From: Octopus vulgaris
Taxonomy: Eukaryota
Reading direction: 5' to 3'
Assembly: GCA_951406725.2 (NCBI GenBank)
Contig: OX597823.1
Location: forward strand, 65,658,001 to 65,722,000
DNA length: 64,000 nucleotides
The stretch's first letter is position 1. The number at the start of each line of letters is the position of its first letter. This document shows positions 1 through 64,000 of this stretch, in pieces. The position numbers and the translations under genes are program-made. Below the pieces are notes generated by a model, which worked only from the letters and a program-made list of their open reading frames with translations, was not told the origin of the DNA and made no database searches.

Positions 1-181
1 ATCGAGAAGAAACAGCAATGTGCATATGTATAGATGTCTTGTATATATATGGATGTATATGTAATAAAATTTCAAATTTTAGTCAAAGTCTCGCAGTTTT
101 CGTATAGAAATATTTCAGTCCATATGTTTACGCTCTCACGCAAGTGCTCCTGTGGCGGTGCATCCAGATGGAGCTATTCTT

Positions 182-235
<54 letters not shown>

Positions 236-775
236 TGTATGAGTGTGTGTGTGTGTATGTATATGTATATATAAAAGGCAGGATGTGTGTGTATATGTGT
301 GTGTGTGTACGTGAATGTAATTTATGCACGTCCACAAATTAGCACGCATGTCGCTCCAAATTTAGGAAGACATTCGTCAATATCCTAGCTGTATTTTCGT
401 CAACTTATTTTCCCAGAGGCACCATCGGCAAGCAGCAAGATTAAATTTTCAACCTAAACTTTTCACAATTTTCAACTTGGAGAAATCACCATGGTTCCAG
501 AACAGGAGTTAACTCCCATTCTAGGGACGAGAACGTTTTGTTAAGACTGTTGTTTTTTTCTATCGACGAAAAAGTGCTTCGTTGATATATGGGCAACACA
601 CACAGACGCACAGATACACGCGCGCACACACACACATACATACAAACAAACATACACAGACACAAAGGATTTCGCACAAATTTGACACCGATGTTACTTT
701 GTTGGGTTTGAAATAAACAATTTCATTAGTTTAATAATCCTAGCTTAATCCCGGGCAAAGCCAGGTTATACTGCT

Positions 776-826
<51 letters not shown>

Positions 827-1088
827 TCAATATAGGGTGGCAAAAAAAAATTTTGTAGAATTCTTTTGCCACCAGCGGCCTAGTAGGAAAAAATTAAAAT
901 AGTCATAGACTATTGACTATATTGATTAATTATGAATTTTCTGGTTAATTCCGTAATGGAATCGACGGCTTATATTTATTTGCTGCCGATAAATTTGGCG
1001 CGAGTGCGACGATTTGAAAATTTTAGGTCAGATATTAACTTGGCAACGTCGGAAATGCCTCGTGAAAATATGTGTTCCGTCTTGGGCT

Positions 1089-1195
1089 ATTTCTTACTGA
1101 AGAATCTGAGGGCCTGTGGAAGATTGGCTTGATTTAATTTAATCAGGTTAGTTTACCATTAATCAGCAGATGAAACGGTATATCGTATAAGAAAT
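1089..1195 (+). ncRNA. Type I hammerhead ribozyme with long stem II (copy 1)
   Basis: Stem I atttctta/taagaaat; core CTGAAGA 1097-1103; stem II atctg...cagat; GAAA 1172-1175; near-palindromic stem III acggtatatcgt; cleavage triplet GUA (after 1187). Confidence 0.85.
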
Positions 1196-1581
1196 TACAG
1201 GGTAAATGTTTTTTAAATTTTCTCCTGGTTTACTGAATTAACTTTTATTTGCGGTTGAAGCTTTGGCTGTTATTTCTAGTGGGTGAATGGCCTATTATGG
1301 CCGTTCCTTTATTGTTGATGTTGAACTTAAAAATGGTCTATGACTATTTTAATTTTTTCCTACTAGGCCGCTGGTGGCAAAAGAATTCTACAAAATTTTT
1401 TTTGCCACCCTATATTGATTAATTATGAATTTTCTGGTTAATTCCGTAATGGAATCGACGGCTTATATTTATTTGCTGCCGATAAATTTGGCGCGAGTGC
1501 GACGATTTGAAAATTTTAGGTCAGATATTAACTTGGCAACGTCGGAAATGCCTCGTGAAAATATGTGTTCCGTCTTGGGCT

Positions 1582-1688
1582 ATTTCTTACTGAAGAATCT
1601 GAGGGCCTGTGGAAGATTGGCTTGATTTAATTTAATCAGGTTAGTTTACCATTAATCAGCAGATGAAACGGTATATCGTATAAGAAAT
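1582..1688 (+). ncRNA. Type I hammerhead ribozyme (copy 2)
   Basis: Identical to 1089-1195 at +493. Confidence 0.85.
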
Positions 1689-1777
1689 TACAGGGTAAAT
1701 GTTTTTTAAATTTTCTCCTGGTTTACTGAATTAACTTTTATTTGCGGTATATATGTATATATATATATACATATGGA

Positions 1778-1820
<43 letters not shown>

Positions 1821-2007
1821 CTCCATATGAGAAAGGTCTTTCAGTCTCCTTTGATAGCTTACATTAAAAAGTGGTTTTCTTTCGTTGCTTTTGCGGAATC
1901 TTAATTCTTGCTTCGTGATGGTTTCTCGGCAGTACGCTATCACACTCACACGTCCATGGTGTTTGCTATTCGTATAATCATAATAAATAATAATAATAAT
2001 ATTACTA

Positions 2008-2060
<53 letters not shown>

Positions 2061-2127
2061 CATTGTTATTATTATTACTATTGTTATTATAATTATAATT
2101 ATTATTATTATTCTTATTCTTATTCTT

Positions 2128-2158
<31 letters not shown>

Positions 2159-2164
2159 TTATTA

Positions 2165-2244
<80 letters not shown>

Positions 2245-2391
2245 AAAGTAGTAGAAGTAGTAGTATTGAAGATAAACCTATAAATCCGAAGCTAATTATA
2301 CTGCAGAATATGTGCTAAAGATAAGAACAAAAATTACATATTATGCGTGTGTGTGTCTGTGTCTGTGAGTGTATGCATGCGCGTGAGTATG

Positions 2392-2540
<149 letters not shown>

Positions 2541-4399
2541 CTATACACACACACACACATATATATATATACCGAGAGAGAGATGCATACATATTACATA
2601 TTTGCATGCATACATACATACGTACATACATACATACATACATACATACATACATACATACATACATACATACATACATACATACATGCATGCATACATA
2701 CATACACGTATTTAATTGGAAAGACAATTTCGATAAAAAGAACTGCTTGCTATACTGCAGAAAAATTGAAAAATAAATAAACTCTGAAGATAATATCCTG
2801 CAGGAATTAGCGAAAAGAGCGGGAGTAGGTTAGCGTGATTGCCAGCAATTGGTTTAAAATATATGAACGAAAACCAGGTACACGAGTTTTGGTTTTAGGT
2901 GTAAGCCCGGAAACCTCTACGAAGTCGATTCCCTGCGGGAATTCTTAGTGAGATATCTCACAAATGAAAGTAATATCTTAAAAATAAGAAACGGCGTATT
3001 TGAGAGCATAGCCTGAGGAGAAATGACAAAATCTATTAAGAAAGAAGGTATAGTGACCGTCAGAATGCAACATTATAGATGATCGGGCGTTGAACAACAT
3101 CATGATATATAAAGGAGATAATACAATGCTACAAGAAAGACTAGCATTAACTTGATATAATGCAAATGTAAGAAAGTATGACTCATATGATTTCAAGCTG
3201 GCAATCATTCAAGTCAGGATAATCTTTCAAGTCACGGTAACGGTAAAAAATTTCGACATGTACACTGTCGTGCTTTTATATAAGGGTGTATCTAATACAG
3301 TATAAAAGAATGACTTGTCTAGGATAGCATGCGACATAGCTCTCCAGATTTCCAAAGAGATTAAATAGGTTTGTCTAGGTATCATAACACTCATTAAAAA
3401 TATCTGTACTCTGACAGAAATATGGGGAAAGAATAATTAAATCTCAAGAGTTATCTAACTTTATTACAGCTACGTCCACCATACGTATGATATATTAACT
3501 ATTAGCAACAATAAAAGATTAGCTGAAAAAAGCAAAAGGTGCAAGAATATTTCAAAAGCTTTGAAATGATTCTCCCGTGGGAAAATATCGGTATATCAAT
3601 CAACACATGAACAATCACTCCAACTTAATATCGCAATAATTTAAAGTTGCTTCTGGGAATGGACTTTCATAGAGTCCATCACTATTTGATTCACAAAGGG
3701 TTAATTGCTAAAAAGTCCATCAAATATTTCCCGAGCAAGACAATACAAATTTATGAACCAAAAAATGAAAGTAGAAATCGAGTGATGAATGATGCCAAGC
3801 CTTCCCTCACTATATTCATATCTTGTGTGACAGTGAATTATAACAAAGACAGTGAACAAATACAAATGGTAAGAGGCAGCAATCGAACTTGTTCTGTATA
3901 AGTATGATTACAGCTTACTGCCTGAATAACAAAAACGAATTACTATTGTACTTTTAACCATAGCACATGTTCGATAGAAAAATCACCAGTTAATTCGTGG
4001 GGAAAATACATCAAATTACTTTGAGGATGTGAGAGTTAATAACCAGCAATACCTTACGATTAATACGATGTATGATATAAAGTAAATTAGATGAACGGCA
4101 ACATAAAAGTACTTAAAAATTAATTAACTAAACGAGTAACACATACATACACTGCTATAAATCAATATTTATGATGTATCACATTAATATTTAAGCCAAG
4201 CGAAATGACAACAATCAGTTACTGTGTATTTAGATACTTTAGCTCTTCAAGAAATAAATTACATTTGTACTATTGTCAACTGGAAAGTAAATGAACTAGA
4301 ATAATTACTTAAGAAAACATTAAGATATAATTACTACATAGCGATGCATCATACAAATTCTGCTAGAGAAATTACGGATTCAAGCTGCTTTTCCCACCA

Positions 4400-4650
4400 G
4401 CATGAAAATTTTCTTTATGTTTGAAATAAAGGTTATGCATATTTGATATTTTATCGTTCCTCTTTATTTTTTCTAGTAGTCCAGCTTCAGTCATGGCAAG
4501 TAGAACAGTATCGTCTGCATACTGTAGATTAGAAATATGCATACCATGTATTGCAATGTCATCTTCTCCCTGTATTGCTTCCCGCATTATCCACCTAGTG
4601 TCGGCACTCACTGACTCCTTTCTCATTATTTACTCGAATACAGGACTCCT
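4400..4650 (-). pseudogene. RTE-type LINE reverse transcriptase fragment
   Basis: Translation MREAIQG..IAIHGMHISNLQYADDTVLLA contains the YADD motif in a typical RTE context. Confidence 0.7.
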
Positions 4651-4939
4651 GTGAAATGGAAAGTTGCTCGATGAGCCTAATGAGGTGTTTCGGAATGTCG
4701 AGATTAGACACGGAGCGCCACAGGTGCTCATAGTTTGCTCAGTCAAATGCCTTTTTTTGTAGACAATGTAGTAAATGAAAGTTATAACGTGTGCTGTACT
4801 TTTGTTTTTCTAAATTCGTGAGAGACTCCAAATTACTTGAATTGTTCGAGTAATTTGGAGCCCAAATCTCGGGCGAAGTCAGATGTAAGAAAGAATTTAA
4901 GACATGGGTAGCTACGGCAAGGTCGTCGATGGGTAAAGG

Positions 4940-5013
4940 TTTACTACTATAGCCTCGGGTCAACAAAAGCCTTGTGAGTGAATTTTGTACACGGAAACTG
5001 ACAGAAGCCCATC

Positions 5014-5015
<2 letters not shown>
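4940..5015 (+). mobile_element. SINE fragment (same family as 52590-53045)
   Basis: tactatagcctcgggtcaacaaaagccttgtgagtg...acggaaactgacagaagccc matches the reverse complement of 52880-52950. Confidence 0.65.
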
Positions 5016-5096
<81 letters not shown>

Positions 5097-5105
5097 TATA
5101 TATAC

Positions 5106-5154
<49 letters not shown>

Positions 5155-5155
5155 C

Positions 5156-5211
<56 letters not shown>

Positions 5212-5285
5212 TATATGTGTGTGTGTGTTAACCAGTTAGACTGGTGTACCATGAAAGTTTTCTTTTACCTTATACAGTTGGCCGA

Positions 5286-5459
5286 ATAGCATAGTTAATT
5301 TGTTACAATGATCGACACGTGTTTTTGCCGCACAGAATGCGTACTTGTTTGAAGGACCCTAAACAGGGTTGCACAGATTACGCTTGGTTGAATGTGCAAC
5401 TCCATATACTCTGTGTAGCAAAAACATGTATCCGTCATTGTAACCAAATAGTTATGCTG

Positions 5460-5461
<2 letters not shown>
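5286..5461. mobile_element. MITE-like element with ~51-bp imperfect terminal inverted repeats
   Basis: 5286-5336 (atagcatagttaatttgttacaatga...gccgcacaga) is the imperfect reverse complement of 5410-5460. Confidence 0.6.
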
Positions 5462-5541
<80 letters not shown>

Positions 5542-6269
5542 CGTAATTAAACGGAGTATATGACGATGTACAAGTCTCCGTATTCTAAAAAAGTGTTTGA
5601 AATCCACTCTGCAGCGGAGTTACCCGGCAGAGGAATTATAGCGTGATTGCTAATACTAAGCAATCAGTGATGCTTATTAACAATTGATATGTTTAGCTAT
5701 AACCAGGAATACATGTGAAAGCTGCCATGGTTATCGCCTAAATAATTTCTTCCCCATACACTCATAATATGTGTGTGCGTGTGTGTATGCATATATATAA
5801 GTCTGTGTGAGTGTACGTGTGTATGTATTTATGTATGTATATGTATGAAGCACAAAAAGATTTTAGGAGAGCATATTTTAAATTTTTAAAAATTTTATAA
5901 ACTCGATACTTATGAGCCCTTTACCAAGACAAAATTTGCTAAAAGATGTAATACACTCATATTACGAATGCTGAATGTTATGTATTTTAAAATGTGCAAC
6001 GTTTCTTAAATGATCTATTTCAGTATATTTTGGAAGGTAAACGTGAGCATGCTACATAAATATTATAAATATATAATTGCAAAAAATATGGAAAAATTAT
6101 CAACATGGAATTGACTAAAAATATTGGTTTTCTGTTATGTATAAAGTTGGAAATTATATATTCTTTGCGCAGCATTAGTTATATATTCTATTTTTATGGA
6201 TTTTTGGTTGCATGGACGTGACTAGTTTTACAGTAGTGAGTAAATATTTTGAATATCTTCATGTGTAAG

Positions 6270-6490
6270 AGCACCGAACTGGCAGAATAGTTAGCACGCC
6301 GGGCAAAATGCTTAGCGGCATTTCGTCCACCTTTACGTTGTAAGTTCAAATTCCACCGAGGTCGACTTTGCCTTTCATCTTTTCGGGAACGATCAAAGTC
6401 AATATCAGTGGAGCATTCGGCTCGATCTAATGGCTTTAGACCATTACCCTAAATTTCTGCCTTTGTGCCAAAATCTGAAACCAATATTTT
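6270..6490 (+). mobile_element. tRNA-derived SINE
   Basis: A-box-like tggcagaatagttag, B-box-like gttcaaattcc, then the gaggtcgactttgcctttcatc body. Confidence 0.6.
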
Positions 6491-8275
6491 CAAGTGTCAA
6501 TTTACAAAGGCTCTAAAATGACTCAGATTGTTTACAGTGCCGTGTTTTGCGGGGTACTCAGTTCATTTTAAAGAAAATATGAATTTTAGGGTCTGCTTGG
6601 GAAGTGACAAAAATGAAAAATATTTTAACGGTATTATTAACAACAGGTGAGCGGGTGGAATCGTTAAAACCTTTGAAGAAATGCTTCACGTTACTTTGAT
6701 ATCAAATCCAGTCTTCTTCAACTTTACCTACAAATACTACAAATTACAGCCAGCTACTTGTATTGATTATACGAACACGCCATTAAATCTCACCTAAAAT
6801 GACTGCTGGGTTTGTACTTTAATTAGAAGCCATTATTAATTTTTGTACACGAAGAACTTTATAAATATCTGGATTTAAACTTCAGAATAATTTATACAAT
6901 AAATTTTAGGCTTTGATACTTGAAACTGTGTGCCTTTGTACGAAATTCTATATATCGCTTTTTAATTACAAATTAAACATTTTAACACTATCAAGTTGGT
7001 TAAAAGTATTTATTTATAATCTGTTTCACAAAGGTGAAAAATTTCTCGGATTTATTTGAGTACGTTCTGCAACGTTAGTTGGAATATCTTTTATGTAGGA
7101 ACATTACAACGAATAAATAGTTATCATCCTGCCAACATTTGAAGTTTATAAAAGAACCAATGTAACTAAATGCATCAATTCTCCCGTAAATCAGTTGAAA
7201 ATAATATAATCTAAAATTCAAAATCCCAAAGAGTATATTTCAATAGGTTGTTCCCACAAACATGTACTTTTGAAGAAATATGCTTCATTTTATATTTAGG
7301 TAGATGGTAAGTACTAAAAGTTTTTTCAGGGATGTAGTGTACCAAAAGGGAAAGCAGGAAAACACCGCATGTTAATCATTGCAAATGAGTTAGCCTTAAG
7401 AACGACTGCATCCATTATTTGTAATAACTCAGTAGGTGTGTTAAAATAAATATTATGTGGTATTTGCGAAAAATGTAAAAAAGAAACGGTAAGAAATTAT
7501 TAACATTGTCGAAGTCATATACTTCTAAATGTATAGCTTAAATTTACTAAAGGATATGTAAGAAGGTAGAAACTCTCAAAAGAGCATTGTTGAGATCTGA
7601 AGAATATGGCACGTGGCAATGTGATTATGTCTCTGTGTATCAACAACTTCCACTGTAGAGACGCTTGTTCCGTTTGGCTCCCCTTTCCTATTCTCTAATA
7701 AAGCCATATATTTCATCACTCTCCGTTTTCTTTAAACACTCGACTCTCCATAAACTATTAGAATAATTTAATTTAGAATTTGAGGAATAGAAGTTTTCAA
7801 TACCGGACTGAATTTAAAGTCTAATAAAATACAAAATAGCTAATACTACTGGCACATTATAGATCTGAGTACATACATTTTGTGAACCATCATTAAGAAA
7901 CCATCCCATGACCTGAAGGAGCTAATTATACAGGATTTCTTACGAAGTTCTTTGTATATGAATAAATTCTAAACAATGCCATAATTCCAAATGTAAGCAA
8001 TAACATTTCTTTAAAACACCTATCACAACAAACCCTACAACATAATTAACACTCCACTCATACTCAAATGCCCTAGGAGGAAAATTAACCCAACAAAGAC
8101 TATATCAAACCACGATTAACTTCAACGCATCATTGTCCGAGGGTGGGTGAGGCGAATAAAACTTCGAATAAAATTCTTGTTTAAGAATAATAAATTTGTA
8201 CTTTACAAAATTATAGAGTAATCCATCAGGTTAATATAAAACTGTTTTTATCATAACTGAATATAGAAGCAAACA

Positions 8276-8307
<32 letters not shown>

Positions 8308-8477
8308 CGTACATATGCGTGTGTATACATATATACATATATCTACACATACATACTTATATATATATATGTATGTATACATATAAAAAAAAAATATATA
8401 TATAGGTGGTGCTATTAAGTTAGACATGGCCTGGGCCAATAATGGCCGAAACCTATCAAAGTATCAAAGTATCAAAG

Positions 8478-8534
<57 letters not shown>

Positions 8535-10139
8535 ACACACACACATATATATATATGCGTGTGAGTGTATGTATTAAGACACGGGTAGGTAAAACAAATG
8601 GAAGGAGTGAGAATTGAATGTTTATATTTACTTAGCTGTAAAATGTGAAATTTATCTTTGTAAATATGCTTTATCTACGTTTATGAGTTCATAAGTTTGA
8701 TTGCATGCATGTATGCACAATCTCATGATTGATAGTCTAAATATATAAGCAATTATAATGAATAAATGGTTAAATATCACACCGAATATAGTGCCAGCGC
8801 CGTTGCAATTTTATGGACTATTAACAATATCTACAATATATGTTTGTCTTTTAAAAAAAAGGAAACAAAATGACATAGATTTTCGTAAATTCAGTTGGGT
8901 GACGCCGCAATTAACATTAACTTTAAGAATATAGCATAAAGAGATCGAATCTATTACGGATTTTATGTATACATTCAGAAATGAAATCTGCGAAAACTAT
9001 AAAAGATGAAGTGAAATGAAACGTAGTGTAGATGACAAAACGAATGTGTTCCTTTTAGAAAGATAGGGTTGATACTACGAAAATCAGAATTAGATTGCTT
9101 TAACTTTTTTTTTTATTTTTTAAATTTTATCTAGTTTCAGCTCACGAGCTGCGGCCATGCTGGGGGCACCGCCAATGATAACTGAAACTTATCATTGAAA
9201 TTGAACCAAGATACTTATGTTTCCCTACCCACCCGTTGTTGATGCAAACTGTCGCTTATCACAGATATTTCCTCATGCATATGCCTCATTCTCTGACGCA
9301 GCAAATACGATTTGAACTCAAAATTCATAGAATCGCGGCAGCTCTCGTAAAGTATTGACTTGCCACAATCAACTAATTCACCAACTCCGTGTCCTCGGCT
9401 GGGAATTATTATTATTATTATTGAAAGGAGAAAATTTAACATTTGTCTCCTCATGTATTCAACTCAGAGCTCAGAAAGTCTGAACTGATACGACAAAGCA
9501 ATTTATCCGACGCTGTAACGAGCTTAGAATCCGCTGGCGGAATAAGCGGAATAATATTGACAATACATTATCTCAGGCATTTAAGCATTTAAACAGTTAT
9601 TAAAGTTGTCCACTATCTTTACAATTCAGAAGCTGGCTTGATGCGTATACCTGTTGATTATGAGCTAAAACAATCGATTATATCTGCGACATTAAAATTC
9701 TTGCACGAAAATAGATTAGAATTTGAACAACTGATGTGCAAATTATAAAGTAGTGGCCAAAGTGGACATGGTGATATCACATAAATCATGGTGAACAACT
9801 ATAAATGCATGCTTTTACATGGCCAATACTTCCGTAAACAGAATGAAACCTGTGTGAATAAGATTCATTGAAAAGAAAAAAAAGATAAACTAGCTTGAGT
9901 ACAGCTTCAAGAGGGCAACACAAACGACAATATTGGCAACATAAGAACAGGCAATTGCCACAAGATATATGAACGGAATATCTGCAATTGTTACAATGCA
10001 TATAGCAAATGGCTCCTGTACCCTGTGGTTTCTGAAATAATAAATTGAATCTCATCAGGATAATCTACATTTGTTTCCACAAAACATATCCGAATATATC
10101 AATTTCATTATAAACAAAAGCTAGACAGATATGACCACC

Positions 10140-12597
10140 ACATGTCTACTCTTCGTGACAGCAGGTGTTCGGCATAAACTCACAGTTCAGCAATACTCGG
10201 GCACTGGACAAGAGAGGGTAGAACAGCTTCATCGCTCTACGCGCTTCTCAGGCAGGCCCAGCTGACGGCACTTCCATGCCTGTAAAATTTAGCTCGAACA
10301 GGCAGTGCGCCTCGGTAGCACTGCCAGACAAAGGATTTTTAGAAGTTATCCATAGGACGAGGCCCGAAATTTCTCCGGTTAGTTCATTCCTCATTGACAC
10401 CCAGAGAACGTCGTCGCACTTTCCCTCCACTAGCCATCTATAGAACGCTAGAGTGGAACTACCACCCACCACATTACTTGCCTGGCGGAGGGCTGTGAGC
10501 GCTTGGCACCAAGCGATGTGTCAAGCGCCCTCATCCGTCTACGCCTAATCTAGGTTTGCAGCTCAGTCAAAGAGACGAGCTGTGGAAAGTGAGTCTGACA
10601 AACGGTAACCACACATGCTCATCTGCAAGGAAAAGCTGGAGATACCATAACCCCAGTGCATGTCTACGTATCAGTAACCACGGCATAACCAGCCCTCCAT
10701 TCAGCGGTTGTTGACAGCAGATGGAACCTGATCAGTGGAACCCGGCCCTTCCACAGATAGCAGAAGAGTAAGCGCACCAGCTTGAGCAACCAGCAAACGG
10801 AACAAGGGACGACGGTCAGGCGGTAATAGATAACGGATGCAATGAACGCATTCGCCTCCTCAGCATGATCTTTCAAGGACAGCTTCCTCTCGAGCCATTT
10901 TTGGGTGAGTTTGGCTACCCTGCTCGTCAAATCGTCCCAGATTTTCTTCACCTGGAGGTCTGGACTAAACCAAACTCCGAGCAATTTAACCGGACGCCCC
11001 AAACCTCTGTTGGACGGCATAGACTTGCCTTTCCAGGTGCCGTGTTGCAAACCCACTGACGTTTCCGCGTTAAATTTTGCTCCTGTCATCGCTTCATATT
11101 CTTGTAGTGCGTCGCCAATCAGGTCTATATGCATGCGGCTCGACACTATGGCAGTGATATCGTCAGCGTAAGCAGACTCACGTCAGTGTAAGTAGACACA
11201 CATCCTAGAACACGCAGGACACCCCTCAAAGCCTCCATCTTCCGGAGTAATGGCTCAAGAGTCAGTACATGTAGAAGAGAGTAGGGAGGGCACTCGTGAC
11301 AGACGCAAGATGCTGAATGGTTCCCACAGGTGATCATTCACCTGAACAACCGAGCAGATGCCGCTGTACAAAGCAGCAATCCAACCGCCGAAACTGGACG
11401 GAAATCGGCTGCCTCGAGGACAGCTGCGAAGTATTGATGGTCGACCCAATCAAAGGCTTTATATTAATCTAAATTGATCAGAGCCCCACTCATGTCGGCT
11501 TCGTTACCTACCCTATCTATGATGTAGCGCATGATGTGGAAGTTGTCGTGAATAGTTCTGGTTGGGATGACGTATAATTGCGCCTCGTCAATCAGCTTGT
11601 CCACAACAAGCGCCAACCTCTTGGATAACACCTTGGCTAAACGTCTTCCATTCTGCATTGAGCAGAGTGATAGGCCTGATGTTTTCTATAACACCTCCAT
11701 TGTTTGGGTCTTTCTCAGCAGTGCCACCTGCTCCGCGACAGACAAAAGTGAGAATTCTCCCATTCTGCTGCCAGTTGTAATAAACGTCTGCCACGAAGCC
11801 CACAAACAAGTCTAGCAGCAAAATTTAAAGCTCGTAGGGCAGACCAGACAAACCAGTAGTAGGCCCTCCAGGTACACACCGAAATCCGCTCTGTTATCCG
11901 CCCTATTATTCGTCCTGAACACTCGAGCAAACTGCTGCTGAAAAGTCGCACACATCTCTTTCGGTTCGAACACTTCATGTTCGTTCTGGACCATAAAAGA
12001 CGGAAGGGCGGCTTCATTGTCACTTTTCGCTTCCGCCACCGCGGGCCCATCGTGACACTTTCATTCCCTCCCCGATTAGTGACCGTGCCTTAGCTCTGAC
12101 AACGCAGCCTTCGTGTTTGGCGTCAAAAAATTAGTCGAGGGCCAACCTCGCCACCGACACGTCAGTCGTGATGCCTGTCCTAAGCGCCTCATCTAAATTT
12201 CTAACTAAATCTCCCCCTAATCTATTTCATTTTATCAAGAATGTCTTGCTAAACCTAATTGGTTCTAGCCGTATTGCCCTTTTAAGAGTAAACCACCAGA
12301 TGTTGTTGAAGATTGCGCCTGTCAATGCCCACTTAACTAATTCGATATCCCGTCTCTGTAACCTTGACACACCGGTAACGACGTGTGCAGTTTCCAGTAG
12401 CCGGGACCCTGTCTGTGAAGCCCATCTAAGTCGACCGTACAGATCATAAATTTGTGGTCTGTGGAGCCGACCATATGAAATTGTGGACACCCTATTTGTC
12501 CTTGTCAGCTGCATTACAAAACACTCTAAAAACGTTCTCGATGACCCGATGTAGATTGTCCAAGTCCACATTGGCACATTCGGGTAGTCAAGTCGGT
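10140..12597 (-). mobile_element. Decayed L1/Tx1-clade non-LTR retrotransposon (ORF2: RT and flanking regions), many frameshifts
   Basis: Minus-strand peptides IENIRPITLLNAE, LAKVLSKRLALVVDKL..IHDNFHIMRYII..GALINLD(Q.KAFD), AYADDIT, EAMTGAKFN..VKLLGVWF..WLERKLSLK are L1/Tx1 RT motifs. Confidence 0.8.
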
Positions 12598-12603
12598 ACC
12601 GTG

Positions 12604-12748
12604 AAGGCGCATGGCTCAGTGGTTAGAGCGTCGAGCTTATGATTGTGAGGTTGTAAGTTCGATTCCCGGACCGGGCTGCGTGTTTTGTTCTTGAGCAATA
12701 CACTTTATTTCACATTGCTCCAGTTAATTGCTTCAGCTGTAGAAATGA
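12604..12748 (+). mobile_element. tRNA-derived SINE (5' part)
   Basis: ggcgcatggctcagtggttagagcg (A box) ... gttcgattcccgg (B box), followed by non-tRNA body. The 3' part of the family is at 26468-26705. Confidence 0.75.
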
Positions 12749-12866
12749 TGGGTGGTGAGGGCGGGGAAGACCACATCAAACTGTCTGTTCAAACTTCCGC
12801 TCTCACACCGTCACTCAATAGCCATTTATTGTTATTTCTTTGATAATTAAAAACAAAGTAGCGATA

Positions 12867-13720
12867 TCTGCGTTTCTGATCAGGAGCAGAAGTAGTTGGG
12901 GAATAACATAACCATGTGTTGAAAGGGATTCTTTGGTGTTTGAATAATTCACATCTGGAAACATGGGTGTTTTGCTTGTCATCCTTAAAAAACCCTTATC
13001 CAGGGACATTTTGAGCGGGATGGGCTACTCGACCTGAATAAAATTCTAACTGGGCCCCAACTGAAAGGCCATTCGTTGTTTATCTTGACATCAGATTACT
13101 ATGTCACGTACATATGGCTGTGATGCATGTGGCTGGTGTACCCCTATCAGACGGGTAGTCATGATGGGTATACTGGGTTTTGTATATTTTACCTCAGTGT
13201 CACTTTGATACTGATGCAGTACCAGGCAGTGGCTCTCGTAGCTTCTGATCTTAACTGATTGAAATTGTTATCATGTACATTGTTTTGTCTGAGTATAAAA
13301 GATAGGCTACAGAAAATATTCTGCTCAATACCACAGATTTGCTTGTGAGTTGTTTGACCATAGCCAGTTGAGCATGCCTCTTAGTGGCTGACGATATGTG
13401 CATCTCTGATCACGAGTAGAAGTAGTGGGGGAGCATCATAGCAATGTGTTGAGAGGAATTCTTTGGTGTTTGAATAATTCACCTCTGGAAACATGGGTGC
13501 TTCGTTCAACATCCTTAAACATCCCTTATTCAGGACCTTTTGAGCGACATGGGTTACTCGACTAGAAGAAAATTTGATATGAGATCACCATGTGGCGCAC
13601 GTATGGTTGTGATGCATGTGCCTAGTGTATCCTTATCAGACAGGTAGTCATGATGGGTATACTGGGCTTCGTATATTTTACCCCAGTGTCACTTTGATGG
13701 CATGCACTCCTCTCTCACTC
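12867..13720 (+). mobile_element. Non-coding ~500-bp interspersed repeat: partial copy (12867-13210) + full copy (13212-13720) ending in (TAA)n
   Basis: 12867-13210 aligns with 13397-13700. A third copy lies at 16887-17367. Conserved hairpin ggtgtaccc-tatca-gacgggtagtc-tgatg-ggtatact. Confidence 0.75.
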
Positions 13721-13757
13721 AATAATAATAATAATAATGATAAAAATAATGATGATG

Positions 13758-13805
<48 letters not shown>

Positions 13806-13862
13806 GTAATAATAATAATAGTAATAATAATAATAATAGTAATAGTAATAATAATAATAATA

Positions 13863-13893
<31 letters not shown>

Positions 13894-13925
13894 AAATAAT
13901 GTTAATAATAATAATAATAATAATG

Positions 13926-13990
<65 letters not shown>

Positions 13991-14025
13991 TAATAATACT
14001 ACTACTAATAATAATAATAATAATA
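13721..14025 (+). repeat. (TAA)n microsatellite, 5' flank of Dong-like element
   Basis: Directly visible. Confidence 0.95.
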
Positions 14026-14607
14026 AGAGAACAAAAATACTCTGCAAATATAACATCACAGAGAAAGATTTGCCTGAAATAAAAGAAAAGCTGAAGCAAG
14101 ATATCCTTGCCAAAGCTCAAAGGATCCGCCGGTACGAGAAACGCCAACGCTTCTTTGAACAAAACAAAAAGTTCAACTCCAACCCCAAAAAGTTCTACCA
14201 AGAACTGGGCAAAAATAAAATAGAAGTCACTGCAGCACCAACGGCAGAAGAATTGCAAGAATTCTGGTGAGAAATATGGTCGGCGAACGAACCACCAAAA
14301 AAAAGGAGTATCAAAATAACAAACTCGGCATCTGAACAACTTTGGACCCCCATAACAACTGAAGAGGTCACCCAGGCACTGCAAAGACTAAGCAACTGGA
14401 AGGCACCTGGGCATGACAAGATCCCCAACTTCTGGTTGAAATATCTAACAGAAATGCACAAAAAGCTGGCTGAAAACTTTAACAACGTACTAGCAGAGCC
14501 AGAGACAATGCCTGAATAGGCTCACGAAGGGGAAAACCATCTTAATTCCCAAATCAAATGAAACAGAAAAGCCAGAAAACTACAGACCAATAACCTGCCT
14601 CCCTACT

Positions 14608-15294
14608 ATGTTCAAGGCATTTACTGCAGTGATATCACAAAAGCTGAACAAGCACCTGGACGAAAACAAACTGTTCCCAGAAGAGCAGAAAGGATGCCGC
14701 AAAGGCTCATATGGCTGTAAAGATCAACTAATGTTTAATAAAGCCATAACTGAAGACAGCCACAGAAAGAAGAAAGGCCACAGTATGGCCTGGATTGACT
14801 ACAAAAAGGCGTTTGATAGCATCCCCCACACATGGATCCTCGAAACACCAGCCATTAACAAAGTAGCACCAACAATCATAAAATTCATAGAGCACTCTAT
14901 GAATAAATGGCAAACAGCCCTACACCTCCAAACAAAAGAGGGACTCATGAAAACCAAAGACATCCCCATTGGAAGAGGAATATTCCAGGGAGACACGCTC
15001 TCTCCACTCCTTTTCTGCTTGGCACTGTCACCGCTATCTGATATGCTAAATAGAACTGGATGCGGATATAAATGTTACGGCAAAACGATCAGCCACCTTT
15101 TATATATGGATGACCTAAAACTATACGCTGCAAATGACAAACAGCTGGAAACACTATTACAGACAGTTCATGGATTTACCAAAGAAATAGATATGAAATT
15201 TGGATTAGAAACATGCGCCAAAGTAACCATGAAAAGAGGAAAACTAGTTAAGAGTAACAACATCACACTAGATAAAACCAATGAAATAAAATAA
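14608..15294 (+). pseudogene. Reverse transcriptase domain of Dong-like element (frameshift upstream, premature stop)
   Basis: ORF track 228 aa with YMDD. The upstream segment 14026-14520 is in another frame with stops. Confidence 0.85.
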
Positions 15295-15524
15295 TTAGAC
15301 CAAAGCCAAACTTACAAATACTTAGGAATCCATGAACTAGAAAGAGAAAATAAAAAAAAGAATATTATAGACGAGTTAGATCAATACTAAACACAGAGCC
15401 CAATGCTAAAAACAAGATAATAGGTATCAACACTTTAGCTGTCCCAGTTATAAGTTACAGCTACAATATCCTTAACTGGACACGAAATGAACTGACCAAA
15501 ATAGATAGGAAAACAAGAAAAATA

Positions 15525-16646
15525 ATGACAGGATCTAGGATGCATCACCCAAAATCTGACATAGAAAGACTATATATACAACGTATAGAAGGTGGTAGAG
15601 GCCTTATACAGCTGGAAAACTACTATAAAATAACCACCATAGGACTGCAAAAATATCTACTTCAGAAGGAAGGAAAACTGATCCAAATAGCAGCAAAACA
15701 CGAGCAAAACAAAAAACTGTTCTCAGTATTTAAGGAAGCTGACAAATACAAACAAGAAATCATACCACCTAATAAACATGAAGAAGAAGAAGAAGATGGA
15801 GAAACAACAAAAGCTATAAAACAAGTGAAATCCAAACTAAAAATAGAACAGCAACGAACCATGATAAAACGATGGCAAGAAAAGCCCCTTCATGGTAAAT
15901 ACTGGACTAAACTAAACGCAAAAGAAATAGACAAAGAAAAATCCCAGCAATGGTTGAGAAGCTCAGGACTCAAAGCAGAAACAGAGGGATTTTTAATTGC
16001 AGCACAAGACCAAAGCCTCCCCACCAGAAATTACCAAAAACATGTAATGAAAAGAAATATTACAAGTAACTGCAGAATATGTGGAGATGGACAAGAAACA
16101 ATAAATCATAATATCTCTAGCTGCCCAGTCCTGGCTAAGAAGGAATATATTCACAGACATGACAAAGTTGGAACCTACATACATTGGAAGCTATGCCAAC
16201 ATTATGGAATAACAATAGAAAAAAGATGGTATAGGCACACACCAGAAAAGGTCACAGAAAACGAGAAAGCAACCATACTCTGGGATATGCCGATACACAC
16301 AGATAGAGAAATGAAGGCCAACAGACCAGATATAGTTGTCAGAGATCATGAAGAAAAAAAATGCTTCCTAATTGATGTATCAATACCGGCTGATGACAAC
16401 CTTTCTCTAAAAGAAATGGAGAAACTCTCAAAATACAAAGACCTGGAAATAGAGGTAACTAGAATGTGGAATCTGAAAACAGAAACAGAAACAAGTCCTA
16501 TCATAGTAGGTGCATTAGGCATGATAAAAAAATATTCAGACAAATACATAACAAAAACACCAGGACTTACAAACACATATAACATACAGAAAATTGCACT
16601 ACTAGGCACTGCACACATCCTACGCAGAACACTTTCCATACAATAA
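15525..16646 (+). CDS. C-terminal part of Dong-like ORF: thumb, zinc knuckle, PD-(D/E)xK endonuclease
   Basis: 373-aa open segment with GGRGL, CCHC, RHD and RPD..D..K motifs. Confidence 0.8.
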   Translation: MTGSRMHHPKSDIERLYIQRIEGGRGLIQLENYYKITTIGLQKYLLQKEGKLIQIAAKHEQNKKLFSVFKEADKYKQEIIPPNKHEEEEEDGETTKAIKQVKSKLKIEQQRTMIKRWQEKPLHGKYWTKLNAKEIDKEKSQQWLRSSGLKAETEGFLIAAQDQSLPTRNYQKHVMKRNITSNCRICGDGQETINHNISSCPVLAKKEYIHRHDKVGTYIHWKLCQHYGITIEKRWYRHTPEKVTENEKATILWDMPIHTDREMKANRPDIVVRDHEEKKCFLIDVSIPADDNLSLKEMEKLSKYKDLEIEVTRMWNLKTETETSPIIVGALGMIKKYSDKYITKTPGLTNTYNIQKIALLGTAHILRRTLSIQ

Positions 16647-16740
16647 CCATCAGAGCATCACAACAAATCACAGCACATACCCAAGGCACACAGAGCTGCG
16701 CTCGGTAGTGAAGTGAAAGCACGCTATAAAAATAAAACTA

Positions 16741-16841
<101 letters not shown>

Positions 16842-16886
16842 TAATAATAATGATAATAATTATTATAATTATAATAATAATAAATG

Positions 16887-17367
16887 CTTTGATGCAGTAT
16901 CGGTGGTTCTTATGATCTACTTCAATTATTCTGCTTAGTACTACAGATTTACTTGTCTGTTGTTTGACCTTCATTATTTCAGTATGTCCCTTAATGGCTG
17001 ACGATATGTGCATCTCTGATCCCGCGATGAAGTAGTGGGGATGCATCATAGCCATGTGTTGAGAGAAATTCTTTGGGGTTTCAACAATGCACCTCTTGGA
17101 ACATGAGTGTTTTATTCATCATCTTAAACCTTATTCACGGACATTTGAGCGTGATGGGCTACTCGAACTGAAGAAAATTCTAACTGGGCTCGACTTGCAA
17201 GGTCATGCGCTGTTTACCGTCTATACAATATCACCATGTCACGTACTTATGGTTGTGATGCATATGCCTGGTGTACCCTACTCAGACGGGTAGTCTTAAT
17301 GGGTGAACTGAGTTTCGTATATTTTACTCGAGTGACATATTGATGGCATGCACTGGTCTCTCACCCA
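16887..17367 (+). mobile_element. Third, more diverged copy of the ~500-bp TAA-associated repeat
   Basis: ctttgatgcagta... to ...gcatgcactggtctctcaccc aligns with 13212-13720. Flanked by (TAA)n. Confidence 0.75.
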
Positions 17368-17410
17368 ATAATACTAATACTAATAATGATGATGATGATG
17401 ATGATGAAGT

Positions 17411-17441
<31 letters not shown>

Positions 17442-18340
17442 AAGAATAATAACAACCAGAAGAATAACAATAATAATAATAACAATATTAATGATGATGA
17501 TGATGATGATAACAATAATAATAATCCAATGTACTATAGGCACAAACCATGACATGTTGGTGCTTAACGAGTCCTTATATTGTTGACTCCGAACGATTCG
17601 TGGGTAATTGAACGGAAGGCAAAACTGGAAGAAGTGCTCCTAAACTTTTTGTCCGGCGTTCAAGCGAATCTACCAACTCCCCAACAACAGCAATAAAACA
17701 ACAACAAAGTTAAAACAATAACGAGGCTCCGGCGTGGGTGTGTGAACCCCGCTATACTCTTTCACCACAACTTTCTCTAGCTCTTTTTTCCTACTCCTGC
17801 CACAAAGCAGAGGAACCATGGTGTAACCCACTATGGTGTAGTAAACTTTCAGACCCAAGTCTATATTGCGAATCCTCTGTATCCAATGATGGTACAGCTC
17901 TCCACCCGTTTCAAGCCACCGTTTACAGAATGAGGTTAACAACGTAGCTTTCGCGCCCGTGCAACCGACAGTCTATCGCGGGTGGTGGGTGGATCTTCAA
18001 GTTGCCGCACGCATTCTTTGTAGCTTAGAGTATGCTCGAATTAGAGATTATACTTTGTGGCTAATGACGTGAGTCCTGATTGGAAGAAGAACACAACAAC
18101 GACGGTGACAATTGCAGCAGCAGTAGTAGCAGCAACACTCAGCAACAGCAGCACCTCCCAGTGGTATCAGGCGTCAACGAAGAGCCCCCGACTACAACAA
18201 GATGACCAATGTTTTTTTCTCCAAGTTCTGTGGGCTCCCTAAGCCCTAAACCATCACCTTATCACCCTTACCCGTCTTGTCGCTTAACAACAACAACAAC
18301 AACAGCAACAACAGTACCAACAGCAGCAACTGCAGCAACG

Positions 18341-18394
<54 letters not shown>

Positions 18395-18624
18395 CATGAA
18401 GAGAAGATTGATGATGATGGTGATGATCATGATGATGATAATGGTGACGTCGATAGCGATGATGATAATGGTGTAGACAATTATGACAATGTTTAAATTG
18501 ATAAGATTTAATACTCGCTCGATGCCACAAATTATTGAAAGAGACATTCGAACACGTTCAATGTCTCCATTGATGTATGAATGTATGTGAGTGTGTATGA
18601 ATGTATGCACGAATGTTTCTATGA

Positions 18625-18683
<59 letters not shown>

Positions 18684-18715
18684 TGTAGAGGTAGGTACGT
18701 ACATATATGTTTATA

Positions 18716-18766
<51 letters not shown>

Positions 18767-19394
18767 ACATATATATGTATATATGTATATACATATTTAT
18801 AGATATGTATATATATAGATGTGTGTGTATGTGTTTTAATGTGTGCATCCATAACGCAAGTTAGGGTAATTTTCAACATGTTGAATGTTCATTCTCATTT
18901 GTTCTCTGAAAAAACTATTTGTAATTTCTTCTGACGTTTGGGAGATTAAAATACTGAAAAGTCTATTATTGAATCATTTCAAGTTTTGTAAACAATGTAT
19001 GGATATAATGAATTTTATTTCAGTCAATACAGGTGCAAATTTATTTCCATATTCTTCAGTGGTTCTTCTTTTAATTTCTTTCCTTTTTCTTATTCTGTTC
19101 CAACATAATTGAGTTGAGCAAGTCTATGCAATGAGTTAGCAAAAATAGTACAGAGTAAAATTAGAGAGCTTGAGTCAACAGCAACATGGGAATACCTACA
19201 TTAGAATTTCAAAAAATTCAAATAGCTACTGCAGAAAAGTAGACGGCAATATGTAAATCCATCACATGAATACATATCTGTACATATATATGTAAATATT
19301 TATGTAATTAAATTATACATATTCCTCTATGTATGTATTCATACATACATACATATATACATACATACATACATACATATATATATATATATAC

Positions 19395-19495
<101 letters not shown>

Positions 19496-19497
19496 CG

Positions 19498-19548
<51 letters not shown>

Positions 19549-19603
19549 ATGTATGTATGAATAAATACTTATGTTAGATTCTGTAAGTGTGTATATATAT
19601 ATA

Positions 19604-19643
<40 letters not shown>

Positions 19644-19920
19644 TGAATATTTGTACGTAAGTATATTGCAATTTGTAGACTTTGCGTTTGTCGTTTAGTA
19701 TGTTGTAATTTTGTATGTTTGTTTGTCTACCTTTTCTACTATTTATGTATCTCAGTAATTATATTCATATTTAAATTTACTTATTTCTATCTTGATCGAC
19801 CCCTTTCTTCAAATTAGCGATCAATCGAAAAGTTTTCTTGGCTCGTATTTAAACGTTTTCCATTTCTTACTCTTCTCTATCTCATTGAATACAGACACAT
19901 ACACGCACATGCACGCACAT

Positions 19921-19981
<61 letters not shown>

Positions 19982-19990
19982 CAGACACAG

Positions 19991-20029
<39 letters not shown>

Positions 20030-20303
20030 GATTTACAGACACAAACGCTTATATACACACACAGAGAACTTTTCAATTCATCTTAAAATATGCAGTCATT
20101 TGCATCTACGTAAGAAATTTTAAAATGTAATACTGGTGGCAAATCGACTTGAAGAGCAAAAAAAAACACTATAAGAAAGCATATTTAGAAAGTTATACCC
20201 ACACATTTACACATGCATTTTCCTGTGCAACAGCAACAACAACAGTAATGTTAATAATATAATGATAATAAAAATAGTAATAATCATAATACAACATATA
20301 ATA

Positions 20304-20354
<51 letters not shown>

Positions 20355-21714
20355 TACTACGACTACGACTACGACTCCTACACACGCATATACACTTGTA
20401 AATATGAGCGTAGAACATTTATGAATATGCATTCTTGCATTTTTTTTCAAGTTTTAAAGTTGATTTGCCGCCGGTTATCACATTCATACATATACTTTTA
20501 CGTTCTGAGACATGCTTGCTTTAAAGTAGCTGAAACACCCCAGCGCCCTTACTCATTCACGGATACAAACACGTACACTGAACTACATACGTAATAGACT
20601 CACACAAATATAGTTGTTGAAATTATATGATAGAAAAATAAAAATAAATTTTTCAATGCTTAATGTATATTATGTTCCCGATATATTTTCTTTCTATTCA
20701 TTTTTTTTTTCATAGACATATTTTTCGCTGAATTCATGTGAGGAGCTGTCGGAAAAGCCGTGGGCAGATTTGTTACAATATAGCATGTCAGTTTTCAGAT
20801 GAAAGGGTGTTTACTTGGATACAAGAGGTTAAGATTAATATATATTATAGAATTACCATTCATTCAAATGGATTATTCACACATAAAAAAAAAAAACTGT
20901 CAAATGGAGTCCTTGATATATAAAAGGATTAATTCAGTAGATTATATATATTCACCTAAATGTTGGCAATGATCAGAACATGATAAATACGAGCAAACAT
21001 CGATTCCTAACGTAGGCGGGATGTCTTAAATTTAATAAAGGCATTTACATAATTCCATCATATACAATGCATATCGCCCCTCTGATATCTCCTTTCAGAG
21101 ACTAGCTGTACTATTTAATCGAAGAGTTACAAGGGCCTTTGTTGATGTAAGATAGTTTAGTTTCTGAGTGGATTTTCTAAAAGCTTATATAAGTTTGGTG
21201 TATAGGGAACAAAATTCAAGAAAATTCCATCTCTAAAATTTACCATAACTATTATTTTCACTTTGAAATCGTTACGTAACGGTATTATATTTTTCTGATT
21301 CTATCACGTTTGTGCCAATTCATTGTCGGAGACATGACTTCACTGCGACTCATTTGAAGATAAAAGATGTGAATTTGTGGGTGAGTATGCTTGAAATGTA
21401 TAGCTCTATTATGCTACATAGCCTATGTCGTTGTTTGCACTTATGCTGAAGCCAGATGTATCATCTGAGTACGATTTTCTTATCGAAATGATGTCTTAAT
21501 CGGAACGTAGGATTTTCCTTTCGTTGTGCGTAGTGTTTCTTTTCTCTCTTTTATGGTATCAAAGCTGATAACGATTTTCTAATATCCAATGAATAGCGTC
21601 TAAGAAGCAGAAAGGTAAAATATTACCTCGAAATGGATAAATTTGGATTTATTTTTCTCCCCGATTTTATTTAACCATTTAATTGCTGTATAGCTATTTT
21701 TGAAATCCTAGAGA

Positions 21715-21865
21715 TTAATTGCAGCGTTAAGAAACACACAAAAACCGTTAGATTCAATTTAATTTTTCAAAATATTTTCCTCGCTTTGAGACCTCGACCT
21801 GTTCACTGACAAAACTTCGTGCACACGATCTCAGATCAGGTCACTTGCTATGCAAGTACATCAGG
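21715..21865. mobile_element. Rearranged (inverted-junction) fragment of the repeat at 32505-32712
   Basis: 21727-21822 is the reverse complement of ~32512-32620. 21823-21862 is same-strand to ~32668-32706. Confidence 0.65.
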
Positions 21866-22699
21866 AGATTAATTATTTTTCTTATATTATCTCTATATTT
21901 TTGCTAAATTATTTTCTTCTTGATTAGTCGTATCTGGGAGGTTATGAGGTTAGAATCCTGTATTTAATGCTTGGAGTTAAAATTTGTTCTTGTTTTGAGG
22001 TATAATAAATACTTTGTGTTTGGTTAGTGTTGCTAGTTTGGTATCTACTTTAAATCCAGTGCCATTACTTTTATTTCTTCAATATCACATTATAATGTCT
22101 ATTTTGGAATTCCTATAATTTTCGGTCATATTGTGTATCGGTGTAGTTGTTTGCGGATATTAATTTCATATTTCTTGTTGTTCTTAATTTTTATTAAAGG
22201 AATGTAATTATTAATAGAATGTTTAATATTAGTCTCGAATTTCAATTTATTTTGGAATGAGTCAATTTTCATGCAAAATTTAGCTTTTATAATGGCGGAT
22301 TCAAAGTTCCATAAACATTAACATTTGATGGCAGGTTACACGTTTCGATATCGCATTAGTATAGAGGGTCCTGCTGAACACCTAAGTTGCAAAACAGTCC
22401 ATTTTATCGAATGTCACTTATGGCGAAACTAAGTATGACCAAGTGAATTTCATGCATAAATTAGTTACAAGGTATTGTGATATATTAAATGAAAGAAGTA
22501 GCTTGTACAATTTTATTATCTCTGTTCAAGCAGAGCGCTTCATGTATATATACATATACACATACATACATACATACATACATACATACATACATACATA
22601 CATACATACATACATACATACATACATACATACATACATACGTTGGTAACAAAAAGCCTCTCGCTCAGAGTGAAAGGTAGACTGTATGATGCAAACAGC

Positions 22700-23627
22700 C
22701 ATGCTACACAACTGAAACATGGGCCATGACTGATGAGGACAAGCGTCGGCGTGAATGGAATGAAATTAGTAATATCCGCTGGATGTGTAATGTCAGTGTG
22801 CATACAAAGGTCTCTGTCTCTTGTCATTGCTTCTGTGAGGCCCAACGTTAAAAGATCGTACTTCGCCACCTCATCTCATCTCACCCTGGGAGCTTATACT
22901 CTGTCGTATATAAGTTCCCTGAGAGTAAAGACAGAGTATAAGCTCCCTGAGAGAAAAGTTGGATGTAAGAAGCATCAGAGATGGTGTGCAAGAGAGACGA
23001 CTGTTCTGGTATGGTCATATGCTGCATATGGATGAGAAGAGTTGTGTAAAGAAATGTCACACTTCAACAGTGGAAGGAACCTGTGTGAGAGGTAGACCCA
23101 GGGAGAGATGGGATGAGGTGGTGAAGTATGATCTTTTAACCTTGGGACTCACAGAATCAATGACAAGAGACAGAGGCCTTTGGAGGTATGCTGTGATTGA
23201 GAAGACCGGCAATTAAAGTGAGATCGCAGTTGTGGCCAATAGCAGTGTCGCATATCCAAACCATTTAAAAGTAACCTTGAATCTCCGGGTGAAACACTGT
23301 GCTTGAGAAGCCCTGTTGTGTCGTGTGAAATCGTAGTTGTGGCCGATACCATTGCCGTCTGACTGACTAGCTCCCTCTGTCGGTGGCATGTAAAATGCAC
23401 CATCCGAACGTGGTCGATGCCAGTGCCCCACGACTGGTCGATGCCAGCGCGGCTTACTGTCTCCTGTGGTAGTGGCTCGTAAAAAACACCCTTTACACTC
23501 GCAGAGTGGTTGGTGTTAGGAAGGGCATCCAGCTGTTGAAAATTTGCCAGATCAGAATAGAGCCTCAGTCAAACCCATGCCATCATAGAAAACGGAAGTT
23601 AAACAAGGGTGATGATGATGATGATGA
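22700..23627 (+). mobile_element. RTE-clade LINE 3' end with 3' UTR and (GAT)n tail; internal inverted fragment at 22808-22890
   Basis: IRWMCNVS, VQERRLFWYGHMLHMDE..VEGTCVRGRPRERWDEVVKYDL. The minus strand at 22808-22890 repeats WDEVAKYDLLTLGLTEAMTRDR. Confidence 0.8.
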
Positions 23628-23637
23628 TATATATATG

Positions 23638-23688
<51 letters not shown>

Positions 23689-25836
23689 TGTATGCATGTA
23701 ATGACAGCACGTTCTCACACATACTCACATGTAGATAGAACTTTCGTATTTCTGTATGATTTTCTTTGTGCGTGTTTTATGACCTCTATTACATATACAC
23801 AAAATTTGCTTTGAGGTATTAGGTGAGGTGAACATTACCTTTTGAACAATGTTTCAATTTTCTGTTTTACCTAAACATTTGTAACATTTTGTTGCTACTC
23901 TTACATATGTTTTTTTTATTACCCTACATTACCGAGCTCTATTAACGTTTAAAGATCTTCCCTGTCTTATATTCTTTATATCATAACAGCAGAGCCACCT
24001 GCCATTGTCACTTCAAAGTTTATTGTTGGTCGGTGAAAATCATGAGACTGATATATCTGCTTTTCGTTCGTTATTGTTAGGAATTTATTGACAGTTGATA
24101 TCAGGTTTATTTTAGAAAGTCGCTATTATTTTCAACTCGAGTGTTACATTATATATGAATGTAATTATCAGTTCTACTTTTGGTTTGGAAGTTTTACGTA
24201 GCATATCAGTGTTATCAGCTGCGAATTTGAACATAGAAGCAGCATACCTAACTTTCAACAGAGTCGATACACACTCGTAGGAAATTGAACAAATTGAGAA
24301 ATGTCAAGAAATAGTCAGGGACCTAAAGAAACTGTCGAAGGCTAAGACAACAATTATTCCTGTGGCATTTGATACACTTCACAAAAGACTCGAAAGATTT
24401 TGGGGATTTGAGCAGACTTCTGGTCAACAATCATCATGATATCATTCCTGATCATCATGATATCATTTGGCATGCACTAGCTTGATAATAAGAATCTAAA
24501 ACGCTAATCAGCCCAATCCAACATGTTCTATATAAATGCTGTTTAGAAGTAATATAATGGAGTCGTATAATATATGTTCATATGTTTATCAGAGAAGTAC
24601 GTAGAGCATTTAACAAACATACCCTTTTAATTTTCTATTTTGTAAGATGTTTCACTAACGTCATTGTGCATAAATAATACAAAATATACTAGAGGGTTTG
24701 TATAGTTATTTTTAATTCCTCAGATGTTACCAAAACATCTTAAATGATCTCCTATTGTGATTCATAACCATTATTCCTCCTTGTACATATTCTATCTTAT
24801 GTGCCATATGTGAGTAACATCATGAGTAGGTACTGACAAGAAGGTTCAGTGACATGTGGTAACAATTCTATCAGTAGTTCAGTATAAAAGTGAAATATGC
24901 GATATATCGCCCAGGAGGAAAGGAAACTTCCACAAGCGATATCTACAAAAGTTCCTCAAAATCACCACAGCAGATAGAGTGACTTCCACAATGAAATTCG
25001 AAGGCACAAGGAAAGATTGAAGCACTACATCGCTTTTTTTTAGCCAGCTCATCAACCAGATTGCAAAGAATGAAATGTCTCTGACACAGGGTGAAGGAAA
25101 ACGGTAAAGTCCAATGGATATTTCAAGAGTTTATGAAACCAGGCGAAACCATGTGAACAGAAGCGGATACAAATCTGGCCCATCAATCAGGCTTGCTGCT
25201 TTAAACATTCCCACAAAGTAGGAGGATTTGAATAATCCGCGTTTAGGCTTTGTCATGTGTTTTCCCAAAAGCGTTTGGAACAGTTGAAGGTGATATATTT
25301 TAATGATGGTTGTTGATGTTTCACCATAAATGTATGATTACCTAAGCAGAATTCTTATGAAAACTGATAGATCTATGATCATTAGACCTTCGAAACGATC
25401 ACATTATGCATACGTGATCGTTTTGAAGACATGATTTCGTATCCTAGTAGCTTAGGGAGTGACTAGGTAAAGGTTTCCCGAGATATAAGACTAGGATAAG
25501 AAAAATCGTGTGCTCTTGATTATATATTTCATACTATAGTTTTGTTGACACCGAATAATTAATACAAATAATTTAGTAGATCGAACTAACATGTTTGAAT
25601 GACGCAATAGAAGAGGCAAAGCATTTGGCAAACAAAAGACAATATATAGATATATATTCTCTCTTTATTGAGTAAAATAGTCCTGATAAATAAACACATC
25701 AAACGCTTACCTGCAAGTCAATACATTAGGAACAAACTAGTATTAATAATGTATTATACCTGAAATCTTGAAAGATTCCTCCTCAAACAACCACAAATCA
25801 ATAAGTTACAAATAATTTAAACGCTGTCATTCAAAA

Positions 25837-25919
25837 AATTTTATCTCTGATGATGGAATACACAGTGTATGTTGACCCATCATCTGGGATATTCCAGAAA
25901 CAGCTGTAAGACATGAATT
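25837..25919 (+). ncRNA. Type I hammerhead ribozyme (solitary, Penelope-type)
   Basis: CTGATGA 25847-25853; stem II tggaata/tattcca; GAAA 25897-25900; palindromic stem III acagctgt; GUA; imperfect stem I aattttatct/agacatgaatt. Confidence 0.75.
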
Positions 25920-26270
25920 ACTTATATTTCTCCATTTTTTATTCACCTTAATCTAATAAAAATATTTTAAATTACCCGCCCTGCCTTGGATTTGTTTTCC
26001 CTTTTCCTTTAATACACACACAGAGAGGCACACACAAACACACACACACACACATAAACACACACACACACACAAATATATCCATTCTTTGTGCGTAACT
26101 ATCTATCTCTACATATGCATATGCATATACATTGCATATATATATATATATATATATGTACATATAAATATAAATATGTAAGTACAATTCTACACACATA
26201 TATGTTTGTATATACGTGTGTGCTCATGCGTGCGTGTGTGTGTGTGTCTGTATGTGCGTGCATATGTATA

Positions 26271-26321
<51 letters not shown>

Positions 26322-26467
26322 GAGAAAGAAGCAACAAGAATGGATTGGTTTTTAGTACAATTGTTTCATACAAAGACAGGCTTTATTACAAGTTGCAAAA
26401 ATTGCAGCATATAAAAGTGTCCCGTACTCATCAGCTAAAATACATTTGAGTTCTCTAGACATATATA

Positions 26468-26705
26468 TACTTATTTCACATTGCTCCAGTTCACTCAGCT
26501 GTAGAAATGAGTTGCGACGTCACTGGTGCGAAGCTGTATCGACCTTTGTCTTTCCCTTGGATAACACTAGTGGCGTGGACAGGGGAGGCTGGTATGCATG
26601 GGCGACTGCTGGTCTTCCATAAACAACCTTGCCCGGACTTGTGTCTAGGAGGGTAACTTTTTAGGTGCAATCCCATGGTCATTCATGACCGAAGGGGGTC
26701 TTTGA
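26468..26705 (+). mobile_element. SINE 3' portion (family of 12604)
   Basis: ttatttcacattgctccagt..cagctgtagaaatga is shared with 12705-12748. Confidence 0.65.
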
Positions 26706-26971
26706 TATATATATATATATGTATATATAACTGTACACACACACAGAAACAGACGCATATATTGAGGTATTCGTGTATATATACTAACGATTGAATGACA
26801 AGCAAACAAGAATTACTTGAATTTCATTAGATTACAGCTAGTTCTAAAATACAAACTAGTGGACTCAGGTTCTTGTGCAACAACTTTTGACTTCACAAAA
26901 AGCATTAAAAGTAAGCGTGTATTTCTTTTAGAAAGCATATTTTAAATACATAGAAATGATCACAGATGGAA

Positions 26972-27024
<53 letters not shown>

Positions 27025-27489
27025 AAGATAATGTAATACGGTTTGAGACTGATAAGCCACACGGCAAGACATATGTGGATTTAGATAAACATATATTTAT
27101 TCCGATAGGCATAAAACTCGTCATACACATTATGAAATATATATATATAAATATGTTAATACACATATATTCACAAACACGTATAATTGTTTATAATGTT
27201 CGTGTATATTTCTGAGTGTTTGTGAGTGTGTATGTGTGTGTGTGTTTGTGTATACGTGTATATACATCAGATGAATTTTAAGCAGAATTACAGAATGACA
27301 AGAAGACATCATTGAAAAATTAGTGACGGAAAGACTCAAATTTGCTTGAGGATATATATATGAAATCTACCAAGTATAGATTTCGATAAAGTAAAATAAA
27401 AAAGATTAAACTATGAAATATATAGTTACATAATTAGATTAGTAAGAAATCTGTCTTTCTCTCTCTCTCTCACTCTCTCTCTCTCTCTA

Positions 27490-27520
<31 letters not shown>

Positions 27521-27718
27521 GTATATGCACATACATATGTATATGTATATATATACATATACACATGTCTATACATTTATATAACATCGTTTACCAAACG
27601 TTATCACATATATTCATAATATTTACCTAAGGTTTTAATTCCTTCATACGTATACATAGAAACATTCATACATACACATATACATGCGCGTATATCTATG
27701 CATACACATACGTATATA

Positions 27719-27770
<52 letters not shown>

Positions 27771-27834
27771 TAAGACCTACTTGGCAATATATGTATGTAT
27801 ACATACAAACGTATATATAGAGTTAAACACATTT

Positions 27835-27874
27835 GAAATCTGATGAGTACACAATGCATGAAAGCGCTAATTTT
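27835..27874 (+). ncRNA. Minimal type I hammerhead motif
   Basis: gaaat-CTGATGA-gtac acaat gcat-GAAA-gcgc-TA-atttt; palindromic stem III agcgct; one mismatch in stem II. Confidence 0.55.
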
Positions 27875-27961
27875 GTTAAACTACCATAAGAAACGTGAAA
27901 ACCAGACCGTATTTTAACTTTATTCAACTGATGTATATATATATACTTAGTCATATTCGTG

Positions 27962-27993
<32 letters not shown>

Positions 27994-28042
27994 TATACAT
28001 AAATATATATATATATACATATATACACACATATATATATAT

Positions 28043-28085
<43 letters not shown>

Positions 28086-28097
28086 CATATACATACC

Positions 28098-28141
<44 letters not shown>

Positions 28142-28145
28142 GGTA

Positions 28146-28177
<32 letters not shown>

Positions 28178-29399
28178 CATATATTTCAAATGTTTAAATT
28201 GTGTAATTTTTATTTCTCAGTTCAGCCATTTTTATTCCCACCTCTTCGAAACTTATCCCTCTTGGATTTTATTTCCACCCTCAAGCAATTGCTCGATTTC
28301 TTTAGACTTCCCTTCACTAACTTTTCAATGATATCTTCTTGTCACTCTCTAATTCTCTTTTCAAATCTTCGTAATCCACGCTATAAATAAACATTATTTT
28401 CCTTCCTAATTACAATTAATCGTGATATGCCACCTCATATCTAAAGTGTACTGTGCTTCCCCTAGGTAACTTGCATGTTTCCTCTCATCTTTTATTTGGT
28501 TTTTAACTGAATTTATTTTAATTTCATGATTACACATAATTCTTAACAGTCATATATACTAGCACATGGAATCACTTGTTTATGATCACTATAAACATCC
28601 AATATTTTATCTTTCCACCACATATAATACAGCGCATTTTTCCATTGCACCAACGGCCAACTAATTAAATTGTTTAATCATTCATAATTTATGTTCGATT
28701 AGAAAATCTTTTGCCTGAAGCTTATACCTAACGAAAGACATTAACGCGTCTAAATTTACTTCGAATACGTTTTGTTTTAATTTCTATCAACATTAATCTC
28801 TCATATAATGCGTACCGATCTTATTCCTTACTAAACAAGGGCTTTTCGCAAACACCGCTTTTGTTTTAACTTGTTGAGTCAGGTTTTCCACGGCACCACA
28901 AAATGTTTCAGACATAATTTTAACATATTACGTAAAATTAATTTTTCCCTTTCCATTATATATATGTGTGTGTGTGTATGTATACATGCATATATATCTA
29001 GGTGTGTATGTATGAGTGTAGTGTGTGTGTATTTGTATATATATATATATATATATAAAATAATTTTTCGATCAATCTTTCGATTCCGCACATTAGGATA
29101 AATTTTGTCTCCGTTTTCGATTTCCATTCACACTACAACCTGTTTATTAATATTTCCCTGCATTATATTTTCTGCTATGTGACTACCATTCGTTCGGAAT
29201 GAAAAAGTTTGCAATTTATAGTAGTGCCTCTACGAAAAGAATATTAACTAGTTAGAACAGAAAAGCAGCTTTGAGCTTTAGGGAGAATGTGCGAAAGATA
29301 TACAGTGATATAGTTATGAAGATCTTAGAAAGTCTACCCTTGAAGATGGACCTGAAAGTTATACTAAAAACCGAACGGGACGGCACTCCATAGTAACAA

Positions 29400-29610
29400 A
29401 GATCCGGTTTTCTCTGTCTAGAATGAGGATCCAGCATGGTAACAACTTGGGTTTCAAGGGTCCACAAATATTCAACATTCAGCCTTCGAGGTTTGTGGAG
29501 ATCTTCAGAGAGAATCTAGACAAATTCTTATCTGGAATGACTGATGATTCAACATCATTTCATGAGGCACAAAAGCATAAAAATGTCAACTCCGTTCAAA
29601 TCACTATCTA
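29400..29610 (+). pseudogene. CR1/L2-group LINE ORF2 C-terminal fragment
   Basis: GFKGPQIFNI..FRENLDKFLSGMTDD resembles the post-RT tail of CR1-group LINEs and 45402-45599. Confidence 0.5.
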
Positions 29611-29704
29611 ACCCGGAATTGTATCTATGTGTGTGTGTATAAATAACTAAATATTCAAATGAATATTCTCAAAGTTATAATTATTGTTGTTGTTGTTGTT
29701 GTTG

Positions 29705-29807
<103 letters not shown>

Positions 29808-29815
29808 CATCATCA

Positions 29816-30150
29816 TAGTTATATTTTTATAACGTGCTTTCACTTCACTACCTGTGTGCCTTGGGTATGTGCTGTGATTTGTTGTGATGCTCTGATAGTT
29901 ACTGTATTGAAAGTGCTCTGCGTAGGATGTGTGCAGTGCCTAGTAGTGCAATTTTCTGTATGTTATATGTGTTTGTAAGTCCTGATGTTTTTGTTATGTA
30001 TTTGTCTGAATATTTTTTATCATGCCTAATGCACCTACTATGCTAGGAATTGTTTCTGTTTTTAGATTCCACATTCTAGTTACCTCTATTTCCAGGTCTT
30101 TGTATTTTGAAACTTTCTCCATTTCTGTTAAAGACACGTTGTCATCTGCT
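29816..30150 (-). mobile_element. Severely 5'-truncated copy of the Dong-like element in (TAA)n
   Basis: Reverse complement of ~16388-16740 (ADDNVSLTEMEKVSKYKDLEIEVTRMWNLKT + 3' UTR). (TTA)n on both sides. Confidence 0.9.
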
Positions 30151-30170
30151 ATTATTATTATTATTAAAGC

Positions 30171-30216
<46 letters not shown>

Positions 30217-30226
30217 GTTATTATTA

Positions 30227-30281
<55 letters not shown>

Positions 30282-30951
30282 TATCCTTATTATTATCATT
30301 ATTAGCAGAACATATAAAATATTGATAATAATAACAACAATTACATTCGTGGTAGCAAGCAATATCAACATTCAATCGCTATAGAGTAAATTCATAATTT
30401 TTAATAGAGGGAACACCAAGCACCTGCTTGCTAGAAAGGAGAAACAAAATCCTCAACTTATCTACAAATCTCATTGAAAATACACTACGGACCAACAGGA
30501 AACGGGCAAGCTGACAAAATTCAACATATTATCTCAGTTAATAAGTTGTAGAATGAGGTAACAGATATACCTGGATCATAATTTTGAATTTTGGCTTCTG
30601 CCTTAATTCTCGTCAGCAGGTCTTGCCATACCTAAAATGAAAAATTCATATATAAATATATATACGTATATAAATATAAATAAAGATAAATACATACATA
30701 ATTCAATTCGTCCTTAGTCGAAAGACACCTGATGTTATGTCCTGTTATTATTTTTGTTGTATTTATTATTGTATTTATAATGCTGTTAGCTTAGGTTTTC
30801 CTTGGGGCTGGCCAGATTGGAGCAATCGCAAGAATAATCAGCCGAAATTGCGATGATAATCTGGTGCCTGACTGAGGATAGAGGGCTTTAAATGACCTGT
30901 TCTTGTTTTCTTTGCATCGTCTATCTGGATGTTTTGTTGTCCCATTTATGC

Positions 30952-31073
<122 letters not shown>

Positions 31074-31733
31074 TTATATATACATACATACATACATATA
31101 TATGGTGCACCGTTAATGGGCTGGCTGTGGTGCTGAAGCAGGAGCAATAACCTCTGACCTGCATATACACCCGTTAACTATTCTTTTAAACCTTCCATTG
31201 CATCGTTTACGTAGGCGTATTCGTTTACGAAACGTCGTGATTTGCAGTGCTGGGCTTAAATTCAATTGAAAAGGTCTAGAGATACAGATAAAATTGCAAA
31301 ACAATGCACTGCTGACTTAGCATATGTCACAGTATTAACTTATAAACCTTTATAATCATCTAATATGCTGAGTAGTATATTATGGGTACTAAACGAAATA
31401 CGTCGTGCCTAACTATACTTTTTTAGGTATGTACCAGATGCCAGGGATATGTTTAATATATAAATTAGTCTATCAAAATGTGTTAGTGTTTAACATGGTG
31501 GTTATTTAAGAAATGTAGGACAGTTAATGTGTTGGATATAATGCTGATGAGGCAGCAATAACTCCTAGACCATGTATATACACCCACTACCAATTTTACT
31601 GTCTTCTATTTTGTTTGCCTGGACGTATTTTTCATAGAAAACGTCGTAATTTTCAGTGTTGTCCCTAAATTCCATAGAAAATCTGTACAAATACTCTTAT
31701 ATGCATATATAAATGTATGTACATACACACATA

Positions 31734-32420
31734 TACGTAGTCTGATCAATAATTATCCGGATTGTTGCTATAGTAACGAAGCTAAAGCGCGCAAGGTGAA
31801 CTGCTTGGCACAGATTGACCTTGAGAACTCTACTATGTATGCGCACTGAGTTTTAACCTTTTAGTTTACTTCTGCTGTTTACAGCAGTGCTTGGAAGGAA
31901 GGTGTGTAGAATATGATCGTCGCATTGATCATGACAGAAAAAAGTTCAGCATGGAATCTGCATCAAATTTTGACAAATTCTTGGCGTCACTTGCTCAGCG
32001 GCCTACGTAAATTTTCGACAATTTTTCATCCTTCACAACACCGTCAAGGAGATCTTGTGCATCTGAAACGCGAGTGTTTTTTTGGCTGCCTGAAAGCAGT
32101 TTTGTCACAAACGTAGCAGACACGCATCTCATACCCAATATAATCGGTGATAATGGACTGAATTGAACCGTAACTAATATGCACATCCACTGATAACACA
32201 TGGATGATGATTCGACGATTTCTCCTCGCAGATGCACACACATCTGTGATTTTTTTATCAGTTCTGCTGGTTGTGAGTCTCCTAGGACCTTCGTCAATAT
32301 CGGCATTTTTTCGACCATTTTGGAAACGTCTGAAACATTCGTACACTTTTGTGCGACTTATACACTCCTCTCCTTACTGTTTCTGGAAATTTGCGTCGGC
32401 CTATGACAACTTTCTCTGTT
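31734..32420. mobile_element. Mariner transposon relic with internal inversion
   Basis: Mariner-like TIR tacgtagtctgatcaataattatccggattg. The + strand at 31931 gives MTEK..ICIKF. The - strand at 32044-32400 continues with VYECFRRFQNGRKNADIDEGPRRLTTSRT..SYGSIQSIITD. Confidence 0.7.
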
Positions 32421-32521
32421 ATGGTAGATAGGTAGGTAGGTAGGTAGGTAGATAGAATGGTAGGTAGACATACACGTGTGTGTGTTTGTGCATTCTTAAA
32501 TATTGAGGAACAGCACGGATT

Positions 32522-32572
32522 TTTGTCAGTGAACACGTCGCGGTCTTAAAGCGACGAAAATATTTTGACAAA
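32522..32572 (+). ncRNA. Hammerhead-like motif with G3-C8 core (GUGAACA)
   Basis: Stem I tttgtca/tgacaaa; GTGAACA; stem II gtcgc/gcgac; GAAA; palindrome aatatt; UU. Confidence 0.55.
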
Positions 32573-33319
32573 TTAAACTTAAATGTTGAAGTGAATCGAA
32601 CGGCTTTTGTGTGTTTCTTAAATGGCTTACAAACACCTTCCACGCAGCAATTGTTTTCGTTTCAGCACACGACCTCAGATCAAATCACTTGCTATGCAGG
32701 TACATCTCCGTAAAACCTATTAAAGTAAGCGTTAAAACATAATATACTACTTCAAATTATATTCATGAAAGGATTTCCCTGCAAACTTCATTTTATTTTT
32801 ACTTGCTCAGTTAATTTGTGTCTTTCAAGTTTGAAAGAATTGATGTTCACGTTTGGTAATTAAGTTTGTTAATCAAAAGACTTACAATGTCTGTTTACAA
32901 AGTGAAACTTCCTCAGGGATTATTAGTCTACAGAATTACGTCTGCTCGTTCAGAAGCTAGTTAAAATTTGAAATCTTACTTTAATTCAGTATTTGAGTTG
33001 ACGCCTAACTGTTTCCACTACATTGTTAATGTCATTCTCCTAATGCAGCATTCGTACAAAGAGAGTAAATGTTCCCGTATATACAAACATGCATACACAA
33101 CACAATGATACGCAAACATGTCTTATGCGTGTATGTATGCATGTATCTATCTATCTATTTATCTATCTACAAAGTATGGCGGTTTAGCTCGTAAGTGATC
33201 TAAACAGTTAGGTACGCTAGGTAAGTGCTATAACGGATTACTAGGGCTCCAAGTTTATAGCCGAGACGGTAGTTATGGAGCCATTGCAAATTTCTGATGC
33301 AGCACCGGATAAATAATTA

Positions 33320-33660
<341 letters not shown>

Positions 33661-34175
33661 CTTTTATATTTCTGTGATTCGATCTCTTTACGTGTAGTGT
33701 ATACTTATTTGTGTACTAAGGCTACCGCTAGTTTCATGTTAAGAAAATATCTCCATTTTGGAGACGAATGCCAATTTTCTATGCGATAGGCTCGAAGAAT
33801 TGTTGAGATATTTTCTTTCTGCGAAACCAACACAAAAATATATAAGAAACTATTAAAAATCACTGTTAGAGTACCGCATAAGTGGAGCCTGGACGAGTTT
33901 GAACTGGGATCAGCTCGTAAAAGTTGTAATAATGAAGCGAAAGCAAATAATTATATTTTGAAATCATTTAATATTTACGTTTCTGGTCTGCAAATTCTAT
34001 AATAGAAGTGTGTCTAATACGTGATACCTTCCTCAATTATAACAATTCGAGATGTGAGTCAGTTGAAAGTATATCAGTATATATGATGACAGCAATTTGT
34101 AGGGTACTAATTTAAGAGGATGAACATACATATATAGAGGATGAGAAAGAAATCGTATAGAAGCGAAAGGGAGAA

Positions 34176-34210
<35 letters not shown>

Positions 34211-34451
34211 AATAATGAAAGAAGAGAAGGATATATAATTGTGATAGTAGCGATGAGAAAGAAAAGAAACGTATGTACGAGTGAATAGCAGTTAATCGAA
34301 ATGGGATGGTCACATCTGTATGTTTATCCACTATTTGTTTCTGTCATTAAACTTCTGACATGTTGAGACTCCAATGAAAAGGACAACGTTATGTGGTGGA
34401 CACTTATAAGTTCGAAAGTTACAGTGGATAGCATGCATTAGCTTATTTCTG

Positions 34452-34748
34452 TGGAGGCACATGGCCTAGTGGTTAGAGCAGCGGACTCGCAGTCGAGGGA
34501 TCGCTGGTTCGAATCTCAGGCCTGAAGATTCCTGTGTTTATGAGCAAAACACCTAAGTTCCACGCAGCTCTGGCAGAAGGTAATGGCGAACTTCTGCTGA
34601 CTCTTTCGCCACAACTTTCTCTCACTCTTTCCTCCTGCATCTTGCAGCTCACCTGCAACGGACCGGCGTCCCGTCCAGATGGGGAACTTATGCGCCAAGG
34701 AAACCGGGAACCGGCCCTATGAGCCAGGCATGGTTTGTGAAGGAACAA
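34452..34748 (+). mobile_element. tRNA-derived SINE
   Basis: ggcacatggcctagtggttagagcagcggactcg..ggttcgaatctc (A/B boxes), then non-tRNA body. Confidence 0.75.
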
Positions 34749-35109
34749 ATGTTAGCTCATTTCTGTCACCGTAACTTAACGGTTCGGCAAAGTAGCACAT
34801 ATAAGTACCAGGCATAGAAAAATAAGTAGTATGGCTGGTTTGTTCAATGACCAAAACAAGTAAAAGAAACACACACACATATAAACACATATATGTCAAA
34901 AGGACACACAAGGCGCGTACCTGCTAGAAAGAGGTGTTAAAACCCTCATTTAAATCACCAATAACACTGAAAAATACGACAGAAAAATCCACAGTGGTTT
35001 GGTGAACGGAATAAAAATTTGTTTTACATACCTACATAGCCTAGTGCTATAAAGGTTTTCGTATTTGTATATACTTGGATAATGATTTCTATATATATTA
35101 TAGATGGCG

Positions 35110-35286
35110 TACATAAATGCCACATGCTAGGAGGGACTCTTAAAGTTAAAACTAATAAAATATACGCATCATACCCAATGCAACACTCGAAAGAAGTCAT
35201 TTCGAGATTTGCATTCGGCATGATGTTTTTATTTATTTTGGTAGTTTAGACTTTAAGAGTCCCTCCTAGCGTGTGGCATTTATGTA
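35110..35286. mobile_element. 177-bp foldback (MITE-like palindrome)
   Basis: tacataaatgccacatgctaggagggactcttaaagt... pairs with ...actttaagagtccctcctagcgtgtggcatttatgta, and pairing continues to the centre. TA at both ends. Confidence 0.7.
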
Positions 35287-35411
35287 TAGTAATGCCCTGT
35301 ATATAATATAATTAATATATTTAAGTGAAAAAATTGGTGGACTTTTTCTTTTATGAGGTTTTTCACGCTAACTACTTGATAAATTCTTATAACGATTTTA
35401 GCCTATTTTTA

Positions 35412-35460
<49 letters not shown>

Positions 35461-35466
<6 letters not shown>

Positions 35467-35888
35467 AATTAAGGACTGAACACGAAAAGTGGACAGTCAA
35501 CATGCTAGATATAGACGTCAAATCGCCATTCACCACAAAAGATTATGTTCTCAAATCAAACTCAACACAAAACCATAGCAATAAACAAGTGAAAAATATA
35601 CGAAATAAAATAATTACCCATGTACTAATTAGTTTCAGCTGTTATTTTCCGCAAGGAAAACTGCAGCCATCATCAGCATGGTCCGTTATAAATGCAATTT
35701 GCTGGACTAGATGCAAACACGATACCGAAATATCGCGTGCATGGAGTTCAGCCTATTACATTTGAATATATCTTTCAAATGCCTTTACTTTGGCGCGTTG
35801 AAACCCGAGAAAACTAGCCTGCAGCTAATAATTAGCAGCAGTCAATTTATCGGTTAGAGAACATATTTATTTATATAAAATTAATTAA
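35461..35888 (-). mobile_element. Inverted partial copy of the 506-bp hammerhead unit
   Basis: Reverse complement of the array unit. Hammerhead on the minus strand at 35618-35681. Confidence 0.9.
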
Positions 35889-38550
35889 TTGACTGTCCAC
35901 TTTTCGTGTTCAGTCCTTAATTGGTATATATAAATATTTTAATCTTCGGATTCTTTTTTAATATGCTAGACCACTGGTCTTAATTGATAAATATCAATTT
36001 CTACCCTTAATTAATTTTATATAAATAAATATGTTCTCTAACCGATAAATTAACTGCTGCTAATTATTAGCTGCAGGCTAGTTTTCTCGGGTTTCAACGC
36101 GCCAAAGTAAAGGCATTTGAAAGATATATTCAAATGTAATAGGCTGAACTCCATGCACGCGATATTTCGGTATCGTGTTTGCATCTAGTCCAGCAAATTG
36201 CATTTATAACGGACCATGCTGATGATGGCTGCAGTTTTCCTTGCGGAAAATAACAGCTGAAACTAATTAGTACATGGGTAATTATTTTATTTCGTATATT
36301 TTTCACTTGTTTATTGCTATGGTTTTGTGTTGAGTTTGATTTGAGAACATAATCTTTTGTGGTGAATGGCGATTTGACGTCTATATCTAGCATGTTGACT
36401 GTCCACTTTTCGTGTTCAGTCCTTAATTGGTATATATAAATATTTTAATCTTCGGATTCTTTTTTAATATGCTAGACCACTGGTCTTAAATGATAAATAT
36501 CAATTTCTACCCTTAATTAATTTTATATAAATAAATATGTTCTCTAACCGATAAATTAACTGCTGCTAATTATTAGCTGCAGGCTAGTTTTCTCGGGTTT
36601 CAACGCGCCAAAGTAAAGGCATTTGAAAGATATATTCAAATGTAATAGGCTGAACTCCATGCACGCGATATTTCGGTATCGTGTTTGCATCTAGTCCAGC
36701 AAATTGCATTTATAACGGACCATGCTGATGATGGCTGCAGTTTTCCTTGCGGAAAATAACAGCTGAAACTAATTAGTACATGGGTAATTATTTTATTTCG
36801 TATATTTTTCACTTGTTTATTGCTATGGTTTTGTGTTGAGTTTGATTTGAGAACATAATCTTTTGTGGTGAATGGCGATTTGACGTCTATATCTAGCATG
36901 TTGACTGTCCACTTTTCGTGTTCAGTCCTTAATTGGTATATATAAATATTTTAATCTTCGGATTCTTTTTTAATATGCTAGACCACTGGTCTTAATTGAT
37001 AAATATCAATTTCTACCCTTAATTAATTTTATATAAATAAATATGTTCTCTAACCGATAAATTAACTGCTGCTAATTATTAGCTGCAGGCTAGTTTTCTC
37101 GGGTTTCAACGCGCCAAAGTAAAGGCATTTGAAAGATATATTCAAATGTAATAGGCTGAACTCCATGCACGCGATATTTCGGTATCGTGTTTGCATCTAG
37201 TCCAGCAAATTGCATTTATAACGGACCATGCTGATGATGGCTGCAGTTTTCCTTGCGGAAAATAACAGCTGAAACTAATTAGTACATGGGTAATTATTTT
37301 ATTTCGTATATTTTTCACTTGTTTATTGCTATGGTTTTGTGTTGAGTTTGATTTGAGAACATAATCTTTTGTGGTGAATGGCGATTTGACGTCTATATCT
37401 AGCATGTTGACTGTCCACTTTTCGTGTTCAGTCCTTAATTGGTATATATAAATATTTTAATCTTCGGATTCTTTTTTAATATGCTAGACCACTGGTCTTA
37501 ATTGATAAATATCAATTTCTACCCTTAATTAATTTTATATAAATAAATATGTTCTCTAACCGATAAATTAACTGCTGCTAATTATTAGCTGCAGGCTAGT
37601 TTTCTCGGGTTTCAACGCGCCAAAGTAAAGGCATTTGAAAGATATATTCAAATGTAATAGGCTGAACTCCATGCACGCGATATTTCGGTATCGTGTTTGC
37701 ATCTAGTCCAGCAAATTGCATTTATAACGGACCATGCTGATGATGGCTGCAGTTTTCCTTGCGGAAAATAACAGCTGAAACTAATTAGTACATGGGTAAT
37801 TATTTTATTTCGTATATTTTTCACTTGTTTATTGCTATGGTTTTGTGTTGAGTTTGATTTGAGAACATAATCTTTTGTGGTGAATGGCGATTTGACGTCT
37901 ATATCTAGCATGTTGACTGTCCACTTTTCGTGTTCAGTCCTTAATTGGTATATATAAATATTTTAATCTTCGGATTCTTTTTTAATATGCTAGACCACTG
38001 GTCTTAATTGATAAATATCAATTTCTACCCTTAATTAATTTTATATAAATAAATATGTTCTCTAACCGATAAATTGACTGCTGCTAATTATTAGCTGCAG
38101 GCTAGTTTTCTCGGGTTTCAACGCGCCAAAGTAAAGGCATTTGAAAGATATATTCAAATGTAATAGGCTGAACTCCATGCACGCGATATTTCGGTATCGT
38201 GTTTGCATCTAGTCCAGCAAATTGCATTTATAACGGACCATGCTGATGATGGCTGCAGTTTTCCTTGCGGAAAATAACAGCTGAAACTAATTAGTACATG
38301 GGTAATTATTTTATTTCGTATATTTTTCACTTGTTTATTGCTATGGTTTTGTGTTGAGTTTGATTTGAGAACATAATCTTTTGTGGTGAATGGCGATTTG
38401 ACGTCTATATCTAGCATGTTGACTGTCCACTTTTTGTGTTCAGTCCTTAATTGGTATATATAAATATTTTAATCTTCGGATTCTTTTTTAATATGCTAGA
38501 CCACTGGTCTTAATTGATAAATATCAATTTCTACCCTTAATTAATTTTAT
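35889..38550 (+). repeat. Tandem array of 506-bp units (5.3 copies, near identical), retrozyme/Penelope pLTR-like
   Basis: Period 506 (ORF track 36130, 36636, 37142, 37648, 38154). Only isolated substitutions seen. Ends in (TA)n. Confidence 0.95.
36214..36277 (+). ncRNA. Type I hammerhead ribozyme (also at 36720, 37226, 37732, 38238; minus copy 35618-35681)
   Basis: Stem I ccatg/catgg; CTGATGA 36219-36225; stem II ggctg..ttttcc-ttgc-ggaaaa..cagct; GAAA 36259-36262; palindromic stem III actaattagt; GUA cleavage after 36272. Confidence 0.88.
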
Positions 38551-38861
38551 ATATATATATATATATATTTATAGGCATGAAGACTCCGTTTATGGTGCCA
38601 TGTACCGAATGCATCGTTTCTGGCTCTGAGACTTTTCATTTGTTCATTGATAAATTCAGATGTCGTGAACACTCATCGACGTTGCAATTCCCTAATAAAA
38701 ATGAGCATTGCAGGGTGAGAACTTTGATTCTAAATCGATATAATGGTTAAGTAAATTGTTAAATTGAGTGAAAATAAATTTGAAATAAAAATTTCTTTTG
38801 ATAATAGACACTTGTATGTGGATAGCTTTTATAACAAGTTTTTAAAAATTGTTTAACATGT

Positions 38862-38894
<33 letters not shown>

Positions 38895-39149
38895 GCATAT
38901 GTATATGTGTGTGTGTGGTTGTGAGTGTGTATCAAAGGGTGTCATGTTTTATAGTTATATGGATTTAAATGAGTTAGATTATAAAATTTAAAATGATTTC
39001 AATTTAACCAGTAAACATAAATATATACTTTTATTTTACATGTGATATAACTTGCTCAATGCTAGTACGGATCGCTTCAGTGATACTATATATGATTATA
39101 TAATTTGTCACGCTGTTATTAGTATCAGTTTTGTTATTTTTTAAAACTA

Positions 39150-39775
39150 TACTCATACACTTATGAATGTTATTTTGTCGGACGAGTCAACCTTTACCTT
39201 ATTTCCGCACACAGTGTGGAGAAAGCCAAAAGAAGCATTTGACCCAACCCGGCTTCTTCCAACTGTTAAACATGGAGAAGGATCTGTGATGATCTGGGGG
39301 GGGGGGGCATATTTTGGAAATCTGCCGGCCCAATGGTTTCCCTTCCTAGCGGAATTAATAGTCAAGACTATTTAAGTATTTTATCTGCTTAAATTCATCC
39401 TATGGTTCGGAACTGTTTCCGGAGGGAAACGCAATCTTTCAGGATGATGAGGCACCAATTCACACAGCACAAGGAACATTCTAGTGAAGTTGAACATCTT
39501 ATCTGGCCACCACAGTACCCATATCTCAATATTATTGAACATTTACGGTGCCCTTTAGAGAAACAAGTAAGGAGTCGATATCCTCCACTACAAGAACTGG
39601 AAACTGTTTTGCCTGAGGAATGGACGAAAATTACATTGGAAACAATTCAAAGTTTGTACGAGTACATACCTCGTAGAATTCAAGGTGTAATTACTGCAGA
39701 AGTTAGTCCTACCCAATATTAAACTATATTTGTTTCAAATTTTAAGGTGTTTCCATTATTTTGTCCAACCCCTAC
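39150..39775 (+). mobile_element. Tc1-family transposon relic (DDE domain + right TIR)
   Basis: VILSDESTFTLF, PTVKHGEGSVMIWG, FQDDEAPIH, WPPQYPYLNIIEHL, IPRRIQGVI; terminal ccattattttgtccaaccccta. Confidence 0.85.
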
Positions 39776-40513
39776 ATATATATACTTTTCTCATTGTGTT
39801 GCGTGTTCGTTTCTTTTGTGCATCAGTGATTTTAATTTTGATCTATATAAATGAAGATATTTCTTTCGTTTTGCTGCTTTTCATTCTACGAAATGGGAAG
39901 ATACATTGTGGAACTCTTATTTTAACGAGTTATGTCTATTGATCAACCTATGAGACATATCTGCACCACTTGTTGTTCCTGAACCAGTTATTAAGTGTCT
40001 CGCCCGTGGGGAATGCCGAAACAATTCTCGTGATTAATATATCGTCGTATATTCCATCTTCCGTCTTTCATTTAATATATATATATAAATTTGTGTGTGT
40101 GTGCGTCTTTTGGCGTATAGTTGTCTCCCACCACCTCTTGACATCCAGTGAATTTACATCCCCATAACATAGCAAGTTGGCAAAACGTTGAGTTAAAATA
40201 AGCATCACTGTTAAAATAAATAAGCATTGGAGCCGATACGTTCGACAAAATTACTTGAACACTCACATGGACTCATTCTAGTAACTGAAACATGTAAAAT
40301 AATAAAGACAAAAATTATACATACATATATATACATATATATATATATATGCACACACACACACACACACATATTAGTTTGACGAACGGGAGCTTGCAAC
40401 TCAGTTTAGCAGTTTTTGTGATATTTTTGCAGTTTTGGTAAAACGCACCTTACTGTACCATCGGTATTCACCCTCTTTTGCATTTAAAATATTACTCGTG
40501 TGTCTGTGTGTGA

Positions 40514-40551
<38 letters not shown>

Positions 40552-40611
40552 TCACACACAGACACAAGAGTAATCTTTATATATATATATAGAGAGAGAG
40601 AGATAACTCGG

Positions 40612-41499
40612 TGTGGGGGGGGAAAGGCGGCAGAAACACGACAACCGGCGACCGGATATAACGACAACAACAACAGCAGGAAGAGACACAAAGAGAGACG
40701 GCGGAAGGCAATTGGCTTACATTTAACAACAGTTTATAACAATTATTACAACATCAAATAAATTAAAGATACATCAGGTATACATTAAAGAAAACAACAA
40801 ATCAAAGCATTTAAACATGCAGATACAGTTCAATACATTTCAGATCAATTAATGTTCACGATACAGTCCAATGTTCAAATCACAACAGTTCAATACATTA
40901 AAGTCTTTCTATTTCTTTTATATTTCAATACAACTCAACAACACAGTTCTTTATAATCTCTGTTCATTTCTTTTCTTCCTCTTTTCCTTAATTCACAGTT
41001 CTTTTCACATATCAAACATAAACAACACATACCGTTTCAACTCCTACTATAATAGCCGTGCCCTTATCCGCCGTAATCCCTCTCTCGCTCTCAGTCATCT
41101 GTGTATGTCTTTCTCAACCTCTCATCCTCTCACTGTCTGCCTGTCCTTCTCAACGCTTTCACTGTCACTCTCTCGCCTGTCATCCCTTAGATTGTCTGTC
41201 TGTCTTTCTCAACTGACCGCCTCCTCCGGCCTCTTTTGCTGTCTCAACAGAACTCCTCAACTGCCATGTTACCAACTCACTATCTCCGGCCGAACTGTCC
41301 CACAGACTCACAGACACTGCCTTTTATAGGGTAGCTTCCTCGACCCTTCTTTGACCGGGAAAAGGGTAGAGGTCTTTCCGAAAGCCATTACTCTTTCGTG
41401 AATCTGACAGAACAAAGGGCAATAACTTTAGATTCCAGACTTTCAGACTACAAACGAGCAAAGTAGGTCATAGCAGTTGTTTCCCAGTTGACCTACTCA
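40612..41499 (-). mobile_element. Possible solo LTR
   Basis: Minus strand starts TGAGTAGG and ends CCCCACA (TG...CA), with TATA-like ctataaaag at ~41321-41330. No matching TSD seen. Confidence 0.4.
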
Positions 41500-44164
41500 T
41501 ATCAATATATATATATATATGCACACACACACACACATATATATATATATACATATATATATATGTGTGTGTACTTATTTGTATTTATGCATGTATGTGT
41601 GTGTATGTGTGTACAGAGAGATATACAGAGAGTGATAGAGAGAAAAGAAGGAAACCGGCTAAAGTTTAGAAATTGATCTTTACGCAACTCATAAATAAGG
41701 GAAGATTATTATGTATATTTTAATTATATGCCCAAGCAGGAACCGTGCTATTTGCCGACTTTGTGAAATATTTCCGTTCCATTTAATCATTTCCCAGATA
41801 TTAAATAGTTATCAAATATGAACAACTGACAATGAGAGAAGCAAGACAAAAAAAAAAAATAATAAAATAAAAGAAAGATATTCTGAGACAGGATTACATA
41901 AATAGAATAAATATGAGTCAAACAGCTAAAAACAGAAATATAAAAATAGAGATGAGCATTTGATTGAAGGATACAAATGAATTAGAGAAAAGAAGGAAAG
42001 AGAAATTGACAGATTGAAAAGAAAATTAGTCTAGACGATAATGATTAGTTTGCAACGGAGAAATTAATAATGATTTGAAATTAATAATACTCTTTATTTA
42101 CAGATATCTTTACAAATATATGGTGCATAATCAAATATGTTCACATTTAAAGAAAATATAGTTAAATGTTTGCGGTGTAAGAAATAGATATAAGATATTG
42201 ACGTCTATGAAATGGATAGCCACACTGATTGTGCTTACTCATAGCAAATCTATAACGCTATACAATTCGCTTTGTTGAAATGACCTATTAGGAAATACTA
42301 GAATAAGAGTTAAATGAATATTGTAGGAGATATATTTACAACGATTAAAGGTGCATCTGTGTCAAATCATCTCTGTCAAAATAATTTAAGTGTGTTCTAA
42401 CATCAGCAAAATATACCTTTCAACTTAGGCATTTCATTACAACGTGAAGTGTTCAAGTGTATTTAGTAGTTTTATGAAGGGCTTTTTGTGGCTACATATG
42501 GAGTGAGACCGGATCGTTAAATGGCTCCCTTTAGTTTACCTATCTGTTTAGTGAACAGAAAGAATACTAATACAATACAAGAAATACCTGCCATAAACTA
42601 CTGCAATGTTTTTTTTTATGGTTAACTGTTATACTCAACACTTTGATGCTCTTAGCATTTAATATTAATTCCTGGTGTTAGTGTCGCAGATTTGTTTTGT
42701 TGTGTGTCGTTTGCAGTAACTAGTGATATAATCTGAAATCAACTCCTTGCAGTTAGATATTGTCATTCCTGGATAGGGTAGCCTGGTGTGCTATAATATG
42801 CGTATTTTTGTGTTCGATACTGCTACGGCTATAGAGTGTTACTATCTTTCAGTACACAGTATTTACGTAACGCAACTCTCTGTTGACTGATCGTTATGGA
42901 ATTATACACCCGAACATTACTATTACGAACTGTTAATGTTTAAATGATGAGCAGTGCAGGCGTCTTTTAGCAGTGTCTTTTTCCATTTCTGTGCCAATTA
43001 TAGGGACTGACACTATGTTATATTTGTAGTTTTTCTGATGGAATTTAGGATTGATATCCTAAAGTTTTTAGACTATATTGCCAGGGTTTCACCAACTCAC
43101 AGTACACATAGTTCCTTGATCTCATAGATTGGTTAGAATACAATTACACATTTCCTCTAACTTTATTTTTTCCTCTATTGTGGAAGCGCTTAATTCTGTC
43201 TCCTGTATGCGATACGAGGTGCTGGTAATAAACGATATTGCGTGTTAAGTAAAACGCATTGTAAAAGTGCTCTCCGTGAGTCAGATGTATGTTTACAGGT
43301 TCAGAGAAATTAGCTCAGTACACTAGTTACTTCTCGAAACACGTACTAAGTGACAAGCATTTTACGTTACGTTTCAGTTGCTGTGGAATTTGCAAATATT
43401 CTAACTTCCATATTGTGGCCAAAAAATATGTGATTCTATACGAGCTAGGCTAATATAGCTGATTTTCCACCATGTTCAAAATAGATACCTATATGCTCAC
43501 TATGGGTGACCGTGAAATGTGTCTATGAAAATCATTGTAAGTTATTTTAGTATTAAAGTTCATACGCAGTTGCAGTTAGGACTGGCCCTCCATTGTTGTT
43601 TCCTTGAACAACTGTGATTTTATAGAACCTAAATTTGATTATTACAATAAATAACAAACTTTAGCGACAAACATTCACAAATTGGCCGTGAATGATATCT
43701 AGGAAGCCATAGTACAATGTTAATCAATATAATTAGTGCTTAGTTGGTTGAATAGCCAATTAGGTTTTATTTAATTTTGTCTACTATGTGCTCGTTTCAT
43801 TTAAGTGCAATTTCTAACCCATAGGCCCTGTATAGCTCTATATTAACCTGGTCAAATTCATTTACACGGTCAACGATCGCAGCCACACTAAAGATATCTA
43901 TGGAAAATTCACAATACCTTTTTTTAAAGTAAGAATCATTGTTAAATAGAAAGGATTTTCCATGACGCTCATAATTACAGTATCATACTGCCATACTATA
44001 TTCTGAACACTAAGACTAACGGAGGAACAGCATAGCCGATAATCCCAGATGAATCTACTGTGAATAATTGCAATCGGGATTATCGGCTATGCTATTTATT
44101 CCGTTTTGCTGCAACTACACATCATGTATGCACTTTCTCTCTATCACACACTCCCTTATGCTCT

Positions 44165-44251
<87 letters not shown>

Positions 44252-44257
44252 TTTAAA

Positions 44258-44690
44258 TATAGGGTAAAAATTAAACATTAATTGATACCAGTGGCCAACG
44301 TGAATAAAAATGTTCGTAGACTGCAAATATTATTTTATTATATGTGTGTATAAGAGTTATACACTGAAGGAAAGTCACGAAGTGGTTTTCCTTCACGCAA
44401 GAAATGGGAGTTATATCCCAAACTATGAAAAGTTATTCTTATTTGGCGTGTTGCGGTTTCAGAATGGATCCTACCATAACGTGGTATAAAGAATACATCA
44501 ATGAGAGGAAAGGAACGTGGTCTGAATTTGGTACTCCTTTATTTTATCTGGTACACGTTTCAGTATTCGGTAACACATAACACTCAGGCAATACAATCCG
44601 TAGATGTACCTCATAACGGTAACAGCCATAACAACATTCCTTCAAGCATATAAAGCATATGTAACAGATGAATTAAGGCAGTACCAGTTC
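44258..44690 (-). mobile_element. Older member of the hammerhead-repeat class (degenerate ribozyme 44543-44654)
   Basis: Terminal motif agggt-N-accagtgg is shared with the 493- and 506-bp units. Minus strand reads tttatatgc-TTGAAGG-aatgtt...aatact-GAAAC-gt-GTA-ccagataaa. Confidence 0.45.
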
Positions 44691-44825
44691 AACCTCACAT
44701 TCTTTTCTCGCCATTATATTTGCATGTATGTGTGTATGTATGTATGTATGTATGTATGTATGTATGTATGTATGTATGTATGTATGTATGTATGTATGTA
44801 TGTATGTATGTATGTATGTATGCGT

Positions 44826-45180
44826 GGGGAGGCGCAATGACCCAGTAGTTAGGGCAGCGGACTCGCGGTCGTAGGATCGCGATTTCGATTTCCAGACCGG
44901 ATTGTGAGTATTTAATGGGCGAAAACACCTAAAGCCCCACGAGGCTCAGGCAGCGGGTGGTGGCGAACCCTGCTGTACTCTTTCACCACAAATTTATCTC
45001 AATATTTGTTCCTATTTCTCTTGTACATGTATTTCAAAGGACCAGCTGTGTCACGCTAAATCTCCCCGAGGACTATGTTAAAAGTACATGCATCTGTGAA
45101 GTGCTCAGCCACTTGCACGTTAATTTCACGAGCAAGCTACTCTGTTGATTGGATCAGCGGGAACTCTCGTCGTCGTAATA
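44826..45180 (+). mobile_element. tRNA-derived SINE
   Basis: ggaggcgcaatgacccagtagttagggcagcggactcg head is similar to 34452. Confidence 0.7.
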
Positions 45181-45259
45181 GTATATAATATATAAGTGTA
45201 TATTTCTGTATGTATGTGTGTTTATATGTATATAGTATATATACGTATACACACATACA

Positions 45260-45312
<53 letters not shown>

Positions 45313-45317
<5 letters not shown>

Positions 45318-45600
45318 TCGATATGTTTCGACCAAATATTGGTCCAGGCCATGTCTAACTTAATAGCACCACCTCATAGAATTATCTAAATCCTTTTTAA
45401 GTCAAGTTTTGTTTATGGTCCATTCAAGTAATGAGTTCTTGTTGAGTGAGTTGTATCCAGGTATGGGTGCCTTATCTGTTATTCCTTGAAGAAATTTGTT
45501 CAGACTCAGTTTACAGGTGATGGGATCCTTTTCCTCTTTAATCAATTTTGGGACAATGTTAAACAGGGCAATACACAGTAACTCATAGCGATACTTCACA
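45313..45600 (-). mobile_element. CR1/L2-group LINE 3' end; its 3' UTR recurs at 8403-8478 (+)
   Basis: LFNIVPKLIKE..LNKFLQGITDKAPIPGY..NSLLEW; aggtggtgctattaagttagacatggcctgg is shared with 8404-8435. Confidence 0.65.
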
Positions 45601-46254
45601 ATACTAGTTTCATTCGTTCCATGACCGAAGTTGTCTTACGATTTACTCGTTTTATAAATCAATTTCCCTCATCGAAATTTACTGGAATATAATTAATCCG
45701 TTCTAGACCCCCAAACCACTCAATAATAACTTTTTATGGGTCTTAAAACATAAATGGTGGAGCTACAAATAAATACAAAAATTTGCTCGGACACCAAATT
45801 ACTCGTACATTGTTGCACTCCTACTGCGAGGTTTCCAACTGTATATATATCTCTATATATAAAACTGAAATGCGTTTTTACCGCTTGGTTCGCTTTCAAT
45901 GCCACTACATCCTGTCCGATTCGCTCCAAAATTTACAGGGACATGTAGAATGAGGTGGCGATGCGCGTGGGCTACCTTACAAATCCCTATCTTAAAAGCT
46001 GTGGTTTCTAGGGGCCATCTTCCTACCTCACACTATTTCCTCCAGTACTCTGTCACTCCTCTTCATTTATAACTTTCAAAATGCCACTACGGTTATTTAA
46101 AGTATCTGTCACTATCGCTATTTCCTCTCTGTTTCACTGACTCTGTTTCCTACCTTCCTATCACTTCGACGGCGTTCTTTGAAGTATATGTCTGTCACCA
46201 ACAATCAACACACGAGCATGAGAACAAATATTATGAATCAGATATTCTTGCGTT

Positions 46255-46490
46255 CATTTATATGTGTGTGTGTGTGTGTTCTATATATATATGTATATAT
46301 AATGTATGTGTGTGTGTGTTCTATATATAAATATGTATATTTAATGTATGTGTGTGTGTGTGTTCTATATATAAATATGTATATATAATATATGTGTGTG
46401 TGTGTGTTCTATATATAAATATGTATATATAATGTATGTGTGTGTGTGTGTTCTATATATAAATATGTATATATAATGTATATATACAAA
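46255..46490 (+). repeat. ~40-bp minisatellite (gtgtgtgttctatatataaatatgtatatataatgtat)
   Basis: About 5-6 visible copies. Confidence 0.85.
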
Positions 46491-46630
46491 GTGTATATAT
46501 CTGTATTTATGTATATTAAACTTTTTCATACTTTTTCATAGTTATATATATTTTTAAACAAATTATAAATATAATTTCATAATTTTTATTTTCAATTTAA
46601 ATAATTTAAAGTTTTCAATTTTATATTTTA

Positions 46631-47647
46631 CTAGCAGTATCGCCCGGCGTTGCTCGGGTTTGTAAGGGAAATAACTATATAAGCATTTTTAGTGAGTTAT
46701 AGCAAAAAAAATAGCAAAAAATGCATTAAAGATGGAATAAAAAATGATAGTAATTTCTTTTTTAAATCGTTGACTCATCGTAGACATTTTTACAGAGTTA
46801 CTTCCCTTATATAATAGCGAAAAATGCATTAACATGGAATAAAAAAATGATGGTAATTTTTTTTTAATCGTTGACTCATCGTAGACATTTTTAGAGAGTT
46901 ACTTCCCTTATATAATAGCGAAAAATGCATTAAAATGGAATAAACAATGATGGTAAATTTTTTTTTAAATCGTAGACTCATCGTAGACGCGCGCTAATAC
47001 CCAGAAGGGCTCGATATGAATCACGACTATAAGATACCCGGTTTTGGTTACACTGCACCGCAAAATGTGGGAGTAGTTACGAATCTAAATCGTAGGAGAC
47101 AGACACACAACCTTACTTTTATATATAAAGATTTGTGCAACAACTAAAACATTCGGTTGTGCAAATTGTTTGCACAGGAAACCTGCCCTGTGTGGCGGTT
47201 TTTGCCGTTTTTGTGGATCTGTTTCAGCTTTTTTAGCGATTTCTGTTTTGGCGACTTCAAGCCATGAAGTCGTTGTTCTAAAAGAACGCTGGTCTCCTTC
47301 ACAACGCATTACGACGTTGATTTCCTTACACTCCCTTCCCCACAGCTTCACGAGGGAGGGAAGAAGGGGGAGAAGCAACACAGGTGCAGGCGTGAGCGTG
47401 GACGCCAACTCCGCCGCCATCGACACACGAAAAAATATGCATTAAAATGGAATAAAAAATGATGTTAAATTATTTTTAAAATCGTACACTCATCGTAGAC
47501 GCGCGCTAATACCCAGACGGGCTCGATATGAATCACGACTATAAGATACCCGAATTTGGTTAAACTGCACCACAAAATTTGGGAGTAGTTAGGAATCTAA
47601 ATCGAAGGGGACAGACACTCACACAACTACAGTTTTATATATATAGA
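46631..47647 (-). mobile_element. Non-autonomous Helitron with duplicated 5' end and internal ~110-bp tandem repeats
   Basis: Minus strand A|TCTATATAT...cccgagcaacgccggg hairpin...CTAG|T. A second 5' terminus lies at 47131. 46920-47131 repeats at 47432-47647. Confidence 0.75.
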
Positions 47648-47788
47648 TATATTTTCTATGTTATATTTTCTTTTTTTATGTTTTTGTTTTTGGTTTTTCA
47701 CTGTTTGATTTGCCTATTAGTGGTTTTATCTCTAATTTAATTTATACAGATATATATCTCATTTGTATACATTTGTATATATAATGCG

Positions 47789-47830
<42 letters not shown>

Positions 47831-48644
47831 CACATATATATATGTGTGCATTACGTAGTCGGTCGATTCACCTGAAAATATGCACACCTATGTTAAAGGT
47901 GCTGACAAGTTTGCATCACAACTATTTTGTTCCTCAAATGAAAGGCGTCACCTCTAGAACAAAATTCCTCATCTTATAAAATGTGGCCCCAGTACACCCA
48001 AATGAAATCGGGTTATATTAACCAAAATGTGAAAAGGGGTCTAAATGGGGCTGGAAGGGGATTAAAATTTCAAAGAGCGGGTGTTTAGGAATTCTCTGTT
48101 GCATCAAGCTAAAAAATTTGCGCCAGCCTTTTAATCGTCAATGTGTTGCCGTCCATGATAAAGAAGTTTTGAATGCTTGCCATGGTGAGTCTACTGTCGT
48201 GAGAAAGAATCACTTCAAAAATTGGTGTTTACGAATTTTCTTTTACATCAAATTCAAAATTTTACGCCAGCCGTTAAACTGTCACTACGTTGCTGTCCGT
48301 CGTCAACAAATGCCAGCCATGGTGACTCTACTATCCTCAGATTCTATCCCTTCAAACTTTGGTTTCCAATATTTTATTATTTTTATTCAGCTCGCAAGTT
48401 CGTCTGTCCCTTTTGAATGTTAGCGTTTTGCTGTCTGCCTTAAAGCAGACCTTTCCATTGCCACTGCCTCATATTTCTGATTGATCTTTCTAAATATTTT
48501 ATTTCTCAACTTACTCAAGATCTTCTGTTGTTTATAAATGGGAGAGAGATAGATAAAGATAGAGAGTAAGAGAAAGCGAGGGAGAGTCAGAGAGAAAAGA
48601 AAAGTAAGAGAGTGGGAAAGTGAGAGAGAAACAAATACGGAGAA

Positions 48645-48952
48645 TCATCATCATCATCATCGTTTAACGTCTGTTTTCCGTGCTAGCACGGGTTGGGCAG
48701 TGTGACCGGGTCTCGGAAGCCAGGAGGCTGCACCAGGCTCCAGTCTGATCTGGCAGTGTTTCTACAGGTGGATGACCTTCCTAACGCCAACCACACTGTG
48801 AGTGTAGTGAGTGCTTTTTTCGTGCCGACGGCACTGGTGCCAGGGGGCTCGCAGTGGCAACGATCGGTTGGTGCTTTTTACGTGCCACCAGCACAGAAGC
48901 AAGTCAAGGCGGTGCTGCAATCGGCCACGTTCGGATGGTGCTTTTTACGTGC
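48645..48952 (-). mobile_element. RTE-LINE-type 3' UTR / derived SINE with (GAT)n tail
   Basis: The reverse complement resembles 23380-23627 (ggcacgtaaaaagcacc repeats, tggttggcgttaggaagg, gttaaacgatgatgat). Confidence 0.65.
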
Positions 48953-49019
48953 TGAAAGGAAGCAACAGAAAGTAACACCCACACTCTTACCCGCGCGTAG
49001 AGCGGGTCACCTTCAGCTA

Positions 49020-49090
<71 letters not shown>

Positions 49091-49455
49091 TGTATGTATG
49101 TATGTATTTATGTATATATGTATGTATGTGTGAGTCTGTGTGTGTGTGTATATATATATGTATAGACGGGGAGAGAGAGAGAGAAAGAGATAAATAGATA
49201 GAGGGAGAGACAGAGAGACAGACACAGACACACATGCTATACACTTTTGAAATAGAGTTAATTAGCAGACTGAGCATAGTAATCACTTAACAATTAAATT
49301 AATGTTAAGGAAAGTCTGGTCCGCTTTGTCACATCCTAAAAGGGCCCACGATTTCGCTTTTTTAGATTGGATGTTGTATATATTTACATCATAAACTTTT
49401 GTTTTCATTTATGTGTCTACTAATAACTACCTCTGTCACCCCATGCGTACATATT

Positions 49456-49509
<54 letters not shown>

Positions 49510-52500
49510 TGTGTGTATCTGTGTGTCTGTGTGTGTTTGCGTGTGCGTGCGTGTGTGTGCGTCCGTGTGCGTGGGCGTCCGTGTGCAAGCTTGTGAGTAT
49601 TTAAGCGCGCGTTTTTACATAGAGTGCAAAACATGAGATTAATAAATAATTTATCCTTAATAATGCTCTTCACTTTGTTGTAATTGTAACTTGTTGCATA
49701 AATATACACTTGAATCGAGAATGAATATTAAGGTCAACAAATGATACTGTCTAGCTGAATAAATTTTACCTGGTTTATAAATTCCTTTATAAATACATCA
49801 TAAATATTACGCTCGTTGATTTATGCTATGGAACTGTTTTGCCATTTATTTTGCATGTGACATTTTCGTATTGTAATTTTTTTCCAAACTCCTAAATAAA
49901 ATTATTCCTCAACCTTATCCTTATAATTAAAGATAAATCGATGCCTTCTTGCTTATTCGAGTATGTCAAATTATACAGTTCCTAAAATTTTGTTTGATCT
50001 AAAGCCGCCAGGTTTAATCATATGCGTTTCTTTCTTAATATTTATTCTCCTAAATGTTGTATTTGTATAATATATTATTATGTTCTTACTGTTTTCTTTC
50101 CTGTTTTAGCATTATTATAATGTGGAGAAAATAGGTGCAATCAGAACGTAGATTTGTGAAAGTTAATAATTTTCCTTCCACGCTGTTCCGAAGACAAATA
50201 TCCCGAACTATGCAATCAATCTGAAAACGGAAGATAGCATTGACTAAGTGCTTAAACATATATCGGTATATCATATGGGGAAAAGCCACTGTCGGGATTT
50301 ACTCCAAGATGAATGCATTTCATATTTCGATCTCTATCAATGTTATTAGTCATGCATTTGCTCCACCTGCATAGTTATTCTATAGTTCTTAAAGATCATT
50401 GGTAGATTTTCATAGGTGCAAATATGTCAGTAAAAAGACGATTAACACATGCTATTCACCAGTGTTAGTAACAACTGAATGGATCCCAAAACGTGAAATA
50501 TTTTCTAATGGCTAACGCAGTCCCTGAATTTCAATTATATAGAAAACTTGTAGCACTTAGTTAATCTCGAGTTCCAACGCCAAAATTCTAAACCATGCAA
50601 CATTTGATTGCAACTATTGATTTTGATTGGGAGACGTTTAAGTTAGAAAATTGTATGAAATTCTTAGAAACTATGTTTAAAAAATGTGCAGTTATTAAAA
50701 CGAAAATTATGCAATAAAATATCGATTTATGTCATTAATATATCATACGATAAATTAAAAGCTTTCTTAATTCTATATTCACAAAAATGGGGCATAATTG
50801 AGTTTAGGAACCAGAAAAACCGAATTACTTGAATAATTAGTTTAGTAATAGAGATAATGTTAGAGAAATAATTTTTCTTTTCTTCATGCATAGCTAAATT
50901 ACGCATGAAATAACAAAGGATTCACATGCAAAATAGCTTGGTTCCATATCTGCTAATATATTCTACATTCTTTAACTATGAAAGTAATTTACTTTTTTCC
51001 AAAGATTGTTTATCCCCTCATAACAATATTCATCGAAGGAGTCGCAGTTATAATCAATCTCTAGAGAGAAAATGATGGAGAAATGACAAACGAATCCTAT
51101 AATTAACGGAATAAGTGGCGCGTACTCGCCCGTCACAAATGCAAGGACAGACTCTAGTCGAAAGAAAAAGAATACAGTTCGAATATTGACGTTAGTTTGG
51201 CGCTTCATTAAATATTATTATGCATATGATGCTCCCATAACCATTCTGCCAGGTCGCCACACTTCGTAATTTTCACATTATACTGGTTTTGATAGAACAT
51301 TTATTCAATGAATTTACATTCTATTATTTCATAATAGTGCGTTGTTTTGGAACGTTTTGGTAGTACTTGTTACGGTTTTGAGTTCAAATCTTCTCAACAA
51401 ATTAAAGTGCTAATAATGTACGAGATCGATGTAATCGAGTAACAATCTACTTTCTTAAATTTCAGGTCTTGTGCTTATGCCAGAGACTGATATTTCGGCA
51501 TGGAAGACAGCATGTTTGTAAAGTAAATTGATTTTAAAATTATGGTATTTGAAATGTAACTGTGGCTGTGATCAAACTACAGTTGTGTGACGAAACTTCA
51601 GACATCTCCGTTAATAAAAGAAAATAGAATTTGACAGATTTTAACTGTCATTAGACGCGAAATTTAATTTTCATTGTGTAATTGTTTCTTTTGATAAATA
51701 TTTTTAGAGAGAAACACAAGTACAACTGACATATTAGGTTTACTGAAGAACTATCATTGGTGTTTGTCTCTGGTTAGATTTGATGGAACAGATCTGTAAC
51801 AAAATACATTCCTGCCATGACATATCGCATCCCTTTCAATCATTGCAAATTTTATAGCATTATTCATATACCATTTTTCCGAACAGTAGATTTTTACATT
51901 GAAGGCATTTTGTCCTAATAGTTAATAAGTCCAGTGAAAATCCATAGTTTCTTTTGTATAGTCATTATTATTTCGAAAGATTTCGAAAACAATTTCGAAT
52001 ATATTCAGAAATCTCCAAGTTTTCGATATTTTAAAATACTAAAGTTCAAGAAATAAATTTGCGGCAGATTGAACTTTCACTCTGTTTAAAGCAATCAATG
52101 TCTCCACATCCGTTCTGGTTTAGCCTCAGCACTGATTTTTTTGACTCAGTTAATGTGAATCATAATAATTTTACATCGTGTATTCGACAAACTTAATTGT
52201 ACATACAAAAGCGGTTGTAATATGGAAAACACCAATTATACGTTATGTACTTATCATTAACGAATGTTAACTAGGCTAGAGTTATATAAAGAAAAATAAC
52301 TTGTTTGCAAGTGGGAAAGCTTTCAACAGCTAGTGATTGTCTCACACTGAGGACGGGTAGCCAACCAGAAATCATGGTCTGTGTGTATCACGTAAAGCTG
52401 GAGATAGAAGAGATAGCTTCTGTTGCAGACAATATATGGACACACACTGTGTGTCGATAGCCAGCGGGAAAAGATGTTTTCCTGGGGCTTAAACAGCAGT

Positions 52501-52589
52501 AACATCGTCCTTTATAGGACCGCCACATTCTGTCGGCATATAAACTTTACTATATTTATATAGCTGCGTGTAAGATGTATATCGCTTTT

Positions 52590-52788
52590 ACTTTTTTACT
52601 TGTTTCAGTCGTTTGACTGCGGCCATGCTGGAGGAACGCCTTTAGACGAGCAACTCGACCCCAGGACTTATTCTTTGGAAGCCTAGTACTTATTCTATCG
52701 GCTTCTCTTGCCGAACCGATAAGTTACGGGAGCGTAAACACACCACCATCGGTTGTCAAGCGATGTTGGGGGAACAAACACAGACAGA

Positions 52789-52864
<76 letters not shown>

Positions 52865-53045
52865 CATACACACACATATATGACGGGCTTCTTTCAGTTT
52901 CCGTCTACCAAATCCACTCACGAGGGTTTGGTCGGCCCGAGGCTATAGTAGAAGACACTTGCCCAAGGTGCCACGCAGTGGGAATGAACCCGGAGCCATG
53001 TGGTTGGTAAGCAAGGTACTTACCACACAGCCACTCCTGCGCCTG
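52590..53045 (-). mobile_element. tRNA-derived SINE with internal microsatellite
   Basis: Minus strand ggagtggctgtgtggtaag..ggttcattccc (A/B boxes), body, (TA)(TG)n, then 3' body. Confidence 0.75.
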
Positions 53046-53798
53046 TTCAACTTGTTGCTTAATATGTGATAATTTGCAACGATATATTTGGGTCGCCGAT
53101 TATCTGTAAACCACTCATCTAGTACAGGAATGGAACAGAGATGCATCTAACTATTAAACAATCCATTCTTCCAGGAGGGTTCTACCTTTCTATGAAATAA
53201 AAATATTAATTATTTGTATGAATGTCATTTCGATCGGTATTCAGTACTCACAGAATACTTAAGTATTGTGGTGTATGGTTTACTAAGATTTAGCATATAA
53301 AGCATTTGGTGCTGCATTAAAGACCATATAGAGTTTGAGAAAGATTTTCTTAACATATTGATCTCCTTGCGCTGTGGTAGAGGACAAAAGACATTGCCAT
53401 TTTGTCAGAATACGTCAGTACACAAAAATGACACAAACACAGAAATCACTGAACCACATATACATAAATCTTTAAAGTACACGATTACTTAAAAATGTAG
53501 TACGGTCTAGTATTATCAAATGAATGTTTATGCGATTGGATTATGGCGTCTACTCCGGTACATGAGAGACATCTTTGTATAAAATTTTTGACGTACACTA
53601 CACAACCTGAAACGCTATTCATTATCGCGAACTCAGTATCAGCTGTGGTTTCCATTTAGTAAAACTGATTATGCACATACACATATAGACACACATATAT
53701 CAATGTGTATGTCTACACACACACATACACATATAGACACACATATATCAATGTGTATGTCTACACACACACATACACATATATATATACACATATAA

Positions 53799-53886
<88 letters not shown>

Positions 53887-54094
53887 CATTATATATATAT
53901 ATATATATATATATATACTAGCATTATGACCCGTCGTTGCCGGGTCATAGTGCTAGTGCATGTATATATCTGTATATATATGTGGAAATATTACATGTAC
54001 ATCTATATATATACATCTATTCATAAAATACAAAGTTATATCTTGATATCGCTGGTGATAACAATACTCAAAATATATAACAGACTGGAATTGT

Positions 54095-54399
54095 AAGCCC
54101 GTCTCTTGCAATTTCGATCAATTGTATCTTGTCCTCCCTCTTCTATAGAAGCGTGGCTACAATCCAGCCTACCTCAACTTCGGGGGGGCATTTAAAATTT
54201 TCATCCGGCACGTCCTTCGTCCCAGATATAAAGGTAAAAATAAAATATTTCCACTTTACAAGTTCGAGTCGAGTACCCCCTTGCACGCTCAGTTGACTCG
54301 AACCTTGCTTCTATTGTGGCGAATTTACCGCCTCTGATTAGATGTCTTTCATAGTCGCACCAAGACACTTTTCGATGGTGCTTTCCTCCATGTTATGTC
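54095..54399 (-). pseudogene. Downstream half of an old decayed gag-like ORF (same family as the array proteins)
   Basis: Manual translation across frameshifts: MEESTIEKCLGATMKDI / IRGGKFATIEARFESTERAR / NILFLPLYLGRRTCRMKILNAPP / EVEVGWIVATLL*KREDKIQLIE. This aligns with RGSKYGTVVVHF..LLPTYLNRRITRIRVEGVPPNVEAEWIVAAVI. Confidence 0.8.
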
Positions 54400-56070
54400 T
54401 TTATTACCCACCAGGGGCTACGAAGAATGGCGGACATAACAAAACATGGGGGACATAGAACAATATGATTAAATTTATGAGCAAATGAAAATGAAAAAAT
54501 GATAATATGAAAGCGATGCTAACGGCCCCCTCCGCCAGCATCACTTACTTGTCCTTTTGTTTTCACTGTCACCTGAATGTTCATTCCCAATACGAAGACC
54601 ATCCATATCCATTCTTACTCCGAAACTGTCCTCCATATATTCCACAAATTCATCGCTCATTCTTGTATCTTTCACCTCCCAATTCTCCCTTTCACACCTC
54701 AACACAAACTCATCTATATTCTTCTTTTCCAGCACTGCATATCTGGTCCCATCCATTTCATACCATTCATACTCCTCCATTACCCTTGTAACTTCTTTCT
54801 GTTCAGTCACAATATAAATGTTCGGCCTGGGTTCGTTTTCAAACTCTTGTCTGTCTGTATTGTTATTTTCTTTTGTTTTCTTGTTGGAGGGGAGCGGGTG
54901 GGTTCACTGTCTGCAGGGGAAGGGTGGGATTCAGAGGGTGTGGGTGGTGTTGGGGTGGGTTGGGGCTTCACACAGTTTTTATTTTTCTTTCTTTTTCTCT
55001 TTTTTCTGCCTTCTTCCCTTTCTTGTTGCATCTCCTCTTCTTCTGTCGTTTCTTTTTCCCTTTGGTTCTCTTTGGTTTCTTCCTCTTTTGGGGCTTCCGC
55101 GACGATTTCCTTTTCTTTTTCCTTTAGTGGGGGAGGGCAGTAGGTTCTTATGTGACCCCTCAGGCCACACTTGTAGCACCTGGGCGCCCTACCCTCCACC
55201 CACACTCTCATAATAATATTTCCAGTTTTTATACTGTCCGTAAGCTTTTCTATAACTTCCGCCTCCGTCTGTATGTTCATTACTAGTGTGGCACCTCTCA
55301 CGCCTTCATATTTCATAATGGCGTGGAGGATGTCCACTTTATCTTCATTTCCTTTGATAACCGCAGCCGTTATTAATTCGCCCTCTAGGTGTGGAGGTAT
55401 TCCTTTCACCCTAATTCTGGTGGTCCTTCTATTCAAATACGAGGGGAACAAGTAAAACTTTTCTGTACTCACCACCTTGGCTGCTATATTCCTGGCTGCT
55501 TTCTCACTTTTAAATTGTACCGTTATGGTTCCATATTCTAATCCTTTTGTCATGTACACAATTTCTTCTCCTGTCCGTTTGAAAGCCTCTTCAATTGCTT
55601 CCATGTTAATCACTTCCATTTTTCTACCTCCATTCATAAATACTTTATATTTAATGGTTCTACGATGGAACCAGTCTCCGCGCCCTGCTAGAGGCAACAG
55701 CTCAACCTCTCCGTTCTCCTCCTCCTTCATGAACTCCTGGAAGTCCGTCAACTTAAGCCAGGTCTATCTCTTTTTCTGTTGACTTCTTCGTTATACGTGC
55801 ATAGGTGCTTTCCATTTTTTTCACCGCCAACTCCTCCTCAGATGTCAACGAATTTTCAGAGAAATTTCTCCCTTCCATCTCATCCGTTTGGTAGAGGCGG
55901 CTCATAGTCGCCTCAGACCGAAAAACGGCCTCCCGAACAGAAAACGTGCGACGCACAGAACCAGTGCGACGCGAAACCGCACCAACCGACGTTCCAATTC
56001 CGCAACCACAATTCACTCTTTGTTGTTTTTTCTTTTTTAACCGAATTTTACAGAGCGCAAAAAAACGCGT
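54400..56070 (-). mobile_element. Unit A: ORF1-only (HAL1-like) non-LTR retroelement
   Basis: Starts cgcgtttttttgcgctc, ends gcccctggtgggtAATAAA. Encodes a CCHC protein and no RT. Confidence 0.8.
54541..55905 (-). CDS. L1/Tx1 ORF1(gag)-like protein, CX2CX4HX4C knuckle, in three frame segments (55753-55905, 54807-55751, 54541-54810)
   Basis: VEGRAPRCYKCGLRGHIRTYCP. The N-terminal piece (TYARITKKSTEKEIDLA|KLTDF) and C-terminal piece align with units B/D across single-base frameshifts. Confidence 0.75.
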
Positions 56071-56222
56071 ATTTCTTTATTACCCACTAAGGGGCTACGA
56101 AGAATGGCGGACATAACAAAACATGGGGACATAGAACATTATAATTAAACTTTATGAAAATGAATTGTTAAACGAAAAAAATGATAAAATGAAAGCGATA
56201 CCAACGGCCCCGTCCGTCAGCA

Positions 56223-56492
56223 TCACTTACTTGTCCTTTGTTTTTCATAGTCACTTGAATGTTCTTTGCCAATACGAATAAATTCCATATCCATTCTTAC
56301 TCCGAAATACTCATCCATATTTTCCACGAATTCATCGCTCATTCTTATATCTTTCACCTCCCAATTCTCCCTTTCACACCTCCCCATAAACTCACCTATG
56401 TTCTTCTTTTCAATCACAGCATACCTAGTCTCTCCAACATCATACCATTTATACTCTTCCATTAGACTTTTAACTTCTTTCTGTTCAGTCAT
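56223..56492 (-). CDS. Conserved ~89-aa C-terminal domain or small second ORF of unit B
   Basis: MTEQKEVKSLMEEYKWYDVGETRYAVIEKK is conserved with unit A 54541-54810 through conservative substitutions. Confidence 0.65.
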   Translation of the reverse strand: MTEQKEVKSLMEEYKWYDVGETRYAVIEKKNIGEFMGRCERENWEVKDIRMSDEFVENMDEYFGVRMDMEFIRIGKEHSSDYEKQRTSK

Positions 56493-56520
56493 AGTACAAA
56501 TGTACGACCTGGGTTCGATT

Positions 56521-57585
56521 TCAATCTCTTGTGTGTGTGTATTCTTTTTTTCTTTTGTTTTCTTGTTGGGGGGAGCGGGTGGGTTCAATGTCTGCATGGA
56601 TAGGGTGGGACTCAGAGGGTGTGGGAGGTTTTGGGGTAGATTGGAGTTCCATATTATTTTCTTTTTTTCCACATATTCTTCTCTTCCTCTTACTTCCAGC
56701 TTCCTTCCATTTCTGTGTATTCTCTTCCTCTGTTTCCTTCTCCTCTGGTTTCTGCTTCTCTCTCTCTGGTTCGGAATCCATTTCTTTCCCTGGGGGAGGG
56801 CAGAAGGCTCTTATGTGACCCCTCAGGCCACACTTGTAACAACGTGGAGCCCTGCCCTCCACCCACACTCTCATGATCACTTCTCCCAGTCTGATGCTTT
56901 CCGTCAGGTCCACCAGTACCTCGGTCTCTGCCTGTACGTTCAGCTCCACTGTTACGCCTCTCCAGCCCTCGGACTTAACCGAGGCATGGAGAATATCCAC
57001 TTCGTCCTCGTGGCCGCTGATCACAGCCGCCACAATCCATTCTGCCTCCACGTTTGGTGGCACTCCCTCCACCCTTATTCGTGTAATCCTCCTGTTTAAA
57101 TACGTAGGTAACAGTGTTACCTTTTCTGACTTCACCGCCTTCGCTGCCATCTTCCTCGCTGCAGATTCACTTTTAAAGTGCACAACTACGGTCCCGTACT
57201 TGGATCCTCGAGTCAGAAAATTTATTTCCTCCTCAGTTCTTCGCAGGGCTTCCTCTATCCATTCCATGGATACAACTTCTACCCTCTTCCTTTCGTTTGC
57301 GCACACCCTGTAAACAATGGTCCTCTTATCATACCATTCTTTTCTCCTGGGTGTCGGTGATAGTTCCACCTCACCGCTTTCCTTTTTCATGTATTTCTGG
57401 TAACTTGGCAACTTGGCCATGTCGACCCCTTTCTCTTCCGCCTTCTTGGTTACACCGGCATAGGTATAACCCAGCTTCTGATCCATTTTCCTCACTGCTA
57501 TTTCTAGCTCCTCCTCAGACGTAGACAAGTCTGTTAAAGACTCAAAAACTGCAGCCGTATCTCCCATCAGGTAGGGGTTGTCCAT
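56521..57585 (-). CDS. gag/ORF1-like CCHC protein (354 aa)
   Basis: ATG start, TYAGVTKK, RRM-like middle region, CYKCGLRGHIRAFC, acidic/basic tail. Confidence 0.8.
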   Translation of the reverse strand: MDNPYLMGDTAAVFESLTDLSTSEEELEIAVRKMDQKLGYTYAGVTKKAEEKGVDMAKLPSYQKYMKKESGEVELSPTPRRKEWYDKRTIVYRVCANERKRVEVVSMEWIEEALRRTEEEINFLTRGSKYGTVVVHFKSESAARKMAAKAVKSEKVTLLPTYLNRRITRIRVEGVPPNVEAEWIVAAVISGHEDEVDILHASVKSEGWRGVTVELNVQAETEVLVDLTESIRLGEVIMRVWVEGRAPRCYKCGLRGHIRAFCPPPGKEMDSEPEREKQKPEEKETEEENTQKWKEAGSKRKRRICGKKENNMELQSTPKPPTPSESHPIHADIEPTRSPQQENKRKKEYTHTRD

Positions 57586-58073
57586 TTCCTTCTGTCTGAC
57601 AGACCGAAAACGGCCGCCAAAACAGAAAAAGTGTAACGCGCTGAACGAGCGAAACGCGAAACCGCGTCAACGCCGTTCAGAATTTCCACAACAACAACAA
57701 CGCTTTTTGTTCTTTTTTACCGAATTTTCAGGAGCGCAAAAAAACGCGATTTTTTTATTACCCACAAGGGGCCACGAAGAGGGGGACATTACAAGACGGG
57801 ACATGGGGTACATAAAGTAAAAATAAAATATGAAGTAAAAGATGAATTTATATGTAATGAGATGGAACGGCTTACGAACCCCCAACTCGCAGTTCCGTTT
57901 AAAATACAATTATACATTTCATATATTCCAGTTCAAAATACAATTTTACAGTTACATATATTCCAGTTCACAGTACAATAATTTTACAATTTTACATGTT
58001 AACATTACATATATTCCTGTTCAAAAACACAACTTTACATCAAATAATTTTACAAGTAACAATTCTAATTCTT

Positions 58074-58439
58074 TTACATTAGACACTCGTCCGTCATATA
58101 ATCCAATAGGTCCGTTTGATCTATTACATCTGGTAATTTATCATACCGTACATAATGCATTATATGCATAGCATGATATATCTTTTTTAATTTTGTGTAT
58201 GTCTCCTTGTCTATAATGACGCCTTTTACATCTTCACCATACAGTTTTGGGTTCACCTTCACCCTGACCAACCCTTTCTTACCTACAAGTCTCTTTTCCA
58301 CTTCTGTATTCTTGATATACATCACAACTGCCTTCAAGTTTTTTCCTGTAGGCCTTCTTCCATATTTACACGATTCCAATTGTTCGTTCACTCTTGTCTC
58401 CCATTCTTGTTCAAACTCTGTCCTTGGTCGCTCTCTCAC
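58074..58439 (-). CDS. C-terminal domain or second ORF of unit C (121 aa)
   Basis: Open frame directly after the gag ORF. The frame stays open upstream through an A-rich tract. Confidence 0.55.
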   Translation of the reverse strand: MRERPRTEFEQEWETRVNEQLESCKYGRRPTGKNLKAVVMYIKNTEVEKRLVGKKGLVRVKVNPKLYGEDVKGVIIDKETYTKLKKIYHAMHIMHYVRYDKLPDVIDQTDLLDYMTDECLM

Positions 58440-58447
58440 CTTTTCTT

Positions 58448-59404
58448 TTACTTCCTGTTCTTTTTTTCTTCTCTCTCTTCTGCTATCTTGCTTTTGATTT
58501 TTTTCTTTTTTATATCTTTCGGTGGTGATTCCACCCTTGATCTCTTCTTGTCTTCTGTTTTTTCCTCTTCTGCACTTGCTCGTTCTTCCTCATTTAACTG
58601 CTCCTCCATTTGTGTTTCCTCCGCTTTCGCTTCCTCCACACACGCTTCTTTACACTCCTCTATCACAACCTCTGGTGCTTTTGTTTTTTCTCGCGGGCAC
58701 ACATCCTTCATGTGGCCCCTCGATTTACAGTTATAGCAAATTGGGGGTCTTCCCTCTACCACAACTCGGAGCCGTGTTTCGTCAGGGTAGACCAACTCCT
58801 CCGGGATGTTGTACAGGTCTCGCACGGTTATGTGTGCCAGAACCTGCACCGTATATCCCCACCACTTCACCTCTGCTGACTTCTCCACCTTCAGTACCTC
58901 CACATCATCCTTGCAGTTAAACAGCACTGCTGCCAGCAACCTTTCCATATTAAATTCGGGTGAGATTCTATTGATTCTCATCCTCACTGCTCTCCTTCCG
59001 CAGTAACTTGGTAGCAAAGTCCACTTATCCGATTTCAAAATTCTTGTAGCGTTCTTTTTTGCCTCCTCTTCTGTTTTAAAATACACCACTACCGTGGCAT
59101 ACTTCCTTCCTCTTTTAAAAAATGCTGGTTCACCCTCAATTTCCTTCAGACACCTTTCCACTTCTTCCATTTCCGCTACTTCAATCTTCTTCGACTCCAC
59201 GCACCACGTCCTGTACGTTATAGTACGCTTCTCTGCACTGCTTTCCTCCTCCTCGGACGGTGTGACTATCACACAGTCACCCTCCCTCTTTAAACTGTCG
59301 AAATACTTCTGTAAAGTCTTCTGTTCGACCATCACCTCCTCCATTTCCAGTTCACCGGCAACCAGGCCTCTGCCTGCCGCTCGCGCGTAAGTCTGCTCTT
59401 GCAT
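58448..59404 (-). CDS. gag/ORF1-like CCHC protein, divergent subfamily
   Basis: MQEQTYARAA..KRTITYR..RGRKYATVVVYF..LLPSYCGRR..VEGRPPICYNCKSRGHMKDVCP. Confidence 0.8.
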   Translation of the reverse strand: MQEQTYARAAGRGLVAGELEMEEVMVEQKTLQKYFDSLKREGDCVIVTPSEEEESSAEKRTITYRTWCVESKKIEVAEMEEVERCLKEIEGEPAFFKRGRKYATVVVYFKTEEEAKKNATRILKSDKWTLLPSYCGRRAVRMRINRISPEFNMERLLAAVLFNCKDDVEVLKVEKSAEVKWWGYTVQVLAHITVRDLYNIPEELVYPDETRLRVVVEGRPPICYNCKSRGHMKDVCPREKTKAPEVVIEECKEACVEEAKAEETQMEEQLNEEERASAEEEKTEDKKRSRVESPPKDIKKKKIKSKIAEEREEKKNRK

Positions 59405-59546
59405 TTTCAAGAAAAAATTATTCCACGTCCTCCAACGAACTCGAACTCACAACCTCTTTACTCGAAATAAACACACCAGAATAAACACACCAGAATAACT
59501 CCAACTAACTAACTCAAAAAAAAACACGGGAGCCGAAAAAACGCGT

Positions 59547-61277
59547 ATTTCTTTATTACCCACTAAGGGGCTACGAAGAATGGCGGACATAACAAAACAT
59601 GGGGACATAGAACATTATAAATAAACTTTATGAACATGAATTGTTAAACGAAAAAATGATAAAATGAAAGCGATACCAACGGCCCCGTCCGTCAGCATCA
59701 CTTACCTGTCCTTTGTTTTTCATAGTCACTTGAATGTTCTTTGTCAATACGAATAAATTCCATATCCATTCTTACTCCGAAATACTCATCCATATTTTCC
59801 ACGAATTCATCGCTCATTCTTATATCTTTCACCTCCCAATTCTCCCTTTCACACCTCCCATAAACTCACCTATGTTCTTCTTTTCAATCACAGCATACCT
59901 AGTCTCTCCAACATCATACCATTTATACTCTTCCATTAGACTTTTAACTTCTTTCTGTTCAGTCATAGTACAAATGTACGGCCTGGGTTCGATTTCAATC
60001 TCTTGTGTGTGTGTATTCTTTTTTTTCTTTTGTTTTCTTGTTGGGGGGAGCGGGTGGGTTCAATGTCTGCATGGATAGGGTGGGACTCAGAGGGTGTGGG
60101 AGGTTTTGGGGTAGATTGGAGTTCCATATTATTTTCTTTTTTTCCACATATTCTTCTCTTCCTCTTACTTCCAGCTTCCTTCCATTTCTGTGTATTCTCT
60201 TCCTCTGTTTCCTTCTCCTCTGGTTTCTGCTTCTCTCTCTCTGGTTCGGGATCCATTTCTTTCCCTGGGGGAGGGCAGAAGGCTCTTATGTGACCCCTCA
60301 GGCCACACTTGTAACAACGTGGAGCCCTGCCCTCCACCCACACTCTCATGATCACTTCTCCCAGTCTGATGCTTTCCGTCAGGTCCACCAGTACCTCGGT
60401 CTCTGCCTGTACGTTCAGCTCCACTGTTACGCCTCTCCAGCCCTCGGACTTAACCGAGGCATGGAGAATATCCACTTCGTCCTCGTGGCCGCTGATCACA
60501 GCCGCCACAATCCATTCTGCCTCCACGTTTGGTGGCACTCCCTCCACCCTTATTCGTGTAATCCTCCTGTTTAAATACGTAGGTAACAGTGTTACCTTTT
60601 CCGACTTCACCGCCTTCGCTGCCATCTTCCTCGCTGCAGATTCACTTTTAAAGTGCACAACTACGGTCCCGTACTTGGATCCTCGAGTCAGAAAATTTAT
60701 TTCCTCCTCAGTTCTTCGCAGGGCTTCCTCTATCCATTCCATGGATACAACTTCTACCCTCTTCCTTTCGTTTGCGCACACCCTGTAAACAATGGTCCTC
60801 TTATCATACCATTCTTTTCTCCTGGGTGTCGGTGATAGTTCCACCTCACCGCTTTCCTTTTTCATGTATTTCTGGTAACTTGGCAACTTGGCCATGTCGA
60901 CCCCTTTCTCTTCCGCCTTCTTGGTTACACCGGCATAGGTATAACTCAGCTTGTCTTCCAATTTCCTTGCTGCCATTTCTAGCTCCTTCTCAGACGTAGG
61001 CAAGTCTGATAAAGACTCGAAAACTCCAGCCTTTTCCTCCATCAGCTTCACTGCAATTGCCTGTTCCAGTTCCTCATCCGTCGTGGACAAGTCTGTTAGA
61101 GACTCATAGTCCATTTCCTTCTGTCTGACAGACCGAAAACGGCCGCCAAAACAGAAAAAGTGTAACGCGCCGAACGAGCGAAACGCGAAACCGCGTCAAC
61201 GCCGTTCAGAATTTCCACAACAACAACAACGCTTTTTGTTCTTTTTTACCGAATTTTCAGGAGCCGAAAAAACGCGA
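59547..61277 (-). mobile_element. Unit D: ORF1-only retroelement (B subfamily)
   Basis: Near-identical to unit B except for a duplicated N-terminal ESLTDLST..EELE motif. Confidence 0.8.
59963..61114 (-). CDS. gag/ORF1-like CCHC protein (383 aa)
   Basis: ORF track. The C-terminal domain (59698-59966) carries a 1-nt deletion relative to unit B. Confidence 0.8.
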   Translation of the reverse strand: MDYESLTDLSTTDEELEQAIAVKLMEEKAGVFESLSDLPTSEKELEMAARKLEDKLSYTYAGVTKKAEEKGVDMAKLPSYQKYMKKESGEVELSPTPRRKEWYDKRTIVYRVCANERKRVEVVSMEWIEEALRRTEEEINFLTRGSKYGTVVVHFKSESAARKMAAKAVKSEKVTLLPTYLNRRITRIRVEGVPPNVEAEWIVAAVISGHEDEVDILHASVKSEGWRGVTVELNVQAETEVLVDLTESIRLGEVIMRVWVEGRAPRCYKCGLRGHIRAFCPPPGKEMDPEPEREKQKPEEKETEEENTQKWKEAGSKRKRRICGKKENNMELQSTPKPPTPSESHPIHADIEPTRSPQQENKRKKRIHTHKRLKSNPGRTFVL

Positions 61278-61278
61278 C

Positions 61279-61335
61279 CTTTTTTCCTCTACATTGTATA
61301 CTTTATAGACAATAGTCTTTTCTTTGATTTCATTT
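61279..61335 (-). pseudogene. Upstream half of the old gag-like ORF split by the array
   Basis: NEIKEKTIVYKVYNVEEKR aligns with KRTIVYRVCANERKR (B/D) and EKRTITYRTWCVESKK (C). Confidence 0.7.
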
Positions 61336-61619
61336 TTTATTATCCATCTGGACTATTCCATTTCTGCACGCTAATTTTATTTTTAATTTATTCTCATTCA
61401 TGTGAAACCATTTATTCAAGTTCAAGTTAATAATGCAATTTTATACCAATTGCTATTTTTACTTTTGTTATGTTACAATTATATTATACTTTAGTTTGAT
61501 TTTAATTATTACTTACTACATATAATTCAATTGTTATTATTATTTTTATTGTTAAAGTGAAAGTATCTGACATAAAATAGAGAAATGTTTTTGTTTCACT
61601 TTTTACACGTAATACTGAA

Positions 61620-61915
61620 ATAGTGGAGAAGATATGATATTGCTATGGGCTCGCTCTAGGCAAGAAGTTGAACATTGCTTTTGCCCATGAAACTACATGG
61701 ACCCTAAGTAAGGCATGTGTAAAATTTGAATGAAATTGATTGTGTAGTTCTCAAGTTTTAGGGAATCGTAGTGGAGAAGATATGATATTGCTGTGGGCTC
61801 GCCCTAGGCAAAAAGTTAATCATTTTTTTGCCGATGATACTCCCCGGACCCTATGTAAGGCATGTGTAAAATTTGAATGAAATTGGTTGTGCAGTTCTCA
61901 AGTTTTAGGGAACCA
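61620..61915 (+). repeat. 147-bp tandem duplication (Helitron subterminal repeat)
   Basis: tagtggagaagatatgatattgct...ctcaagttttagggaa occurs twice. Confidence 0.85.
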
Positions 61916-61945
61916 AACAGACAGACAGACACACACGTTCTCAGT

Positions 61946-62010
<65 letters not shown>

Positions 62011-62364
62011 TATATAAAATCCGTTCTGACTGCCTCTGTGTGTGTGTCTTCTTGGATCTCGGGCATCCTCCATCCGATTGCGCTCAAATTTGATATATAG
62101 ATACCAACGGTATCAGAGCGTGTATAATTCTTGAAAAAATTACAAAAATCGATTCCAGGTGAGAATGCGATCGATAAAGCATTCCTTGGAGTAGGAAAAA
62201 GTCTATCTTTATTTCTTCTTTTGCTGCTGCCTCAAAATTAGATTAAATCAGTGTTTCTCAAAGGGGAGGACAATGGGACGGTCGGGCAAACTGTTTTGAG
62301 AAAATTTGGTTTAAATGTTTGATAACGCACCACCGTCCTTTGGACAGGGGGCGTTTTGCTCGTA

Positions 62365-62395
<31 letters not shown>

Positions 62396-62732
62396 ACACG
62401 CAGGCTTCTAATTATGCACACATATATGTAAAGAGAGCTAGGAGATATCTGCAAGCGGTACTTCAGTGTAGCTGAGGTCAGTGAATGAAAACAATAGAAC
62501 ATCGCATGTCCTTTAAATAGTTGAAGCCTGTAAATTGGTATAGAAAAATACTTCTGTCAAATTCCAAACGTCAATTGCACAGCGTTTTTTTTTCTGAATT
62601 AAGCGAAGGTAGTTCGTTTTCAAAACCTTGGTCTAATTACAGTTGTATATTAAGAGATGAGGAAATATGCACATTATTTACATTATTTACGTTATTTATA
62701 TTTGACGGATATTTGTCCTCATCTTGTTTGTT

Positions 62733-62778
62733 AACACAATATTTCGGCTGATATACCTTCTAGCCTTCATTAGGTGTC
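62733..62778 (-). ncRNA. Degenerate type I hammerhead
   Basis: Minus strand gacac-CTAATGA-a-ggcta..cagcc-GAAA-ta-TT-gtgtt. Core G5 is mutated. Confidence 0.45.
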
Positions 62779-64000
62779 TTGGGGAACAATGCAAAAACAA
62801 CAAAAAATTCTTACACGGCCAAAATTTGGCAGAGCAGAAATTTAAAGCGCTGAATTATGAAAACCGGTATATAACTGGTATTTGATTCACACTAATGGCG
62901 TGTATTTTAAATTCCAACAGGACTTGAAACTTTAAAGAGGAATAAATATCCTAATGATCATGATGCCCCAACTTAATAAAATGATAAGAATAACGAGTTA
63001 ACTACTTTTGGATATACGCAATGTTTAAAAAGCGATAAAATCCGTACAAAACGATCAAATCATTGACAAGTTGAATATACATAAAGTTCAAGGGAAACAG
63101 AAACAGCTAAAATGTGCTTGCTTATATCTTAGAAGGTGTTATGTCGCAATACTATACAGTGGCTGCGTGAGCTACGAAATCCTCGTCGCCACTGTTATAT
63201 CGCCTGTTCGGATGCCTTCTACCTAACTCTCACCACTACTCTGCTACTCAACTCTCGTCTAGACTTCTCCCTCTATATCTACGTATTGGGCTAGCCTACT
63301 TCATCGTCTGGGGGCGTCCACAAGACAGAAGGATACTTGATTATAATATTTTATTATTATACTCTACCCTTCCTTGTCAACTTGTTTCAACCTTATGTGT
63401 CCCATATGCATTACTGCTATGTAGTATTCATTACTTAACAGTGAAGGGCGCATTGAACTTTAACAGTTCCTTATAATTCCTTATAATTTCGGTAGAATTG
63501 TTCTCACGGAAAATGGTTTCCAACATTGTAACAACCTTGCGCAATTAATTTCGTCCTTGGATTTTGTTATTCTGACGATCTATGAATTTCCTAGTTGAGG
63601 TTCACTTGCCAAATATGTAGTCATCAGGTGAAACAAAATATTGATTACACTCTGTGAACACCAAACGATTATAAAATATGCAGTACACCTAAGCATATAG
63701 AAAAATATTCATGTCTATTGATTGGTTTTAAAAATGCTATTCATCGATATATACTTTTATATTTTGATGTCTACATAAACAATGTTTATGATAAAGTTTG
63801 TTAAAACCTATATAGGAAACTAACTGGCTTATAAAGCAACTGTCGAACACAAGATTCCCGCGTACGTATATACACATAGATATACAAATATATATGCATG
63901 AATATATACATATAAATACTTATATGTGCATATAAAATATATAAATAGTATGATATAAATAGTTTATAATAAAGAAATGCGTGCGTCTATATGACATTGC

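Follow-up and report, generated by a model that had tools for sequence, protein, structure and literature searches.

Several described retroelement systems resemble the one analysed here. The crocodilian Tx1-Mar LINEs and SINEU elements target Mariner-N4_AMi, Tx1 of Xenopus targets Tx1D, Tx1-9_AMi targets Harbingers, and Tx1-8_Crp and Tx1-4_AMi target LTR elements (PMC4494074, in the sections used here). HAL1, HeT-A and Ag-Sponge are non-autonomous LINEs that have an ORF1, from the L1, Jockey and CR1 clades (PMC5786205, PMC5753468).

The window, meaning the whole 64,000-nucleotide stretch of Octopus vulgaris DNA that was analysed, holds an array that we read, with a probability of roughly 0.8, as a set of four retroelements, ORF1-only and from three families, that inserted at a single fixed base of a probably Helitron-borne fossil LINE ORF1 and are likely copied in trans by a LINE of L1/Tx1 type. 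HeT-A forms head-to-tail arrays; the octopus arrays, in contrast, are interstitial and site-specific, not telomeric. By analogy, each part of the octopus system has a precedent, in Tx1-Mar, SINEU or HAL1. With Tx1-Mar/SINEU it shares a sequence-specific non-LTR element with non-autonomous riders at one fixed site in another transposon, and with Tx1-Mar and its kin it shares tandem copies with a target-site duplication (TSD) between them, more than one site per host, and host-derived 5' extensions (PMC4494074); it differs in that the riders encode ORF1p and are not SINEs, that a Helitron-like repeat serves as host, that the target belongs to a captured ORF1 from the same broad clade, and that the arrays mix several families. 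HAL1, HeT-A and Ag-Sponge are similar in encoding ORF1p only, with no reverse transcriptase, and in having a 3' end common with a full LINE, but the sections of PMC5786205 and PMC5753468 used here give no Tx1-clade example. HAL1 proper, which is mammalian and L1-derived with a Transposase_22 ORF1p, was rejected because a Pfam search of the array ORFs gave no Transposase_22 match, and the octopus elements are HAL1-like in manner only. Among literature titles and abstracts, none concerned ORF1-only Tx1 arrays or a target in a captured ORF1; such families may already be recorded in Repbase or in the supplements to PMC4494074 and PMC13282606, and the consulted text of PMC13282606 gives L1-Tx1 and Helitron counts only.

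Array units, their ORF1 protein and LINE D

The four units stand head to tail, all on the minus strand, from 54394 to ~61279. The features of the locus are as follows.

53917..53957, no strand assigned: host terminal hairpin with a 17-bp stem and a 7-nt loop (DNA fold z = -6.35; 0/200 shuffles as stable)
53918..54393, minus strand: host 3' part, with a CTAG end at 53918-53921 and then T on the minus strand (BLAST of 30 loci)
54095..54393, minus strand: downstream half of the fossil ORF1, profile positions 41-138, in three frames with stops
54382..54393, minus strand: target word ACATGGAGGAAA, single in the window; elsewhere a 12-bp TSD around LINE D and family E
54394..56069, minus strand: unit A (3'-most), ORF1-only; tail with one substitution, ending at 54394; ORF frameshifted in the window copy
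56070..57748, minus strand: unit B, ORF1-only; 94.7% identity to unit B'
57749..59545, minus strand: unit C, ORF1-only, of a distant family (33-39% to A and B at the amino-acid level)
59546..61279, minus strand: unit B' (5'-most), ORF1-only; head GGTCGCG from 61279; predicted RRM-like domains and a CCHC knuckle
61280..61341, minus strand: upstream half of the fossil ORF1, profile positions 16-35
61342..61950, minus strand: host 5' part, with a pair of 147-bp repeats (61621-61912) plus a short CAGA/GTCT microsatellite

Each unit had a single ORF1 without ORF2, a discrete 5' head and 3' tail, and many dispersed copies; exact tails of units A and C numbered 55 and 27 genome-wide. The G at 61279, the first base of the unit B' head, could belong to the host. 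The ORF1 of these half-size elements evolved under purifying selection (dN/dS values of 0.29/1.87 for B versus A and 0.16/1.24 for E versus E-like).

The preliminary description had called the target gag-coding. The predicted model of the ORF1 protein (pLDDT 87) was instead beta-rich and RRM-like, its first domain aligning with the La RRM (Z 9.2, rmsd 2.5, 80 aligned) and its second with RRM or ACT folds (Z ~8), and tandem-RRM matches to the protein reached E 7e-5. On this model, the array protein is a non-LTR ORF1p with RRM-like domains and one CCHC knuckle, not a retroviral Gag. The Gag of an LTR retrotransposon or retrovirus was rejected on the RRM-like model, on a self-comparison that contained no LTRs, and on a nucleocapsid match confined to the knuckle. 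Pfam gave sub-threshold zinc-knuckle matches only for the array ORFs, and a protein search with the ORF1 profile returned one longer protein, from octopus.

LINE D, an intact autonomous element of 5.2 kb, carried an ORF1 followed by an ORF2 with an APE endonuclease (Exo_endo_phos), a reverse transcriptase (RVT_1) and a C-terminal zinc finger (zf-RVT), and the best solved relative of the ORF2 was human L1 ORF2p (E 6e-65). We label it provisionally as L1/Tx1-type, from its architecture. A protein search with its ORF2 gave 122 mostly unnamed relatives with no named Tx1 reference, the nearest named ones being fish hypothetical proteins. The Tx1-like traits here are a type I ORF1p (RRM + CCHC knuckle), which in animals other than mammals fits the Tx1 clade (PMC5203782, in the part used), and a target-sequence preference. 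All families A-E ended in a common 3' tail, GTGGGTAATAA, with ~45 nt alike at 83-96% among C, D and E and the core motif in all. This tail and the shared insertion site are the two grounds on which LINE D is likely the helper of the ORF1-only elements. The ORF1s of the half-size elements were 32-35% identical to that of D, which indicates old lineages and not recent deletion derivatives of D. None of the tail hairpins in A, B and C reached significance (z -2.0, -0.5 and -1.2). The common-tail pattern was rejected as an array census: it had 25,011 matches, and those at the 30 loci inspected were almost all a ~220-bp SINE.

One base used genome-wide and the growth of arrays

We examined 56 other B-containing clusters, which were retrieved by protein and independently of their flanks. 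The host repeat lay upstream in 38, directly downstream in 23, on both sides in 21 and on at least one side in 40. The remaining 16 had no long host match, and some ends were not reached; array elements had at least four other recurring targets. Across the genome, LINE D and families A, B and E all inserted at the same base, with 109 + 11 filled 3' junctions and 57 5' junctions (reversed-pattern controls, 0). Of 55 A tails, the first 30 divided into 15 that ran directly into the host, 12 that ran into the target word and then other sequence, and 3 that ran elsewhere, while the first 30 of 166 D/E tails were followed by host (16), a target-like word and the next element (8), a second host site (3) or other sequence (3). 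Site targeting by the inserted elements is thus strongly supported. Unit-C tails were followed by a sibling 5' head in 17/27, by the host word in 0/27 and by sequence elsewhere in 8/27, and we suggest for this family a second sort of kin-targeting, onto sibling heads.

Occupancy differed between the two forms of the site, with 109/480 ACATGG sites filled compared to 11/668 ACCTGG sites (p 2e-32), and a GAGG variant was present in 13/57 filled and 3/100 empty sites (p 1.5e-4). Because filled hosts are concentrated in one subfamily, the effect of the allele cannot be separated from that of subfamily, nor from that of donor-templated bases. The window host reads ACATGG yet groups with ACCTGG-type empty copies. 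Insertions of D and E left a 12-bp duplication (the TSD of LINE D is 12 bp), whereas arrays headed by A, B or C left a small deletion, and a different helper is therefore possible for the latter. The 5' ends of D/E insertions kept the target complete and the 12-mer as well (13 matches, 10 read).

We propose that the ORF2 of LINE D would nick the target and reverse-transcribe any RNA bearing the common tail, by target-primed reverse transcription. Donor RNAs would start in the upstream host, and the cDNA end would anneal at the new site with the donor's deletion being copied; this probably explains the uniform 5' junction. Internal units often began with 15-70 nt of host upstream sequence. Arrays would mostly gain units singly, and such growth is likely because each insertion leaves a usable site, either the host word on the 3' side (A, D, E and some B) or a sibling 5' head (C and some B).

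It is possible, although we think it the less probable course, that most arrays arise in one event each, through template jumping from one RNA to another or through copying of multi-unit read-through RNAs, and not by repeated insertion. The A/B/C junctions lacked target spacers, the families followed a biased order (C, then B, then A, then E/D), and identical rare junctions recurred on different contigs (L101/L102, L157, L169; L121, L150), which indicates that some multi-unit cassettes moved together. Linkage of B and A neighbours, however, was not significant (Mantel rho 0.25, p 0.11, in a small test of 14 pairs), solo A and B insertions occurred (L017, L135, L144, L146), and target duplicates lay between D and E units, all of which favour the stepwise growth proposed above. 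Arrays reached 12 or more units.

A Helitron-like host with a fossil ORF1

The array flanks are two halves of one dispersed repeat of 1.2-1.7 kb, with ends common among copies. Empty sites, which the preliminary description had suggested looking for, gave 1,045 exact matches genome-wide (control, 0), and 24/30 loci retrieved with the left flank by BLAST were uninterrupted. Nesting inside a decayed ORF1 relative by discrete insertion is supported, as had been claimed. From its terminal features, the host is likely a non-autonomous Helitron. Its sharp 3' end was common to 16 copies examined, and it has the 3' CTRR with a nearby hairpin that is a feature of non-autonomous Helitrons. The Helitron hallmark at the 5' end is TC after A. 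An AGAT end (window plus strand) was present in 14/20 host copies examined; in the window, the precise 5' end is masked by a (TA)n run extending to 62016. Like non-autonomous Helitrons and DINE-1/HINE elements, the host has a 3' CTAG with hairpin, an insertion context between A and T, central tandem repeats, a microsatellite and a captured gene fragment, and is without coding capacity; it differs from them in that its hairpin stem continues into the terminal CTAG and its cargo is a retroelement 5' half acting as a landing pad (PMC4067079, in the part used). A host version without the fossil (1/30 loci, L267; 1 exact match genome-wide) was rejected as the ancestral form and probably reflects a deletion instead.

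The cargo is a 5' fragment, broken by frameshifts, of a LINE ORF1 of the RRM-RRM-CCHC type, with ~30-36% identity to most array proteins. A profile built from 10 natural ORF1 cores matched the upstream flank at positions 16-35 (5.1 bits) and the downstream flank at positions 41-56, 57-94, 84-115 and 110-138 (1.3, 18.0, 22.3 and 10.3 bits), compared to a best score of 1.7 bits among 600 shuffled-flank translations. These pieces were colinear across both flanks, confirming the earlier observation that both are homologous to the array proteins. The upstream homology extended ~60 nt away from the junction, as far as a deletion of ~540 bp by comparison with long host copies, which in the window's host subfamily took the fossil's 5' UTR and N-terminal codons. 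Near 54095 the downstream half terminated at another, older landing site, which was used in L190, L191 and L194. In the ORF1 tree, the fossil formed a long separate branch outside the A/B, C, D and E groups, a placement that is unsure with 44% of columns filled. All 30 of the fossil-source candidates inspected were host copies, and distant intact relatives may remain.

The proposal that the family targets its own kin held in part: the site does lie in a kin-derived fossil, and family C may target sibling heads, but a high-copy Helitron-like repeat carries this fossil as cargo, and the target word was absent from active families A-D (best match, 12-15 mismatches in 30 nt). We consider the fossil ORF1 most likely an abundant safe landing pad rather than a victim. 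A three-layer system, in which a LINE cut kin ORF1, the Helitron-captured 5' half became a thousand-copy pad, and an ORF1-only guild stacked on it, with C on sibling heads and read-through RNA setting targets, appears rather unlikely. We give somewhat less credence still to the view that the helper endonuclease evolved to cut a rival family's ORF1, with Helitron capture later multiplying the site. The location inside ORF1-derived sequence, two further landing sites, one at each end of the fossil, and a fossil-peptide search in which the best 150 of 13,260 candidates included no intact copy of the fossil family (longest open frame, 240 aa) are consistent with such a conflict; besides the missing target word, however, the junction list contained no insertion at the homologous place in an active unit's ORF1, relatives use unrelated repeats too, and abundant transposons are commonly adopted as targets by Tx1-clade elements (PMC4494074).

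The insertions were later than host dispersal. Elements of the same family were more alike than their hosts in 36/36 pairs for A (98.7 vs 94.9%), 36/36 for B (99.7 vs 95.1%) and 77/78 for D, which makes the insertions independent. Spread of a single old insertion in one host copy by Helitron rolling-circle copying, for which targeting would be unneeded, is very improbable: filled hosts do cluster in one subfamily (9 changes on the tree vs 28.6 shuffled) and have the short-form deletion and a uniform 5' junction in common, but elements were younger than hosts in 149/150 pairs, the different families A, B, D and E adjoin the same base, and empty copies occurred within the same subfamily, and filled hosts formed no single clade (9 changes needed on the tree; single clade in 0/200 bootstrap trees). 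Such spread of one insertion is largely refuted already.

Array junctions and implications

The array had been delimited by a 4-bp duplication, and CTTT is indeed located at 54399-54402 and 61279-61282. The left copy (AAAG on the minus strand), however, belongs to the element tail AATAAAGAAATA, which recurred at two internal junctions and in A tails elsewhere. Host sequence picks up again at 54393 (ACATGG), placing the array end at 54394 and not 54403, so that the true ends are 54394 and ~61279. Natural empty sites held 8-12 extra bases between the A-run and ACATGG that were missing at the window locus, which indicates a small target deletion. The reported in-frame join through 'H-N' codons arises from five tail bases (54398-54394) replacing the absent host bases; 23 of the first 100 empty sites listed were in frame at the junction point, and the frame match is arithmetic luck. 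Nor is the downstream peptide continuous, its motifs being spread over three frames with stops, and the supposed fifth copy is part of the dispersed repeat, on its own tree branch, with no array unit in place. Despite the paired CTTT and the colinear homology on either side, a decayed fifth unit split in frame by a 4-bp target duplication is thus barely credible, and the empty sites refute both its duplication and its status as a copy.

The sequencing-run search listed no RNA run containing the sequence. One contig, from a run guessed to be RNA, spanned the host-to-B 5' junction, which attests to presence only and is not locus-specific; empty-site ends in two sequencing runs likewise attest to presence only, are not locus-specific and have no bearing on expression.

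Genome annotation is likely to mistake such arrays and their host for Gag genes or unclassified repeats. The LINE, which is compact, sequence-specific and present in intact copies, may also lend itself to site-specific insertion tools. The site itself offers a young, countable natural system: more than 1,000 of its copies are empty, at least 120 are filled, and its two alleles differ 14-fold in occupancy. It opens the questions of the route by which a LINE endonuclease takes up a new target, of the selection that retains ORF1 in ORF1-only elements, and of how head-to-tail arrays form outside telomeres.

Array composition and the ORF1 protein

The array is made up of ORF1-only retroelements and occupies the following interval:

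54394-61279, minus strand: four units of 1.7-1.8 kb, element order B', C, B, A

Each unit carries one zinc-knuckle ORF, and reverse transcriptase was absent from all four. B and B' are 94.7% identical and A and B 72-77% identical, and C resembles the A and B units at the tail only. An ORF1 structure model built from 10 natural ORF1 cores (mean pLDDT 87) found tandem RRM proteins as its top Foldseek matches (E 7e-5). With VIA-align, the first domain matched the La RRM (Z 9.2, rmsd 2.5, 80 residues) and the second gave RRM/ACT-like matches (Z near 8); a single CCHC knuckle lies C-terminal of the two. By this predicted fold the array protein is a type I ORF1p of non-LTR elements, as that type is described in PMC5203782, and not a retroviral Gag. 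Between the half-element ORF1s of B and A, dN was far lower than dS (0.29 vs 1.87), indicating that the protein was kept working. A profile search with ORF1 found one longer protein, from an octopus. More ORF1 families of the same group (~27-33% identity to B) adjoin B arrays at two other loci of the genome (L116:3556-4161, L161:1952-2557).

The insertion site within a captured ORF1

A search of the 2.8-Gb genome with the left flank gave 2,270 candidates. Among the 30 loci read, 24 had the uninterrupted empty site that the preliminary description had proposed looking for, and in six, the window included, an element tail abutted that very base. The flanking host is repetitive and dispersed, with a short form of ~1.15 kb and a long form of ~1.7 kb. 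It ends sharply in CTAG and has a 17-bp hairpin (fold z -6.35), 147-bp tandem repeats and a microsatellite; A|TC on the element strand marked one end in 14 of the 20 copies listed. Judged by such hallmarks, some of them described in PMC4067079, the host is likely a non-autonomous Helitron. Elsewhere, repeated ORFs at ~35300-38500 of the window reveal a 506-bp unit in about six tandem copies.

The cargo of the host derives from an ORF1-bearing element and comprises the 5' half of that element. This fossil is 30-36% identical to A, B and the LINE D over 77-95 residues and forms a long branch of its own in the ORF1 tree; no intact source was found among the best matches listed in a genome search. 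ORF1 homology of both array flanks was colinear and exceeded a shuffled control, and CTTT is present at 54399-54402 and 61279-61282, both as first described. Comparison with empty sites disproved the 4-bp target duplication built on this motif: the AAAG on the left belongs to the element tail AATAAAGAAATA. Host sequence restarts at 54393, and the junction in the window lacks 8-12 host bases that empty sites have, so the joined peptide proposed earlier is chimeric at the join. The in-frame join did not hold generally either: exact empty sites number 1,045, and among the first 100 of them 23 were in frame across the site. The downstream ORF1 motifs require three frames, and upstream homology ends after ~60 nt, at a ~540-bp deletion. 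Long host copies retain the fossil's 5' UTR and N-terminal codons, across the deletion region.

Targeting and independent insertion

The 13,803 candidates of a B-core protein search were narrowed to the best 150, which form 57 clusters; besides the window's own cluster there are 56, and we examined their ends. Host sequence adjoined at least one side in 40 of the 56 (upstream 38, directly downstream 23, both sides 21), which supports the target-site enrichment suggested earlier. A target-like word alone occurred in 3 further clusters and neither host nor word in 13, groups that include unreached ends and arrays at other recurring targets. A tails ran into the target word in 27 of the first 30 of 55. 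For D and the ORF1-only family E (first 30 of 166 tails), 16 ran into host and 8 into a target-like word with another element behind it; a second host site accounted for 3 and other sequence for the remaining 3. The ACATGG allele had 109 exact filled 3' junctions vs 371 empty (22.7% filled) and ACCTGG 11 vs 657 (1.6%), a gap confounded with host subfamily and donor-templated bases. B and C arrays were also seen at other recurring targets (L115, L120, L152, L153; L124/L125, L154/L155, L161; L166, L168; L149; L278-L283, L290-L291); in several of these, target words recur between units, and L124/L125 lies in SINE-like sequence.

A single insertion spread by Helitron copying could be proposed, and filled hosts did cluster relative to shuffles (9 changes on a tree of 37 filled and 52 empty hosts; shuffle mean 28.6), yet none of 200 bootstrap trees placed them in a single clade. 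We also compared the final 600 nt of each element with the adjoining host between loci ending in the same family, using copies >95% identical to the reference (A 9, B 9, D 13 of 38 filled loci). The element was more alike than the host in 36/36 A, 36/36 B and 77/78 D pairs. Together, tree and pairs make a single spread insertion unlikely.

Proposed helper LINE, array growth and landing pad

D, a 5.2-kb LINE that closes several arrays on their 3' side, encodes ORF1 and a 1,132-aa ORF2 with endonuclease, reverse transcriptase and zf-RVT domains, the nearest solved structure being L1 ORF2p. A tail core is common to all array families, D/E and an abundant SINE, and D would move A, B and C in trans. 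This SINE (~220 bp; L031-L060) has ~25,000 exact tail matches, with some copies tandem. Elsewhere in the window, 14494-16646 (plus strand) holds another retroelement (RVT_1 E 2e-28, weak zf-RVT) with AAT microsatellites on either side, and 10664-12622 (minus) holds decayed ORF2 fragments resembling D ORF2 by eye; Pfam gave no match on 10667-11182.

A 12-bp target duplicate flanks D and E, and the whole upstream target is retained at 13 exact D/E 5' junctions. A/B/C-headed arrays share a common 5' junction without 8-12 target bases. At or near this junction in the window lie:

61286-61287: GAGG variant, A-to-G difference adjoining the 5' junction
61301-61307, minus strand: TATAAAG motif, 28 nt upstream of the first array base

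The GAGG variant was enriched at filled sites (13/57 vs 3/100 empty) and could come from donor-templated sequence or RNA editing. Host upstream sequence often begins internal units. Both observations fit donor RNAs that would initiate within host sequence and serve as template for the 5' junction formed at insertion; similar 5' extensions are reported for SINEU-2 (PMC4494074). C tails met a sibling head in 17 of 27 cases, a host piece then a head in 2 and another target in 8, and the host word directly followed none of the 27, so sibling heads are the likely insertion site of C. Neighbouring B and A showed no significant linkage at 14 loci, which favours stepwise growth, but rare junctions shared across different contigs show that some cassettes moved.

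The suggestion that the family targets its own kin stood in part: the site does lie in a captured kin ORF1, but the target word is absent from active units A-D, and the match in E is the target duplicate included in the compared slice. Transposon-targeting Tx1 elements accompanied by non-autonomous riders have been described (PMC4494074), as have ORF1-only LINEs from three other clades (PMC5786205). The combination of these features with a landing site that lies in a captured kin ORF1 did not turn up in the paper listings and passages covered. The array system is real, and its component parts are individually known.

Second and third landing sites lie at both fossil ends (window ~54095; L190, L191, L194; L008, L217). 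Their users are older D-like LINEs, 79-94% identical to D, and the D lineage may thus have moved its site within the fossil cargo. The fossil itself is, in our analysis, best read as an abundant, harmless landing pad, much as Mariner-N4_AMi is for Tx1-Mar (PMC4494074).
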